IMG/VR virus record: IMGVR_UViG_3300044806_000291 | Coordinates: 1 to 43,680 of that record | Direction: 5' to 3' (one strand) | DNA from: a virus | Taxonomy: Duplodnaviria; Caudoviricetes | DNA length: 43,680 bases | Shown here: piece by piece, positions 1 to 43,680 of the stretch | Layout of the letters: every line of letters starts with the position of its first letter | How positions within the stretch are numbered: the first letter of the stretch is position 1 | Position numbers and translations under genes: made by a program | Notes under the pieces: generated by a model | Databases searched by the model: none | Told to the model about the DNA's origin: nothing | The model's input: the letters and a program-made list of their open reading frames with translations, nothing else

Positions 1-127
1 ACGAACGAGGGGCGGACGACATGAGCAAGATCGCGATGATGAAGCGGGAGATCGGTCAGGAGGCGTTCCGCGCTCTGGGTCTGGCCGGCGTGACTCACTC
101 GGGTGCTGTCGTGGTTCTGGCCGATGG
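1..127. repeat. Terminal overlap identical to 43554-43680 (circular assembly junction)
   Basis: Exact 127-bp identity between the window ends; 127 is a typical assembler k-mer length. Confidence 0.95.
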
Positions 128-245
128 TGACGCGATGGCGCGTCTTCGCGGGGCGGGCGTTGTCGGACCGAACGACGGACTGACGATCGTCGGGTCCGGA
201 CTGGCGATGCAGGCTCAGAAGCTGATCGAGGACGAGTTGTTCTGA
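21..245 (+). CDS. Hypothetical protein
   Basis: ORF preceded by GAGGGG Shine-Dalgarno; promoter 43490-43518 lies upstream across the junction. Confidence 0.7.
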   Translation: MSKIAMMKREIGQEAFRALGLAGVTHSGAVVVLADGDAMARLRGAGVVGPNDGLTIVGSGLAMQAQKLIEDELF

Positions 246-261
246 GTTCTGGCCGATGGTC

Positions 262-288
262 CGCCCGTGATCCTCGCGATCACGGGCG
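262..288 (+). terminator. Stem-loop, probable terminator
   Basis: CGCCCGTGATC-5 nt-GATCACGGGCG, an 11-bp inverted repeat after the gene 21-245 stop. Confidence 0.5.
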
Positions 289-332
289 CACTGCTGTATC
301 GTGAGCGTGTGAATAGTCGAGGGGCGAAAGCT

Positions 333-884
333 GTGAAGCAAATTCTTGGCGGAGATGGCGGTTCGCGTGTCGTCGTGGATGCGGCGGGGCGTCCGCGGAC
401 CAAGGGATCGCTGAAGCCGATCCATCAGAAGCTGGGGGCGGGGCGCTGTCGCGTGTCGCTGACCGAGTCCGGGGAGTACTCCGACGCGTGGAAGCGGACG
501 GTTATCGCGGCGATCCGTGCGGCGTGCGTAGTGTCGCGGTTCGCGGGTCCGGTGATCGTGGACTGCGTGTTCCGCTTCGAGCGGCTGTGCGAGCCGGATC
601 AGGCGTTGGCCTGGCCGACGCGAGAGCAGGGCACGTACGCTCATGGGGACGTGGACAAATTGACACGGCTGATTTTTGACTCCCTGACTCAGTCGGGTCT
701 GATTCTCGACGACTCGCTGATCGTAGGTGGCTCGTCGTTCAAGCGCTGGGCCCTTGATGGCGAGACGGCTGGGGTTCAGGTCACCGTGCACAATGTCGAT
801 TCCGTGGGTCTGGGATGGCCGGAGGCGAACGAAAGTGCTCCGGGGGCACCCGAGGTAGGGGTCGGGGATTCCGATGGCTCCTGA
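333..884 (+). CDS. rusA: RusA-family Holliday junction resolvase
   Basis: PRTKGS N-terminal motif and GDVDKLTRLIFDSLTQSGLILDDSLI (DxDKL...D...DD). GTG start at 333 chosen for its GAGGGGCGA SD; the ORF is open from 267. Confidence 0.85.
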   Translation: MKQILGGDGGSRVVVDAAGRPRTKGSLKPIHQKLGAGRCRVSLTESGEYSDAWKRTVIAAIRAACVVSRFAGPVIVDCVFRFERLCEPDQALAWPTREQGTYAHGDVDKLTRLIFDSLTQSGLILDDSLIVGGSSFKRWALDGETAGVQVTVHNVDSVGLGWPEANESAPGAPEVGVGDSDGS

Positions 885-1527
885 GGGCTCTCAGGAGGCT
901 TTCACGTATCTCGCCGAGATGGACGAGCGCGAGAGTGCGATCGACGTCTGGAGTCTGGCCGCCGAAGCGGGGGTCGTCCGGCGTTGCGCTTGTGGGCGGG
1001 TGGCCCTCGGGGATGCCGTGGCGCACACGGAGGACGGATGCCGGCCGCTGGCCGCGCACGTCGTGGTGGAGCGCGCCGCGTTCCCTGCGCCAGAGGTGAC
1101 CTCTCGCGATCCGTGGGACGGGGTGACGGGGCTACCGTCCGCGGTGGCGAAGCTGGCCGAGAAGGCGCGTGCGGCATCGTGGCGAGTCAGGGTGCAGCGC
1201 AGCAAGGGTTGCGCCCCGCATGCCACCCATGGGGCCGCTGGGGCCGTCAAATGGCGGTACGCGGTGCGGTGCGCTCTTGAGGGACGAGGGGCGTACGCGG
1301 TGTACGACGCTCGCGGCGAGACGTGGAAAAGCGTCATGCTGTGGGGTCGGGACTGTCCCGTGTTCCCGCACGCTTCGGTGACGGACCTCGGGGTGTATCT
1401 GGCCGCGGGTGGCGTGATGGACGCCGACTGGTACGACGCGATCCGCGCTCACGTGGTTGACGGCGCTGTACGCAAGAAGGAAGCGGCTGTGAGCAGGCCT
1501 CGAAGCAAGAGGGAGGGAATGCAGTGA
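874..1527 (+). CDS. Hypothetical protein
   Basis: 217-aa ORF overlapping both neighbours in the operon. Confidence 0.7.
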   Translation: MAPEGSQEAFTYLAEMDERESAIDVWSLAAEAGVVRRCACGRVALGDAVAHTEDGCRPLAAHVVVERAAFPAPEVTSRDPWDGVTGLPSAVAKLAEKARAASWRVRVQRSKGCAPHATHGAAGAVKWRYAVRCALEGRGAYAVYDARGETWKSVMLWGRDCPVFPHASVTDLGVYLAAGGVMDADWYDAIRAHVVDGAVRKKEAAVSRPRSKREGMQ

Positions 1528-1727
1528 AGATCGAACTGGTGGGCGGTCCGTTGTGCGGTGAGATCGTGCCGATGACGCCGGATCTCATGCCGCGCGTGGC
1601 GTTGTGGGATTGGCAAGGGGGCGCCGTGACGTACGCACGGCGCGATGGTGGGACGACGATCTGCCCGATGTACGGACGGGCCGGCGTCCGCATGTACGAA
1701 TACGTTCGCCCGGGGGTGCCGGCGTGA
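1524..1727 (+). CDS. Hypothetical protein (LxGGPxxG motif)
   Basis: GTGA overlaps at both ends; ELVGGPLCG motif is common in small actinophage proteins. Confidence 0.65.
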   Translation: MKIELVGGPLCGEIVPMTPDLMPRVALWDWQGGAVTYARRDGGTTICPMYGRAGVRMYEYVRPGVPA

Positions 1728-2185
1728 GTGATCGCTACGCCATCCGGGACATGGAGATCTACGAGAAGCGGATGCGCGGCGCGCGCCTTCAGCAACTCGC
1801 CGACGAATACGGGCTGAGCGATTCCGGGGTGTGCGCGGTCGTTCAGAACGTCGGGCGTTCCATGCCCGAACTCGACAGGTCGGCCCTGGTGGGGATCACT
1901 GTCGGATGGCTGATGGAAATGCGTGCGAAGGTTTTGGAGCTTTCAGAGCGAGAAGGGGCGCCCGTCACTGTCGGTCAACGCGGTGACATTCTCCGTGAGC
2001 CATCCGAGGATGGCGAGGGGGAGATCGTTCGCGATTACTCGCTGCGCATCAAGTCGATCGAGACGGCGCTGAGAATCGATGCTGCGTTCGCCAAGCGGCT
2101 TGGGCTCGATGCTCCGTCCGAGTCTATCGTCAAGGCGAGCGTGCAGTACGAGGTGGTTGGATTGGACCCGGAGGCGCTGACGTGA
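1724..2185 (+). CDS. HTH protein, probable terminase small subunit
   Basis: N-terminal HTH (RMRGARLQQLADEYGLSDSGV) and C-terminal AKRLGLDAP; located upstream of terL. Confidence 0.6.
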   Translation: MSDRYAIRDMEIYEKRMRGARLQQLADEYGLSDSGVCAVVQNVGRSMPELDRSALVGITVGWLMEMRAKVLELSEREGAPVTVGQRGDILREPSEDGEGEIVRDYSLRIKSIETALRIDAAFAKRLGLDAPSESIVKASVQYEVVGLDPEALT

Positions 2186-2367
2186 GCATGGCAATCACGG
2201 TGATACGCGATGCGGACGGTGATGCGTGGCTGAGGATCGGCCCTGATCGTTGGGCTTTGGTGTCGGATGTGATGCGCGGCGTGAAGTACGCGGAGCGTTA
2301 CGCATCGACGCGTGAGGAGATCGAGGCATACGGGCCGTTCACCGAAGAGTGGAGCATCGAGACGTGA
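2182..2367 (+). CDS. Hypothetical protein
   Basis: GTGA overlap; VIRDADGDAW motif. Confidence 0.6.
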   Translation: MSMAITVIRDADGDAWLRIGPDRWALVSDVMRGVKYAERYASTREEIEAYGPFTEEWSIET

Positions 2368-2434
2368 GGCTGTCTGACTGGTTGTGGGATGCGCTGACTG
2401 TCGTCGAGGTGACGATCGCCGTCCTGTTGGTCAC

Positions 2435-2623
2435 GTGAGGATCGCGTGGCGCACTCCGCCTGCCGGTCCCGTGGCGCGCGTGGTGTCCGGCCGGGCGGAG
2501 TGTGTGCATGATGCCTGGCCGGGCGCGCCGATGGCGGTGTGCGGGTTGCGCTGGACTCGGGTGGCGACGGTGCGTCAGGTCGGCAGGTTGCGAGTGTGCA
2601 GGCGATGCAGGGGGTATCGATGA
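2435..2623 (+). CDS. Small putative Zn-binding protein
   Basis: VH...AVCG...VCRRC pattern; part of a chain of 4-bp overlaps (2364-2438, 2435-2623, 2620-2766). Confidence 0.5.
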   Translation: MRIAWRTPPAGPVARVVSGRAECVHDAWPGAPMAVCGLRWTRVATVRQVGRLRVCRRCRGYR

Positions 2624-2766
2624 GCCGATGGCGTTCGGGTCTGTGGTCGGTGGTGGCGTTGTGCGTCGCCCTGGCCGATTCGCGTTCGGGATGGCTTGCT
2701 GTTTGCGCATGCCTCATTGGTGCTGCTATGATTAGCGTGTTGCTGATTACTGAGAGGGGCGAATGA
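2620..2766 (+). CDS. Small membrane protein
   Basis: Two hydrophobic segments; ATGA overlaps at both ends. Confidence 0.5.
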   Translation: MSRWRSGLWSVVALCVALADSRSGWLAVCACLIGAAMISVLLITERGE

Positions 2767-3386
2767 TGGGACCTGAGTTCAAGGCGTGGCCGAAGACGCC
2801 GCGCCTGTTCCGTGACATGGTGATCACGGAGAAGATCGACGGCACGAACGCCGCCGTTATCATCGAGCCGTCCGACATGGGCGCCGACGATGACGGATGG
2901 TGCGCGAACACCGTCGGGCCGGACGGCGAGTGGTACAAGGTCGGCGCGCAGTCACGCAACCGCGTGATCGAGCCGGGGCGGGACAACGCCGGATTCGCGA
3001 CATGGGTTGATGCGAACGCCGAATCCCTGATCGCCGATCTCGGTGCTGGCTACCACTACGGGGAGTGGTGGGGTTCCGGGATCCAGCGGGGGTACGGCCT
3101 GACGGGTGGCGAGAAGCGCTTCTCGCTGTTCAACGTCAATCGGTACGCACGCCCCGAGGGGACGTCGTTCGTCACCCCCGATGTCGACATCGTGCCGATC
3201 CTCGCTCGGTTCACGTTCTCGACGGGAGTCGTTCAGGAAGTGCTCCTCGATCTCGGCAAGACGGGCTCGCGCGCCGCACCTGGGTTCATGCGTCCCGAGG
3301 GTGTCGTCGTCTTCCACGCCGCGGCCGGCATCGTGTTCAAGGCGACGATCGACGGCGACGAAGAGCCGAAAGGCGTGCGGCGATGA
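2763..3386 (+). CDS. RNA ligase (Rnl2-like nucleotidyltransferase)
   Basis: Motif I TEKIDGTNA, QSRNR, YGEWWG, FSLFN, EGVVV and FK. Confidence 0.85.
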   Translation: MMGPEFKAWPKTPRLFRDMVITEKIDGTNAAVIIEPSDMGADDDGWCANTVGPDGEWYKVGAQSRNRVIEPGRDNAGFATWVDANAESLIADLGAGYHYGEWWGSGIQRGYGLTGGEKRFSLFNVNRYARPEGTSFVTPDVDIVPILARFTFSTGVVQEVLLDLGKTGSRAAPGFMRPEGVVVFHAAAGIVFKATIDGDEEPKGVRR

Positions 3387-3622
3387 GTGATGCGAAACGG
3401 TGGATCGAGGACGCGCGCATCGCGGCACGCATGCACGCTCAGGGGTTGCCGCTCGACATCATGCTGAGCGTCGACAGGGGCAGTGACGCCGTGGTGCTGC
3501 GCGTGACCACACGTCACCTGACGCGCGTCGAGGCGCGCGCACTGGGCATGGCGCTGATCGAGGCCGCTCTTCTGGCTGGCGAGCGTGACGTATCGTCCGC
3601 ACATGATCGAACCGATTCGTAA
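3383..3622 (+). CDS. Hypothetical protein
   Basis: ATGA overlap with the ligase stop. Confidence 0.55.
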   Translation: MSDAKRWIEDARIAARMHAQGLPLDIMLSVDRGSDAVVLRVTTRHLTRVEARALGMALIEAALLAGERDVSSAHDRTDS

Positions 3623-4985
3623 GCGGATCGAACTCAGGGGAGCGGCCAGAGAGATCCTCTCTGACCGCTCCCCTGAATGCCTTGTCGCCGGCCCAGCCGG
3701 CACGGGGAAGAGCTTCGCTTCGCTCTACAAGATCCACTTGATGTGCCTGCTCAACGGAGCGTGCAGGAAGGACTGCGAGAAAGAGCACGAGCATGCGTTG
3801 ACGGGGATGCGCGCGCTCATCGTGCGGAAGACAGCGAAGAGTCTGACGTCGACTGGTCTGGTGACGTTCAGGGAACAGGTTGCCGCCGACGCCATCGCGC
3901 AAGGAATTCTGAAGTGGTACGGCGGATCAAGCGAGAAGCCCGCGCAGTATCAGTACACCAACGGCAGCGTGATCGTTGTCGGTGGCCTCGATAACCCTGA
4001 CAAGATCATGTCTGCGGAATATGACATCATCTTTATTCAAGAGGCAACTGACTGCACGGTAGAAGACTGGGAGAAATGCAACTCCCGCTTGCGTAACGGC
4101 AGGGTTTCATTCCAGCAACTATTGGCAGACTGCAATCCACAGCAACCCTCCCATCCGCTGAAAAAGCGATGCGATGAGGGCCTGACAAAGATGCTGCTCT
4201 CGCGTCACGAGGACAATCCCCGGCTGTTCGACGCTGGCGGGGAGGTCACTGCCTACGGCGAGGCGTACATTCGCCGGCTCGACAACCTCACTGGCGTACG
4301 GCGCGAGCGCTTGCGCTACGGACGCTGGGCCGCGGCTGAGGGCATGATCTACGAGACGTTCAGGCCCGACATCCACCTGTCCGATCGCAAGGTCCTGCCG
4401 ATGGACTGGCCGCGCATATGGGGTGTCGACTTCGGGTACACGAACCCGTTCGTGTGGCAGATGTGGGCGATCGATCCCGACGGACGGCTGTATCTTGAGA
4501 AGGAAATCTACCGGACACAGAGGCTTGTCGAGGATCACGCAAAGGATATCCTCGCTGTCGTGACGCGCGCGTCCGATGGCAAGTGGAAGTATCCGAAACC
4601 GATGGCGATCGTGTGCGATCACGACGCAGAGGACAGGGCGACGCTCGAACGGCACATCGGGATCGGCACCACAGCAGCCAGCAAGAACGTGAGCGAGGGC
4701 ATTCAGGCTGTACAGACACGCTTAAAGGTGGCCACTGACGGACTGCCGCGCCTGTTCCTCTGTCGTGACGCGCTGGTGTCACGCGATGAGGAGCTGCGCC
4801 AGGCCGGCAAGCCGACATCGACGATCGAGGAGATCGAGGGTTACGTGTGGGAGCCGTCGCCTGATGGCAAGCCGTTGAAAGATCGACCGTTGAAACTCAA
4901 CGACCATGGCGTCGACAGTGCACGCTATGTGTGCGCACATCAGGACTTCGCCCCCAGGGCGCGCGTCAGATTCATCGACAACTGA
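3585..4985 (+). CDS. terL: Terminase large subunit (PBSX-like)
   Basis: Walker A GPAGTGKS, Walker B IFIQEA, DCNP coupling motif, nuclease GVDFGYTNP and C-terminal DHGVDSARY. Confidence 0.95.
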   Translation: MTYRPHMIEPIRKRIELRGAAREILSDRSPECLVAGPAGTGKSFASLYKIHLMCLLNGACRKDCEKEHEHALTGMRALIVRKTAKSLTSTGLVTFREQVAADAIAQGILKWYGGSSEKPAQYQYTNGSVIVVGGLDNPDKIMSAEYDIIFIQEATDCTVEDWEKCNSRLRNGRVSFQQLLADCNPQQPSHPLKKRCDEGLTKMLLSRHEDNPRLFDAGGEVTAYGEAYIRRLDNLTGVRRERLRYGRWAAAEGMIYETFRPDIHLSDRKVLPMDWPRIWGVDFGYTNPFVWQMWAIDPDGRLYLEKEIYRTQRLVEDHAKDILAVVTRASDGKWKYPKPMAIVCDHDAEDRATLERHIGIGTTAASKNVSEGIQAVQTRLKVATDGLPRLFLCRDALVSRDEELRQAGKPTSTIEEIEGYVWEPSPDGKPLKDRPLKLNDHGVDSARYVCAHQDFAPRARVRFIDN

Positions 4986-5011
4986 TCTATCGCGTGTGAT
5001 AGAATCAGGGC

Positions 5012-5341
5012 ATGGGAGCAAAGAAGGACCTCAGGCGCGCACTCGATCTCGCGCACGAAGACTGGCAGCGCATTCTCGTCGAGAATCGCAGACTGCGTGA
5101 GGAGATCGAGGCGCGCGACGCTGGCCGTGAGGCGACGCTGCGCGAAGCGCTCAGGGACATGGCCGAGCACGAATTCGCGATCATCACGCGGTCCGGGCGC
5201 GTCGTTGCCGCGCGCGCCGTCGATACACGGATCGAGAGCGCGCCCTACTCGGTGGGCGCCGAGGCGAACGGCTGGGCTATTCAGGTCCCCGGCCCGCGTG
5301 AGTACACGGCCAACATCGTTCTCAGTTCGATCAACAGGTAG
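5012..5341 (+). CDS. Hypothetical protein (N-terminal coiled coil), probably leaderless
   Basis: TAGAAT -10 box at 5000-5005, 6 nt before the ATG. Confidence 0.65.
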   Translation: MGAKKDLRRALDLAHEDWQRILVENRRLREEIEARDAGREATLREALRDMAEHEFAIITRSGRVVAARAVDTRIESAPYSVGAEANGWAIQVPGPREYTANIVLSSINR

Positions 5342-5352
5342 AGGGGCTAGAT

Positions 5353-5520
5353 ATGACGAACAAGGGCAAGAACAAGGGCGCGGACGATCCGCGCCGATCC
5401 GAGGACACGACACGCAAGAACGCCAAGGACGAGGCGGTCCATCGGGATCCCGACATCGCCGGCGTGATGCGTCGCGAGTCCAACGACGTGCACATGCGGG
5501 ATCGGCGCGACCGTGGCTGA
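5353..5520 (+). CDS. Small charged hypothetical protein
   Basis: GAGGGG SD, ATG at 5353, 55 aa (below the ORF-track cutoff). Confidence 0.55.
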   Translation: MTNKGKNKGADDPRRSEDTTRKNAKDEAVHRDPDIAGVMRRESNDVHMRDRRDRG

Positions 5521-5598
5521 GCGTGAAGAGCCGGCCAAGGCCAAGGGCGAGGATTCGAAACCCGAACGGCCAAAACCTGACCCCTCGTCGGCGCCTCG

Positions 5599-5802
5599 AT
5601 GAGCAGGGCGAGTGAGCGCGCCGTCAGAGAGCGCGCGGACGAGATCCTCAGGGCTGCTCACAAGCGCGGCGAGGAGGTCGGCGGGGGCTACGGCGCCGGA
5701 CGGATGACGAAAGCGCAGAAGAAGTCACAGGCGACGCACATCCCGCTCACGCGGGGGCCGGACACTACGGCCAAGAAGGTTGCACGGAAGCTCTGGGGAT
5801 AG
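5599..5802 (+). CDS. Hypothetical basic protein
   Basis: ORF followed directly by a terminator. Confidence 0.6.
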   Translation: MSRASERAVRERADEILRAAHKRGEEVGGGYGAGRMTKAQKKSQATHIPLTRGPDTTAKKVARKLWG

Positions 5803-5803
5803 C

Positions 5804-5838
5804 AAGAGCGGGGAGACGGATTCCGTCTCCCCGCTCTT
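5804..5838 (+). terminator. Intrinsic terminator hairpin
   Basis: 17-bp perfect inverted repeat AAGAGCGGGGAGACGGA/TCCGTCTCCCCGCTCTT. Confidence 0.8.
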
Positions 5839-5933
5839 CGTTGCGTGGATCTGCACTTCAGCATTTCCGATCCCTCGCTTGGTGATACCCGTAGCCTAAT
5901 TGATGCGCGCTAGAAATGCAAGCCCTGATTCTG

Positions 5934-5962
5934 TTGCGTCTGATTCCGTGTAGGGGTAGAGT
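5934..5962 (+). promoter_or_regulatory. Sigma-70-type promoter, leaderless gene
   Basis: TTGCGT-17 bp-TAGAGT, 6 nt before ATG 5969. Confidence 0.7.
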
Positions 5963-5968
5963 GAGGGC

Positions 5969-6280
5969 ATGGCGATTCATTACGAGAACTACCAGAGATT
6001 CAGTAAGGGGCAGGGGTTCGCTGGCGTGCTATGCCGGGGATTCGGCGTGTCCGCCAGTTCGAAGCGTTGGATGGCGGTTGACTGCCAGGCCTGCCGGGAG
6101 AAGATCGTCGGGCGCGAGGTGATCTCGCGCGAGGGTGAGCGCGGGTGCATCGAGCACGCTACGCAGGCTGGCATCGAAATTGCGCGCGGGGATTACTTCG
6201 CACCTATCACGTGGGCCGCGTTCGACAAGGACTGGGCGCCGCTCGATGTGGCGCTTGCGGCGGTGTTCGGCGATGAGTGA
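5969..6280 (+). CDS. Hypothetical protein (H/C Zn-like motif)
   Basis: AIH...LC...VDCQAC; has its own promoter. Confidence 0.65.
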   Translation: MAIHYENYQRFSKGQGFAGVLCRGFGVSASSKRWMAVDCQACREKIVGREVISREGERGCIEHATQAGIEIARGDYFAPITWAAFDKDWAPLDVALAAVFGDE

Positions 6281-6437
6281 GCGCGAGCCGCGCGAGGACT
6301 GGGACATGAACCGCGACGGCGGGGGCGCGTGGGAGCGCGAGCGCCGCACGCCGACGAGCGCCGATCGCATCCGTGCCGCGGCACGCGAGGCCGGCAGGAA
6401 GGCTGTGCGAGTGTTCGGGAAGGGGCGTCGTGACTAA
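6273..6437 (+). CDS. Hypothetical protein
   Basis: ORF overlapping both neighbours. Confidence 0.5.
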   Translation: MSEREPREDWDMNRDGGGAWERERRTPTSADRIRAAAREAGRKAVRVFGKGRRD

Positions 6438-6618
6438 GTCGGACGGATGCCCGAGCGTGACGGGTCATGACGTCGGGGGAACGACGGACGGCACGTGCAC
6501 ATGGTGCGGAAAGCGCATCGACCCTCCAACACCTCGCCCGAAGCTTCCGTATGGCTACGTCACCGGCCTCGATGAGGCGTACGGCAAGTTCTACGACCCT
6601 GACTATGACGGATTCTGA
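6430..6618 (+). CDS. Small putative Zn-finger protein
   Basis: C...H...CTWCG; AAGGGG SD before GTG. Confidence 0.55.
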   Translation: MTKSDGCPSVTGHDVGGTTDGTCTWCGKRIDPPTPRPKLPYGYVTGLDEAYGKFYDPDYDGF

Positions 6619-6635
6619 CTGATACTCTCGGCCGC

Positions 6636-6968
6636 ATGGTCTCTATCGGCATCGACGCGCCACGCAATCGGACGCGAGTGCTCACCCTCGGGGAGCGCAT
6701 CGCGCAGCGTGACGCGTCGATTGCCGTTCGGATCGGGGTAATCGCCCTCGCGGGGTTGCGAGGGAAGCGATTCCTTCGGGCGGCCAGGACCGCCGGCGGA
6801 CGAGCGATCGTCATGGTGTTCGCTGTCCTTGGCGCCTTCGGCGCTCGTCACGGGTTGGTGCTCGGAGCGCTCACGGCGTTCACGGTGGCGGCGTGGCGCG
6901 TCGATGCGGTTGCCGGCCTCGTGACGATGGGCGTGGGGATGTTCTTCCTCGAACTGAGGCGCAAGTAG
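6636..6968 (+). CDS. Membrane protein
   Basis: Hydrophobic C-terminal segments. Confidence 0.65.
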   Translation: MVSIGIDAPRNRTRVLTLGERIAQRDASIAVRIGVIALAGLRGKRFLRAARTAGGRAIVMVFAVLGAFGARHGLVLGALTAFTVAAWRVDAVAGLVTMGVGMFFLELRRK

Positions 6969-7010
6969 TTGTTGCGTGCCTGATTCGTGCGTGCTAGACT
7001 TCTTGCATGA
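6939..7010 (+). repeat. 72-bp direct repeat, copy 1 (gene end + promoter TTGCGT-17-TAGACT + ATG)
   Basis: 67/72 identical to 7344-7415. Confidence 0.9.
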
Positions 7011-7309
7011 TGACAGCGAAGCACAACGGATGTTCGATCAAGGTTCGCGCGGGCAGGGGCGCGACGTGGGGGCGAATGTTCGCTACGGTCAACGGCTCGC
7101 CCTTCCCTGTCGTCGAAAAATTCGACGAGTCGGAGGCTATCGTCGAAATCAAGCGCACACTTGATTACGTGCACAGCGCGCCTGTCGATGGAGATCGCTG
7201 GCCCGCCAGCTATTACGCGCCAGGGACTTACGAGCTGTGTGATATCGGGATCCACCCTCGCGCGATCGGCGAGAAGTGCACCCATTTCGGTTGCTCGTCA
7301 GGGCGTTGA
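7007..7309 (+). CDS. Hypothetical protein between the direct repeats
   Basis: Leaderless ATG 6 nt after the -10 box. Confidence 0.7.
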   Translation: MMTAKHNGCSIKVRAGRGATWGRMFATVNGSPFPVVEKFDESEAIVEIKRTLDYVHSAPVDGDRWPASYYAPGTYELCDIGIHPRAIGEKCTHFGCSSGR

Positions 7310-7343
7310 TCGACGCGAGTGGACTGAGATGTCGATCGAGGGC

Positions 7344-7415
7344 ATGTTCTTCCTGGAGTTGAGGCGCAAGTAGTTGTTGCGCGCTTGATTCGTGCGTGCT
7401 AGACTTCTTGCATGA
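7344..7415 (+). repeat. 72-bp direct repeat, copy 2 (promoter TTGCGC-17-TAGACT)
   Basis: 67/72 identical to 6939-7010. Confidence 0.9.
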
Positions 7416-7693
7416 GCGAAGTTGAGTACACCACTGAGGCCCTGATCACCCGCATGAACGACAAGGCTGCCAAGCTCGCCGGCCTCTCCGAGGCGATCGA
7501 GTACGGCACGGTCGGTACCCTCCTCCGTGGCGACGTGACCCGGATCGAATTCCTCAGCGAGGACCGCAGCGAGCGCTACTACGTTCTCGTCAAGTCCGAC
7601 GGCCGTACCTTCTGCCGGGGCTACGAGGTGAGCAGCACCGCTCGCGACCTGACCACCGAGGCAATCCGCAACTTCAAGACCCGTACCAACTGA
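7412..7693 (+). CDS. Hypothetical protein
   Basis: Leaderless ATG; strong GC3 codon bias. Confidence 0.75.
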   Translation: MSEVEYTTEALITRMNDKAAKLAGLSEAIEYGTVGTLLRGDVTRIEFLSEDRSERYYVLVKSDGRTFCRGYEVSSTARDLTTEAIRNFKTRTN

Positions 7694-7708
7694 TCACGAC
7701 TCAGCGCT

Positions 7709-7741
7709 AAGGCGCGCACCTTACGGGGTGCGCGCCTTTTT
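7709..7741 (+). terminator. Intrinsic terminator
   Basis: AAGGCGCGCACC/GGTGCGCGCCTT stem followed by a T tract. Confidence 0.8.
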
Positions 7742-7784
7742 GCTGTACCATCCCTGGCATGATGCTGGGGGTGAGTCGTTGAGC

Positions 7785-9029
7785 GTGCGTAGCCTGCTAG
7801 GCGGGATCGTCAACGACACGCCCGTCCCGCTCACCTCGCGATGGGCCGGACGCGGGATGCTGTCCGGGTTCTCGTTCGGGCGACGTGATCGCGAGACCGA
7901 CCTCAAGCAGCACACGGCCACGGCCACGCTCTACGGCGTGGTGACCACCCTCGCGCGGATGACGTCGGCAGTCGAGTGGGACCTGTGTCGTAAGCCGTCC
8001 AGCCCTGGCGACGAGCCTGTTCCCCTGACTGGCGCGCGCGCAGAGAACGCCGCACCGCTGAAGGTGTGGAACAGGCCCAACGACTTCATGACGCGCCCGT
8101 TCCTCGTGGCCGGCAGCCAGCAGCACAAGGACTTGTGCGGCGAGTTCTGGTGGGTGGTCGTCAAGTTCCTCGGAGTGCCCGTCGAACTCTGGCCGGTCCG
8201 TCCCGATCGCATGTTCCCCGTGCCGTCGACTACCAAGTTCATCGCCGGGTACATCTATCGCTCACCTGACGGCGAGGAGATCCCGCTCGAAGTCGACGAC
8301 GTGCTGAACTCGTTCCTGCCGTCGACAGTCGACCCGTACCGCGGTGAGGGTCCCGTCGGCGCCATCGCGAAAGACCTGGCGCAGAACGACGCTCAAGCGG
8401 CGTGGAACGCGAGCCTGTATCGCAACTCGGCGAACCCCGGCGGCATCATCAAGGTAGGCCGCCGGCTCGGCGATACCGAGTGGCAGGAACTCGTCGAGCG
8501 TTGGCGCATGCAGCATCAGGGTGTGCACAACGCCGGACGGGTGGCTGTCCTCGAAGAGGGTGATTTCACGCCCCTGTCGTACACGCAGCGTGACATGCAG
8601 TTCGTCGAGAGCAGGAACCTCACGCGCCAGGCCGTGTTCGACGCCTACGCGTTCCCCAAGTTCGGACTCGGGGATGTCGACGACGTCAACCGCGCGAGTG
8701 CTGAGGCGAGTCTGGCGCTGATGGCGCGCACCCTGACCACGCCGCGCGTCGATGACATCAAGAGCCTGCTCAATCATCGCTTCCTGCCGATGTTCGGCCC
8801 GCAATGGCGCAACTACCGCTTCGAGCCGCGTACGATCGTTCCGCCGGACGGCGAGAGTGAGCGCGCCGACCTGACCGCGCGTACGTCTGCGTTCGCCACA
8901 CTGATCGGTGCGCGCGTGAAGGCGGATCAGGCGTCCGAGGTGTGCGGGCTCCCGCCGCTGGAGCTGGAGCCCGAACCTGTAACTTCGAACGAGGACGACA
9001 AGGAGGGGGCGGACGATGACACCCAGTAA
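7785..9029 (+). CDS. Portal protein (HK97 family)
   Basis: PNDFMT, LWPVRPDRM, DPYRGEGP, NSANPGGII, NAGRVAVLEEG and DMQFVE motifs; start uncertain (ORF open from 7728). Confidence 0.93.
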   Translation: MRSLLGGIVNDTPVPLTSRWAGRGMLSGFSFGRRDRETDLKQHTATATLYGVVTTLARMTSAVEWDLCRKPSSPGDEPVPLTGARAENAAPLKVWNRPNDFMTRPFLVAGSQQHKDLCGEFWWVVVKFLGVPVELWPVRPDRMFPVPSTTKFIAGYIYRSPDGEEIPLEVDDVLNSFLPSTVDPYRGEGPVGAIAKDLAQNDAQAAWNASLYRNSANPGGIIKVGRRLGDTEWQELVERWRMQHQGVHNAGRVAVLEEGDFTPLSYTQRDMQFVESRNLTRQAVFDAYAFPKFGLGDVDDVNRASAEASLALMARTLTTPRVDDIKSLLNHRFLPMFGPQWRNYRFEPRTIVPPDGESERADLTARTSAFATLIGARVKADQASEVCGLPPLELEPEPVTSNEDDKEGADDDTQ

Positions 9030-9252
9030 GGGACGTATCGTGCTGGCGCTGGTGGTGCCGGAGGCGAACAACGGGGACGACACGGCACCCGCCGTGATCA
9101 CGCGCGTGTGGAATGACCGACTGGTCAACGTCAAGGTGCTCGGCGACTCGATGAACAACGAATGGAAGACGTCCATCTCGTTGTTCGACACCGAGGAGGA
9201 GGCGCGCGAGAAGAGCTTCGGCCATGCGTGCTTCTGGCCCCCGCGAGTCTGA
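9016..9252 (+). CDS. Hypothetical small beta-barrel-like protein
   Basis: PSKGRIV...PAVITRVW...VNVKV...WPPRV. Confidence 0.7.
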   Translation: MTPSKGRIVLALVVPEANNGDDTAPAVITRVWNDRLVNVKVLGDSMNNEWKTSISLFDTEEEAREKSFGHACFWPPRV

Positions 9253-9263
9253 GGAGAGCGACG

Positions 9264-9503
9264 ATGCCGGCGGCAAAGAGGGGTGAGCGCACCCCGAGGG
9301 TCGGAGATCGGGTGCGCGTGTACGTCGATGCCACGATGATCGACGAGTCCGCGACGATCATCCGCGTGGATCGTGACCGCGTCGCTGTCCATGTCTGGCC
9401 GGACTTGGACGCACGCGTCGCCATGCACGCGCGATGGTTCGCCGACGAGAAGGGCGCGACGGCGCACGGCGCGGGTGGCGCGTGGCCGGACGGCGGCGAG
9501 TGA
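9264..9503 (+). CDS. Hypothetical protein, possible paralogue of 9016-9252
   Basis: GAGGAG SD; PRVGDRV...ATIIRV...VHVWP...WP. Confidence 0.6.
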   Translation: MPAAKRGERTPRVGDRVRVYVDATMIDESATIIRVDRDRVAVHVWPDLDARVAMHARWFADEKGATAHGAGGAWPDGGE

Positions 9504-9739
9504 GCACGTTCCTCGCCGCGCTGAACGGGGCGATCGAGAACGCGATGCGTTGGCAGGTGAAGGCGTATCGTGACGCGAGCACGTGTGACAAGTGCAAGCG
9601 CAACGATCGGAAGTTGTACCGGAACAGAACGTCAGCGTACGCTGACTACCCGAACGGCAAGGGTTACATAAAGTGCGTCGGCGCGCAGTACGGCAACTCC
9701 TGCCGATGTGTCGTCAAGAAACGTAGGGGTGACGAGTGA
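9500..9739 (+). CDS. Small protein resembling the C-terminal Cys domain of MuF-like head morphogenesis proteins
   Basis: W....D..TCxxC...CRC; located between portal and protease. Confidence 0.6.
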   Translation: MSTFLAALNGAIENAMRWQVKAYRDASTCDKCKRNDRKLYRNRTSAYADYPNGKGYIKCVGAQYGNSCRCVVKKRRGDE

Positions 9740-10575
9740 ACAAGCGTCGGCGCGCGATCCTCGATGCGCTCACCCCCGCCGTCCAGTTCGCCATGGAGCA
9801 GCCAGGTGGAGCGCCTCCCCGGCCTCTGGCCGATGTTCCTGGACTCTCGATGCGCGCGCGGGTGACCGCTGAGGCACCGGGAGAGTTGCTGATCTACGGG
9901 CGGATCATGGGCAGTGCCTCGATGTGGATGGAGGGCATCGCGCCGTCCGACGTGGCGAACGCCCTGAAAGAGCTTGGCGCCGGCCCCGTCAACGTGCGGA
10001 TCAACTCCGGCGGCGGGGACGTGTTCGGCGGGGTGGCGATCCACTCACTGCTGGCGAGACACCCGGGCATCGTCACCGTCTACGTGGATGGCGTGGCCGC
10101 GTCCGCGGCCAGCTTCATCATGCTCGCGGGTGAGCGCGTCATCGCCTCACGCAACGCGATGATCATGATCCATGATGCCATGACCGGCGTGTGGGGCAAC
10201 CGCGAAGCGTTTCAACGCGCCATGGATCTGCTCGACAGGGTCAGCGACAACATCGCCGACATGTACGCCGAGAAGGCGGGCGAGGACGTCGAGTTCTGGC
10301 GCGCGAAGATGCTGGAGAACGGCGAGGACGGCGTCTGGTACACCGGCATGGAAGCCCTCGACGCCGGACTGGTGGACGAGGTCATCGCCGCCAAGGATGA
10401 CGATGATGATGTGGATGCCTTGCTGCGCGGGTGGGTCAACCTCCTGCCGCGCGAGGTGGCCGCGCGCGTCGAGAACGCCAAGACCCCCGACGTCGACCCT
10501 GCTCCTGCAAAGACCGCAGTCACGCCGCTTGACGTGACTGGACTGAACGACATCCTGAAAGGCGTGTTCGCGTGA
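9736..10575 (+). CDS. Clp-type prohead (capsid maturation) protease
   Basis: INSGGGDV, DGVAASAAS (Ser), MIHDA (His), EALDAGLVD. Confidence 0.92.
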   Translation: MNKRRRAILDALTPAVQFAMEQPGGAPPRPLADVPGLSMRARVTAEAPGELLIYGRIMGSASMWMEGIAPSDVANALKELGAGPVNVRINSGGGDVFGGVAIHSLLARHPGIVTVYVDGVAASAASFIMLAGERVIASRNAMIMIHDAMTGVWGNREAFQRAMDLLDRVSDNIADMYAEKAGEDVEFWRAKMLENGEDGVWYTGMEALDAGLVDEVIAAKDDDDDVDALLRGWVNLLPREVAARVENAKTPDVDPAPAKTAVTPLDVTGLNDILKGVFA

Positions 10576-11939
10576 GTGTGAAGCTCCCTAAGACCACGGC
10601 GGACTGGGAAGGCTATCTCGCCACCCTGGACACGCCGGAGAAGATGAACGCCGCGATCGCGGACAAGGACGAGACCGGTTTCGCGTCGCACGTCAAGTCC
10701 TACGTCACGGCCGAGACTGCCGAGCGTGCGGACATGGCGGAGCAGATCAAGGCGGCTACCCAGTCCGCGATCGTCGACTTCTTCCGTGAGAACGGCGGCG
10801 ACGTCAGCAACGCGAAGAGCGTGAACGCTGCCCTTCTGGCCGGCGGGAAGGCGAAGCAGCCTTTCGGCAACCCGGCCACCGCCCCCGGTGCGGCCCTGAA
10901 CGGCAAATTCAAGGACGTCGGAGAGTTCGTCAACACCATCTGGCACAAGCGCGCCCCGGGCGTCGATGCCGACCTGGACGAGAAGTTCGGCCTCCTCAAC
11001 GAGTACTCCGTCAAGGTGCCGGACTCGGGCGGCTTCCTCGTTCCCGAGGAGTTCCGTCAGGAGTTGTTGGCGCTGGAGCTGGAAACCTCCATCGTCAAGC
11101 CGCGCGCGACAGTCATCCCGATGTCGTCGGCTTCGCTGACGTTCCCGACCGTGGATGCCACGTCCAACGTGTCCAGCGTGTTCGGCGGCATCATCGTCTA
11201 CCGCAAGGCGGAAGGCGAGGAGTTCGTCGACAGTCAGGCCAAGTTCGGACGGGTCAAGTTGGACCCGACCAAGCAGACTGCGTTGGCCTACGTCAACAAC
11301 GAGATCATCCGTGACGCCGGCGGAGCGCTGTCCGCGTTCATGAACCAGCGGATGCCTCAGGGCATGGCGTGGTTCGAGGATAACGACTACCTCGTGGGTG
11401 CCGGCGCCGGCGAGCCCCTCGGCGCGCTGAACGCGGCGAACCCGGGCCTGCTCGTGCAGGCAAAGGAAACCGGCCAGACTGCCGCCACCATCGTGTGGGA
11501 GAACGTCCTCTCGATGTACTCCCGGCTCCTGCCTGCGTCGATCGACAAGGCTGTCTGGCTTGCGAGCCCCGACACCTTCAAGGAACTCGCCACCATGGCG
11601 CTGTCCGTCGGTACCGGCGGGTCGGCTGTCTGGCTGATGGACGGCCGCGGCAAGCCGGTCCTGACGCTGCTGGGCATTCCGGTCATCCGTACCGAGAAGA
11701 CCCCGGGGTATCTCGGCCAGCAGGGCGACCTCTCGCTGATCGACTTCTCGTTCTACCTGGTCGGCCAGCGTGACGCGATGAGCATGGACACGTCGGAGCA
11801 CGTTCGCTTCACGCGTGACCAGACCACCATCCGCGTGATCCAGCGCAACGACGGACGTCCGTGGCTCGCGTCCCCGATCACCCCCAAGAACGGCGGCCCG
11901 ACCCTTTCGCCGTTCGTAACGTTGGCGGCACGCGCGTAA
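10572..11939 (+). CDS. Major capsid protein (HK97 fold)
   Basis: GGFLVPEEF, GAGEPLG, TLLGIPV, F..DQT..R...R.DG motifs; position after the protease. Confidence 0.95.
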   Translation: MSVKLPKTTADWEGYLATLDTPEKMNAAIADKDETGFASHVKSYVTAETAERADMAEQIKAATQSAIVDFFRENGGDVSNAKSVNAALLAGGKAKQPFGNPATAPGAALNGKFKDVGEFVNTIWHKRAPGVDADLDEKFGLLNEYSVKVPDSGGFLVPEEFRQELLALELETSIVKPRATVIPMSSASLTFPTVDATSNVSSVFGGIIVYRKAEGEEFVDSQAKFGRVKLDPTKQTALAYVNNEIIRDAGGALSAFMNQRMPQGMAWFEDNDYLVGAGAGEPLGALNAANPGLLVQAKETGQTAATIVWENVLSMYSRLLPASIDKAVWLASPDTFKELATMALSVGTGGSAVWLMDGRGKPVLTLLGIPVIRTEKTPGYLGQQGDLSLIDFSFYLVGQRDAMSMDTSEHVRFTRDQTTIRVIQRNDGRPWLASPITPKNGGPTLSPFVTLAARA

Positions 11940-11953
11940 GCCAGCGCGCGAAC

Positions 11954-11967
11954 GTTTCACGTGAAAC
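11954..11967. promoter_or_regulatory. parS centromere site
   Basis: Perfect palindrome GTTTCACGTGAAAC, matching the actinobacterial/Bacillus parS consensus. Confidence 0.75.
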
Positions 11968-11970
11968 AGG

Positions 11971-12006
11971 ACCGCCCCCGAATCTTCGGGGGCGGTGCTG
12001 TGTTTT
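11971..12006 (+). terminator. Terminator after capsid gene (between convergent genes)
   Basis: ACCGCCCCCGAA/TTCGGGGGCGGT stem followed by a T-rich tail. Confidence 0.7.
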
Positions 12007-12009
12007 CGA

Positions 12010-12519
12010 TCAGACGTAACGCTCTTCGAGCCAGCGCTCGTACCGAAGCTCTGCCACGTGCTCCGCTTCCATCTCCTCGTTCATCTCGCGAGTCCGGACG
12101 TAGCAGAACTTGACCGCCTTGACGCCGGAATGGCGACGCTTGCAGCAACCGCACCGGATACCCGTCGCCGTGGCGAGCGGGAGACTGCCGTTCAGCTCGA
12201 ACGACTCACCCTCGAAGACGTAGGTGTTCGGGGTGGGCAGGTTCTCGGCCATCTCGGCGGCAAGCACGCGCTCCGCGTCCTCGATCGTCGCCATGACGTG
12301 GTCCCAGTAGTGCGACGCGTTCTCGCTGGCCTCGCTGCTGCGGTCATAGTCGGCGTTGACGCACCGGTTCGAGCAGTAGGTGAACTCCATGCCACCCTCG
12401 CTGTAGGTGACAACACTCTGCGGGGTGTAGTTGACGTTCGGGTCACTGATCGGGGCGATGTTCTCGCACGTCGGGTTGTCGCAAACCTTGCTGATGACGA
12501 CCGGTCCGAAGTTCCTCAT
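12010..12519 (-). CDS. Putative Zn-binding protein inserted in reverse orientation in the head cluster
   Basis: CDNPTC...YCSNRC and CGCC...H...C motifs; GAGGGGCG SD; own promoter. Confidence 0.75.
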   Translation of the reverse strand: MRNFGPVVISKVCDNPTCENIAPISDPNVNYTPQSVVTYSEGGMEFTYCSNRCVNADYDRSSEASENASHYWDHVMATIEDAERVLAAEMAENLPTPNTYVFEGESFELNGSLPLATATGIRCGCCKRRHSGVKAVKFCYVRTREMNEEMEAEHVAELRYERWLEERYV

Positions 12520-12558
12520 GATGTCCGCCCCTCGCTTGCTGCTCTCGCTTACATGTCA

Positions 12559-12587
12559 AGTATGCGCGCTGATTCCTCGGCGCGCAA
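12559..12587 (-). promoter_or_regulatory. Sigma-70-type promoter
   Basis: TTGCGC-17-CATACT on the - strand, with GAATCAG in the spacer. Confidence 0.65.
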
Positions 12588-12597
12588 TACTTTGGCG

Positions 12598-12837
12598 TTA
12601 GAATCTTTCGGGGAGTTCGATCCCCCATCGCTTGCAGAGCTGTTCGACGTCACGCCGTGAGCGCCGGCGATCCAGGATCCAGCGCTTCAGCTCGACACGC
12701 TTGACGGGATCGGTGACGTGCTTGGGGAGTTCGGCCAGCAGCCATGCCTTCTCGGCGACACTCGGGTTGCCGTTCACGTACCCCCAATGGCGCTGCTCCC
12801 CGAGCCCCTCATCGCTCCCCGGACCTTTCGCTTCCAT
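12598..12837 (-). CDS. Hypothetical protein
   Basis: AAGGAGG SD upstream. Confidence 0.6.
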   Translation of the reverse strand: MEAKGPGSDEGLGEQRHWGYVNGNPSVAEKAWLLAELPKHVTDPVKRVELKRWILDRRRSRRDVEQLCKRWGIELPERF

Positions 12838-12848
12838 CTCGCCTCCTT

Positions 12849-12919
12849 GAGCAAGAGTTGCCTGAAACCCCCGGTTTAACTGTCACAGGCAAACCGGGGG
12901 TTTCAGGCAACTCTTGCTC
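12849..12919. repeat. Perfect 29-bp inverted repeat with 13-nt loop
   Basis: GAGCAAGAGTTGCCTGAAACCCCCGGTTT at 12849-12877 and its reverse complement at 12891-12919. Confidence 0.95.
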
Positions 12920-13142
12920 GCCCCTCTTTCGCCCCTCGAATGTTGCTAGACGCAGTATGCACCCTGATTACGTGGCGCGCGAGTCTTGCGCGCAGAATGT
13001 TTGCGCTTGATTTCTCGGGATGGGTGTGCTACGCACGCGCGTGCTATGCTCCGTGCATCCACCTCTGGCCGGCATTGAACCCCCGGCCAGGGAGCACACC
13101 ACGTTCGGGCATTGAAACCCCCGGGCGCATGGAGGAACAGCA

Positions 13143-13577
13143 ATGCAGAGCGAAGCTCTCGGGCGCCTCAACAACGCCCACTACCCCGCAGACGACGTCT
13201 ACATCTCGCTCGTCGACGCGGAAGGTGTCACCTTCTACGGCCACGAGGTGGACGGCGCCACCGCCTTCGTCATCACGTTCGCGTCCGACGCTGCCGGCAC
13301 CGGCGCTGTCACGCCGTCCGTGATCGACCACTACTACGGCAAGAGCGCGGACGTCAGCGATGGCGTGTGGCACAAGACCACGCAGACTGCCGGCGACACC
13401 GTCTCGGCAGCCGACGGTACCGAGGACTTCGTAGCCATCGAGGTCCTGGCGTCGATGTGCCCGACCGGCCTGAAGTACGTCAAGTGCACTGCTGACGGTT
13501 CGGGCACGGTCATGGCCGTGCTGCACGGGCTGAAGTACCAGCGCACCCCGGCGAATCTGCGGAGTGTGACCGCGTGA
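13143..13577 (+). CDS. Virion structural protein (post-capsid, possible decoration/cement protein)
   Basis: GGAGG SD; position in the head cluster. Confidence 0.65.
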   Translation: MQSEALGRLNNAHYPADDVYISLVDAEGVTFYGHEVDGATAFVITFASDAAGTGAVTPSVIDHYYGKSADVSDGVWHKTTQTAGDTVSAADGTEDFVAIEVLASMCPTGLKYVKCTADGSGTVMAVLHGLKYQRTPANLRSVTA

Positions 13578-14035
13578 GCGTTCTCAACGATGCGGACGCC
13601 TTCCGCAAGGCCCTGTTTGGCCTGGCCGTGGAGCGTGCTACCGCCGCACTTCCGCAGACGACTCAGTCGGCGCTGTTCACCGTGGCCGGCGGACGCGTGC
13701 TGGTGACGTCGATCGTCGGTGAGGTCACCACGGTCATTCAGACTCAAGCGAACAACACCAAGATCGTCTCGAACCCGACCACGGGTACCGACGTCGACCT
13801 GTGCGCCGTTCTGGACATCTCCGCCGATCAGGTGGGCTGTCTCTATGGCATCACGGGCACGTTCGCCACGGCGCTGGTCGGCGCGAACGCGGGTGCCACC
13901 GTTGCGTGCGCCACGCCGGTAGTCGTCCCCATCGGCACGATCGACCTGTCGTGCGCAGCTAGCAATACCGGATCGGTGAAGTGGCGGATCACGTATGTGC
14001 CGCTCGACACCGGCGCTGTCATTACCGCGGCCTGA
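13574..14035 (+). CDS. Virion structural protein
   Basis: Beta-rich composition; GTGA overlap. Confidence 0.6.
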   Translation: MSVLNDADAFRKALFGLAVERATAALPQTTQSALFTVAGGRVLVTSIVGEVTTVIQTQANNTKIVSNPTTGTDVDLCAVLDISADQVGCLYGITGTFATALVGANAGATVACATPVVVPIGTIDLSCAASNTGSVKWRITYVPLDTGAVITAA

Positions 14036-14075
14036 CACTTTCTAACGCGCTGATCGCACCCGAGAGGAGTCCATC

Positions 14076-14504
14076 GTGGCTAACGCCATGTTCAATACGG
14101 CGCGCGAGGGTTTCCTTTCGGGTGCGATCGACATCGACACGGCTGTCATCAAATGCGCACTGGTTCGTGGCTACACGTTCACCACGACGCACACCACCGT
14201 CTCGGACGTGACCGGCGCCGGCGGCACGCTGAACGGCACGAGTGCGGCCCTGGCCAACAAGTCGATCGCGTCCGGTGCATTCGACGCCGATGACACGACG
14301 ATCGAGACTACCGCCAACGCGTCGAATCACGGCATCCTGCTGTTTCAGTCGAGTGCGGTGACCGGCGGTGCGGACGTCGCCGCATCCTCGCAGCGCGTCA
14401 TCGCCTACTACGACACCGGGACAGGTCTGCCCGTCGTTCCCGGTACGGGAACCGCCTCGATCACGTGGTCCTCGGGTGCTGACAAGATCTTCCGGCTGAG
14501 CTGA
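14076..14504 (+). CDS. Virion structural protein
   Basis: GAFDADD and ITWS...IF.L motifs seen in phage structural proteins. Confidence 0.6.
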   Translation: MANAMFNTAREGFLSGAIDIDTAVIKCALVRGYTFTTTHTTVSDVTGAGGTLNGTSAALANKSIASGAFDADDTTIETTANASNHGILLFQSSAVTGGADVAASSQRVIAYYDTGTGLPVVPGTGTASITWSSGADKIFRLS

Positions 14505-14523
14505 GCGAGGGGTAAGGCCGTTC

Positions 14524-15513
14524 ATGGCGAACCTCTTCACCGGCCAGACACCAACACTGGCAGATAATTCCGACGGAACTCCCGGAATCACTGCGGCCAC
14601 CACTATCGTCTTCGCTACCGACGGAACGGTCACGGGCGTTCGCTTCTACGCCACCACCACAGCCAGTGGCGTCTACACTGGCGGCCTATGGACAGTCGAC
14701 TCGTCGGACCCTGGTGGAGGCACGTTGCTCCAACAGAAGACCATGGGCTCTGCTCCCACGGGTGGGGCATGGAACGCGATCACGTTTGACACTCCAATCT
14801 CGGTGACCGCCGGCGCACCCTATCGCGTAGGCGTCTTCTCGGGAGATGGCCGGTACGTGGCCACCCTGGCATTCTTTTCGTCCGCAGGACTGACAAACGG
14901 GGACATCTCCGCCCCGCAACACAACACGAGCGTTGACAGCAAGACAGTCACCCAGGGCACGTTCCGCATCGATGCTTCGTTCGGCTACCCTAACGCCAAC
15001 GGAAACGGGACATCCTACTTCGTCGATGTCGAGTTCACCTCGGGTGACTCGTCGATCAGCCCGAGCGGTATCGGGGTTCCCGTAACGCTGGGCGCGCCGT
15101 CCGCCTCATTCGCCGCCAGCGCAGGCGCGCCTGCGGGTATCGAGGTTCCCGTAACGCTGGGCGCGCCGTCCGCCTCATTCGCCGCCAGCGCAGGCGCGCC
15201 TGCGGGTATCGAGGTTCCCGTAACGCTGGGCGCGCCAGGCGCCTTTCACTACATCACGCCTGCGGGTATCGAGGTTCTCGCAACTCTGGGCGCGCCCACG
15301 GTCGAGGCGCCCCCCGGGCCGTCACCCGTCACCGAGGCCGGCTCATGGTTCGCCCTTCTGGCCGCTGTCCAGTCGGCCAGAAGCGATGCCGAACTCAACC
15401 GGGAGCGCGAGCGTCACCCCGTAGAATGCCCGTACGACGGATGGCCACTCACCCCCACGGCGCGTGGGCTGCACTGTGAGTTCGGTGGGCACGTCATCAC
15501 TCCGAGACTGTAG
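14524..15513 (+). CDS. DUF4082-like domain virion protein with 23-aa repeats
   Basis: DGTVTGVRFY...W....FDTP....AG..Y...SYFVDVEF; PAGIEVPVTLGAP repeats. Confidence 0.7.
   Translation: MANLFTGQTPTLADNSDGTPGITAATTIVFATDGTVTGVRFYATTTASGVYTGGLWTVDSSDPGGGTLLQQKTMGSAPTGGAWNAITFDTPISVTAGAPYRVGVFSGDGRYVATLAFFSSAGLTNGDISAPQHNTSVDSKTVTQGTFRIDASFGYPNANGNGTSYFVDVEFTSGDSSISPSGIGVPVTLGAPSASFAASAGAPAGIEVPVTLGAPSASFAASAGAPAGIEVPVTLGAPGAFHYITPAGIEVLATLGAPTVEAPPGPSPVTEAGSWFALLAAVQSARSDAELNRERERHPVECPYDGWPLTPTARGLHCEFGGHVITPRL
15061..15297 (+). repeat. 69-bp intragenic tandem repeats (about 3.5 units)
   Basis: GGTATCGAGGTTCCCGTAACGCTGGGCGCGCC unit repeated. Confidence 0.85.
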
Positions 15514-15522
15514 GCAGGGGAC

Positions 15523-16578
15523 ATGAGAGCGGTTTACGCCACCGCCGAGCGAGTGATGCGCGCGTCGGACATCAAAGCTTCGGCGTGGGTCAAGGATGAG
15601 ATCGTGGATGCCCTCGAATCGTCGGCGGATGCCGTTGATCGGCTGGTCAACCTCGGGGATGCCACGCGCCCCGGGTTCGCCCCCTGGAAGGGCTCGATCA
15701 CGTTCGACTGGCCCACGCCGAACAACGGGAACGCCTACAAGTTCTGGCTGAATCAGTTCCGTCTACACTCCCTGACGACGCTCACCTCAGGTGGGGACGC
15801 GCTCACTGCGGACACGCTCCCCTGGCCGGCGTCCGGCCCTCCGTACAGCGCCGTCGAGATCGACACCGAGGCCGATGACACGTTCGACATCGGCGACACG
15901 GGCACGGGGCAGCACTCGCTCGTCATCGACGGCATCTGGGGGGTGTTCGGCGAGGATCGCACGCGCACGGCATGGACTCTCGGCACCACGGCGAACTCAT
16001 CAACCACCACCCTGAACCTCAGCGCGCCGATCGGCATTGGCGCGATCGTCACTATCGGCACCGAGCGTGTGATCGTCGAGGATCGGGCATGGGCGGATTC
16101 CGGCCAGACGGCGAGTGCACTCACGGCGAGCGTGGCGAGCCAGTCGATCACGGTGAGTTCGGGCGCGGCGTTCCTGGCCGGCGAGGACATCCTGGCCGAC
16201 AGTGAGCGCATGCTGATCAGGGACATCGCGGGCAACGTGCTCACTGTGCAGCGTGCGGTGAGCGGGTCGGCCCTGGCCGCGCACACGTTGGCCACCCCGA
16301 TCTACTGGGCTCGCTCGTGCACGGTGGAGCGTGGCGCGCTGGGTACTACGGCTGCCGCGCACACTGCGGGCGATGCCGTGTCCATCTACCGCGCGCCGGC
16401 CCTGGCTGAGCAACTGTGCGTGGCGTATGCGATCGATCGCCGCGCTCAGGAGAGCGCCGGCTACGCGCGTACCGTCGGCCAGGGAGAGAGTGAGCGCCAG
16501 GTCAGCGCACGCGGGATCGCGCAGCTCGAAGCGCGGATGCGTGAACGGTACGGGCGTATCCGTCATCTGGCCGTCTGA
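15523..16578 (+). CDS. Head-to-tail adaptor-like protein
   Basis: N-terminal YAT.E.V...ALESS...VD; position in cluster. Confidence 0.65.
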   Translation: MRAVYATAERVMRASDIKASAWVKDEIVDALESSADAVDRLVNLGDATRPGFAPWKGSITFDWPTPNNGNAYKFWLNQFRLHSLTTLTSGGDALTADTLPWPASGPPYSAVEIDTEADDTFDIGDTGTGQHSLVIDGIWGVFGEDRTRTAWTLGTTANSSTTTLNLSAPIGIGAIVTIGTERVIVEDRAWADSGQTASALTASVASQSITVSSGAAFLAGEDILADSERMLIRDIAGNVLTVQRAVSGSALAAHTLATPIYWARSCTVERGALGTTAAAHTAGDAVSIYRAPALAEQLCVAYAIDRRAQESAGYARTVGQGESERQVSARGIAQLEARMRERYGRIRHLAV

Positions 16579-16970
16579 TGACGCAACGAGTCAAGCTGCA
16601 CGGGCCGATCTTCTCCGTCCCCAAGCGTGCGGCGGCGATGAATTCCATGCGCGCGGGAATCAAACGCTCGGTAGCTGAGTACGCATTTCGCGCGGTGGCC
16701 GGCGTTCTCGCGTCTAGCATTCGCAATCCAACGCCGATCTATCAGACGCATATCATTATCGATAATCGTCAGGACGATAATTGGCAGGTCACCGATCAGG
16801 GATTGGCGAAGTACAACTACTGGCTTGAAGGTACGGGGAGCAGGAATTTCCCCGCGACTAGCTTCAAGGGGTATCATGCCTTCCAGAAGGCCTATGAGTT
16901 GACGTTGTCCAGGACCGGTCATCTGGCCGGCGTGGAAGTTGGCAAGGCAGTTCGCAGACTAGGGGGGTGA
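16578..16970 (+). CDS. Neck/tail completion protein
   Basis: Y..WLEGTG.RN...FKGY motif; position. Confidence 0.65.
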   Translation: MTQRVKLHGPIFSVPKRAAAMNSMRAGIKRSVAEYAFRAVAGVLASSIRNPTPIYQTHIIIDNRQDDNWQVTDQGLAKYNYWLEGTGSRNFPATSFKGYHAFQKAYELTLSRTGHLAGVEVGKAVRRLGG

Positions 16971-16974
16971 AATC

Positions 16975-17451
16975 GTGGCGCTGGATACGCAACTGTATAT
17001 GGACGCTCTGATTTCTCACGCCCTTTCTTCGGGCCATTTCGTCAGCGTGAACGCTGTCGACGTCGGGAGCACTCCGACGAACGAGGGTCTGACCGCCGTC
17101 CTCTGGCCGCGCCGTATCACGCCGGCCCCGGGGCGTTCGGGCCTGGCGTCGACGTCGGTGGTGATGACGTTCGTGATGCGCCTGTTCCACTCGTCCGTGA
17201 GCGATCCCCTCGGCCAGATAGACCCGATCATGCTGAACGCCACCGACGCGCTACTGAACGCCTTCTCGGGGGATTTTACGCTGGGCGGCATCGTGGCCGA
17301 AGTCGATCTTCTCGGTCAGTACGGCGAACAGCTCAGGTCGGACTCGGGATGGCTCGACATGGGCGGGGGTGCGGACGAATCCAAGAAATTCAGGATCGTC
17401 GACATTACCATCCCGCTGATCATCAATGACATTTGGACGCAGGCTCCCTGA
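16975..17451 (+). CDS. Tail terminator-like protein
   Basis: GDFTLGG.V..VDLLG motif; position. Confidence 0.65.
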   Translation: MALDTQLYMDALISHALSSGHFVSVNAVDVGSTPTNEGLTAVLWPRRITPAPGRSGLASTSVVMTFVMRLFHSSVSDPLGQIDPIMLNATDALLNAFSGDFTLGGIVAEVDLLGQYGEQLRSDSGWLDMGGGADESKKFRIVDITIPLIINDIWTQAP

Positions 17452-17464
17452 TGAGGATTGACGT

Positions 17465-18199
17465 ATGAAACAGTCAGGGCTTGGCGACTACCTTCTGATC
17501 GACGGATATGACTTCTCCGGGGATATCGGCTCGATCGGACGCATCAGCGGCGGGCCAGCGGCGAGCGACGTCACTGGCATTACGTCCAGCGCCATGGAAC
17601 GCATTGGCTTGGCGCGCGATGGCGGGATCGACTTCACGTCATGGTTCAACCCCAGCGCCGGACGCCAACATGACATCCTGACGGAGCTTCCGTACGCCTC
17701 ACGCCAGCAGACCTACCTGCGCGGACTGGGCCTGGGCAATCAGGCGGCATCGTGCGTACTGAAGCAGATCGGCTATGACCCGACGCGCGGTCAGGATGGC
17801 GCCCTGTCGATCGCGATCGCCGGCCAGGGTGACAGCTTCGGTGTCGAGTGGGGCTTGCAGGCCACCCCGGGTAAGCGCACCGACACGACAGCGACGAACG
17901 GCGCGAGCATCGACTACGGGGCGGTGAGCACGTTGTTCGGCATGCAGGCGTACCTCCATGTCACCGCGCTCACGGGCACCAACGTGGTGGTGGCCCTGGA
18001 GGATTCTGCGGACAACGTGACGTTCCTGCCGATCACCGCTGGCGCGTTCGCCAGCAAGACGGCCGTGGGGTTCGAGCGGATTGAGACCGGGCGGACGGCG
18101 ACGATCCGACGGTACGTACGGGTGGCGACTACGGGCACTTTCACGAGCGCGACGTTCGCCGTCAATTTCATTCGCAACGAAACACTCGTGAACTTCTAA
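17465..18199 (+). CDS. Tail structural protein
   Basis: KQSGLG...DVTGI...A.ERI N-terminus resembles that of 18850-19257. Confidence 0.6.
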   Translation: MKQSGLGDYLLIDGYDFSGDIGSIGRISGGPAASDVTGITSSAMERIGLARDGGIDFTSWFNPSAGRQHDILTELPYASRQQTYLRGLGLGNQAASCVLKQIGYDPTRGQDGALSIAIAGQGDSFGVEWGLQATPGKRTDTTATNGASIDYGAVSTLFGMQAYLHVTALTGTNVVVALEDSADNVTFLPITAGAFASKTAVGFERIETGRTATIRRYVRVATTGTFTSATFAVNFIRNETLVNF

Positions 18200-18208
18200 G
18201 GGGCGAAC

Positions 18209-18421
18209 GTGGCAAATATGGCGTCTCATCATGCGGCACTTCTCGATGCGATTCGGGGGCTTGGTGTTGAGCCGAATCTATGTAACAAGATCATTATCGA
18301 GATCGGCTTCAACGGGCCGGTTCGGCTGCACGTCCAGGGCTACGCGGACGAGGGCACTCTCGGCGTGATCAAGGCTGCCGATGGTGACCTCGAAGTTGTT
18401 CGTGAGGTGGCGGGATCATGA
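18209..18421 (+). CDS. Hypothetical protein
   Basis: AAGGGG SD; lies within the tail operon. Confidence 0.55.
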   Translation: MANMASHHAALLDAIRGLGVEPNLCNKIIIEIGFNGPVRLHVQGYADEGTLGVIKAADGDLEVVREVAGS

Positions 18422-18846
18422 TCGTACCGGCACTTCCGAGTCAGCATTTCCGCACTTTCGAGATCATCGCCCCGTTGTCGACGCATTGGCGTCCGGCGAC
18501 GTGCGAGGAGGTCGGGTGCGAAGCGTGGCGCAACGGGTGGGTCACGCGCGTGCCCGTGGGGTCCGACCTGGCGCAGTACATCACCTCGGGTACGCACGGG
18601 CGCGTGTATCACGAGGCGGCGTCGATCGACAGTGCTGAGCGCGAGTTCATGTTCCCGCCCGGGCAGAAGTGCTTCGCGGCTAGCAAACACCGCCTGCCGC
18701 TGGAGCGTGAGCCGCTCTACGTGGCGCGCGGCGGGGACGCGCGTGGCAACCCTCTGCGTGAACGTCGCGTGCACCAACGTCCGGAACATTGGGTAGAGGA
18801 CTTCGCCGAGAATCTCGATCGGGTCCGAGAGTCAAAGGGAGAGTAA
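18418..18846 (+). CDS. Hypothetical protein (Cys/His motifs) in tail cluster
   Basis: ATCEEVGC...GW, F..GQ.CF...H. Confidence 0.65.
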   Translation: MIVPALPSQHFRTFEIIAPLSTHWRPATCEEVGCEAWRNGWVTRVPVGSDLAQYITSGTHGRVYHEAASIDSAEREFMFPPGQKCFAASKHRLPLEREPLYVARGGDARGNPLRERRVHQRPEHWVEDFAENLDRVRESKGE

Positions 18847-18849
18847 TCA

Positions 18850-19257
18850 ATGGCGAAGGAATCCGGGCTTGCGTGGAGCGTTCTGTCCGTCGATGATTCA
18901 GCGGGCACGGCGCGAGACATCCGAAACGACGTCACGAACTTCCAGTTCGCGATGCCGCGCGCCGTTCAGGATGTGACCGGCGTCGACAAGAGCGCGATCG
19001 AGCGGCTCCTACTGCTGGCCGATTTCTCGATCACGCTGAACGGCGTGTTCAACGACGCATCCAACCTGTCTCACTCGGTCTTCAAGACGGTTCCGAGCAC
19101 GAGCGTCGCGCGCACCACCACCCTCACGGTGTCCGGCCAGACCCTCGCGAACGAGTGCCTGTACACGGACTACGCGCTCACGCGCGGCCAGGACGGCGCG
19201 CTCACGTGGTCGAGTCCTGGCGTCCTTTCTGACGGCACCGTTCCTACGTGGTCCTAA
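18850..19257 (+). CDS. Major tail (tube) protein
   Basis: PRAVQDVTGVDKSAIERLLLLAD; directly precedes the chaperones. Confidence 0.7.
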   Translation: MAKESGLAWSVLSVDDSAGTARDIRNDVTNFQFAMPRAVQDVTGVDKSAIERLLLLADFSITLNGVFNDASNLSHSVFKTVPSTSVARTTTLTVSGQTLANECLYTDYALTRGQDGALTWSSPGVLSDGTVPTWS

Positions 19258-19293
19258 TCTAGCACAACTGAATCCAGCAGGGGGAATCGAGCA

Positions 19294-19689
19294 GTGAGCT
19301 ACAAGCGGAAGAACTATCGCCTCACGTGGCCGGAAGGTCACGTGAGGCACGGCCTCACCGTCGTCATGCGAGGCATGGCCATTGACGACATGGAAGCAGC
19401 GAGGGCGTTTCAGGGCGTCGAAAGGGACGATGTCAAGGCGAGTGCCGCGCTCCTCGCCCAGATAGCCGAACTCCTCGCTGCCAAGATGGTGTCCTGGGAT
19501 CTCGCCGAGGACGATGACACTCCCGTCCCCACGACCGCCGAAGCTATCCGTAAAGAGGACATCTCCATGGTGATGGAGATTCTCAACGCGTGGACCGAAG
19601 TAGCCATGGGCGTCAAGGCGAGTCTGGGAAAAGGCTCGAACTCTGGGCAGCCGTTCCCGGAGGAGTCGATTCCGATGGAAACGTCGTAA
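19294..19689 (+). CDS. Tail assembly chaperone (gpG-like)
   Basis: Between tail tube and tape measure; G GGA AAA slippery site at 19626-19632. Confidence 0.8.
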   Translation: MSYKRKNYRLTWPEGHVRHGLTVVMRGMAIDDMEAARAFQGVERDDVKASAALLAQIAELLAAKMVSWDLAEDDDTPVPTTAEAIRKEDISMVMEILNAWTEVAMGVKASLGKGSNSGQPFPEESIPMETS

Positions 19690-19838
19690 CCAAACCCGAG
19701 GAGTTGGAACACGCTCAGCTTATCCTCGGGCTGTGCCGCCAGTTCCACAAACTCCCGTCGGAGGTTCTGGCCGAAGACGTCGAACTACTTCGCATGCTAC
19801 TGATCGAGGACCTGGGAACACCCGACAAGGGAGACTGA
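19626..19838 (+). CDS. -1 frameshift extension of tail chaperone (gpT-like)
   Basis: The -1 frame is open to 19838 (LCRQFHKLPSEVLAED). Confidence 0.75.
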   Translation, partial: GKRLELWAAVPGGVDSDGNVVTKPEELEHAQLILGLCRQFHKLPSEVLAEDVELLRMLLIEDLGTPDKGD

Positions 19839-19839
19839 C

Positions 19840-22074
19840 GTGGGCGACAATGAGATCGAGATTGTCGTCGATGTCGATGACCGGGCGACTGGCAAGCTCG
19901 ACAATATCGGCAGCACTGCCGGCAAGGCTATGGGCAAGGTCATGGACGTGCTGTCTTCGGCAGGGTCGTCCGCGCTGGAGTTCGGCGCGAAGATGGGCAC
20001 GGCCGCGGCATCCACGGCGGTCATGGCTGCTGGCAGCACGGCCGCCACGGGCGGGATGAACATCCTCGTCGGTGTTCTCGTAGCGGCGGCGATCGCCGCC
20101 GTGGGTATGGCAGCCGCGCTTCTCGCCCTGGCGCCGGCTCTCTCTCTCGTCGGAGGCCTGGCTGCTGGCGCGATAGGCGCGATAGCCGGCGTTGGCGTGG
20201 CCGCGGCGACGCTCGGGATCGGACTCGGGGGCGTGTCGGACGCGTGGTCCGCCTACGGGAAGTCGGCCGGGGGTGGCGGGGGCGCGAGCAAGGCCGCCGG
20301 AGATCAGGCGTATCAGGCCGCGCGGCGCATCGAGCAAGCGGAGGATGCCGTCACGCGCGCCAAGCGCGCCGCGATCAAGGCGTCACAAGAGGTCTCTCGT
20401 GCGCGCGCCGAAGAGCGGGAGCGCATCGAGGATCTGACGCTCGCGTTGCGCGGCCAGCAGTATGCACAAGAGGATGCCTCGAAAGAGCTGAAAGAGGCAG
20501 AAGACAAGCTTGCTCGCGAGAAGGCCTACGGCAACACGAACAGCGTGAATGCCGCTCAAGCGGAAGTCGATCGCGCCAAGTATCGCTACGACTACGAGAC
20601 TGAGCGACTGAAAGACCTGCAAGAGGAGAAGGCGAAAGCCGACCGTGACGGCGTCGAGGGCAGCGATCGCGTCAAGAGCGCTCTTGAGCGTGAGCGCGAT
20701 GCTGCGGATGCGGTGACGGACGCCCTTGAATCTCTGGCTGATGCCAAGCGGAAGGTCGAGACGGCCTCGGGTGGCGCGGCCGGCGGCGTCAACGCGTTCG
20801 CTGAGGCCATGGCCAAGTTGAGCCCCAACGCGCAGTCGTTCGTGCGAACCCTGATCCGCTTGAAGGAAGAGTTCGCCGGCGTCAAGCGACAGGTTCAGGA
20901 TCGGCTATTCGCAGGGCTGGACAAGTCGTTGGAAGAGTTGGCAAGCAATTGGGGGCCGCGTCTCGTCCCGATCCTCGGCGGCATGGCGGATGCGCTCAAC
21001 CGCGTCGTCAAGTCCATCATGTCCGCGTTCGGAGACCAGGTATTCATCGCCAACATCGAGAAGGCGAGCGATGCCTTCGAGGGCTTCCTCGGCTACCTTG
21101 GGGACGCGGCGACCAGCATCATCGACGCGCTCGGCAGGATCGCAGGCGCATCCGGTCCGATCCTCGATACGCTCGGCTACATCATTGCGGACATCGCATC
21201 GAGCTTCGCGGACTGGATCGAAACGGCCGAGCGTAGCGGCGCTCTTGAGTCGTTCATGGACACAGCGGCCTACTACCTGAGGGAAATCTACTCGATCGGA
21301 AAGCTGGTCATCAGTATCGCAGGGGAGATCATCTCCATATTCTTCCCATCATCAGACAAGGCCGGTCAAGGCCTCTTGGCAGGAATCAAGGGATCGCTAC
21401 AAGACGTAAAGGATTGGCTTGGCGATCCCAAAAACAAGGCCATGATTCAGGACTGGTTCGCCAAGTTCGATGATTTCTTTACGGAACTTACGAGCGAATG
21501 GATTCCCGACCTCGTTGATTTCGGGCGGAACGTCGGTGACATCGTCAAGCCGATCAATCGAGTGATCGAAAGGTTCCGTGTCGTCAAGAGGTGGCTCACT
21601 CACGACCTGCCTGATGCGTTCGGGAGCCTGTCCCGCAAGGGCAGGAACATATTCGACGGCGTTAAAGGCGGGTTCAGGGCGGCTATGAACTGGATTATCA
21701 GCAAGTGGAATTCACTCCAGTTCACTATTCCGTCGTTCTCAGCATTCGGCCAGACCATCGGCGGTGGCTCGATCGGCGTGAGCCCCGTCGACTACTTCGC
21801 ATCCGGCGGTATCTCATCCGGCCGGAACGCCATCATGAACGAGCGCGGCCCTGAAGCTGTCCGCCTGCCCACAGGTAGCATGGTCTACAGTGCCGGGGAC
21901 AGCGCGCGAATGATGGGCGGTGGCGCCGGCCAGAGGCAGGGGATCGACCTGAACGTCAAGGTGGACCGGACTACGGAACGCGGACTGGTTGACGGCATCC
22001 TCAGTATGCTGCGCTTCGAGATCGATCAGCGTTTCGGCGGAGACGTCCAGTTAGCCATAGGAACGAACAGGTGA
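19840..22074 (+). CDS. Tape measure protein
   Basis: 744-aa Ala/Gly-rich helical protein with a coiled coil, MAKLSPNAQSFV and a C-terminal ERGPEAV.LP motif. Confidence 0.9.
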   Translation: MGDNEIEIVVDVDDRATGKLDNIGSTAGKAMGKVMDVLSSAGSSALEFGAKMGTAAASTAVMAAGSTAATGGMNILVGVLVAAAIAAVGMAAALLALAPALSLVGGLAAGAIGAIAGVGVAAATLGIGLGGVSDAWSAYGKSAGGGGGASKAAGDQAYQAARRIEQAEDAVTRAKRAAIKASQEVSRARAEERERIEDLTLALRGQQYAQEDASKELKEAEDKLAREKAYGNTNSVNAAQAEVDRAKYRYDYETERLKDLQEEKAKADRDGVEGSDRVKSALERERDAADAVTDALESLADAKRKVETASGGAAGGVNAFAEAMAKLSPNAQSFVRTLIRLKEEFAGVKRQVQDRLFAGLDKSLEELASNWGPRLVPILGGMADALNRVVKSIMSAFGDQVFIANIEKASDAFEGFLGYLGDAATSIIDALGRIAGASGPILDTLGYIIADIASSFADWIETAERSGALESFMDTAAYYLREIYSIGKLVISIAGEIISIFFPSSDKAGQGLLAGIKGSLQDVKDWLGDPKNKAMIQDWFAKFDDFFTELTSEWIPDLVDFGRNVGDIVKPINRVIERFRVVKRWLTHDLPDAFGSLSRKGRNIFDGVKGGFRAAMNWIISKWNSLQFTIPSFSAFGQTIGGGSIGVSPVDYFASGGISSGRNAIMNERGPEAVRLPTGSMVYSAGDSARMMGGGAGQRQGIDLNVKVDRTTERGLVDGILSMLRFEIDQRFGGDVQLAIGTNR

Positions 22075-22078
22075 CAGC

Positions 22079-25021
22079 GTGAGCCATGACCCTACAGAAG
22101 TCGTCACTGAGTTCTTCATCGACAACGCGTGGCGCTCAACCTACGACGGTGAGGACCTGGCCGCGCGCGTCCGGGGCCGTGACGCGATCCGCCTTACGGT
22201 CGGCGGGGCTGATCAGTTCTCGTCTATCACCTCGCGCGCATCCTCGTTCACGCTGAACAACGGGGACAACCTGTTCACCGACGATGATCCGAACTCTCCG
22301 CTCTATCACAAGTTCGGCCAGAGCACGCGAGTCCGACATTCGGTGCAGCATCCGACGCTCGGCTATGACCTGTACGCGAAGGTCATGGACATGCCAGTCG
22401 AGCCATCAGGGGCGCGAATCCACACGGGCGACAAGGCCTCGCTCGACATCACCGGGGACATTGACGTCCGCTGGGAGATTGACATGCGCAACACGCGTGA
22501 TCTGTCTCAGGTCATCGTCGCAAAATACGAGCTTGTCAGCGATGAGCGCTCATGGGTTGTCTACACGAACACGTCTGGCCAGATTATTCTCAGGCATACC
22601 ACCGCAGGTACCTTCGCGTCCTCAGTCACGGCGCTCTCTCCGGCTGGAATGATCCCCGAGACTGAGGGCAGGCTCGCGTATCGCGTGACGCTTGACGTCG
22701 ACAATGGTGCTGGAGGGAAGACCTGGACGTGGTACACGTCGGATTCGATCGATGGGACTTGGACCCAGGTTGGCACTGAGACCACAGCGGGCACCACGTC
22801 GATCTATGCGGGAACAGCCGAGATATCGATCGGGGCCGGCGGCGACGGTGACAACATCATCAGCGACGTCTACCCGTTCCGCGGACGCCTGTATAGCGTC
22901 CAGGTGCGCAACGGGATAGGCGGGACGCTAGTGGCGGACTTCGATCCGAACTCTCACGCATCACTGGGTGACGACACGTGGAGCGACACGTGCTCCACGC
23001 CAAACACGTGGGTCATTGGACCCGGCACCACCGACCTGACCGCCGTCGCGATCCGTCTTGCCTCGGATCGCATCCGGGGGACGCTGGAGATTCAAACCAG
23101 GCCAGACGATTGGGACCTTTCCGGGGTCGATCGCTGGTGTGCAATGACAGCGCAAGGATCGCTGTCGCGCTACGCATCGACGCGCGCGCCACTCAGGGCC
23201 ACGGTAACGCGCCACTTCATGAGACAGCCAAACGTGGTGGGATTCTGGCCATGCTCGGACGGCAGCGAGGCTACAACCGTCGGATCACTGCTCGATGGGG
23301 GCGTCTCGGGAACAATAAACGAGTGCTCGTTTACTTCCATCGACGAGTTTGACGGCGCTTCCGGGGCTGTCGAGTTGAATGAAGCTGGTGTGTCGACAGC
23401 CCTATTCAGGGCCAGCGCTCATACCGCGTCGGGCGTGTGGGGGGTGCTGTTCTACTTCAATGTTGACGAGTTGCCGGCATCCACGTCAGTGGTGTGCAAC
23501 ATCTATCCCAAGGGTTCGACGATTCAGCGCTGGGTCATAAGCGTGAGCCTGACTGGATTCGATTTTCAAGGATACGACTATGCCGGATCCGTCGCCACTA
23601 GCGCGGGCGTCAACTATGGCGACGGCGTAGACCCGAGTCTCGGCGCCGTCGCTATGTTCATGAATTTCAGCCAGGAAGGCGGTAATATCCGCTGGGAAAC
23701 GGCGTGGCATCAGGTCGGGTCGACAGACACGTACGTTCACGCGTCGGGTGGATCAACAGTGGCTGGCACGGTCGGTGCCGTGGATCGCATGTTCGTGGTG
23801 CCGACCAATGCGTCATTGAACAATCTCCGCATATCCGAAGTCGTCATGTTCAATGCCGAGTATCAGATCACCTCGGAGTTCGGGGAGATCTCGCGCGGCT
23901 ACGCGCAAGAGACGTTCGGTGCGCGTTGGTTGCGCCTGCTCACCGAGGAGGGCATCACTGCTGAATGGGCGGGTGATCTTTCGCTGACAGAAGAATGTGG
24001 TCCGCAGCTCGATACGAGCTTGTATCAGATCCTGGAAGAGGGCGCCAAGCTCGACGGCGGCCTTGTCACCGAAGCGCGCGACCTTCCGCTGTCGTGGCGC
24101 TACGTGACTGGAGCGTCCCTGGGCAACAGAAGGCGTTCCGAACTCAGCTACAGCGGGTCGGAAATAGCGGACGTCCCTCGACCTGTGGGCGACGGCCGGT
24201 ATCTCGTCAACGACTTCACCGCGTCCCGTGAGCGTGGCGCAAGCGCGCGCTATGAGGCGACCGACGCGCGACGCAAGAATGTCCGCGAACCCGACGATAC
24301 GGTGTCGCCCGGCGTTGGGAGGGTGGAGCGCTCCGACTCGTACAACGCGTACGAGGATGCGCGAATGTGGTACTTGGCGTCCAATCGCGTCCACCTCGGG
24401 ACGTGGGATGAGCGACACGTCCCGACGATGTCGGTAGCACTTCACCGCACGCAGATCGAGAACACTCCAGCACTTCTGGCCGGACTTCTCAGTCAGGACG
24501 TCGGAGACCCGATCGCCATCATCGACACTGCGGGATCACCCTTGCCGCCAAACAATCTACGAAGCGTGTGCACGGGCTACACGGAAACGATCGACAACCT
24601 GACGCACTTGATCGTGTTCAACACTGTCCCACAGGGGCCGTACGACGTCCCGATCATTGAGTCCGGGGTTGCCGACTATGTGCCGATCCTCGGTGCGGAC
24701 GAGGGTGACAGCGAGAGCTTCATAAAGTCCGCATTGAACACTACGGCGACATCGTTCATCGTGGCCACGATCGCCACGGCTACCGTCCCGTTTTGGGTGG
24801 ATGATGCCGGGTACCCGGACGATATCGGTGGCGGCGAGACTCTAGATATCGACATCGGCGGAGAGAGAATCACCGCGACCTCAATCACCGCACCATCCCT
24901 GGTGTCTGGTTACAACGAGCAGACGTTCACGGTAACTCGCTCAACGAACGGTATCGTCAAGGCGCATGACGCACTCGCTCCTGTCCGCCTGTTCGTATCG
25001 TCATACCTCGGAAGGATTTGA
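22079..25021 (+). CDS. Minor tail protein
   Basis: 980 aa directly after the tape measure; beta-rich, LamG/ConA-like segment (SLDITGDIDVR). Confidence 0.8.
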   Translation: MSHDPTEVVTEFFIDNAWRSTYDGEDLAARVRGRDAIRLTVGGADQFSSITSRASSFTLNNGDNLFTDDDPNSPLYHKFGQSTRVRHSVQHPTLGYDLYAKVMDMPVEPSGARIHTGDKASLDITGDIDVRWEIDMRNTRDLSQVIVAKYELVSDERSWVVYTNTSGQIILRHTTAGTFASSVTALSPAGMIPETEGRLAYRVTLDVDNGAGGKTWTWYTSDSIDGTWTQVGTETTAGTTSIYAGTAEISIGAGGDGDNIISDVYPFRGRLYSVQVRNGIGGTLVADFDPNSHASLGDDTWSDTCSTPNTWVIGPGTTDLTAVAIRLASDRIRGTLEIQTRPDDWDLSGVDRWCAMTAQGSLSRYASTRAPLRATVTRHFMRQPNVVGFWPCSDGSEATTVGSLLDGGVSGTINECSFTSIDEFDGASGAVELNEAGVSTALFRASAHTASGVWGVLFYFNVDELPASTSVVCNIYPKGSTIQRWVISVSLTGFDFQGYDYAGSVATSAGVNYGDGVDPSLGAVAMFMNFSQEGGNIRWETAWHQVGSTDTYVHASGGSTVAGTVGAVDRMFVVPTNASLNNLRISEVVMFNAEYQITSEFGEISRGYAQETFGARWLRLLTEEGITAEWAGDLSLTEECGPQLDTSLYQILEEGAKLDGGLVTEARDLPLSWRYVTGASLGNRRRSELSYSGSEIADVPRPVGDGRYLVNDFTASRERGASARYEATDARRKNVREPDDTVSPGVGRVERSDSYNAYEDARMWYLASNRVHLGTWDERHVPTMSVALHRTQIENTPALLAGLLSQDVGDPIAIIDTAGSPLPPNNLRSVCTGYTETIDNLTHLIVFNTVPQGPYDVPIIESGVADYVPILGADEGDSESFIKSALNTTATSFIVATIATATVPFWVDDAGYPDDIGGGETLDIDIGGERITATSITAPSLVSGYNEQTFTVTRSTNGIVKAHDALAPVRLFVSSYLGRI

Positions 25022-25422
25022 TGGCTACCTTCGCAGTTGGTCAGCGACTAACGGCGGCACTGCTCCAGTCGCTGTCTACGACGACCGTTGACACGTCCAT
25101 CGGGACGGCTGCCAGCGGTTTCACTTCATCTTCGGAAACGGCCCGGGTTACGCTAGAGGGAAAACTGATCGACATCAATCTCTTCATCAGCAGGTCCGGT
25201 GCGGACATCACTCAGACCAACTCGAACATCGCAGACACGACGATCTTCACTCTCGATTCGGCTTACTGGCCAACAGAGGTCAGGAACGGATGTTACGGGA
25301 ACGGATCTATGGACGGAGAGTTCGCGATCTCCACGGCCGGCGTGATCACCTTGAGGTCGGCTTCATACACGATCGTGAGCGGGACGAACATCAGGATCTG
25401 CGCGACGTACACTGTCGCCTAA
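25018..25422 (+). CDS. Minor tail / fibre-related protein
   Basis: FAVGQRLTAALL N-terminus typical of actinophage tail proteins. Confidence 0.6.
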   Translation: MMATFAVGQRLTAALLQSLSTTTVDTSIGTAASGFTSSSETARVTLEGKLIDINLFISRSGADITQTNSNIADTTIFTLDSAYWPTEVRNGCYGNGSMDGEFAISTAGVITLRSASYTIVSGTNIRICATYTVA

Positions 25423-25463
25423 GTGACGGTGCGTGATATGGTCGATCGAGGGAGAGGGGGGCA

Positions 25464-26255
25464 ATGTCGTACGCGCCGGAGTCCATCTTGCAGGCCAGGC
25501 GCCTGATTCAGGGTATCGTGCCCTCATTGTCCAATGCCGAGTTGGGCATTGTCGGTGACGATGCGCACGCGAACTCAGGTACCGGATACCACATCGGTGA
25601 AGACGCCTTAAAGGCGGCAGCGTACTCAGTCGTCGAGTCTTCGCGCGACAGGAACGGCCTGACCAACGCGGCCAGCGCGCTCGACGTCGGGTGGTTCACG
25701 GTACCTGGCCAGAAGCGCACGCTGCGGGACATGTCCAAGTGGATCGTCGCCGAGTGTGAGGCGAACGCCCTTGACACGCGCGATATCCGGGAGATCATCT
25801 ACTCGCCGGACGGCCGGACAGTCAAGCGCTGGGATCGGCTGAAGGCCCGCTCGTCCGGCGACGACTCCCACCTGTCCCACACACACTTCTCGTTCTTCCG
25901 TGACAGCGAGTCCCGAGACAAGACGTCGATCTTCCGACGATGGTTCGTCGAGATCGGCGCAATGGAGGATGGCATGGCACTGACGTTGGCCGACGGGGCA
26001 ACCGTGTGGAAGACCGACATCATCCCGAACCCCGCGTTCCGCGCTGACGCGAAGGACAACCCCGCGACGACAGCGTGCTTCGCGCTCGGCGACGTATGGC
26101 GCCGCGTCGGAGAGGCCGGTCAGAAGCTCGACGCCCTGAGTGCCAAGGTTGACGCCCTGGGCGACAGGGTTGACGCCCCTGCCGCGACCAAGGATGAAGT
26201 ACTGGCGGCGATCAGGGCCGAGATTCGTGCCATTGTGCGTGATGGAGTGGCGTAG
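25464..26255 (+). CDS. Endolysin (putative peptidase-type)
   Basis: GIVGD.AH...GYH, ASALD, IREIIY and SHLSHTHFSF His/Asp motifs; follows the tail genes. Confidence 0.7.
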   Translation: MSYAPESILQARRLIQGIVPSLSNAELGIVGDDAHANSGTGYHIGEDALKAAAYSVVESSRDRNGLTNAASALDVGWFTVPGQKRTLRDMSKWIVAECEANALDTRDIREIIYSPDGRTVKRWDRLKARSSGDDSHLSHTHFSFFRDSESRDKTSIFRRWFVEIGAMEDGMALTLADGATVWKTDIIPNPAFRADAKDNPATTACFALGDVWRRVGEAGQKLDALSAKVDALGDRVDAPAATKDEVLAAIRAEIRAIVRDGVA

Positions 26256-26594
26256 GTGACTTCCTCTATCCAACCAGAGACGGATGGCGCCATGCTGGCA
26301 GAGATACACCGAATCCTCGGGAACCTCTCTGCACAGATGGGTACCATATTGTCCGATATGGCCTACATCAAAGAAGACGTCAGTGAGCACAAACGCGAGA
26401 TCCGCACGCTGAACGGTCTACCTGGCGAGATGGCTCACCTGAAAGGCGAGGTTGCCGCATTGAAGGCTGACCTCGAGGCGCGCGTCCGCCTGCTTGAACG
26501 CGACAAGATGCCGAAAGGGCAGCTCACGCTTCTCGTGACGCTGGTAGTCGGCATGATCGCGGTGCTGACCTATCTGGGGGTGACCATCAAGTGA
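26256..26594 (+). CDS. Coiled-coil protein with C-terminal TM (lysis cassette)
   Basis: Heptad region plus a hydrophobic C-terminus. Confidence 0.65.
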   Translation: MTSSIQPETDGAMLAEIHRILGNLSAQMGTILSDMAYIKEDVSEHKREIRTLNGLPGEMAHLKGEVAALKADLEARVRLLERDKMPKGQLTLLVTLVVGMIAVLTYLGVTIK

Positions 26595-26881
26595 GCGCAA
26601 CGAAGAGCGGCAAGACCGAGTGGAAGGTGCGCGTCGCGGCGCTGGCATCGTTCGTGGGCTCTCTTGCTACTACCGCAGTCCTCGATGAGCGGACGTTCGA
26701 CGTCATCAACAGCCTGCCCGATGGCGTCCGGCCGTTGGTTCTGGCCGGCGTGGTGGCCGTGGGCGTGTGGTATTCGGGACGCGCCGCGAGTTCCCGCCCG
26801 GGGTACGTCTCAGCGAGCACCATCAAGGCCGTCGCCGAGCACATCGACTCTGTGCATGGCGGAGTGTTCCCGAAGCTCTGA
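26591..26881 (+). CDS. Holin-like membrane protein
   Basis: Two hydrophobic segments; located after the endolysin. Confidence 0.6.
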   Translation: MSATKSGKTEWKVRVAALASFVGSLATTAVLDERTFDVINSLPDGVRPLVLAGVVAVGVWYSGRAASSRPGYVSASTIKAVAEHIDSVHGGVFPKL

Positions 26882-26890
26882 CACAAGCCC

Positions 26891-26933
26891 TCATCCCTGG
26901 TCCGCGCCCCCTGCCGTGGCGGACCAGGGATGA
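26891..26933. terminator. Hairpin between the convergent genome arms
   Basis: TCATCCCTGGTCCGC/GCGGACCAGGGATGA, a 15-bp inverted repeat. Confidence 0.75.
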
Positions 26934-26944
26934 GTCATGTTCGA

Positions 26945-28174
26945 CTAGTCGTTGCCGGCCAGAAGTCGCCAGGCCGCTGCCGCTTGTTGCGGAACGACCC
27001 CGTTGCCGGCGGCCTTGAGTGCGTCGTTGCGTGCCATGTGATCGGTGAGTGTCCCCGGCTCGAGACCCATCATCCATTCGGGCAGCTCAGGATTCAGCCG
27101 CACTCCGCCTTTCGGTCCGGGGACCGTCGGCGCTGGCGCACTCACGCCCGTGACGTCCTCCCAGAGTGTGATGGCGTCGGCGTACTTCCCCCAATGCTGC
27201 GGTTGGCACGCCGCACCCATCGCTAAATCCCCTGACGATCCACGCTGCGATGGGCCGCCATTCGTTCCGTCAGTGGCGCGCGGCGTCGGCAAGAGGCTTG
27301 CTGCCACATCGGGGAGCAGCAGCTCTCTCCGATTGTTGAACCCGTTGCCGTACTGATTTGTGACCGTAGGCGTGGGCAAGAGATTGACGGCAGCGCCAAG
27401 CGGGATGCCCTTACCGACACGATCCGGCCTTGTCGCGAAGCGGTTCAGCCAGTATGCGGGATCGCCTTCTCCGCGGCTCTCTCCGTCTCGTGCGCATGGC
27501 GTCGGCAGGAGGGTCACTGCGGTCCGGAGGTTTAAGCCACCCATACGCCTCAGTCCCTTGCCGGGGCCACTCGTGCCGTCTGCTGCCATTGGGGTCGGCA
27601 GCAGAGTGCGGCCACCCGATCGCGGCGCGCCGCACAGTGCTTTGGGGGCGACGCGCTTGACTGCGGGCGTGAGTGCGCTCGACTTCTCGGCCAGGGCGTA
27701 CCAGCGGTGACGGTGATGCGGGGCGCCCACGGCGCACGCTCCGGCGACCAGCCAGCGGACGGAATAGCCGTCCGCGGTCAGGTTCTCGAAACGCTCCGCC
27801 AGTGTTCGACCGCCATCGTGCGAGACAATGCCTTGCACGTTCTCCAGGAAGATCCGTTCGGGGCGAAGCGCGCGATACGCCTCACGCACCCACGGCCAGA
27901 GGAAACGAGGATCCGCGCGCCCCTCGCGCCGTCCCGCAACGCTGACGCTCTGGCAAGGGTCACCACTACTCAGCAGCTCGACAGGCGAGGCCGTAGTCCA
28001 GTCGACAGTCTTGATGTCGCCGAGGTTCGGCGAGGTGAGCAGGGCGGCAACGCTCGGCTCCACTTCCGCGCAGAACACATCGGCGGTGTCGACTCTGGCA
28101 AGGCTCAAGCCGCGCCGCATACCGTCATATCCGGTACAGAGGCTTCCGTACTTGTACGTTCGCATCATGCTCAT
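26945..28174 (-). CDS. DNA (cytosine-5) methyltransferase
   Basis: SLCTGYDG (motif I), SGDPCQ (IV), LENVQG (VI), GAPHHRHRW (VIII), GNGVVP (X); start uncertain. Confidence 0.9.
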   Translation of the reverse strand: MSMMRTYKYGSLCTGYDGMRRGLSLARVDTADVFCAEVEPSVAALLTSPNLGDIKTVDWTTASPVELLSSGDPCQSVSVAGRREGRADPRFLWPWVREAYRALRPERIFLENVQGIVSHDGGRTLAERFENLTADGYSVRWLVAGACAVGAPHHRHRWYALAEKSSALTPAVKRVAPKALCGAPRSGGRTLLPTPMAADGTSGPGKGLRRMGGLNLRTAVTLLPTPCARDGESRGEGDPAYWLNRFATRPDRVGKGIPLGAAVNLLPTPTVTNQYGNGFNNRRELLLPDVAASLLPTPRATDGTNGGPSQRGSSGDLAMGAACQPQHWGKYADAITLWEDVTGVSAPAPTVPGPKGGVRLNPELPEWMMGLEPGTLTDHMARNDALKAAGNGVVPQQAAAAWRLLAGND

Positions 28175-28178
28175 TATT

Positions 28179-28565
28179 CTACCGACCCTCAATCTGTAGC
28201 GCAAGAACGCGCGCCCACACTTTGAGACCGTCGGGCGTGATCGCAAAGTCCCCGCCCCTGCGCGTGAGCGTGAGCAGGCCCGCGCGCCGCAGCTTTCCCG
28301 CGCGCCTACGGTCATTCCTGGAGAGGACGTCGATCACGCTCTCTCTGGCCGCGCGCTCCAGGATGACCCTCATGCGGGTGGGTTCGGCGAGACGGATGAT
28401 CGCGTACGGGCTATCGAACCTGTCAATATTCTCGAGTGCGCGCTTCGCTTTTCTTCGAGACGGCGGGACGTAGTGCTCGCACCCGTTGGCGCGAGAGACG
28501 AACGCTCGGCACTCCCCGCAAGGGAGAACGCCGAGCGTTCGCAGATTCCCGACTCTACGCGTCAT
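28179..28565 (-). CDS. Hypothetical protein (N-terminal CxxC...CxH)
   Basis: ORF within the leftward operon. Confidence 0.6.
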   Translation of the reverse strand: MTRRVGNLRTLGVLPCGECRAFVSRANGCEHYVPPSRRKAKRALENIDRFDSPYAIIRLAEPTRMRVILERAARESVIDVLSRNDRRRAGKLRRAGLLTLTRRGGDFAITPDGLKVWARVLALQIEGR

Positions 28566-28738
28566 CTTCCGTTGTCGCGGGGGTGGATGGGGTAAAGCCT
28601 GCTCGTGGCATCCCAGTCAATCCGCCCAGCAGCGTCTTTGACGTGGATGCTGCGATTATCAGGCTTGCTTCCGTGGCGAATGGGCGCCTTCTCACTCTTG
28701 CCCGTGCGCGGCCGGTCCTCTTCGCGATGACGTCCCAT
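28562..28738 (-). CDS. Hypothetical protein
   Basis: Overlap-coupled ORF (MGRHREED...). Confidence 0.5.
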   Translation of the reverse strand: MGRHREEDRPRTGKSEKAPIRHGSKPDNRSIHVKDAAGRIDWDATSRLYPIHPRDNGR

Positions 28739-28860
28739 CAGCGCGCGCTCACGATCGCGACGATGCCATAGACGATGCCGCCCCACAACCCGGCACCAAT
28801 GGTAGCGCCCAGCAGGATGCCTTGCGCGGCGTTCAGTTCACGCTTGACGATGTCGATCAT
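28738..28860 (-). CDS. Small single-TM protein
   Basis: GAGGGGCGA SD; MIDIVKRELNAAQGILLGATIGAGLWGGIV... Confidence 0.55.
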   Translation of the reverse strand: MIDIVKRELNAAQGILLGATIGAGLWGGIVYGIVAIVSAR

Positions 28861-28890
28861 CGCTTCGCCCCTCTTTTTGTTCCAACAGAA

Positions 28891-28934
28891 AACCTCTCCC
28901 CTGAATTATGCACGCTCAGGGGAGAGGTTGTCAA
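28891..28934 (-). promoter_or_regulatory. Promoter TTGACA-18-CATAAT overlapping a 14-bp inverted repeat
   Basis: AACCTCTCCCCTGA/TCAGGGGAGAGGTT, with the -10 box in the loop. Confidence 0.65.
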
Positions 28935-28940
28935 CCTGAC

Positions 28941-29105
28941 TCAGCGCCTCAGAAAGAACAGAGCCGACTGCATCATCATGGCGAACGCCATGATCGTTCC
29001 CGGCCAGACCATGCGGCTGCCTAGAGCCACTGAAGCCGCATACATGATAGCCGCAGACAGTAGGCCCCATGCGATCGCGCCAATGATCCGTTCAGCAGTA
29101 CTCAC
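28941..29105 (-). CDS. Small membrane protein
   Basis: Two hydrophobic segments; GTGA overlap. Confidence 0.55.
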   Translation of the reverse strand: MSTAERIIGAIAWGLLSAAIMYAASVALGSRMVWPGTIMAFAMMMQSALFFLRR

Positions 29106-29749
29106 AGCTTCGCCCCTTGCGAATAGTAGGTATTGTCGGTCCACCGACCGAACCGCGGGTGATTCGGGATGAGGAACCATCCTGGCTGGCGGATGAGTGC
29201 GTCGAACAGCTCTGCGGGGACGACGTCCTGAGGCAACCTACAGTCGTCGAACACATGGTAGCCGGCATCAGCCAGGGACTGATCGACGTGCTGCGAGCAC
29301 ATCATGTCCCGACGCGTCGACATGTGCTTGATCAGCCAGGCCTCGGTGAGGCGGAAGCGGAGGGCGGTGGCTGCCAGCTTGACGTACGTGAGGAAGTTGT
29401 ACGGCGTATGAAGATACCCATACGCCGAGTCGGCAACGTCACGCGCATCGACGTCCATCGGGAAGTAGTCCGGTCGGATGTAGACCTGGCCGGACGTCCA
29501 ATGCTTCGCGGGATCGGACAGCACCCGCTCGACGCCATGCGGCATCGCCTGAACGATATACGCGTCGTCGACCACCCCGACGTGCCTGATGTGGAACCAC
29601 TGCCTGATGGAGCGGACCATCCGCCACCAGCGGCGAGTCAGGAGCAGTAGTGCCTGACCCGCGCCCACGGGGAACACTCCGGGGACGATGCCGTCCATGT
29701 CGCTGAACATTATGTCCCCGGAGCGAAGCTCGCTGTCCGCCTCAGTCAT
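29102..29749 (-). CDS. Permuted papain-like (NlpC/P60, YiiX-like) amidase/peptidase
   Basis: LRSGDI...RHVGVV (His first), IVQAMP.GV, PYNF, MMCSQHV (Cys last), VVPAEL. Confidence 0.7.
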   Translation of the reverse strand: MTEADSELRSGDIMFSDMDGIVPGVFPVGAGQALLLLTRRWWRMVRSIRQWFHIRHVGVVDDAYIVQAMPHGVERVLSDPAKHWTSGQVYIRPDYFPMDVDARDVADSAYGYLHTPYNFLTYVKLAATALRFRLTEAWLIKHMSTRRDMMCSQHVDQSLADAGYHVFDDCRLPQDVVPAELFDALIRQPGWFLIPNHPRFGRWTDNTYYSQGAKL

Positions 29750-30074
29750 GAACAGGACTCTCCAGTCCGGTAGGGGTGCCGGCGGCGATGATCTCGCTCA
29801 GCCAGTCGGGAATGTGAGTCAGGTCGGTGACGGACAGGCGTTCGCCCTCGTCGCCCGTGACGGCGGCGAACGGGTAGCCGGAGATGAAGTTGTAGCCACC
29901 CGTGAGCCACGTGCACGTCACGAGAACGTCCGTCACCATGATGACCCCGTCATCGCCGTCGAATCGGGGCGTGGACGCATTCACCTCGCGCGGCGGATCG
30001 ACGACGAACCGCACGAACGACGAGCGGGTGTCGTCGATCTTCAGCACACCTTTGAGTGTCGTCACGATGCTCAC
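29742..30074 (-). CDS. Hypothetical protein
   Basis: Overlap-coupled ORF. Confidence 0.6.
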   Translation of the reverse strand: MSIVTTLKGVLKIDDTRSSFVRFVVDPPREVNASTPRFDGDDGVIMVTDVLVTCTWLTGGYNFISGYPFAAVTGDEGERLSVTDLTHIPDWLSEIIAAGTPTGLESPVHD

Positions 30075-30283
30075 TCCTCCACTTCGAAGCCGAGTTCGGC
30101 CAGTGCTGCCGTTAGTCGCGTGAGTCGATCCCCTACTGCGGGGTCCATCAGCGCTAGCGCCTCATCGGTGATCTTGACGCGCATCACGGCATCGATAGCA
30201 TGCTGCGCGCGGCCGAGTGGCGACGTGCGCCAACTGCCGAGGAAGGCATTCATGCCAGCGAGTCTCCGATCTTCCGGACTCAC
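30071..30283 (-). CDS. Hypothetical protein (paralogue of 30280-30531)
   Basis: Shared AI....RVKIT and L.AAL.ELG.EVE motifs. Confidence 0.65.
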   Translation of the reverse strand: MSPEDRRLAGMNAFLGSWRTSPLGRAQHAIDAVMRVKITDEALALMDPAVGDRLTRLTAALAELGFEVEE

Positions 30284-30531
30284 GACTCCACTTCCAATCC
30301 GAGTTCGCCCAGGGCGGCGGCGAGTCCGGCGTCAATCTGATTGAGAACGTTCAGCTCAAAGTCCCCGGCAGTGCGGAACGTCTCGATCGTCTTTCGGGTG
30401 ATCTTGACGCGCGTCGCCGTCTCGATGGCTGTATAGATCGCCGAGTTCACTGTCTCGCCCGGTTGACTCAGTGCGTCGTGCGCTGCTTCACGCGCACGCA
30501 TGTGCCGTTCCTCGATCGCTTCCTTGCTCAT
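30280..30531 (-). CDS. Hypothetical protein
   Basis: GAGGGGCGA SD. Confidence 0.65.
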   Translation of the reverse strand: MSKEAIEERHMRAREAAHDALSQPGETVNSAIYTAIETATRVKITRKTIETFRTAGDFELNVLNQIDAGLAAALGELGLEVES

Positions 30532-30545
30532 TCGCCCCTCACTCT

Positions 30546-30827
30546 CTACGGAAGGAAAAAGCTGTTCTTTCTGCCGTACACGTACTCATGCACGTGGTCG
30601 TCGTCGATCAGGTCACTCACGATGACGGACCACGCTGCGGTATACGGCACGGTGAGCGCGCGAAGCGCTTCGCGCTCCTGCTCGTCCGCACACCCGTCAA
30701 GCATGCGCCCCCACTTCGTCCGGCCGATGATGCGCACGGCGTTGCGATTCACCAGAGGCGCGCGGCCGAGCTTCTCGTAGAACGAACAGATTGCGTCCCA
30801 CGTGATCCCGTCAGTACCATCAGTCAT
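30546..30827 (-). CDS. Hypothetical protein, probably leaderless
   Basis: TGCTAGAAT extended -10 box, 6 nt before the ATG. Confidence 0.6.
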   Translation of the reverse strand: MTDGTDGITWDAICSFYEKLGRAPLVNRNAVRIIGRTKWGRMLDGCADEQEREALRALTVPYTAAWSVIVSDLIDDDHVHEYVYGRKNSFFLP

Positions 30828-30849
30828 GCACAGATTCTAGCATATAGAA

Positions 30850-30877
30850 AGGGCGCTGAACATATGTTCAGCGCCCT
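30850..30877 (-). terminator. Perfect 28-bp palindrome, probable terminator
   Basis: AGGGCGCTGAACATATGTTCAGCGCCCT. Confidence 0.7.
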
Positions 30878-30897
30878 CTCATCCCGCCCAGAAAAGA

Positions 30898-31596
30898 TCA
30901 GCTACGCGTGATGCGTGCCTGCCACTTCCATGAGGACGTGGTGACACCTGGCTGCTCACGCTCGACGCGCCGCACGGCCACGTCGAGATTGATGAACGCC
31001 TGATCGCCGGTGATCGCGATACCGGCGGCATTCGCAAGTTTGATCGCGTCCAGCAGGGCGAGACGCGAAGAGGCGACTGGGTTGCCGGTCACGTGGCCTT
31101 TCGGGGGCTTGGCGCTGCCGGACACGAACCACGAGCGCCGACCGTCGTCACCCTCGATCTGCGGGTCACGCTCGGCAGTCTGGCCGGAGATGACGAGGTT
31201 GAGAACGGGGTCGTTCGGCTTGCCCGTAGCCGGATCGACCGGAGACAGGCCGGGAGCACGCTTGCCGGTACTCGGATCGGTCACCCAATACTGCTTCAGC
31301 CGGGAGACCCTGTCAGGTGCCTGACTCGGGTGACAGGTCGACTGCACGTCCTTCGGCGCGGCGGTCACCTTGAGCCTGATCTCAGTGCCCGGGGCGTGCG
31401 CCAGGGTGAACAGGGACGGCAGGGACTCGATGTTCGGCCCGAAGAGGCTGGATTGCTTGGCGGGTTCCGGGGCGTATCCCTCGCTGAGCGACGAGGATTC
31501 CTGCCCGTAGGCACTGGCCGAGTTGTACTCGCGTGTTGCCGCCGGGGCGGGGGATGCGGACGCCGCTACCCACGGGTCGTTGACTGGCTGAGTCAT
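30898..31596 (-). CDS. Putative ssDNA-binding (OB-fold-like) protein
   Basis: QT.ERDP.IEGDDG.R..FV.G pattern like actinophage SSB-type proteins; near the exonuclease and helicase. Confidence 0.5.
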   Translation of the reverse strand: MTQPVNDPWVAASASPAPAATREYNSASAYGQESSSLSEGYAPEPAKQSSLFGPNIESLPSLFTLAHAPGTEIRLKVTAAPKDVQSTCHPSQAPDRVSRLKQYWVTDPSTGKRAPGLSPVDPATGKPNDPVLNLVISGQTAERDPQIEGDDGRRSWFVSGSAKPPKGHVTGNPVASSRLALLDAIKLANAAGIAITGDQAFINLDVAVRRVEREQPGVTTSSWKWQARITRS

Positions 31597-31658
31597 TCGT
31601 TTCGCTCGTTTCTGTCGCTTCGTCGAGACGTTGTTTCGTTCGTGCTGATTGTAGCAAG

Positions 31659-32172
31659 TGGTGCGGCGCGAGGGGTGAAACCCGACTCTACGGCCGTCGG
31701 CAGCCTGTCGCGTACACCGAGACACCCCTCGCGCCGTCCGTCTCTCCGGACTGTCACGGCCGCCGCTTCCGTCCTCGCCGCACTAGTTGCCAGCATCCCG
31801 CAAGGGGAACCATGCGACTACTCCCACCGATAGGGCGAAGTCACTGCGCGTGCTACGTGCGTGATGCCCTGTTTCCGTGCGTGCCCCCTCGGGGAATCGA
31901 ACCCCTCATCCGCCTAGGCCGGATTGCCGCAACCATACGGAGGCTCAAGAAGTGGACGCGCCGTTTCGACCTCCCGTGGATTCCACGGCGCGCCCACCTC
32001 ATCCCACCGAAGCGGGGGGTTGCCCGTCTTTCCAGGCTGTCACCGATCGCATGCTAGCGTGCCGGATTCCCGGTCGAACTCTCCGGTGCCACGGGGGTTT
32101 GAAATCTCCTGCTTACCTGACGCGCGACTCAATCGCCTTCTCGTCAGGGGAGTTGATTTCTCGCCCCTCAAC
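31659..32172 (-). ncRNA. Putative large structured RNA or RNA cluster
   Basis: No credible ORF, own promoter, many stems, repeated covarying motif, tRNA-like domain, 3' ACCA. Confidence 0.6.
31882..31944 (-). tRNA. Degenerate tRNA-like element, CUA at anticodon position
   Basis: Acceptor GCCTCC/GGGGGC, anticodon stem ATCCG/CGGAT with loop GCCTAGG, T arm GGGG-TTCGATT-CCCC; D arm and variable loop reduced. Confidence 0.45.
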
Positions 32173-32180
32173 TGACGACT

Positions 32181-32209
32181 ACGTTACTCGCTCCCTGATT
32201 CCGTGTCAA
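32181..32209 (-). promoter_or_regulatory. Sigma-70-type promoter driving the non-coding region
   Basis: TTGACA-17-TAACGT. Confidence 0.75.
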
Positions 32210-32471
32210 GCCTGCGCCGCATTGGCGCTGTCGCCCACGCCAGGATAACGAACCCGACAGCGAACACCACTGTCGTGAGCACGTAGAGGACCCCGCCCAT
32301 CTGTGCCATGTACAAGAACGCATCCCCCCCGAACAGCTTGACTGTCCCATCAGGGGATCGCTTGGCCACACCACCGAAAGCGGCCACACCACCTAGGCAA
32401 GCCGAGATAGCGCACCCGACGAACAACCACGCCACTACGAAACGAATCATGATCAGATCCCCTCTCGCCAC
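32184..32471 (-). CDS. Membrane protein
   Basis: Two hydrophobic segments; start may be slightly downstream. Confidence 0.6.
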   Translation of the reverse strand: MARGDLIMIRFVVAWLFVGCAISACLGGVAAFGGVAKRSPDGTVKLFGGDAFLYMAQMGGVLYVLTTVVFAVGFVILAWATAPMRRRLDTESGSE

Positions 32472-34417
32472 TCAGCCAGACCGAACGTGGCCACGCCGCG
32501 CGCTTCGCTGCGCGCCTCCACCACGGCCTTAGCCAGGCGCGCCCACTGGCCGGCCAGCGTCAGATCCACGCGGGAGAGGAAGGGTGCGGCGCCGTCGCTC
32601 GGCATGCGGAGCAGGATCGCCACCTCCTGATCCACGCCGAACTGCTTCGGACCGAGGACGTACTCCGTCTTGTCCTCGCTCAGCATCCATTCCGCCGTGG
32701 CGTACACGTACTGCTGAATCCACGCCTCAAGCCACGTGTAGAACGGCTTGCGCTTGGTGTTGTGTGTAGGGATCATGCGCTCCCCAGCAAGATAGGTGCT
32801 TGACGGCGAGTCGACGGAGATGCACGCGGTCGGCACGTCCGGCCCCGACTCGATTGACACGATGACACGTCGGCTGGAAACCGTCAGACTCTTCGCGCTT
32901 GCGGCGGCCTGCTCAGCTTTGCGGGGGAGTTGGAACGGATTTATTCCGATCGGGGTGAATGAGACGTGATACGAAATTACGTCCTTTCCGAAACCACGCG
33001 TCGACACCTCAGCGACATGTACCCGCTGCCCAAGCGACGTGATCAGCTCAGCGGCTTGAAGCGCCAGCGCCTTATCGACGCTATAGAATACCGCTGTCCG
33101 TCGGGGCTTATTCCACGTTCCGTCGGTATCCATCAGCCCCTGAAGTAGCGCGAGACGTTGCGCTGGGGACGCGCGAAGATAGGAATCAGGGACGCTCTTG
33201 TGGCCGCGCATCCCCGCCAATCGGAGCGCGCGGGACAGTCCGATCACCGTGTGATGAATCGTCGTCGGCCGACGCTTGTCGCGCGTCGCCTTACCGAGCG
33301 GATACCCCGACGCGCGGAGGTGATCAAAGATGTCGACTTGCCCCGTGATCACCCCACTTGCGCGCGACCCGTCCCCAAGCCATACGCCAAACAGATACGG
33401 GTCGATCGGCAGGTCGGCATCGCTAGCCTGAAGCGCGCCGGCGTTAGGCACTACGTGTTGAGCCTGACCGGAATACCTGTTGCGCAGCGTGGCAATCACT
33501 TCACTGACGGGTCGGGGGGTCGGAGGTTGTGCGGCACAGTTGGCGAATCGAGAGACCCCCGTCCACCAAATGTGCTCCGCGTCGCACACGATCTCTGAAC
33601 CGTCGTCGAATCGGACAACGTATGTGCCGATCCGCTTGACCTCCGACTTCCCCGTGACGCGCGTTGGTGCGCCGTCCTTGTCGTAGACGACGTCACCAAC
33701 ACTGACTGCGCCCATAGTGGTCCACCCGTCGGGCGTAGCCAGGGGAGTGTCAAGCGCAAGCCCCTTCAGGTCAGCCATGTACAGCTTGCCCGTGCGCCTA
33801 CTCATCAGCACGTCGTCGAACCTGCCGGCCGCGTCCAGCTCCTCGTTACGAACCACGCGTTCTTGCAGGCCTGGGACGCGCTCCAGGTCGTGCTTGTCGA
33901 GTAGCGCTTCGAGCGCCTCGATATCGTGATTGATCTTGCTCGTGCCCAGCAGTACGCCCGTCTTGGCGCGCGCTTCCCAGACGTCGTGACGATTGGTGCC
34001 CTTGGCGCCAGCGGCGTTCGCACCTACCGCCGTCTTCGCGTGATCGGCGAAGTCTTCGAGCATCCCGATAAGTTCGACACCCGCCGGACTCTGGCGGAGC
34101 TCTTCGAGGTCCACGCCCGCGAGTCTGGCCGACAGCGTCCGGAAGACGACCTTCTCGTAGAGGTCCTCGCGCAACGCGAGCCCCATCATCACGCGCTCGA
34201 TCTGCCAGACGGCCAACTCGCGCGCGTCGACGATGGCGCCGGCGAGGTTGGTGGCCGACATCTTCCCGTACGGGACGTAGTCCCCACCCGCTTTCGTGCC
34301 GGATTCCCCAGGGAGTAGCGGCATGTGATATCTGCCGCGGTACCGCTCCCCGAACTGTTTGATCTCCTTCTCACCCGAGGTGACGTCGCCGGTTACGGGA
34401 TCGAACAGGCTGCTCAT
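32453..34417 (-). CDS. PD-(D/E)xK exonuclease (Cas4/RecB-like) containing an intein
   Basis: GTNRH, ERVV, AGRFD, MADLK|T and QQYVYA after intein removal; ATG 34417 has an SD. Confidence 0.8.
   Translation of the reverse strand: MSSLFDPVTGDVTSGEKEIKQFGERYRGRYHMPLLPGESGTKAGGDYVPYGKMSATNLAGAIVDARELAVWQIERVMMGLALREDLYEKVVFRTLSARLAGVDLEELRQSPAGVELIGMLEDFADHAKTAVGANAAGAKGTNRHDVWEARAKTGVLLGTSKINHDIEALEALLDKHDLERVPGLQERVVRNEELDAAGRFDDVLMSRRTGKLYMADLKGLALDTPLATPDGWTTMGAVSVGDVVYDKDGAPTRVTGKSEVKRIGTYVVRFDDGSEIVCDAEHIWWTGVSRFANCAAQPPTPRPVSEVIATLRNRYSGQAQHVVPNAGALQASDADLPIDPYLFGVWLGDGSRASGVITGQVDIFDHLRASGYPLGKATRDKRRPTTIHHTVIGLSRALRLAGMRGHKSVPDSYLRASPAQRLALLQGLMDTDGTWNKPRRTAVFYSVDKALALQAAELITSLGQRVHVAEVSTRGFGKDVISYHVSFTPIGINPFQLPRKAEQAAASAKSLTVSSRRVIVSIESGPDVPTACISVDSPSSTYLAGERMIPTHNTKRKPFYTWLEAWIQQYVYATAEWMLSEDKTEYVLGPKQFGVDQEVAILLRMPSDGAAPFLSRVDLTLAGQWARLAKAVVEARSEARGVATFGLAEWREGI
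32759..33763 (-). mobile_element. Class 3 intein with LAGLIDADG homing endonuclease (335 aa)
   Basis: Starts GLALDTP; block B CDAEHIW, block F VPTACISV, block G IPTHN/T; HEN motifs GVWLGDG and LQGLMDTDG. Confidence 0.9.
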
Positions 34418-34456
34418 ATCGCCCCTTCGTTGTGCAGAGTTGAATACGAGCATAGC

Positions 34457-34496
34457 ACAAAAGCCCCACCTGATTGCACTCAGGTGGGGCTTTTGT
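34457..34496 (-). terminator. Terminator hairpin
   Basis: 17-bp inverted repeat ACAAAAGCCCCACCTGA/TCAGGTGGGGCTTTTGT. Confidence 0.8.
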
Positions 34497-34554
34497 ATGG
34501 CGATATCCGCAATCTCATACGCAGTGACTCGTAGTCATGCAGATAAGCGCATGC

Positions 34555-34923
34555 TTACTTGGCAGCGTCCCGATCCCAGATGGTGAGGATCAGTTCGTTG
34601 ACGCTCTCCGGCGAGACAGGCCTCAGTGACATCTCGATACGGAAGGGCTCGACGGCGCCGCGCTCCTGAGCGATCAGCTTACCCGCGGCCGTGAGTTGAC
34701 GCCGGACGCGCGAGTAGCGCTGCTTGTACGTCTCGCCGCAATGCACGTCCAGGAGGACGGCGGACTCTCGCGCCTCAGCCTGGCCGTTCGCATCGACGGT
34801 GCCGGCGATGCCCCGGACGGCGTCGATGAACGGGTTGGGGGTCGGCTTGCGTCCGGCCCCCTTCCGTCCCGCGCGCTTGACGGGCGTTGCCGCCCGGAAT
34901 TCGTAGGTCTCGACGTCGCTCAT
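34555..34923 (-). CDS. Hypothetical protein
   Basis: AGGGG SD before ATG 34923; the longer ORF start would overlap the tRNA-like element. Confidence 0.65.
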   Translation of the reverse strand: MSDVETYEFRAATPVKRAGRKGAGRKPTPNPFIDAVRGIAGTVDANGQAEARESAVLLDVHCGETYKQRYSRVRRQLTAAGKLIAQERGAVEPFRIEMSLRPVSPESVNELILTIWDRDAAK

Positions 34924-34975
34924 GTCCCCTGCTCTTTCGTGATGTTCTCGATGATGTCGATGATCCTGTGCTCGA

Positions 34976-35062
34976 TGGGGGTCGGGGCGGGATTCGAACC
35001 CGCATACCCTGCTCATAGTTGTGTCCGGCACTCAGTGCTTGTCCAGTTAAGCTACCCGACCC
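34976..35062 (-). tRNA. tRNA-like gene (His-like G-1:C73, encoded CCA) with aberrant 27-nt anticodon arm
   Basis: GGTCGGG/CCCGACC acceptor, TA-GCTT/AAGC D arm, GCGGG-TTCGAAT-CCCGC T arm, CCA end. Confidence 0.7.
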
Positions 35063-35075
35063 ATGTTCCTGTTGA

Positions 35076-36797
35076 TTATTGCACGCGTGATCGCACGCTG
35101 GCAACTAGTGGATCGATTCGCGCCGTCGCCTGACACTGATCGATCAGTTCGCTCAGCACGCCCGCGCTCATGAGTTCGTCGCGCTGGATTCCGTACCTGG
35201 CCGCAAGACTCCATTGCTTCTCGCTCGGCTGACGTGCGCGCCACGCGCCCTTGCGCGTATTGAACGCGTCGCCCGCCAACTCCTCGCCGTGCGACAGCGC
35301 CTCATCGAGCGTCAGCCCGACGTGCTCCGTGCCGCGCGCCCACGCTTCACGCACCCCGCACTGCACGATGTCGAACCTGCCCTGGCTGGCGGCCAGGGAC
35401 TCGACGACGAACACGAACGCGTCAGCCTTGCTGGCCACGCTCGCCTTCACGTAGTACGTTCCGCCGGAGGTCTGACCCCACACCTTCTCGCGCCCGAGAG
35501 GATCGAATGCCTTCGTCGCCACAGGGCCGGCGTACTCGTCCGACTCGAACTCGAACGACGCACCCGCGCGCTTCTCCGCCAACTCCTCCTCGATCGCCAG
35601 GGCGAACTCATCGAGATCGGCCAGACTGGCGCCCGGGTTGAGTTCGTAGGCGTCCGACAGTGGACGCTCGGGGGACAGATCGATGAACAGGCTCAGGTCG
35701 TTGTCTGCGCTGGCGCCGGTCACGTCGATCAGCAGGGCCTTGCGCGTCAGGGTGCGCGTGTCGATCGGACGCCCCTGCTCGTCCTCGGGAGGGCGCAGTG
35801 CGCGGCCGGCCATCTGCGTATAGAGCGTCCTGCTCTTCGTGTTCCTGCCCATCAGGATCACGTCGACTGACGGATCGTCGTAGCCGACTGTGAGCGCCAT
35901 CGCGTTGTGCACGCAGAGGATGCGCCCCTCGCGATGATCGGCCAGCACCCGCGCGCGCTCCCGCTTGTCCTGAGCGCCGTACACCACGCCCGACGGGATG
36001 CCCATGTCGTCGAACACCTGAGCGGCATGCTCGGCGGTGGCGACCAACGGCCAGAAGGCCAAGCCCTTCCGCCCCTCGCTCAGCCGTTCGTATTCCTTCG
36101 CGATCGTCTCGATGGCGAACGAGCGTTCCAACTCCTCGCCCAAGCTGGCCGCATCCCAGTCCCCGCCACGCGTGGCGACGTTCGACATGTCGAAATCGGG
36201 GACGACGATGCGCTCGCCGCGGACGTCCATCAGGAACCCGTTCCTGATGCCGAACATGATGTCCTTGCTGTAGCTGCACTCCTCCCAGATCGAGCTGAGT
36301 TTCTGCTTGTCGGAACGTGACAGTGTGGCTGTCAGTCCGAGGACTTTGACTGGCGAGAATTCATCGAACGCATTGAAGTGCTCTAGAATCTTGCCGTATG
36401 AATTCGTGCGCACTGAAAAGTGACATTCGTCAATGATGATCAGTCCGACATTGCGTAACTGATTCAAGCGTCGCTGATTCGCCAGCGTCTGGCGTGAGCC
36501 GATGACGATCTCAGCCGTGGGCTGATTGCGCGCACCCATCATCACGCCGACGCGTCGCCCAGTCCTGCGCATGTGCTTGGCCATCTGATCGATCAGCTCG
36601 ACAGTGTGCGCGATCGACAGAACGCGCTTCCCTGGATTCGCTTCAAGCCATTCATCAACGAGGACGGATGCGATGACAGATTTCCCGAGACCGGTAGCGC
36701 ACACGACAGGAACGCGCGTGGCTCCTTCATTCCAGCGCCTGAACGTGTCATTGATCGCCCCTCGCTGATAATCGCGAGGGACGGGCAGATTCCTCAC
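35076..36797 (-). CDS. SF2 DEAH-type helicase
   Basis: RDYQ, ATGLGKS, IIDECH, GLTAT, TVGYD, QMAGRALR. Confidence 0.92.
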   Translation of the reverse strand: MRNLPVPRDYQRGAINDTFRRWNEGATRVPVVCATGLGKSVIASVLVDEWLEANPGKRVLSIAHTVELIDQMAKHMRRTGRRVGVMMGARNQPTAEIVIGSRQTLANQRRLNQLRNVGLIIIDECHFSVRTNSYGKILEHFNAFDEFSPVKVLGLTATLSRSDKQKLSSIWEECSYSKDIMFGIRNGFLMDVRGERIVVPDFDMSNVATRGGDWDAASLGEELERSFAIETIAKEYERLSEGRKGLAFWPLVATAEHAAQVFDDMGIPSGVVYGAQDKRERARVLADHREGRILCVHNAMALTVGYDDPSVDVILMGRNTKSRTLYTQMAGRALRPPEDEQGRPIDTRTLTRKALLIDVTGASADNDLSLFIDLSPERPLSDAYELNPGASLADLDEFALAIEEELAEKRAGASFEFESDEYAGPVATKAFDPLGREKVWGQTSGGTYYVKASVASKADAFVFVVESLAASQGRFDIVQCGVREAWARGTEHVGLTLDEALSHGEELAGDAFNTRKGAWRARQPSEKQWSLAARYGIQRDELMSAGVLSELIDQCQATARIDPLVASVRSRVQ

Positions 36798-37072
36798 GCC
36801 CAGAACCTCAGGTGCGCACCCGTGCAGTCGACGCTCTCGACATGCCCGTTCGCGTCGATGTTGATCGTCACGTCCCCGCCGTTGTGCTCGATCGACTCAA
36901 CGGCCATGTGCACGTTGTTCATGTCGACGCCGGCGAGGTTCTCGTGAAGCTTCCCGACGATCTCGACGAGGGCGGTGATGCGATCCTCGCCTTTCAGCTT
37001 GCGATCCGCGAGCACGTCGCGGAAATCTTGCGCGATCAGCTTGGCCAACACTTCGTAGTCGTCCGCGCTCAC
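36794..37072 (-). CDS. Hypothetical protein
   Basis: GAGGGGCG SD; overlaps the helicase start. Confidence 0.65.
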   Translation of the reverse strand: MSADDYEVLAKLIAQDFRDVLADRKLKGEDRITALVEIVGKLHENLAGVDMNNVHMAVESIEHNGGDVTINIDANGHVESVDCTGAHLRFWA

Positions 37073-37088
37073 TCGATCCGCCCCTCAT

Positions 37089-37145
37089 CGTCACTTGATT
37101 CTTGCCCTTCTGATTCTACACGATGGACGAGCGAAGCGCGAGGGG
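37089..37145 (-). repeat. 57-bp direct repeat copy A (promoter TCGCGC-17-TAGAAT)
   Basis: 54/57 identical to 37527-37583. Confidence 0.9.
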
Positions 37146-37163
37146 CGGGAAGGTTGCGCAGAT

Positions 37164-37511
37164 TCATGCGCGCAACCCCTTGCCGTAGGTCTTGGCGACA
37201 GCGACGGCGAAGCGTTCGACCTTCTCGCGATGCCAGTCGTGACAGAACAGGCGCGTCGATGAGCGTCCTGCGGTGGCCTGGCCGAGGCATCCGTCGGCAG
37301 CGCCCTTGAGGTTCTTGCCGTGCCCGTAGTCGAGCGGGCAGGGGACTCGATCCGAGTCATCGCCGCACGGGCAGGCTGGCAGGATGGCGCGATAGGTGCC
37401 GCACGTGGCGACCACCTCGAACGAGGGGAGCCCGCGCTCCGTCCGCGCATCGTCGTTGACGATGATGTACGTCCCGAATTTCGCCGTCCTGATCTCAGCG
37501 ATGATGCTCAT
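37164..37511 (-). CDS. Hypothetical Cys-rich protein between the direct repeats
   Basis: AAGGGGCG SD; CPCG...CP...H...C...C. Confidence 0.65.
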   Translation of the reverse strand: MSIIAEIRTAKFGTYIIVNDDARTERGLPSFEVVATCGTYRAILPACPCGDDSDRVPCPLDYGHGKNLKGAADGCLGQATAGRSSTRLFCHDWHREKVERFAVAVAKTYGKGLRA

Positions 37512-37526
37512 GACTTCGCCCCTTGC

Positions 37527-37583
37527 CGTCACTTGATTCTTGCTGTTCTGATTCTACACGATGAACGAGCGAAGCGCGAGGGG
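37527..37583 (-). repeat. 57-bp direct repeat copy B
   Basis: 54/57 identical to 37089-37145. Confidence 0.9.
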
Positions 37584-37602
37584 TGATCCCCTCGCGCTTC
37601 GC
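37569..37602 (-). terminator. Hairpin, probable terminator
   Basis: GCGAAGCGCGAGGGG-TGAT-CCCCTCGCGCTTCGC, a 15-bp inverted repeat. Confidence 0.7.
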
Positions 37603-37617
37603 TGCCGTGCGTGGTGC

Positions 37618-37773
37618 TCAGTCTCTGCGCCCCTTTCTGCTGCTGTCGTTGGTGCTCTTCTTGACGTCGGACTGCGTGACGACGCGCGTCACGCCGTGTC
37701 GATCGCTGGCGAGCTTCGAGCCACTCACCTTCGCGCAGTCCGAGGTCTGTACGTGGTCTGGGAAGTCGATCAT
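37618..37773 (-). CDS. Small hypothetical protein
   Basis: ATGA overlap with the repeat-protein stop. Confidence 0.45.
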   Translation of the reverse strand: MIDFPDHVQTSDCAKVSGSKLASDRHGVTRVVTQSDVKKSTNDSSRKGRRD

Positions 37774-38507
37774 TTGCCTGCTTCTCTCGTGTGACTGGCG
37801 GGGCGGATGTCGAACAGTTCCCCCGCCAGGGGCAGGGCGTCGTCCCACGCGCCGCGCCATTCGTTCCGTGTGGCCAGGGTGATCAGGTCGGTGAACGTGG
37901 CGCCGGCAGCGAGTGCGTCGAGGACATCTCGCGCCTCTTCCTCGCGAGACGCGAGGAAGTTCGCGACGATCCACGAGACGAGAGGATGCGCGTCGCGCGC
38001 CTTGTCGTACTCCGCCCACACCGCGTCGAGCACCTTGTCGCGCTCCGCCCACACCGCGTCGAGCGCCTTGTCGTACTCCGCCCACACCGCGTCGAGCGCC
38101 TTGTCGTACTCCGCCCGCGCCGCGTCGCGCACCTTGTCGTACTCCACCCACACCGCGTCGAGCACCTTGTCGCGCTCCGCCCACACCGCGCCGCGCACCT
38201 TGACGTACTCCACCCACACCGCGTCGAGCGCCTTGTCGTACTCCGCCCACGCCGCGCCGCGCACCTTGGCGTACTCCGCCCGCACCGCGTCGAGCGCCTT
38301 GTCGCACTCCGCCAGCGCCGCGTCGCGCACCTTGGCGTACTCCGCCCGCACCGCGTCGAGCGCCTTGTCGCACTCCGCCAGCGCCGCGTCGCGCACCTTG
38401 GCGTACTCCGCCAGCGCCGCGTCGCGCACCTTGTCGTACTCCGCCAAGAACGACGCGAGTGCGGTGCGCTCATTCTCGCTGAGCGGAAGAGTGATGATCG
38501 TTTTCAT
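37770..38507 (-). CDS. 11-residue tandem repeat protein
   Basis: 14 copies of an AEYDKALDAVW-like unit; SD and own promoter. Confidence 0.8.
   Translation of the reverse strand: MKTIITLPLSENERTALASFLAEYDKVRDAALAEYAKVRDAALAECDKALDAVRAEYAKVRDAALAECDKALDAVRAEYAKVRGAAWAEYDKALDAVWVEYVKVRGAVWAERDKVLDAVWVEYDKVRDAARAEYDKALDAVWAEYDKALDAVWAERDKVLDAVWAEYDKARDAHPLVSWIVANFLASREEEARDVLDALAAGATFTDLITLATRNEWRGAWDDALPLAGELFDIRPASHTREAGK
37983..38444 (-). repeat. 33-bp tandem repeat array (14 units)
   Basis: Visible periodicity in both DNA and protein. Confidence 0.9.
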
Positions 38508-38547
38508 TGTTCGCCCCTCACTTGCTCACTTGATTAGTGATGCTCTG

Positions 38548-38576
38548 ATTCTACGCTTGGTTGTGTTGCTGGTCAA
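38548..38576 (-). promoter_or_regulatory. Sigma-70-type promoter
   Basis: TTGACC-17-TAGAAT(CAG). Confidence 0.7.
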
Positions 38577-39048
38577 GCCTGTTGCGCCATCCGCCGAGAA
38601 GTTCGATGGCACGGACTTCGGACGGCGTCAACTCGATCTCCACAGGGGCGTCGGGCTTCATGTCGCGCGTGCTGGCCGGCGAATCGCCGATGGGATGCGG
38701 CTGCATGGTCACGCGGCGCGTCGCATAGCTCCCGGCGTACCTGCCAGGGTTGTACTGGATATCGCGCTGCTGGTAGGCGTCGAGGGGCTGAATGTCGTCG
38801 ACCCCCCACGCCACCACCGGGCCGATCAACAGAACGAGGGCTACGGCCAGAGGCACGCCCGGGGGGCGCACAGTGTCCCCGGCACGTACGTCCACCCATG
38901 TCCGCTCGAACCACTCGGGCTGTTCGACGACGTCGCGCGCGGCTAGAAGGGTGTCGACGGCGCGGGTCAGTGGATCGTTCGCGAACGTCTGGCCGAGAGC
39001 GTTGCGCCACCCGATCGCAGCAGCGATGACCTCCTCTTCCGGGGTCAC
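38551..39048 (-). CDS. Hypothetical protein
   Basis: Overlap-coupled ORF. Confidence 0.65.
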   Translation of the reverse strand: MTPEEEVIAAAIGWRNALGQTFANDPLTRAVDTLLAARDVVEQPEWFERTWVDVRAGDTVRPPGVPLAVALVLLIGPVVAWGVDDIQPLDAYQQRDIQYNPGRYAGSYATRRVTMQPHPIGDSPASTRDMKPDAPVEIELTPSEVRAIELLGGWRNRLDQQHNQA

Positions 39049-39296
39049 TGGAGCAGGCCCTTCCTGTGTCCGTGGTGCACGGCGTTGGCTCGGTTGCGCG
39101 CGTCGAGCTTGCTGAGGATGTCCCGTACGTGACGCTTGACTGTCGAGTCCGACACAAACAGGAACTTGCTGATGGCGACGTCCGTCAGGCCGGCGGCGAT
39201 CAGGACGAGAACCTCGATCTGGCGCGGGGTGAGTTCATCCTTGCCCCTGTGACGGTATGTGCGCTGATCACGCTCGTCCCTCACGTGAAACTCCAT
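39045..39296 (-). CDS. LuxR-family HTH transcriptional regulator
   Basis: LTPRQIEVLVLIAAGLTDVAISKFLFVSDSTVKRHVRDILSKLDARNR. Confidence 0.92.
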   Translation of the reverse strand: MEFHVRDERDQRTYRHRGKDELTPRQIEVLVLIAAGLTDVAISKFLFVSDSTVKRHVRDILSKLDARNRANAVHHGHRKGLLQ

Positions 39297-39631
39297 TCCT
39301 TCGCTTCTCGATCTCTCTGGGGGGTGCGCAGGCGTTGCAGGATCAGGCGCACACCCTGAGGGAAGACCCGCTCGTCGCCGAGGGAGTCGATCAGGACGAA
39401 TGCCGCGTCGTATCCCGGGTGGTCAGGGGGTGGCCAGCCGGGGGTGTACGCGCGGGCGATGAGCAGTTCTCGTTCACTCGCTGGCCGGCGACCTACGATC
39501 GGTGCCGTCCAGGAGACGGGGACCTTGGAGCGCCAGGGGTGGAGCGGGATGCGAACCTGCCACCCCTTGCCCAGTTTCAGGCGCTCCGCCCTAGCACCCC
39601 CGCAGATCCACATCTGACGCTGTGGGCGCAT
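39281..39631 (-). CDS. Hypothetical protein
   Basis: ORF fills the gap in the operon. Confidence 0.45.
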   Translation of the reverse strand: MRPQRQMWICGGARAERLKLGKGWQVRIPLHPWRSKVPVSWTAPIVGRRPASERELLIARAYTPGWPPPDHPGYDAAFVLIDSLGDERVFPQGVRLILQRLRTPQRDREAKEWSFT

Positions 39632-39639
39632 GTGCTCGA

Positions 39640-40098
39640 TCAGTCGTGCGAGTAGTAGTCGACGGTGATACCGGACGCGCGGACGATCACCTCAGCGTGA
39701 TCGCCGAACGCTTCCAGCAGCACGTACTCGAACGCGCCACCATCGATCGCTTCGGACAGTGCCTGAACCCGACGGAAGCGCTCCCCGGCCCTGCCGAGAG
39801 ACGGGTGATCGGAGTAGATGTGGATCTCGTAGTCGTACAGTTTGTCGACGTCGTCGGGTTCAGGATCGGCGGTGGTCAGGAACCATGGGGTCTGCACACC
39901 GAACGTGCACGGCTCCCCGTCGCTGTAGTACGGGGTGTACTGCGTCCAGCCGAACGCCTTTATCGTCGGGTCGTCGAGGACGGCGCGGATGAGGGGTTCG
40001 AGGTCGGACAACGGACGCTGCGCGGTGCGCTTGTCGCCCCTGGTGATGTCGCCCTTGACCTCGATGCCGAGGAAGTTGGTGTGCTGCTTCTCGCTCAC
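39640..40098 (-). CDS. Hypothetical protein (WTQYTPYY.DGEPC.F motif)
   Basis: GTGA overlap with the upstream gene; ends FGDHAEV...YYSHD. Confidence 0.7.
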   Translation of the reverse strand: MSEKQHTNFLGIEVKGDITRGDKRTAQRPLSDLEPLIRAVLDDPTIKAFGWTQYTPYYSDGEPCTFGVQTPWFLTTADPEPDDVDKLYDYEIHIYSDHPSLGRAGERFRRVQALSEAIDGGAFEYVLLEAFGDHAEVIVRASGITVDYYSHD

Positions 40099-40475
40099 TG
40101 AGCCTGCTCTTTCAGAAGGTGGGACAGGGGGAGTTCCTTGCGCTGAGCGCCTGACATCCACGGTTCGATCGGGGCGCCTTTCAGATAGTCGGCCGGCGAC
40201 GGCAACCACCCGAGGTCCTCGATCACGTGCCGTTCGGCGATCAGCCGAACGGGGATGTCGACGGCGCCGTGGCCGTTCTTCTTGGGGACGGTGATCGTCC
40301 GTCCGAACACGCGCTGACACAGCCAGACACCCGTGGTGTGGTGGTAGATCGCGCGGTGGCGGACGTCCCCGAGGACCTCTTTCGACGAGTCGATGAACTC
40401 CTCGATCTCGATGTAGTGCTCGGGCTCGCCACCCCATTTGTGTGCGGCACTGACCGCGTGATGCCAACTGTTCAT
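40095..40475 (-). CDS. DUF6915-like protein
   Basis: HA.S....GG...Y......DSSK....D.RHR...HH..G...C...FG...VR.IAE.HV.ED pattern, recognised from memory. Confidence 0.7.
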   Translation of the reverse strand: MNSWHHAVSAAHKWGGEPEHYIEIEEFIDSSKEVLGDVRHRAIYHHTTGVWLCQRVFGRTITVPKKNGHGAVDIPVRLIAERHVIEDLGWLPSPADYLKGAPIEPWMSGAQRKELPLSHLLKEQAQ

Positions 40476-40577
40476 GCTCGCCCCTCGCTGTTACGTTGAT
40501 CATGTCGTGAGTCTCCGAGTCTCTTCCGACAGCGTGACGACGTGTTCAGCCTCTGCCTGCCCGGTGACTCGCTCATC

Positions 40578-40606
40578 AATCTACGCGCACAAACCTCTGT
40601 GCGCAA
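40578..40606 (-). promoter_or_regulatory. Leftward promoter in the divergent control region
   Basis: TTGCGC-17-TAGATT, overlapped by a GCGCACA/TGTGCGC inverted repeat. Confidence 0.65.
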
Positions 40607-40804
40607 GTCGGGGTGAGGGATTCTCGTGAAGAATCTTGAAGCGAGTTTCGGGGGAGAAAGAAAGCACCCCCGTCGGGAGTGGGAGGGGCGAACCTCTCAA
40701 CCGGCGGGGGTGCTCGAATCAAGGTAGCACGAATGTGTGACGTCCGGCCAGAGCGCGCGACACTGCCACGATCAAGAACGTGCAGCCTATGATAGGTTCA
40801 CCCG

Positions 40805-40987
40805 ATGACCAACGAAGATCGAAAGCAGGGGTGGCAGGCCCGCGCTGCCGCCGTCCGGCGCGCCGAAGAGCGTAAAGCAGCGCTGCTCGAAGAGCGCGGA
40901 TGGGTGTGCATCCCCCCGGAGAAGGCGATCGGGGCCCCCGTGAACCACGAGAACCCCGGTCACGCAGCAACCCGCCCGAGTCACTGA
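40805..40987 (+). CDS. Hypothetical protein
   Basis: Short ORF upstream of the primase gene. Confidence 0.5.
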   Translation: MTNEDRKQGWQARAAAVRRAEERKAALLEERGWVCIPPEKAIGAPVNHENPGHAATRPSH

Positions 40988-41011
40988 CCAACCGGCGCAA
41001 AGGTAGCACAA

Positions 41012-43207
41012 ATGAACATGGAATCGCCGTCGCCCCTGCTGGCGGCTGCACTGCGATACGCCAAAGCCGGCGTGTACGTCTTCCCCGTCCGCCTGTACGT
41101 GCGCGGCAACGGGAAGAAGGGTGTCGCCCCGATCGACGATTGGGACGCGAACAGCTCGTGTGACGCCGGCCAGATCAAGGGCTGGTGGGGCGAGAGGTCC
41201 GCGTGCCGAGACTGGGCGATCGGCATCGACTGCGGGCGTTCGGGAATCGTCGGCATCGATCAGGACGTCATCGACGGCAAGAGCGGGATCATCGAATGGG
41301 ACATGCTCGCACCAACCCCCACATGGCGCGTGAAGACACCCACGGGGGGCGCACACGACTACTATCGCGCCGATCCAGAACATCCCGTCACCGTCGATAA
41401 CGTCGGCACCGTGGCCGATGGCGTCGACATCCGAGGGCAAGGCGGGTTCCTGTTCGCGCCCCCGTCGATCGACCCACGGGGCGGATCGTGGGAATGGGTG
41501 GCCGGCGAACCCGACTGGGAGAAGCTGCCCATCGTTCCCCCGATCGTCGCCGAACGGATGGCCGGACGTGAGGCGAAGCGCCGGAGCAAGAGCACGAGTG
41601 CTCCCGCGCCCCCCCACGAGCCGATCAACGCCACGCTGAGCGGACAGAGTTCGTTGTTCGCACAACCGTCCGAGATCCACGACTTCGGGCCGGACGGTGG
41701 CTACAAGACGCGCGAAGAGGCATACGCGCTGCTGAGCCGGGAACATCAGGCGTTCGTCGCGCTCACGTCGGAGGGATCGGCCAGAAGCCACCGCCTGTCT
41801 CAGCGCTTCGGGGCACTGGCCGGTCACGGCGTCGATGTGTTCTGGACGTACGAATGGGCGCTCGACACGCTCATGGGCGCGTGCCGGGAGAACGGGTTCT
41901 CTGACGCCAACGGGGAGGGGTACGCGCGCGGCCAGGCTGAACGCGGGCTGGAATACGGCATGCGTGAGCGATGGGTGGCCATCGAGACCTCGGCGCCGGC
42001 CGGGATCGATCAAGCTGAGGCCGCTACGCCGGCGGACGCCGTGACCGCGCTCATCGGCGAGATGCTGACGCTCGACGAACTGGAGAACGCTCCGCCCCCG
42101 AAGTTCCTGATCCACGGGTTCCTTCAGTTCGACAGCGAGTCATGGCTGATCGGGGCGCCCGGCTCCAAGAAGTCATTCGTGGCGTACGACATGGCGGCCA
42201 GGGTGGTGCGCGGTGAGCCGTGGCAGGGGAGACGGACCAATCCGGCGGACGTCGTGTTCATCGTGGCTGAGGGGGCGTCCGGGCACGGCAAGCGGGTCAA
42301 GGCGTGGCGCCAGCGATACGGACGGGCGGAGAGCGAGGGGCGCCGCGCGGTCTACACGCTGCCGCGGCCAGTGCAGTCGAAAGACTTCGCACAGTGGGCG
42401 GTGCTGGTCGGGGCGTGCCGCCGGATAGCGGGATGGGCCGCTGAGGCCGGCAGGGGGCTGCTGGTAGTCATCGACACTCAAGCGCGAGTCACGGTCGGGC
42501 TGAAAGAGAACGACAACGGGGAGATGAACCTCTACGTCGAGGCCGTGAGCGCCATCAGGAGGGCCACGGGGGCATGCGTGCTCACCATCCACCACACCGC
42601 CAAGAACGGCGGCAACGCCCGCGGCGCATCCGTCATCGACGGCGCGCAGACCACCGAACTCAAGGTGGAGTCAGAGAAGGGGAAGCTCGTCGCCAAGCTG
42701 TCCACGGAGAAACAGAAGGACGTCGACGAGATGCCACCCCTCGATCTCGCGTTCGACGTCGTCGTCGTCGGCCAGGATCAGGACGGAGAGGCGCTGACTT
42801 CGCTCGTGCTGGCCGACAGGGACAGCGTCGCGTTCAAGGCGGCATGGGCATCCTCGGAGGTGGACGGAGAGTCCGAGGTGGCTACGGCGGTCACGCCGTA
42901 CGCCGTGCGTACGTCACTCGATCCATGGATCGCGTCCAGGGGGCGCCCCGACGCGGTCGTTCAGCACTGGGTGGTGCAGGCGCTGGTGGATACAGCGGAG
43001 ACGCTGGGGCTCACCCAGGCGGAGGTTCGGGCCATCGTCCAGGAGAAGCGGGGAGTGGTCGACAGCTCTACGTTCCGTAAGGCCTGGCAGAAAGTGACCG
43101 AAGACGGGGGGGTCTGGTCGGACGTGATCTCGGCCAGTAGCGGAGCGCGATGGACTGTTGACAGAGTGTCCATTCGTGCACTTCAGGGGGATGTTACCGG
43201 CCAGTAG
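41012..43207 (+). CDS. Bifunctional DNA primase/polymerase fused to RepA/AAA_25-like helicase
   Basis: G.YVFP, IGIDCG...GIDQD, TPTGGAH.YY, DIRGQGG...APPS; Walker A GAPGSKKS, VIDT, IHHTAK...ARGAS. Confidence 0.92.
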   Translation: MNMESPSPLLAAALRYAKAGVYVFPVRLYVRGNGKKGVAPIDDWDANSSCDAGQIKGWWGERSACRDWAIGIDCGRSGIVGIDQDVIDGKSGIIEWDMLAPTPTWRVKTPTGGAHDYYRADPEHPVTVDNVGTVADGVDIRGQGGFLFAPPSIDPRGGSWEWVAGEPDWEKLPIVPPIVAERMAGREAKRRSKSTSAPAPPHEPINATLSGQSSLFAQPSEIHDFGPDGGYKTREEAYALLSREHQAFVALTSEGSARSHRLSQRFGALAGHGVDVFWTYEWALDTLMGACRENGFSDANGEGYARGQAERGLEYGMRERWVAIETSAPAGIDQAEAATPADAVTALIGEMLTLDELENAPPPKFLIHGFLQFDSESWLIGAPGSKKSFVAYDMAARVVRGEPWQGRRTNPADVVFIVAEGASGHGKRVKAWRQRYGRAESEGRRAVYTLPRPVQSKDFAQWAVLVGACRRIAGWAAEAGRGLLVVIDTQARVTVGLKENDNGEMNLYVEAVSAIRRATGACVLTIHHTAKNGGNARGASVIDGAQTTELKVESEKGKLVAKLSTEKQKDVDEMPPLDLAFDVVVVGQDQDGEALTSLVLADRDSVAFKAAWASSEVDGESEVATAVTPYAVRTSLDPWIASRGRPDAVVQHWVVQALVDTAETLGLTQAEVRAIVQEKRGVVDSSTFRKAWQKVTEDGGVWSDVISASSGARWTVDRVSIRALQGDVTGQ

Positions 43208-43210
43208 AAG

Positions 43211-43451
43211 ATTGGCCACCCTGGGGGGTGGCCAATCATGGGATTGGCCACCCCATTGGCCACCCTATTTGTCCCGATTCCAAAAATCGATTGGCCACCA
43301 TTGGCCACCCCATTGGCCACCCCCGTATGCGCAGGTCAGGGGGTAAGTGGCCACCATTGGCCACCATTGGCCACCTAGTCAAGGGACTAGGGCGGTCCCA
43401 CATTGGCCACCTCCGAGGGGGTACGTAGTACCCTCGGGGGGGGTGGCCAAT
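43211..43451. repeat. Iteron-like ATTGGCCACC array, probable replication origin
   Basis: 9 exact direct copies, 1 variant and 2 inverted copies immediately after the primase gene. Confidence 0.75.
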
Positions 43452-43489
43452 CCTGGCGGTAGGTGACGAGCGACTAGAGGAATCAGGAC

Positions 43490-43518
43490 TTGCGTTAAGG
43501 AATTTGGACGCGTAGAAT
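43490..43518 (+). promoter_or_regulatory. Sigma-70-type promoter
   Basis: TTGCGT-17-TAGAAT(CAG). Confidence 0.7.
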
Positions 43519-43553
43519 CAGACGTGTAAGAAGGAAGTGAAGCGTCAGAGATG

Positions 43554-43680
43554 ACGAACGAGGGGCGGACGACATGAGCAAGATCGCGATGATGAAGCGG
43601 GAGATCGGTCAGGAGGCGTTCCGCGCTCTGGGTCTGGCCGGCGTGACTCACTCGGGTGCTGTCGTGGTTCTGGCCGATGG
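43554..43680. repeat. Terminal overlap identical to 1-127
   Basis: Exact identity. Confidence 0.95.

What the first reader, a model, noticed from the sequence alone, without database searches (positions are those of the whole stretch)
31659..32172. Promoter-driven ~510-nt structured non-coding RNA region, candidate novel phage ncRNA system
Seen on the - strand after TTGACA-17-TAACGT, with no credible ORF, in order: a multi-stem domain (GAAATC/GATTTC, CCTGACG/CGTCAGG); a CCGG stem with GTTCGA; GTGACAG hairpin 1; a C(UUCG)G hairpin; a 13-bp stem (31952-31997); the tRNA-like domain; further hairpins; GTGACAG hairpin 2; and a perfect 14-bp stem (31664-31677/31723-31736) enclosing an internal hairpin and ending in ACCA. 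The next promoter (TGCTACAAT) follows at once. Established: phages encode large structured RNAs near or containing tRNAs (e.g. GOLLD, ROOL); I cannot assign this one to a family. Inference: one large RNA, or a polycistron cut by RNase P/Z into small RNAs acting as decoys, antiterminators or anti-defence RNAs.
Basis: partly seen in the sequence, partly recalled or inferred. Interest (0 to 1): 0.8.

Follow-up and report, generated by a model that had tools for sequence, protein, structure and literature searches.

The report
Mix-and-match phage small-RNA cassette
This soil/freshwater-type phage carries, behind a promoter-like site, a non-coding cassette of interchangeable folded-RNA modules that differs from relative to relative and is likely cut into small RNAs at tRNA-shaped spacers; one module, present twice, is a small motif found in about 1,500 viral sequences across many bacterial phyla that matches no Rfam family and whose job is untested.

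Summary
In a complete 43.7-kb phage (host likely Micromonosporaceae), 31659-32174 (-) is a hypervariable cassette: 13 relatives carry 215-1250 nt of different, mostly non-coding content at the same place, each behind a promoter-like site and each with a tRNA-shaped unit that keeps acceptor stem and T-arm while D and anticodon arms vary. Modules recur in different combinations, and a near-identical relative from an independent run lacks one module. Three modules show compensatory pairing. The GTGACAG hairpin ('D', two copies) is a widespread motif: about 1,500 IMG/VR stretches, stem paired in 112 of 119 unconstrained hits (shuffled 28), strand-polar, and 22 of 25 nearest downstream tRNAs start 4-12 nt after it. 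No Rfam family matches; C4, put, GOLLD, YrlA and theta ribozymes do not fit. Best reading: a polycistron cut by host RNase P at tRNA-shaped spacers into small RNAs, D forming 3' ends, probably acting as decoys (function about 0.3). No expression data were found.

The parts
32181..32209 (-). sigma-70-type promoter-like site (TTGACA-17-TAACGT), overlapping the stop of the upstream small gene
   Evidence: equivalent site at the head of 15 of 15 cassettes scored, -35 TTGACA/TTGACG in 10
32101..32173 (-). Module A/B: promoter-proximal multi-stem unit; core B (32112-32148) = 7-bp stem, GAGA(A/C)G bulge, 4-bp hairpin, 3' TAAG bulge, closed by a variable outer stem
   Evidence: core in 4 of 14 cassettes and in an unrelated 51-kb phage right after the same promoter type; 5 sequences, 90.9% of cells paired, 5 of 11 pairs with changes on both sides, 0-1 of 500 shuffles
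32021..32087 (-). Module D copy 1: AC-NNN...NNN-GU stem (P1) enclosing two small hairpins, then GACA and a 5-bp hairpin with GAAAGA loop
   Evidence: 23.7 bits, E 5e-5 with model R1; absent (31991-32095) from a near-identical relative; 5 changes in its core in another relative's low-depth contig
32003..32017 (-). C(UUCG)G hairpin
   Evidence: sequence; lost together with D1 in the relative
31949..32000 (-). Module E: 13-16 bp stem of variable sequence displaying a conserved loop word ATCCACGGGA
   Evidence: 5 of 14 cassettes; stems differ in sequence but form in all five, 5 of 12 consensus pairs with double changes; z -4.0; exact extended word found in 4 IMG/VR stretches, 3 of them these relatives, 1 a coding chance hit
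31882..31944 (-). 63-nt tRNA-shaped unit: acceptor 6 of 7 pairs, TTCGATT T-loop on a 4-bp stem, truncated D arm, 5-bp stem with G-C-CUA-G-G loop (31913-31919), 1-nt variable loop, no encoded CCA; predicted RNase P processing signal, not a decoding tRNA
   Evidence: not called by ARAGORN; best Rfam matches mascRNA-menRNA E 0.51 and tRNA-Sec E 3.5, far below cut-off; relatives keep acceptor and T-arm but vary elsewhere; position 8 changed in a relative's contig
31780..31881 (-). variable 5' body of the second predicted small RNA (several weak hairpins)
   Evidence: fold not better than shuffles; no homologous block in relatives
31736..31779 (-). Module D copy 2, extended subfamily: short pseudoknot (upstream GC with loop GC) plus P1, GACA and GAGAGA-loop hairpin
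   Evidence: 32 IMG/VR stretches hold the extended word; 24 aligned, pseudoknot pair col 9-22 CG:16 GC:7 UA:1; 62 bits with R1, built partly from it
31659..31736 (-). terminal 13-14 bp helix with inner hairpins ending C-ACCA; predicted minihelix/4.5S-like RNase P substrate
   Evidence: z -3.3; in L003 the same slot after D is a tRNA-Phe-like unit; G(C/T)ACCA near the cassette end in 5 of 14
31648..31656 (-). extended -10-like site of the downstream gene
   Evidence: similar site in 6 of 15 cassettes
30898..31596 (-). downstream conserved gene (232 aa, starts MTQ), synteny anchor; weak PHROG 1911 match, function unknown
32453..34453 (-). upstream exonuclease gene (PHROG 466) with an intein/LAGLIDADG insertion absent from L001 and L003; synteny anchor
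34979..35061 (-). second tRNA-shaped unit behind its own promoter-like site, called tRNA-Arg but with a 21-nt expanded loop in place of a normal anticodon loop; same scaffold with a different 20-nt loop in L138

Best explanation
The region is a hypervariable cassette of interchangeable structured-RNA modules that is likely transcribed as one ~515-nt precursor and is predicted to be cut by host RNase P at its tRNA-shaped unit and terminal ACCA helix into small RNAs that probably act in trans as decoys for host RNA-binding or RNA-cleaving proteins. Shown: promoter-like site, non-coding status, modular mosaic across relatives, covariation of modules B, D and E, and D lying 4-12 nt before tRNAs. 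Inferred: transcription; cuts before 31944 and near 31735 with 3' trimming, giving RNA1 (~230 nt: B, D1, UUCG, E), a 63-nt tRNA-shaped RNA, RNA2 (~145 nt ending in D2) and RNA3 (~77 nt helix-ACCA); D as a conserved 3'-end module read by a host factor common to many phyla. Odds: modular cassette 0.85; RNase P punctuation 0.6; decoy/counter-defence role 0.3.
For: Synteny: the slot between exonuclease and MTQ gene holds a different cassette in each of 13 relatives; T-arm motif in 14 of 14 cassettes (regex partly fitted to the variants seen), B in 4, E in 5, D in 5 plus L145 further on; longest shared block with the window 79 nt. Natural loss: an independent lake-water contig joins 32096 to 31990 through 17 other letters, 1 difference in the A/B part. 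tRNA-shaped units keep acceptor 6-7 of 7 and T-stem 5 of 5 pairs in most rows, while length runs 70-105 nt and anticodon arms are expanded or unrelated; acceptor plus T-arm is what RNase P needs (PMC11143913, passages). D: all three free stem pairs form in 112 of 119 viral and 90 of 123 genome hits against 27.9+-4.1 and 22.0+-3.7 shuffled; upstream P1 in 50 of 111 and 40 of 88 against 14.6 and 12.5; G-U 21 versus A-C 1 in viral hits; 37 of 201 paired hits have a same-strand tRNA, 0 opposite, 0 of 40 unpaired hits have any; 22 of 25 nearest downstream tRNAs start 4-12 nt after D, upstream gaps scattered 43-183 nt. Similar mixed clusters of D, STnc100 or YrlA-like units and tRNA shapes occur in other phages.
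Against: No transcript evidence at all. The window's tRNA-shaped unit has only 6 acceptor and 4 T-stem pairs, no CCA, and does not fold better than shuffles; the terminal helix has no T-loop and one extra base before ACCA. No intrinsic terminator ends the cassette, so it may read through as a leader. D also sits alone in short spacers before protein genes (Shine-Dalgarno plus start within 50 nt in 22 of 111 viral and 25 of 88 genome hits, controls 12 and 3), which suits a cis role. P1 was found in under half of D hits. Close relatives carry 5 changes in the D1 core and one stem-breaking change in D2 (single contigs, depth 2.8 and 6.4). Nothing ties the cassette to defence: the phage's RNA ligase gene is absent from 5 of 5 relatives tested. 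Covariation for B rests on 5 related sequences, two out of register.
Confidence: 0.55

Rival explanations
1. D is a cis-acting element (processing, stability, pausing or put-like antitermination signal) and the cassette is mainly a regulatory leader for downstream early genes.
For: D occurs alone in short spacers before genes, e.g. before a head-tail adaptor gene in 5 of 57 downstream ORFs scanned; start-codon enrichment after D; module B sits right after the promoter in 5 of 5 cases; no terminator at the cassette end; cross-phylum spread suits a universal target such as RNA polymerase.
Against: Downstream genes are unrelated in function (19 or so families among 57 ORFs, most unknown); the downstream gene has its own -10-like site in 6 of 15 cassettes; two D copies 286 nt apart; D absent from 8 of 14 cassettes; no likeness to HK022 put regions.
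Confidence: 0.22
2. D is an undescribed small self-cleaving ribozyme that helps cut phage tRNA/ncRNA transcripts.
For: Compact (~45-nt minimal form), invariant unpaired words, covarying stems, a pseudoknot in one subfamily, multiple copies per locus, phage and tRNA context; theta ribozymes are a precedent for tRNA-linked phage ribozymes (PMC10879173, abstract).
Against: D lies 5' of tRNAs, where RNase P already cuts, not at their 3' ends as theta ribozymes do; architecture fits none of the classes I recall (hammerhead, HDV, twister, pistol, hatchet, hairpin; compared by eye); no Rfam ribozyme match.
Confidence: 0.1
3. The modules are scaffolds that display base-pairing (antisense) loops, like C4/CI or the Pas/STnc100 prophage sRNAs.
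For: Variable loops on constant scaffolds (21-nt loop at 34979-35061 versus 20-nt loop in L138); D found beside STnc100 copies in an enterobacterial-type phage locus; a 14-nt and a 17-nt reverse-complement match within the genome.
Against: Those matches are within background (17 nt or more in 10 of 60 control windows); no C4 match and no a1/b1-a2/b2 target layout; conserved words in E and D are in loops but no conserved target was found; host genome unknown, so host targets were not tested.
Confidence: 0.15
4. The whole 510 nt is a single large structured RNA of the GOLLD/ROOL kind.
For: One promoter, whole-region z -2.8, tRNA neighbourhood as for GOLLD/ROOL (PMC5737381, passage).
Against: No full-length homologue; mosaic content; module loss in a near-identical relative; no GOLLD or ROOL match.
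Confidence: 0.05
5. The tRNA-shaped unit is a working amber (CUA) suppressor or pyrrolysine tRNA and the rest is its operon.
For: CUA in the middle of a 7-nt loop; L135 has a unit ARAGORN calls tRNA-Pyl.
Against: 63 nt, truncated D arm, 1-nt variable loop, G and C at positions 32/33; loops in relatives read Gln, Thr, Phe, Arg, Ala or nothing; TAG ends 7 of 39 hand-picked ORFs and genes are intact under table 11.
Confidence: 0.03

Closest known systems
Phage tRNA operons with co-transcribed tRNA-like stable RNAs (T-even 'species' RNAs; recalled, title of Moen et al. 1978 seen in a reference list)
   Same: One phage promoter, tRNA or tRNA-shaped units and non-tRNA stable RNAs predicted to be released by host RNase P.
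   Different: Here almost no unit looks like a decoding tRNA, and the content is swapped between close relatives.
Lambdoid prophage sRNA clusters: Pas RNAs, STnc100 (RF02076) (bioRxiv 10.64898/2026.05.13.724894, passages)
   Same: Several small RNAs clustered near tRNAs in mosaic phage regions, some processed from longer transcripts; D itself lies next to STnc100 matches in L425/L429.
   Different: No sequence or model match to the window; actinobacterial-type host; base-pairing targets not found.
C4 antisense RNA of P1/P7 and CI RNA of P4 (RF01695)
   Same: Phage small RNA matured by RNase P from a longer transcript (PMC5320573, PMC11143913, passages).
   Different: No model match, D model finds nothing in the P1 c4 or P4 cI regions, no flanking target pair, no icd-ant or kil operon.
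GOLLD (RF02032) and ROOL (RF03087)
   Same: Large non-coding phage region near tRNAs.
   Different: Those are single conserved folds; this is a mosaic without a conserved full-length fold.
mascRNA/menRNA (RF01684) and gammaherpesvirus TMERs (recalled)
   Same: Shrunken tRNA shape used as a cleavage signal to free neighbouring RNA; best, non-significant Rfam match (E 0.51).
   Different: Eukaryotic systems; likeness is by convergence on the acceptor/T-arm shape.
Theta (HDV-like) ribozymes (PMC10879173, abstract) and HK022 put RNA (PMC9378689, passages)
   Same: Small phage RNA motifs tied to tRNA processing or to control of elongation.
   Different: Theta ribozymes abut tRNA 3' ends and have the HDV fold; put has another sequence and two directly joined stems. 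D lies 5' of tRNAs and ends in a hairpin.

Membership tests
Any Rfam 15 family | covariance-model score above the gathering cut-off | tested here: not met
   window: only tRNA at 34979-35061; region at E<=10: three weak matches; no match over D in 20+20+20 loci or over the 10 relatives' modules
GOLLD | match to RF02032 / conserved ~400-800-nt fold | tested here: not met
   0 matches at E<=10; no full-length homologue
ROOL | match to RF03087 | tested here: inconclusive
   0 matches, but the controls did not ring either; no match in cmscan; mosaic content argues against
C4/CI antisense RNA | match to RF01695 | tested here: not met
   P1 and P4 regions compared
C4/CI antisense RNA | complementary target sites flanking the RNA in the same operon | tested here: not met
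   no excess of complementary matches (76 versus 96+-17 in controls)
C4/CI antisense RNA | maturation by RNase P | not testable with these tools
   inferred from shape only
Functional tRNA (incl. tRNA-Pyl/amber suppressor), unit 31882-31944 | complete cloverleaf, 70+ nt, U33, paired D stem | tested here: not met
   63 nt, no ARAGORN or RF00005 call
RNase P substrate | acceptor stem stacked on T-stem with T-loop, about 12 bp | tested here: inconclusive
   window 6+4 pairs with two mismatches at the junction; relatives mostly 6-7 + 5
Bacterial Y RNA (YrlA) | match to RF02553; Ro/Rsr partner gene | tested here: not met
   only a 12.7-bit T-arm piece at 34971-35003; no Ro gene among 15 proteins scanned, the rest not scanned
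Theta/HDV-like ribozyme (motif D) | ribozyme directly 3' of a tRNA, HDV nested double pseudoknot | tested here: not met
   upstream tRNA gaps 43-183 nt, D lies 5' of tRNAs; fold differs (by eye)
Self-cleaving ribozyme, any class (motif D) | site-specific self-scission | not testable with these tools
   needs in vitro assay
HK022 put antiterminator | two joined stems with the put sequence, promoter-proximal | tested here: not met
   putL/putR regions read and searched with model R1, no match
Metabolite riboswitch (motif D) | consistent downstream gene function | tested here: not met
   57 downstream ORFs from 228 D hits give unrelated families or none

The most novel reading that the evidence does not exclude
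Phages keep RNA-only accessory islands: tRNA-punctuated arrays into which small structured RNA 'cartridges' are swapped like anti-defence genes, and motif D is a new cross-phylum class of functional RNA (a decoy for a universally conserved host protein, or a new small ribozyme) present in well over a thousand phage genomes.
Probability: 0.25. Interest if true: 0.9.

Novelty: new variant of a known kind. Interest (0 to 1): 0.7.

Why it matters
Phage accessory regions are studied almost only as protein genes. A defined slot where close relatives exchange folded RNA modules, with tRNA shapes as likely cutting marks, gives a way to find phage small RNAs systematically and suggests that many odd 'tRNA' calls in phages are spacers or scaffolds rather than decoding tRNAs. 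Motif D is small, strongly covarying, found with many bacterial phyla, and present unannotated in cultured phages (Rhodobacter phage RcCWillis, Erwinia tasmaniensis phage phiEt88), so its function is directly testable.

Tried and rejected
BLAST of the region against 50,697 phage records: only 23-28-nt pieces, E 2-7. D extended word against E. coli genomes: no match. C4/CI, put, GOLLD, ROOL, YrlA: see membership tests. Antisense targets in the phage genome: within background. Link to the phage's Rnl2-type RNA ligase: gene not found in 5 of 5 relatives, 2 of them over 90% complete. Amber recoding: TAG used as a stop in 7 of 39 ORFs; the coding-density measure was uninformative. Expression: no RNA holder listed; nothing laid from one metatranscriptome run and one doubtful RNA run; no evidence either way. 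One search used a wrong gap length and found nothing; repeated. The relaxed copy count had a faulty pattern and was not used. Literature: nine searches found no description of D or of this cassette; the six commonest D words occur in the text of two unrelated papers only (listing); two common D hairpin words are absent from the searchable supplements of Weinberg 2010 (one file cut). The alignment files of Fremin 2023 (8,495 IMG/VR candidates) and the supplement of Weinberg 2017 could not be searched, so D may be an unnamed candidate there. Earlier scan notes held nothing on this sequence. Resemblances of D to boxB, k-turn, T-loop, tmRNA pseudoknot or rRNA words were noted from recall only and are not claimed.

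Full report
Setting. The window is a complete 43,680-nt virus record with direct terminal repeats, 60-68% GC, with terminase, capsid, tail, primase-polymerase, helicase, exonuclease, methylase and RNA ligase genes. Named relatives of its lysis-region protein at 25464-26255 are almost all from Micromonospora and Actinoplanes, so the host is probably a member of the Micromonosporaceae (inference). The finding lies on the minus strand between a small gene after the exonuclease and a 232-aa gene that starts MTQ.

Observation. The 526-nt stretch folds better than 100 of 100 shuffles (z -2.8); the signal comes mainly from two long stems. Two copies of the GTGACAG hairpin are found where 0.06 is expected. 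Rfam gives no hit at cut-off in the region and only weak tRNA-shaped matches at 31883-31957. No reading frame is conserved.

Relatives show a mosaic, not one RNA. Searches with the two flanking proteins gave 3, 6 and 15 loci. After dropping duplicates (L129, L132, L139) and loci that end too early (L133, L137, L140, L143, L146, L148, L149), 13 relatives carry a mostly non-coding stretch of 215-1250 nt after the exonuclease or before the MTQ gene; L147 has genes there instead, with tRNA shapes further on. Some cassettes enclose small ORFs (L001, L145). All 15 cassettes scored begin with a promoter-like site. Content differs: the longest block shared with the window is 79 nt (L131); module B occurs in 4 of 14, E in 5 of 14, D in 5 of 14 plus L145 beyond the slice, and a T-arm motif in 14 of 14. 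A contig from an independent lake run matches 32096-32209 with one difference, then goes through 17 other letters to 31990, so it lacks D1 and the UUCG hairpin; it also lacks the 243-nt upstream gene (one contig, depth 2.8).

tRNA-shaped units. In relatives these keep 6-7 of 7 acceptor pairs and, in most rows, 5 of 5 T-stem pairs, but run from 70 to 105 nt with expanded or unrelated anticodon arms; ARAGORN calls them Gln, Thr, Phe, Pyl, Arg, Ala, unknown, or misses them. The window's unit is 63 nt with a truncated D arm, a CUA-centred loop lacking U33 and no encoded CCA. [quoted passage not shown] I therefore read these units as processing marks or scaffolds (inference).

Modules. B: five sequences, all promoter-proximal, 90.9% of cells paired, five pairs with double changes, 0-1 of 500 shuffles on four of five measures; few and related sequences, two with a shifted register. 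E: long stems of different sequence around one conserved loop word, so far only in this clade. D: a pattern that leaves both stem arms free matches about 1,500 IMG/VR stretches and about 620 GTDB stretches (estimates from partial scans; 120 and 121 returned). The free arms pair fully in 112 of 119 and 90 of 123 non-redundant hits (shuffled 27.9 and 22.0); a second stem, AC-NNN...NNN-GU around a 6-85-nt variable interior, is found in 50 of 111 and 40 of 88 (controls 14.6 and 12.5), preceded by a purine in 87 of 89. Wobbles are G-U on the tRNA-sense strand (21 versus 1 A-C in viral hits), which points to RNA. GTDB titles span Proteobacteria, Bacillota, Bacteroidota, cyanobacteria, Planctomycetota, Chloroflexota and others; about a quarter of those hits are unpaired and probably chance, and prophage status was not checked. 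Of 201 paired hits 37 have a same-strand tRNA within 300 nt and none an opposite one; 22 of 25 nearest downstream tRNAs start 4-12 nt after D. The window's second copy belongs to a subfamily of 32 stretches with an added short pseudoknot, one pair of which varies as CG 16, GC 7, UA 1 in 24 sequences (the P1 pairs were fixed by the pattern and carry no information). In other phages D sits in like clusters with STnc100, YrlA-like matches and tRNA shapes, or alone before a protein gene of varied function.

Mechanism. Most likely the promoter makes a ~515-nt precursor, possibly reading on into the MTQ gene, and RNase P cuts before the tRNA-shaped unit and before the terminal ACCA helix, which occupies the slot that a tRNA-Phe-like unit fills after D in L003. 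With 3' trimming (RNase Z or exonucleases; recalled pathway) this would free about four small RNAs, with D as a conserved 3'-end module. Their job is unknown to the data; I commit to decoys for host RNA-binding or RNA-cleaving proteins because the locus behaves like an accessory hotspot and D's spread needs a partner common to many phyla, but give this only 0.3. Cis-acting, ribozyme and antisense readings stay open.

Against. No RNA data were found. The window's own tRNA shape is a poor one. Two low-depth contigs of close relatives show five changes in the D1 core and a stem-breaking change in D2. D's link to start codons favours a cis role in part of the family.

Novelty. The general kind (phage tRNA regions with extra small RNAs; lambdoid sRNA clusters; RNase P-matured C4) is known. 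The module-swapping, tRNA-punctuated cassette and motifs B, D and E match no Rfam family and were not found in nine paper searches, but two large candidate catalogues could not be searched. Papers seen: PMC5320573, PMC9378689, PMC11143913, PMC5737381 and bioRxiv 10.64898/2026.05.13.724894 as passages; PMC2864571 and PMC10690425 as passages plus partial supplement searches; PMC10879173 as abstract. Verdict: real; new variant of a known kind with one apparently uncatalogued widespread motif; interest 0.7.

Noticed in passing
window 34979-35061 (-): The only 'tRNA' called (Arg) has a 21-nt loop on a 3-bp stem instead of an anticodon arm; L138/L139 carry the same scaffold with a different 20-nt loop, and L134, L135, L136, L142 and L147 have other expanded arms. 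Possibly a family of tRNA scaffolds displaying variable loops.
   Followed up: partly
window 32453-34453 (-): Exonuclease gene interrupted by an intein-like insertion with a LAGLIDADG domain (about residues 231-567), absent from L001 and L003.
   Followed up: partly
window 2763-3386 (+): Rnl2-type RNA ligase gene before the terminase, not found in five related phage records.
   Followed up: partly
window 31781-31794 versus 35097-35110; 31897-31913 versus about 39985-40001: Exact 14-nt reverse complement of a cassette hairpin over the -35 region of the second tRNA-shaped unit, and a 17-nt one of the T-arm inside an ORF; within background, not conserved-tested. The same hairpin region is 77% complementary to the downstream -10 region (31647-31668).
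   Followed up: partly
window 37770-38507 (-): ORF built of 11-residue (33-nt) tandem repeats, matching PHROG 19481.
   Followed up: no
window about 6940-7010 and 7350-7415 (+): Near-duplicate ~60-nt stretch with a promoter-like end before two small genes.
   Followed up: no
L135 ~4058-4075, L136 ~3860-3905, L138 ~3730-3790: A further module not in the window: long stem with an inner GGAGAC-loop hairpin followed by GAAGG, in 3 of 14 cassettes.
   Followed up: no
L135 3713-3783, L141 3912-3991, L145 3906-3978: A tRNA-shaped subfamily sharing a TGTCAGCC word in the D-arm region.
   Followed up: no
L161, L183, L243, L329, L348: Minimal D alone in a ~70-nt spacer right before a head-tail adaptor gene in alphaproteobacterial-type prophages.
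   Followed up: partly
L398 100-1200; L429 100-1425: Dense clusters of tRNAs, tRNA shapes, YrlA-like or STnc100 matches and D in unrelated phages.
   Followed up: partly
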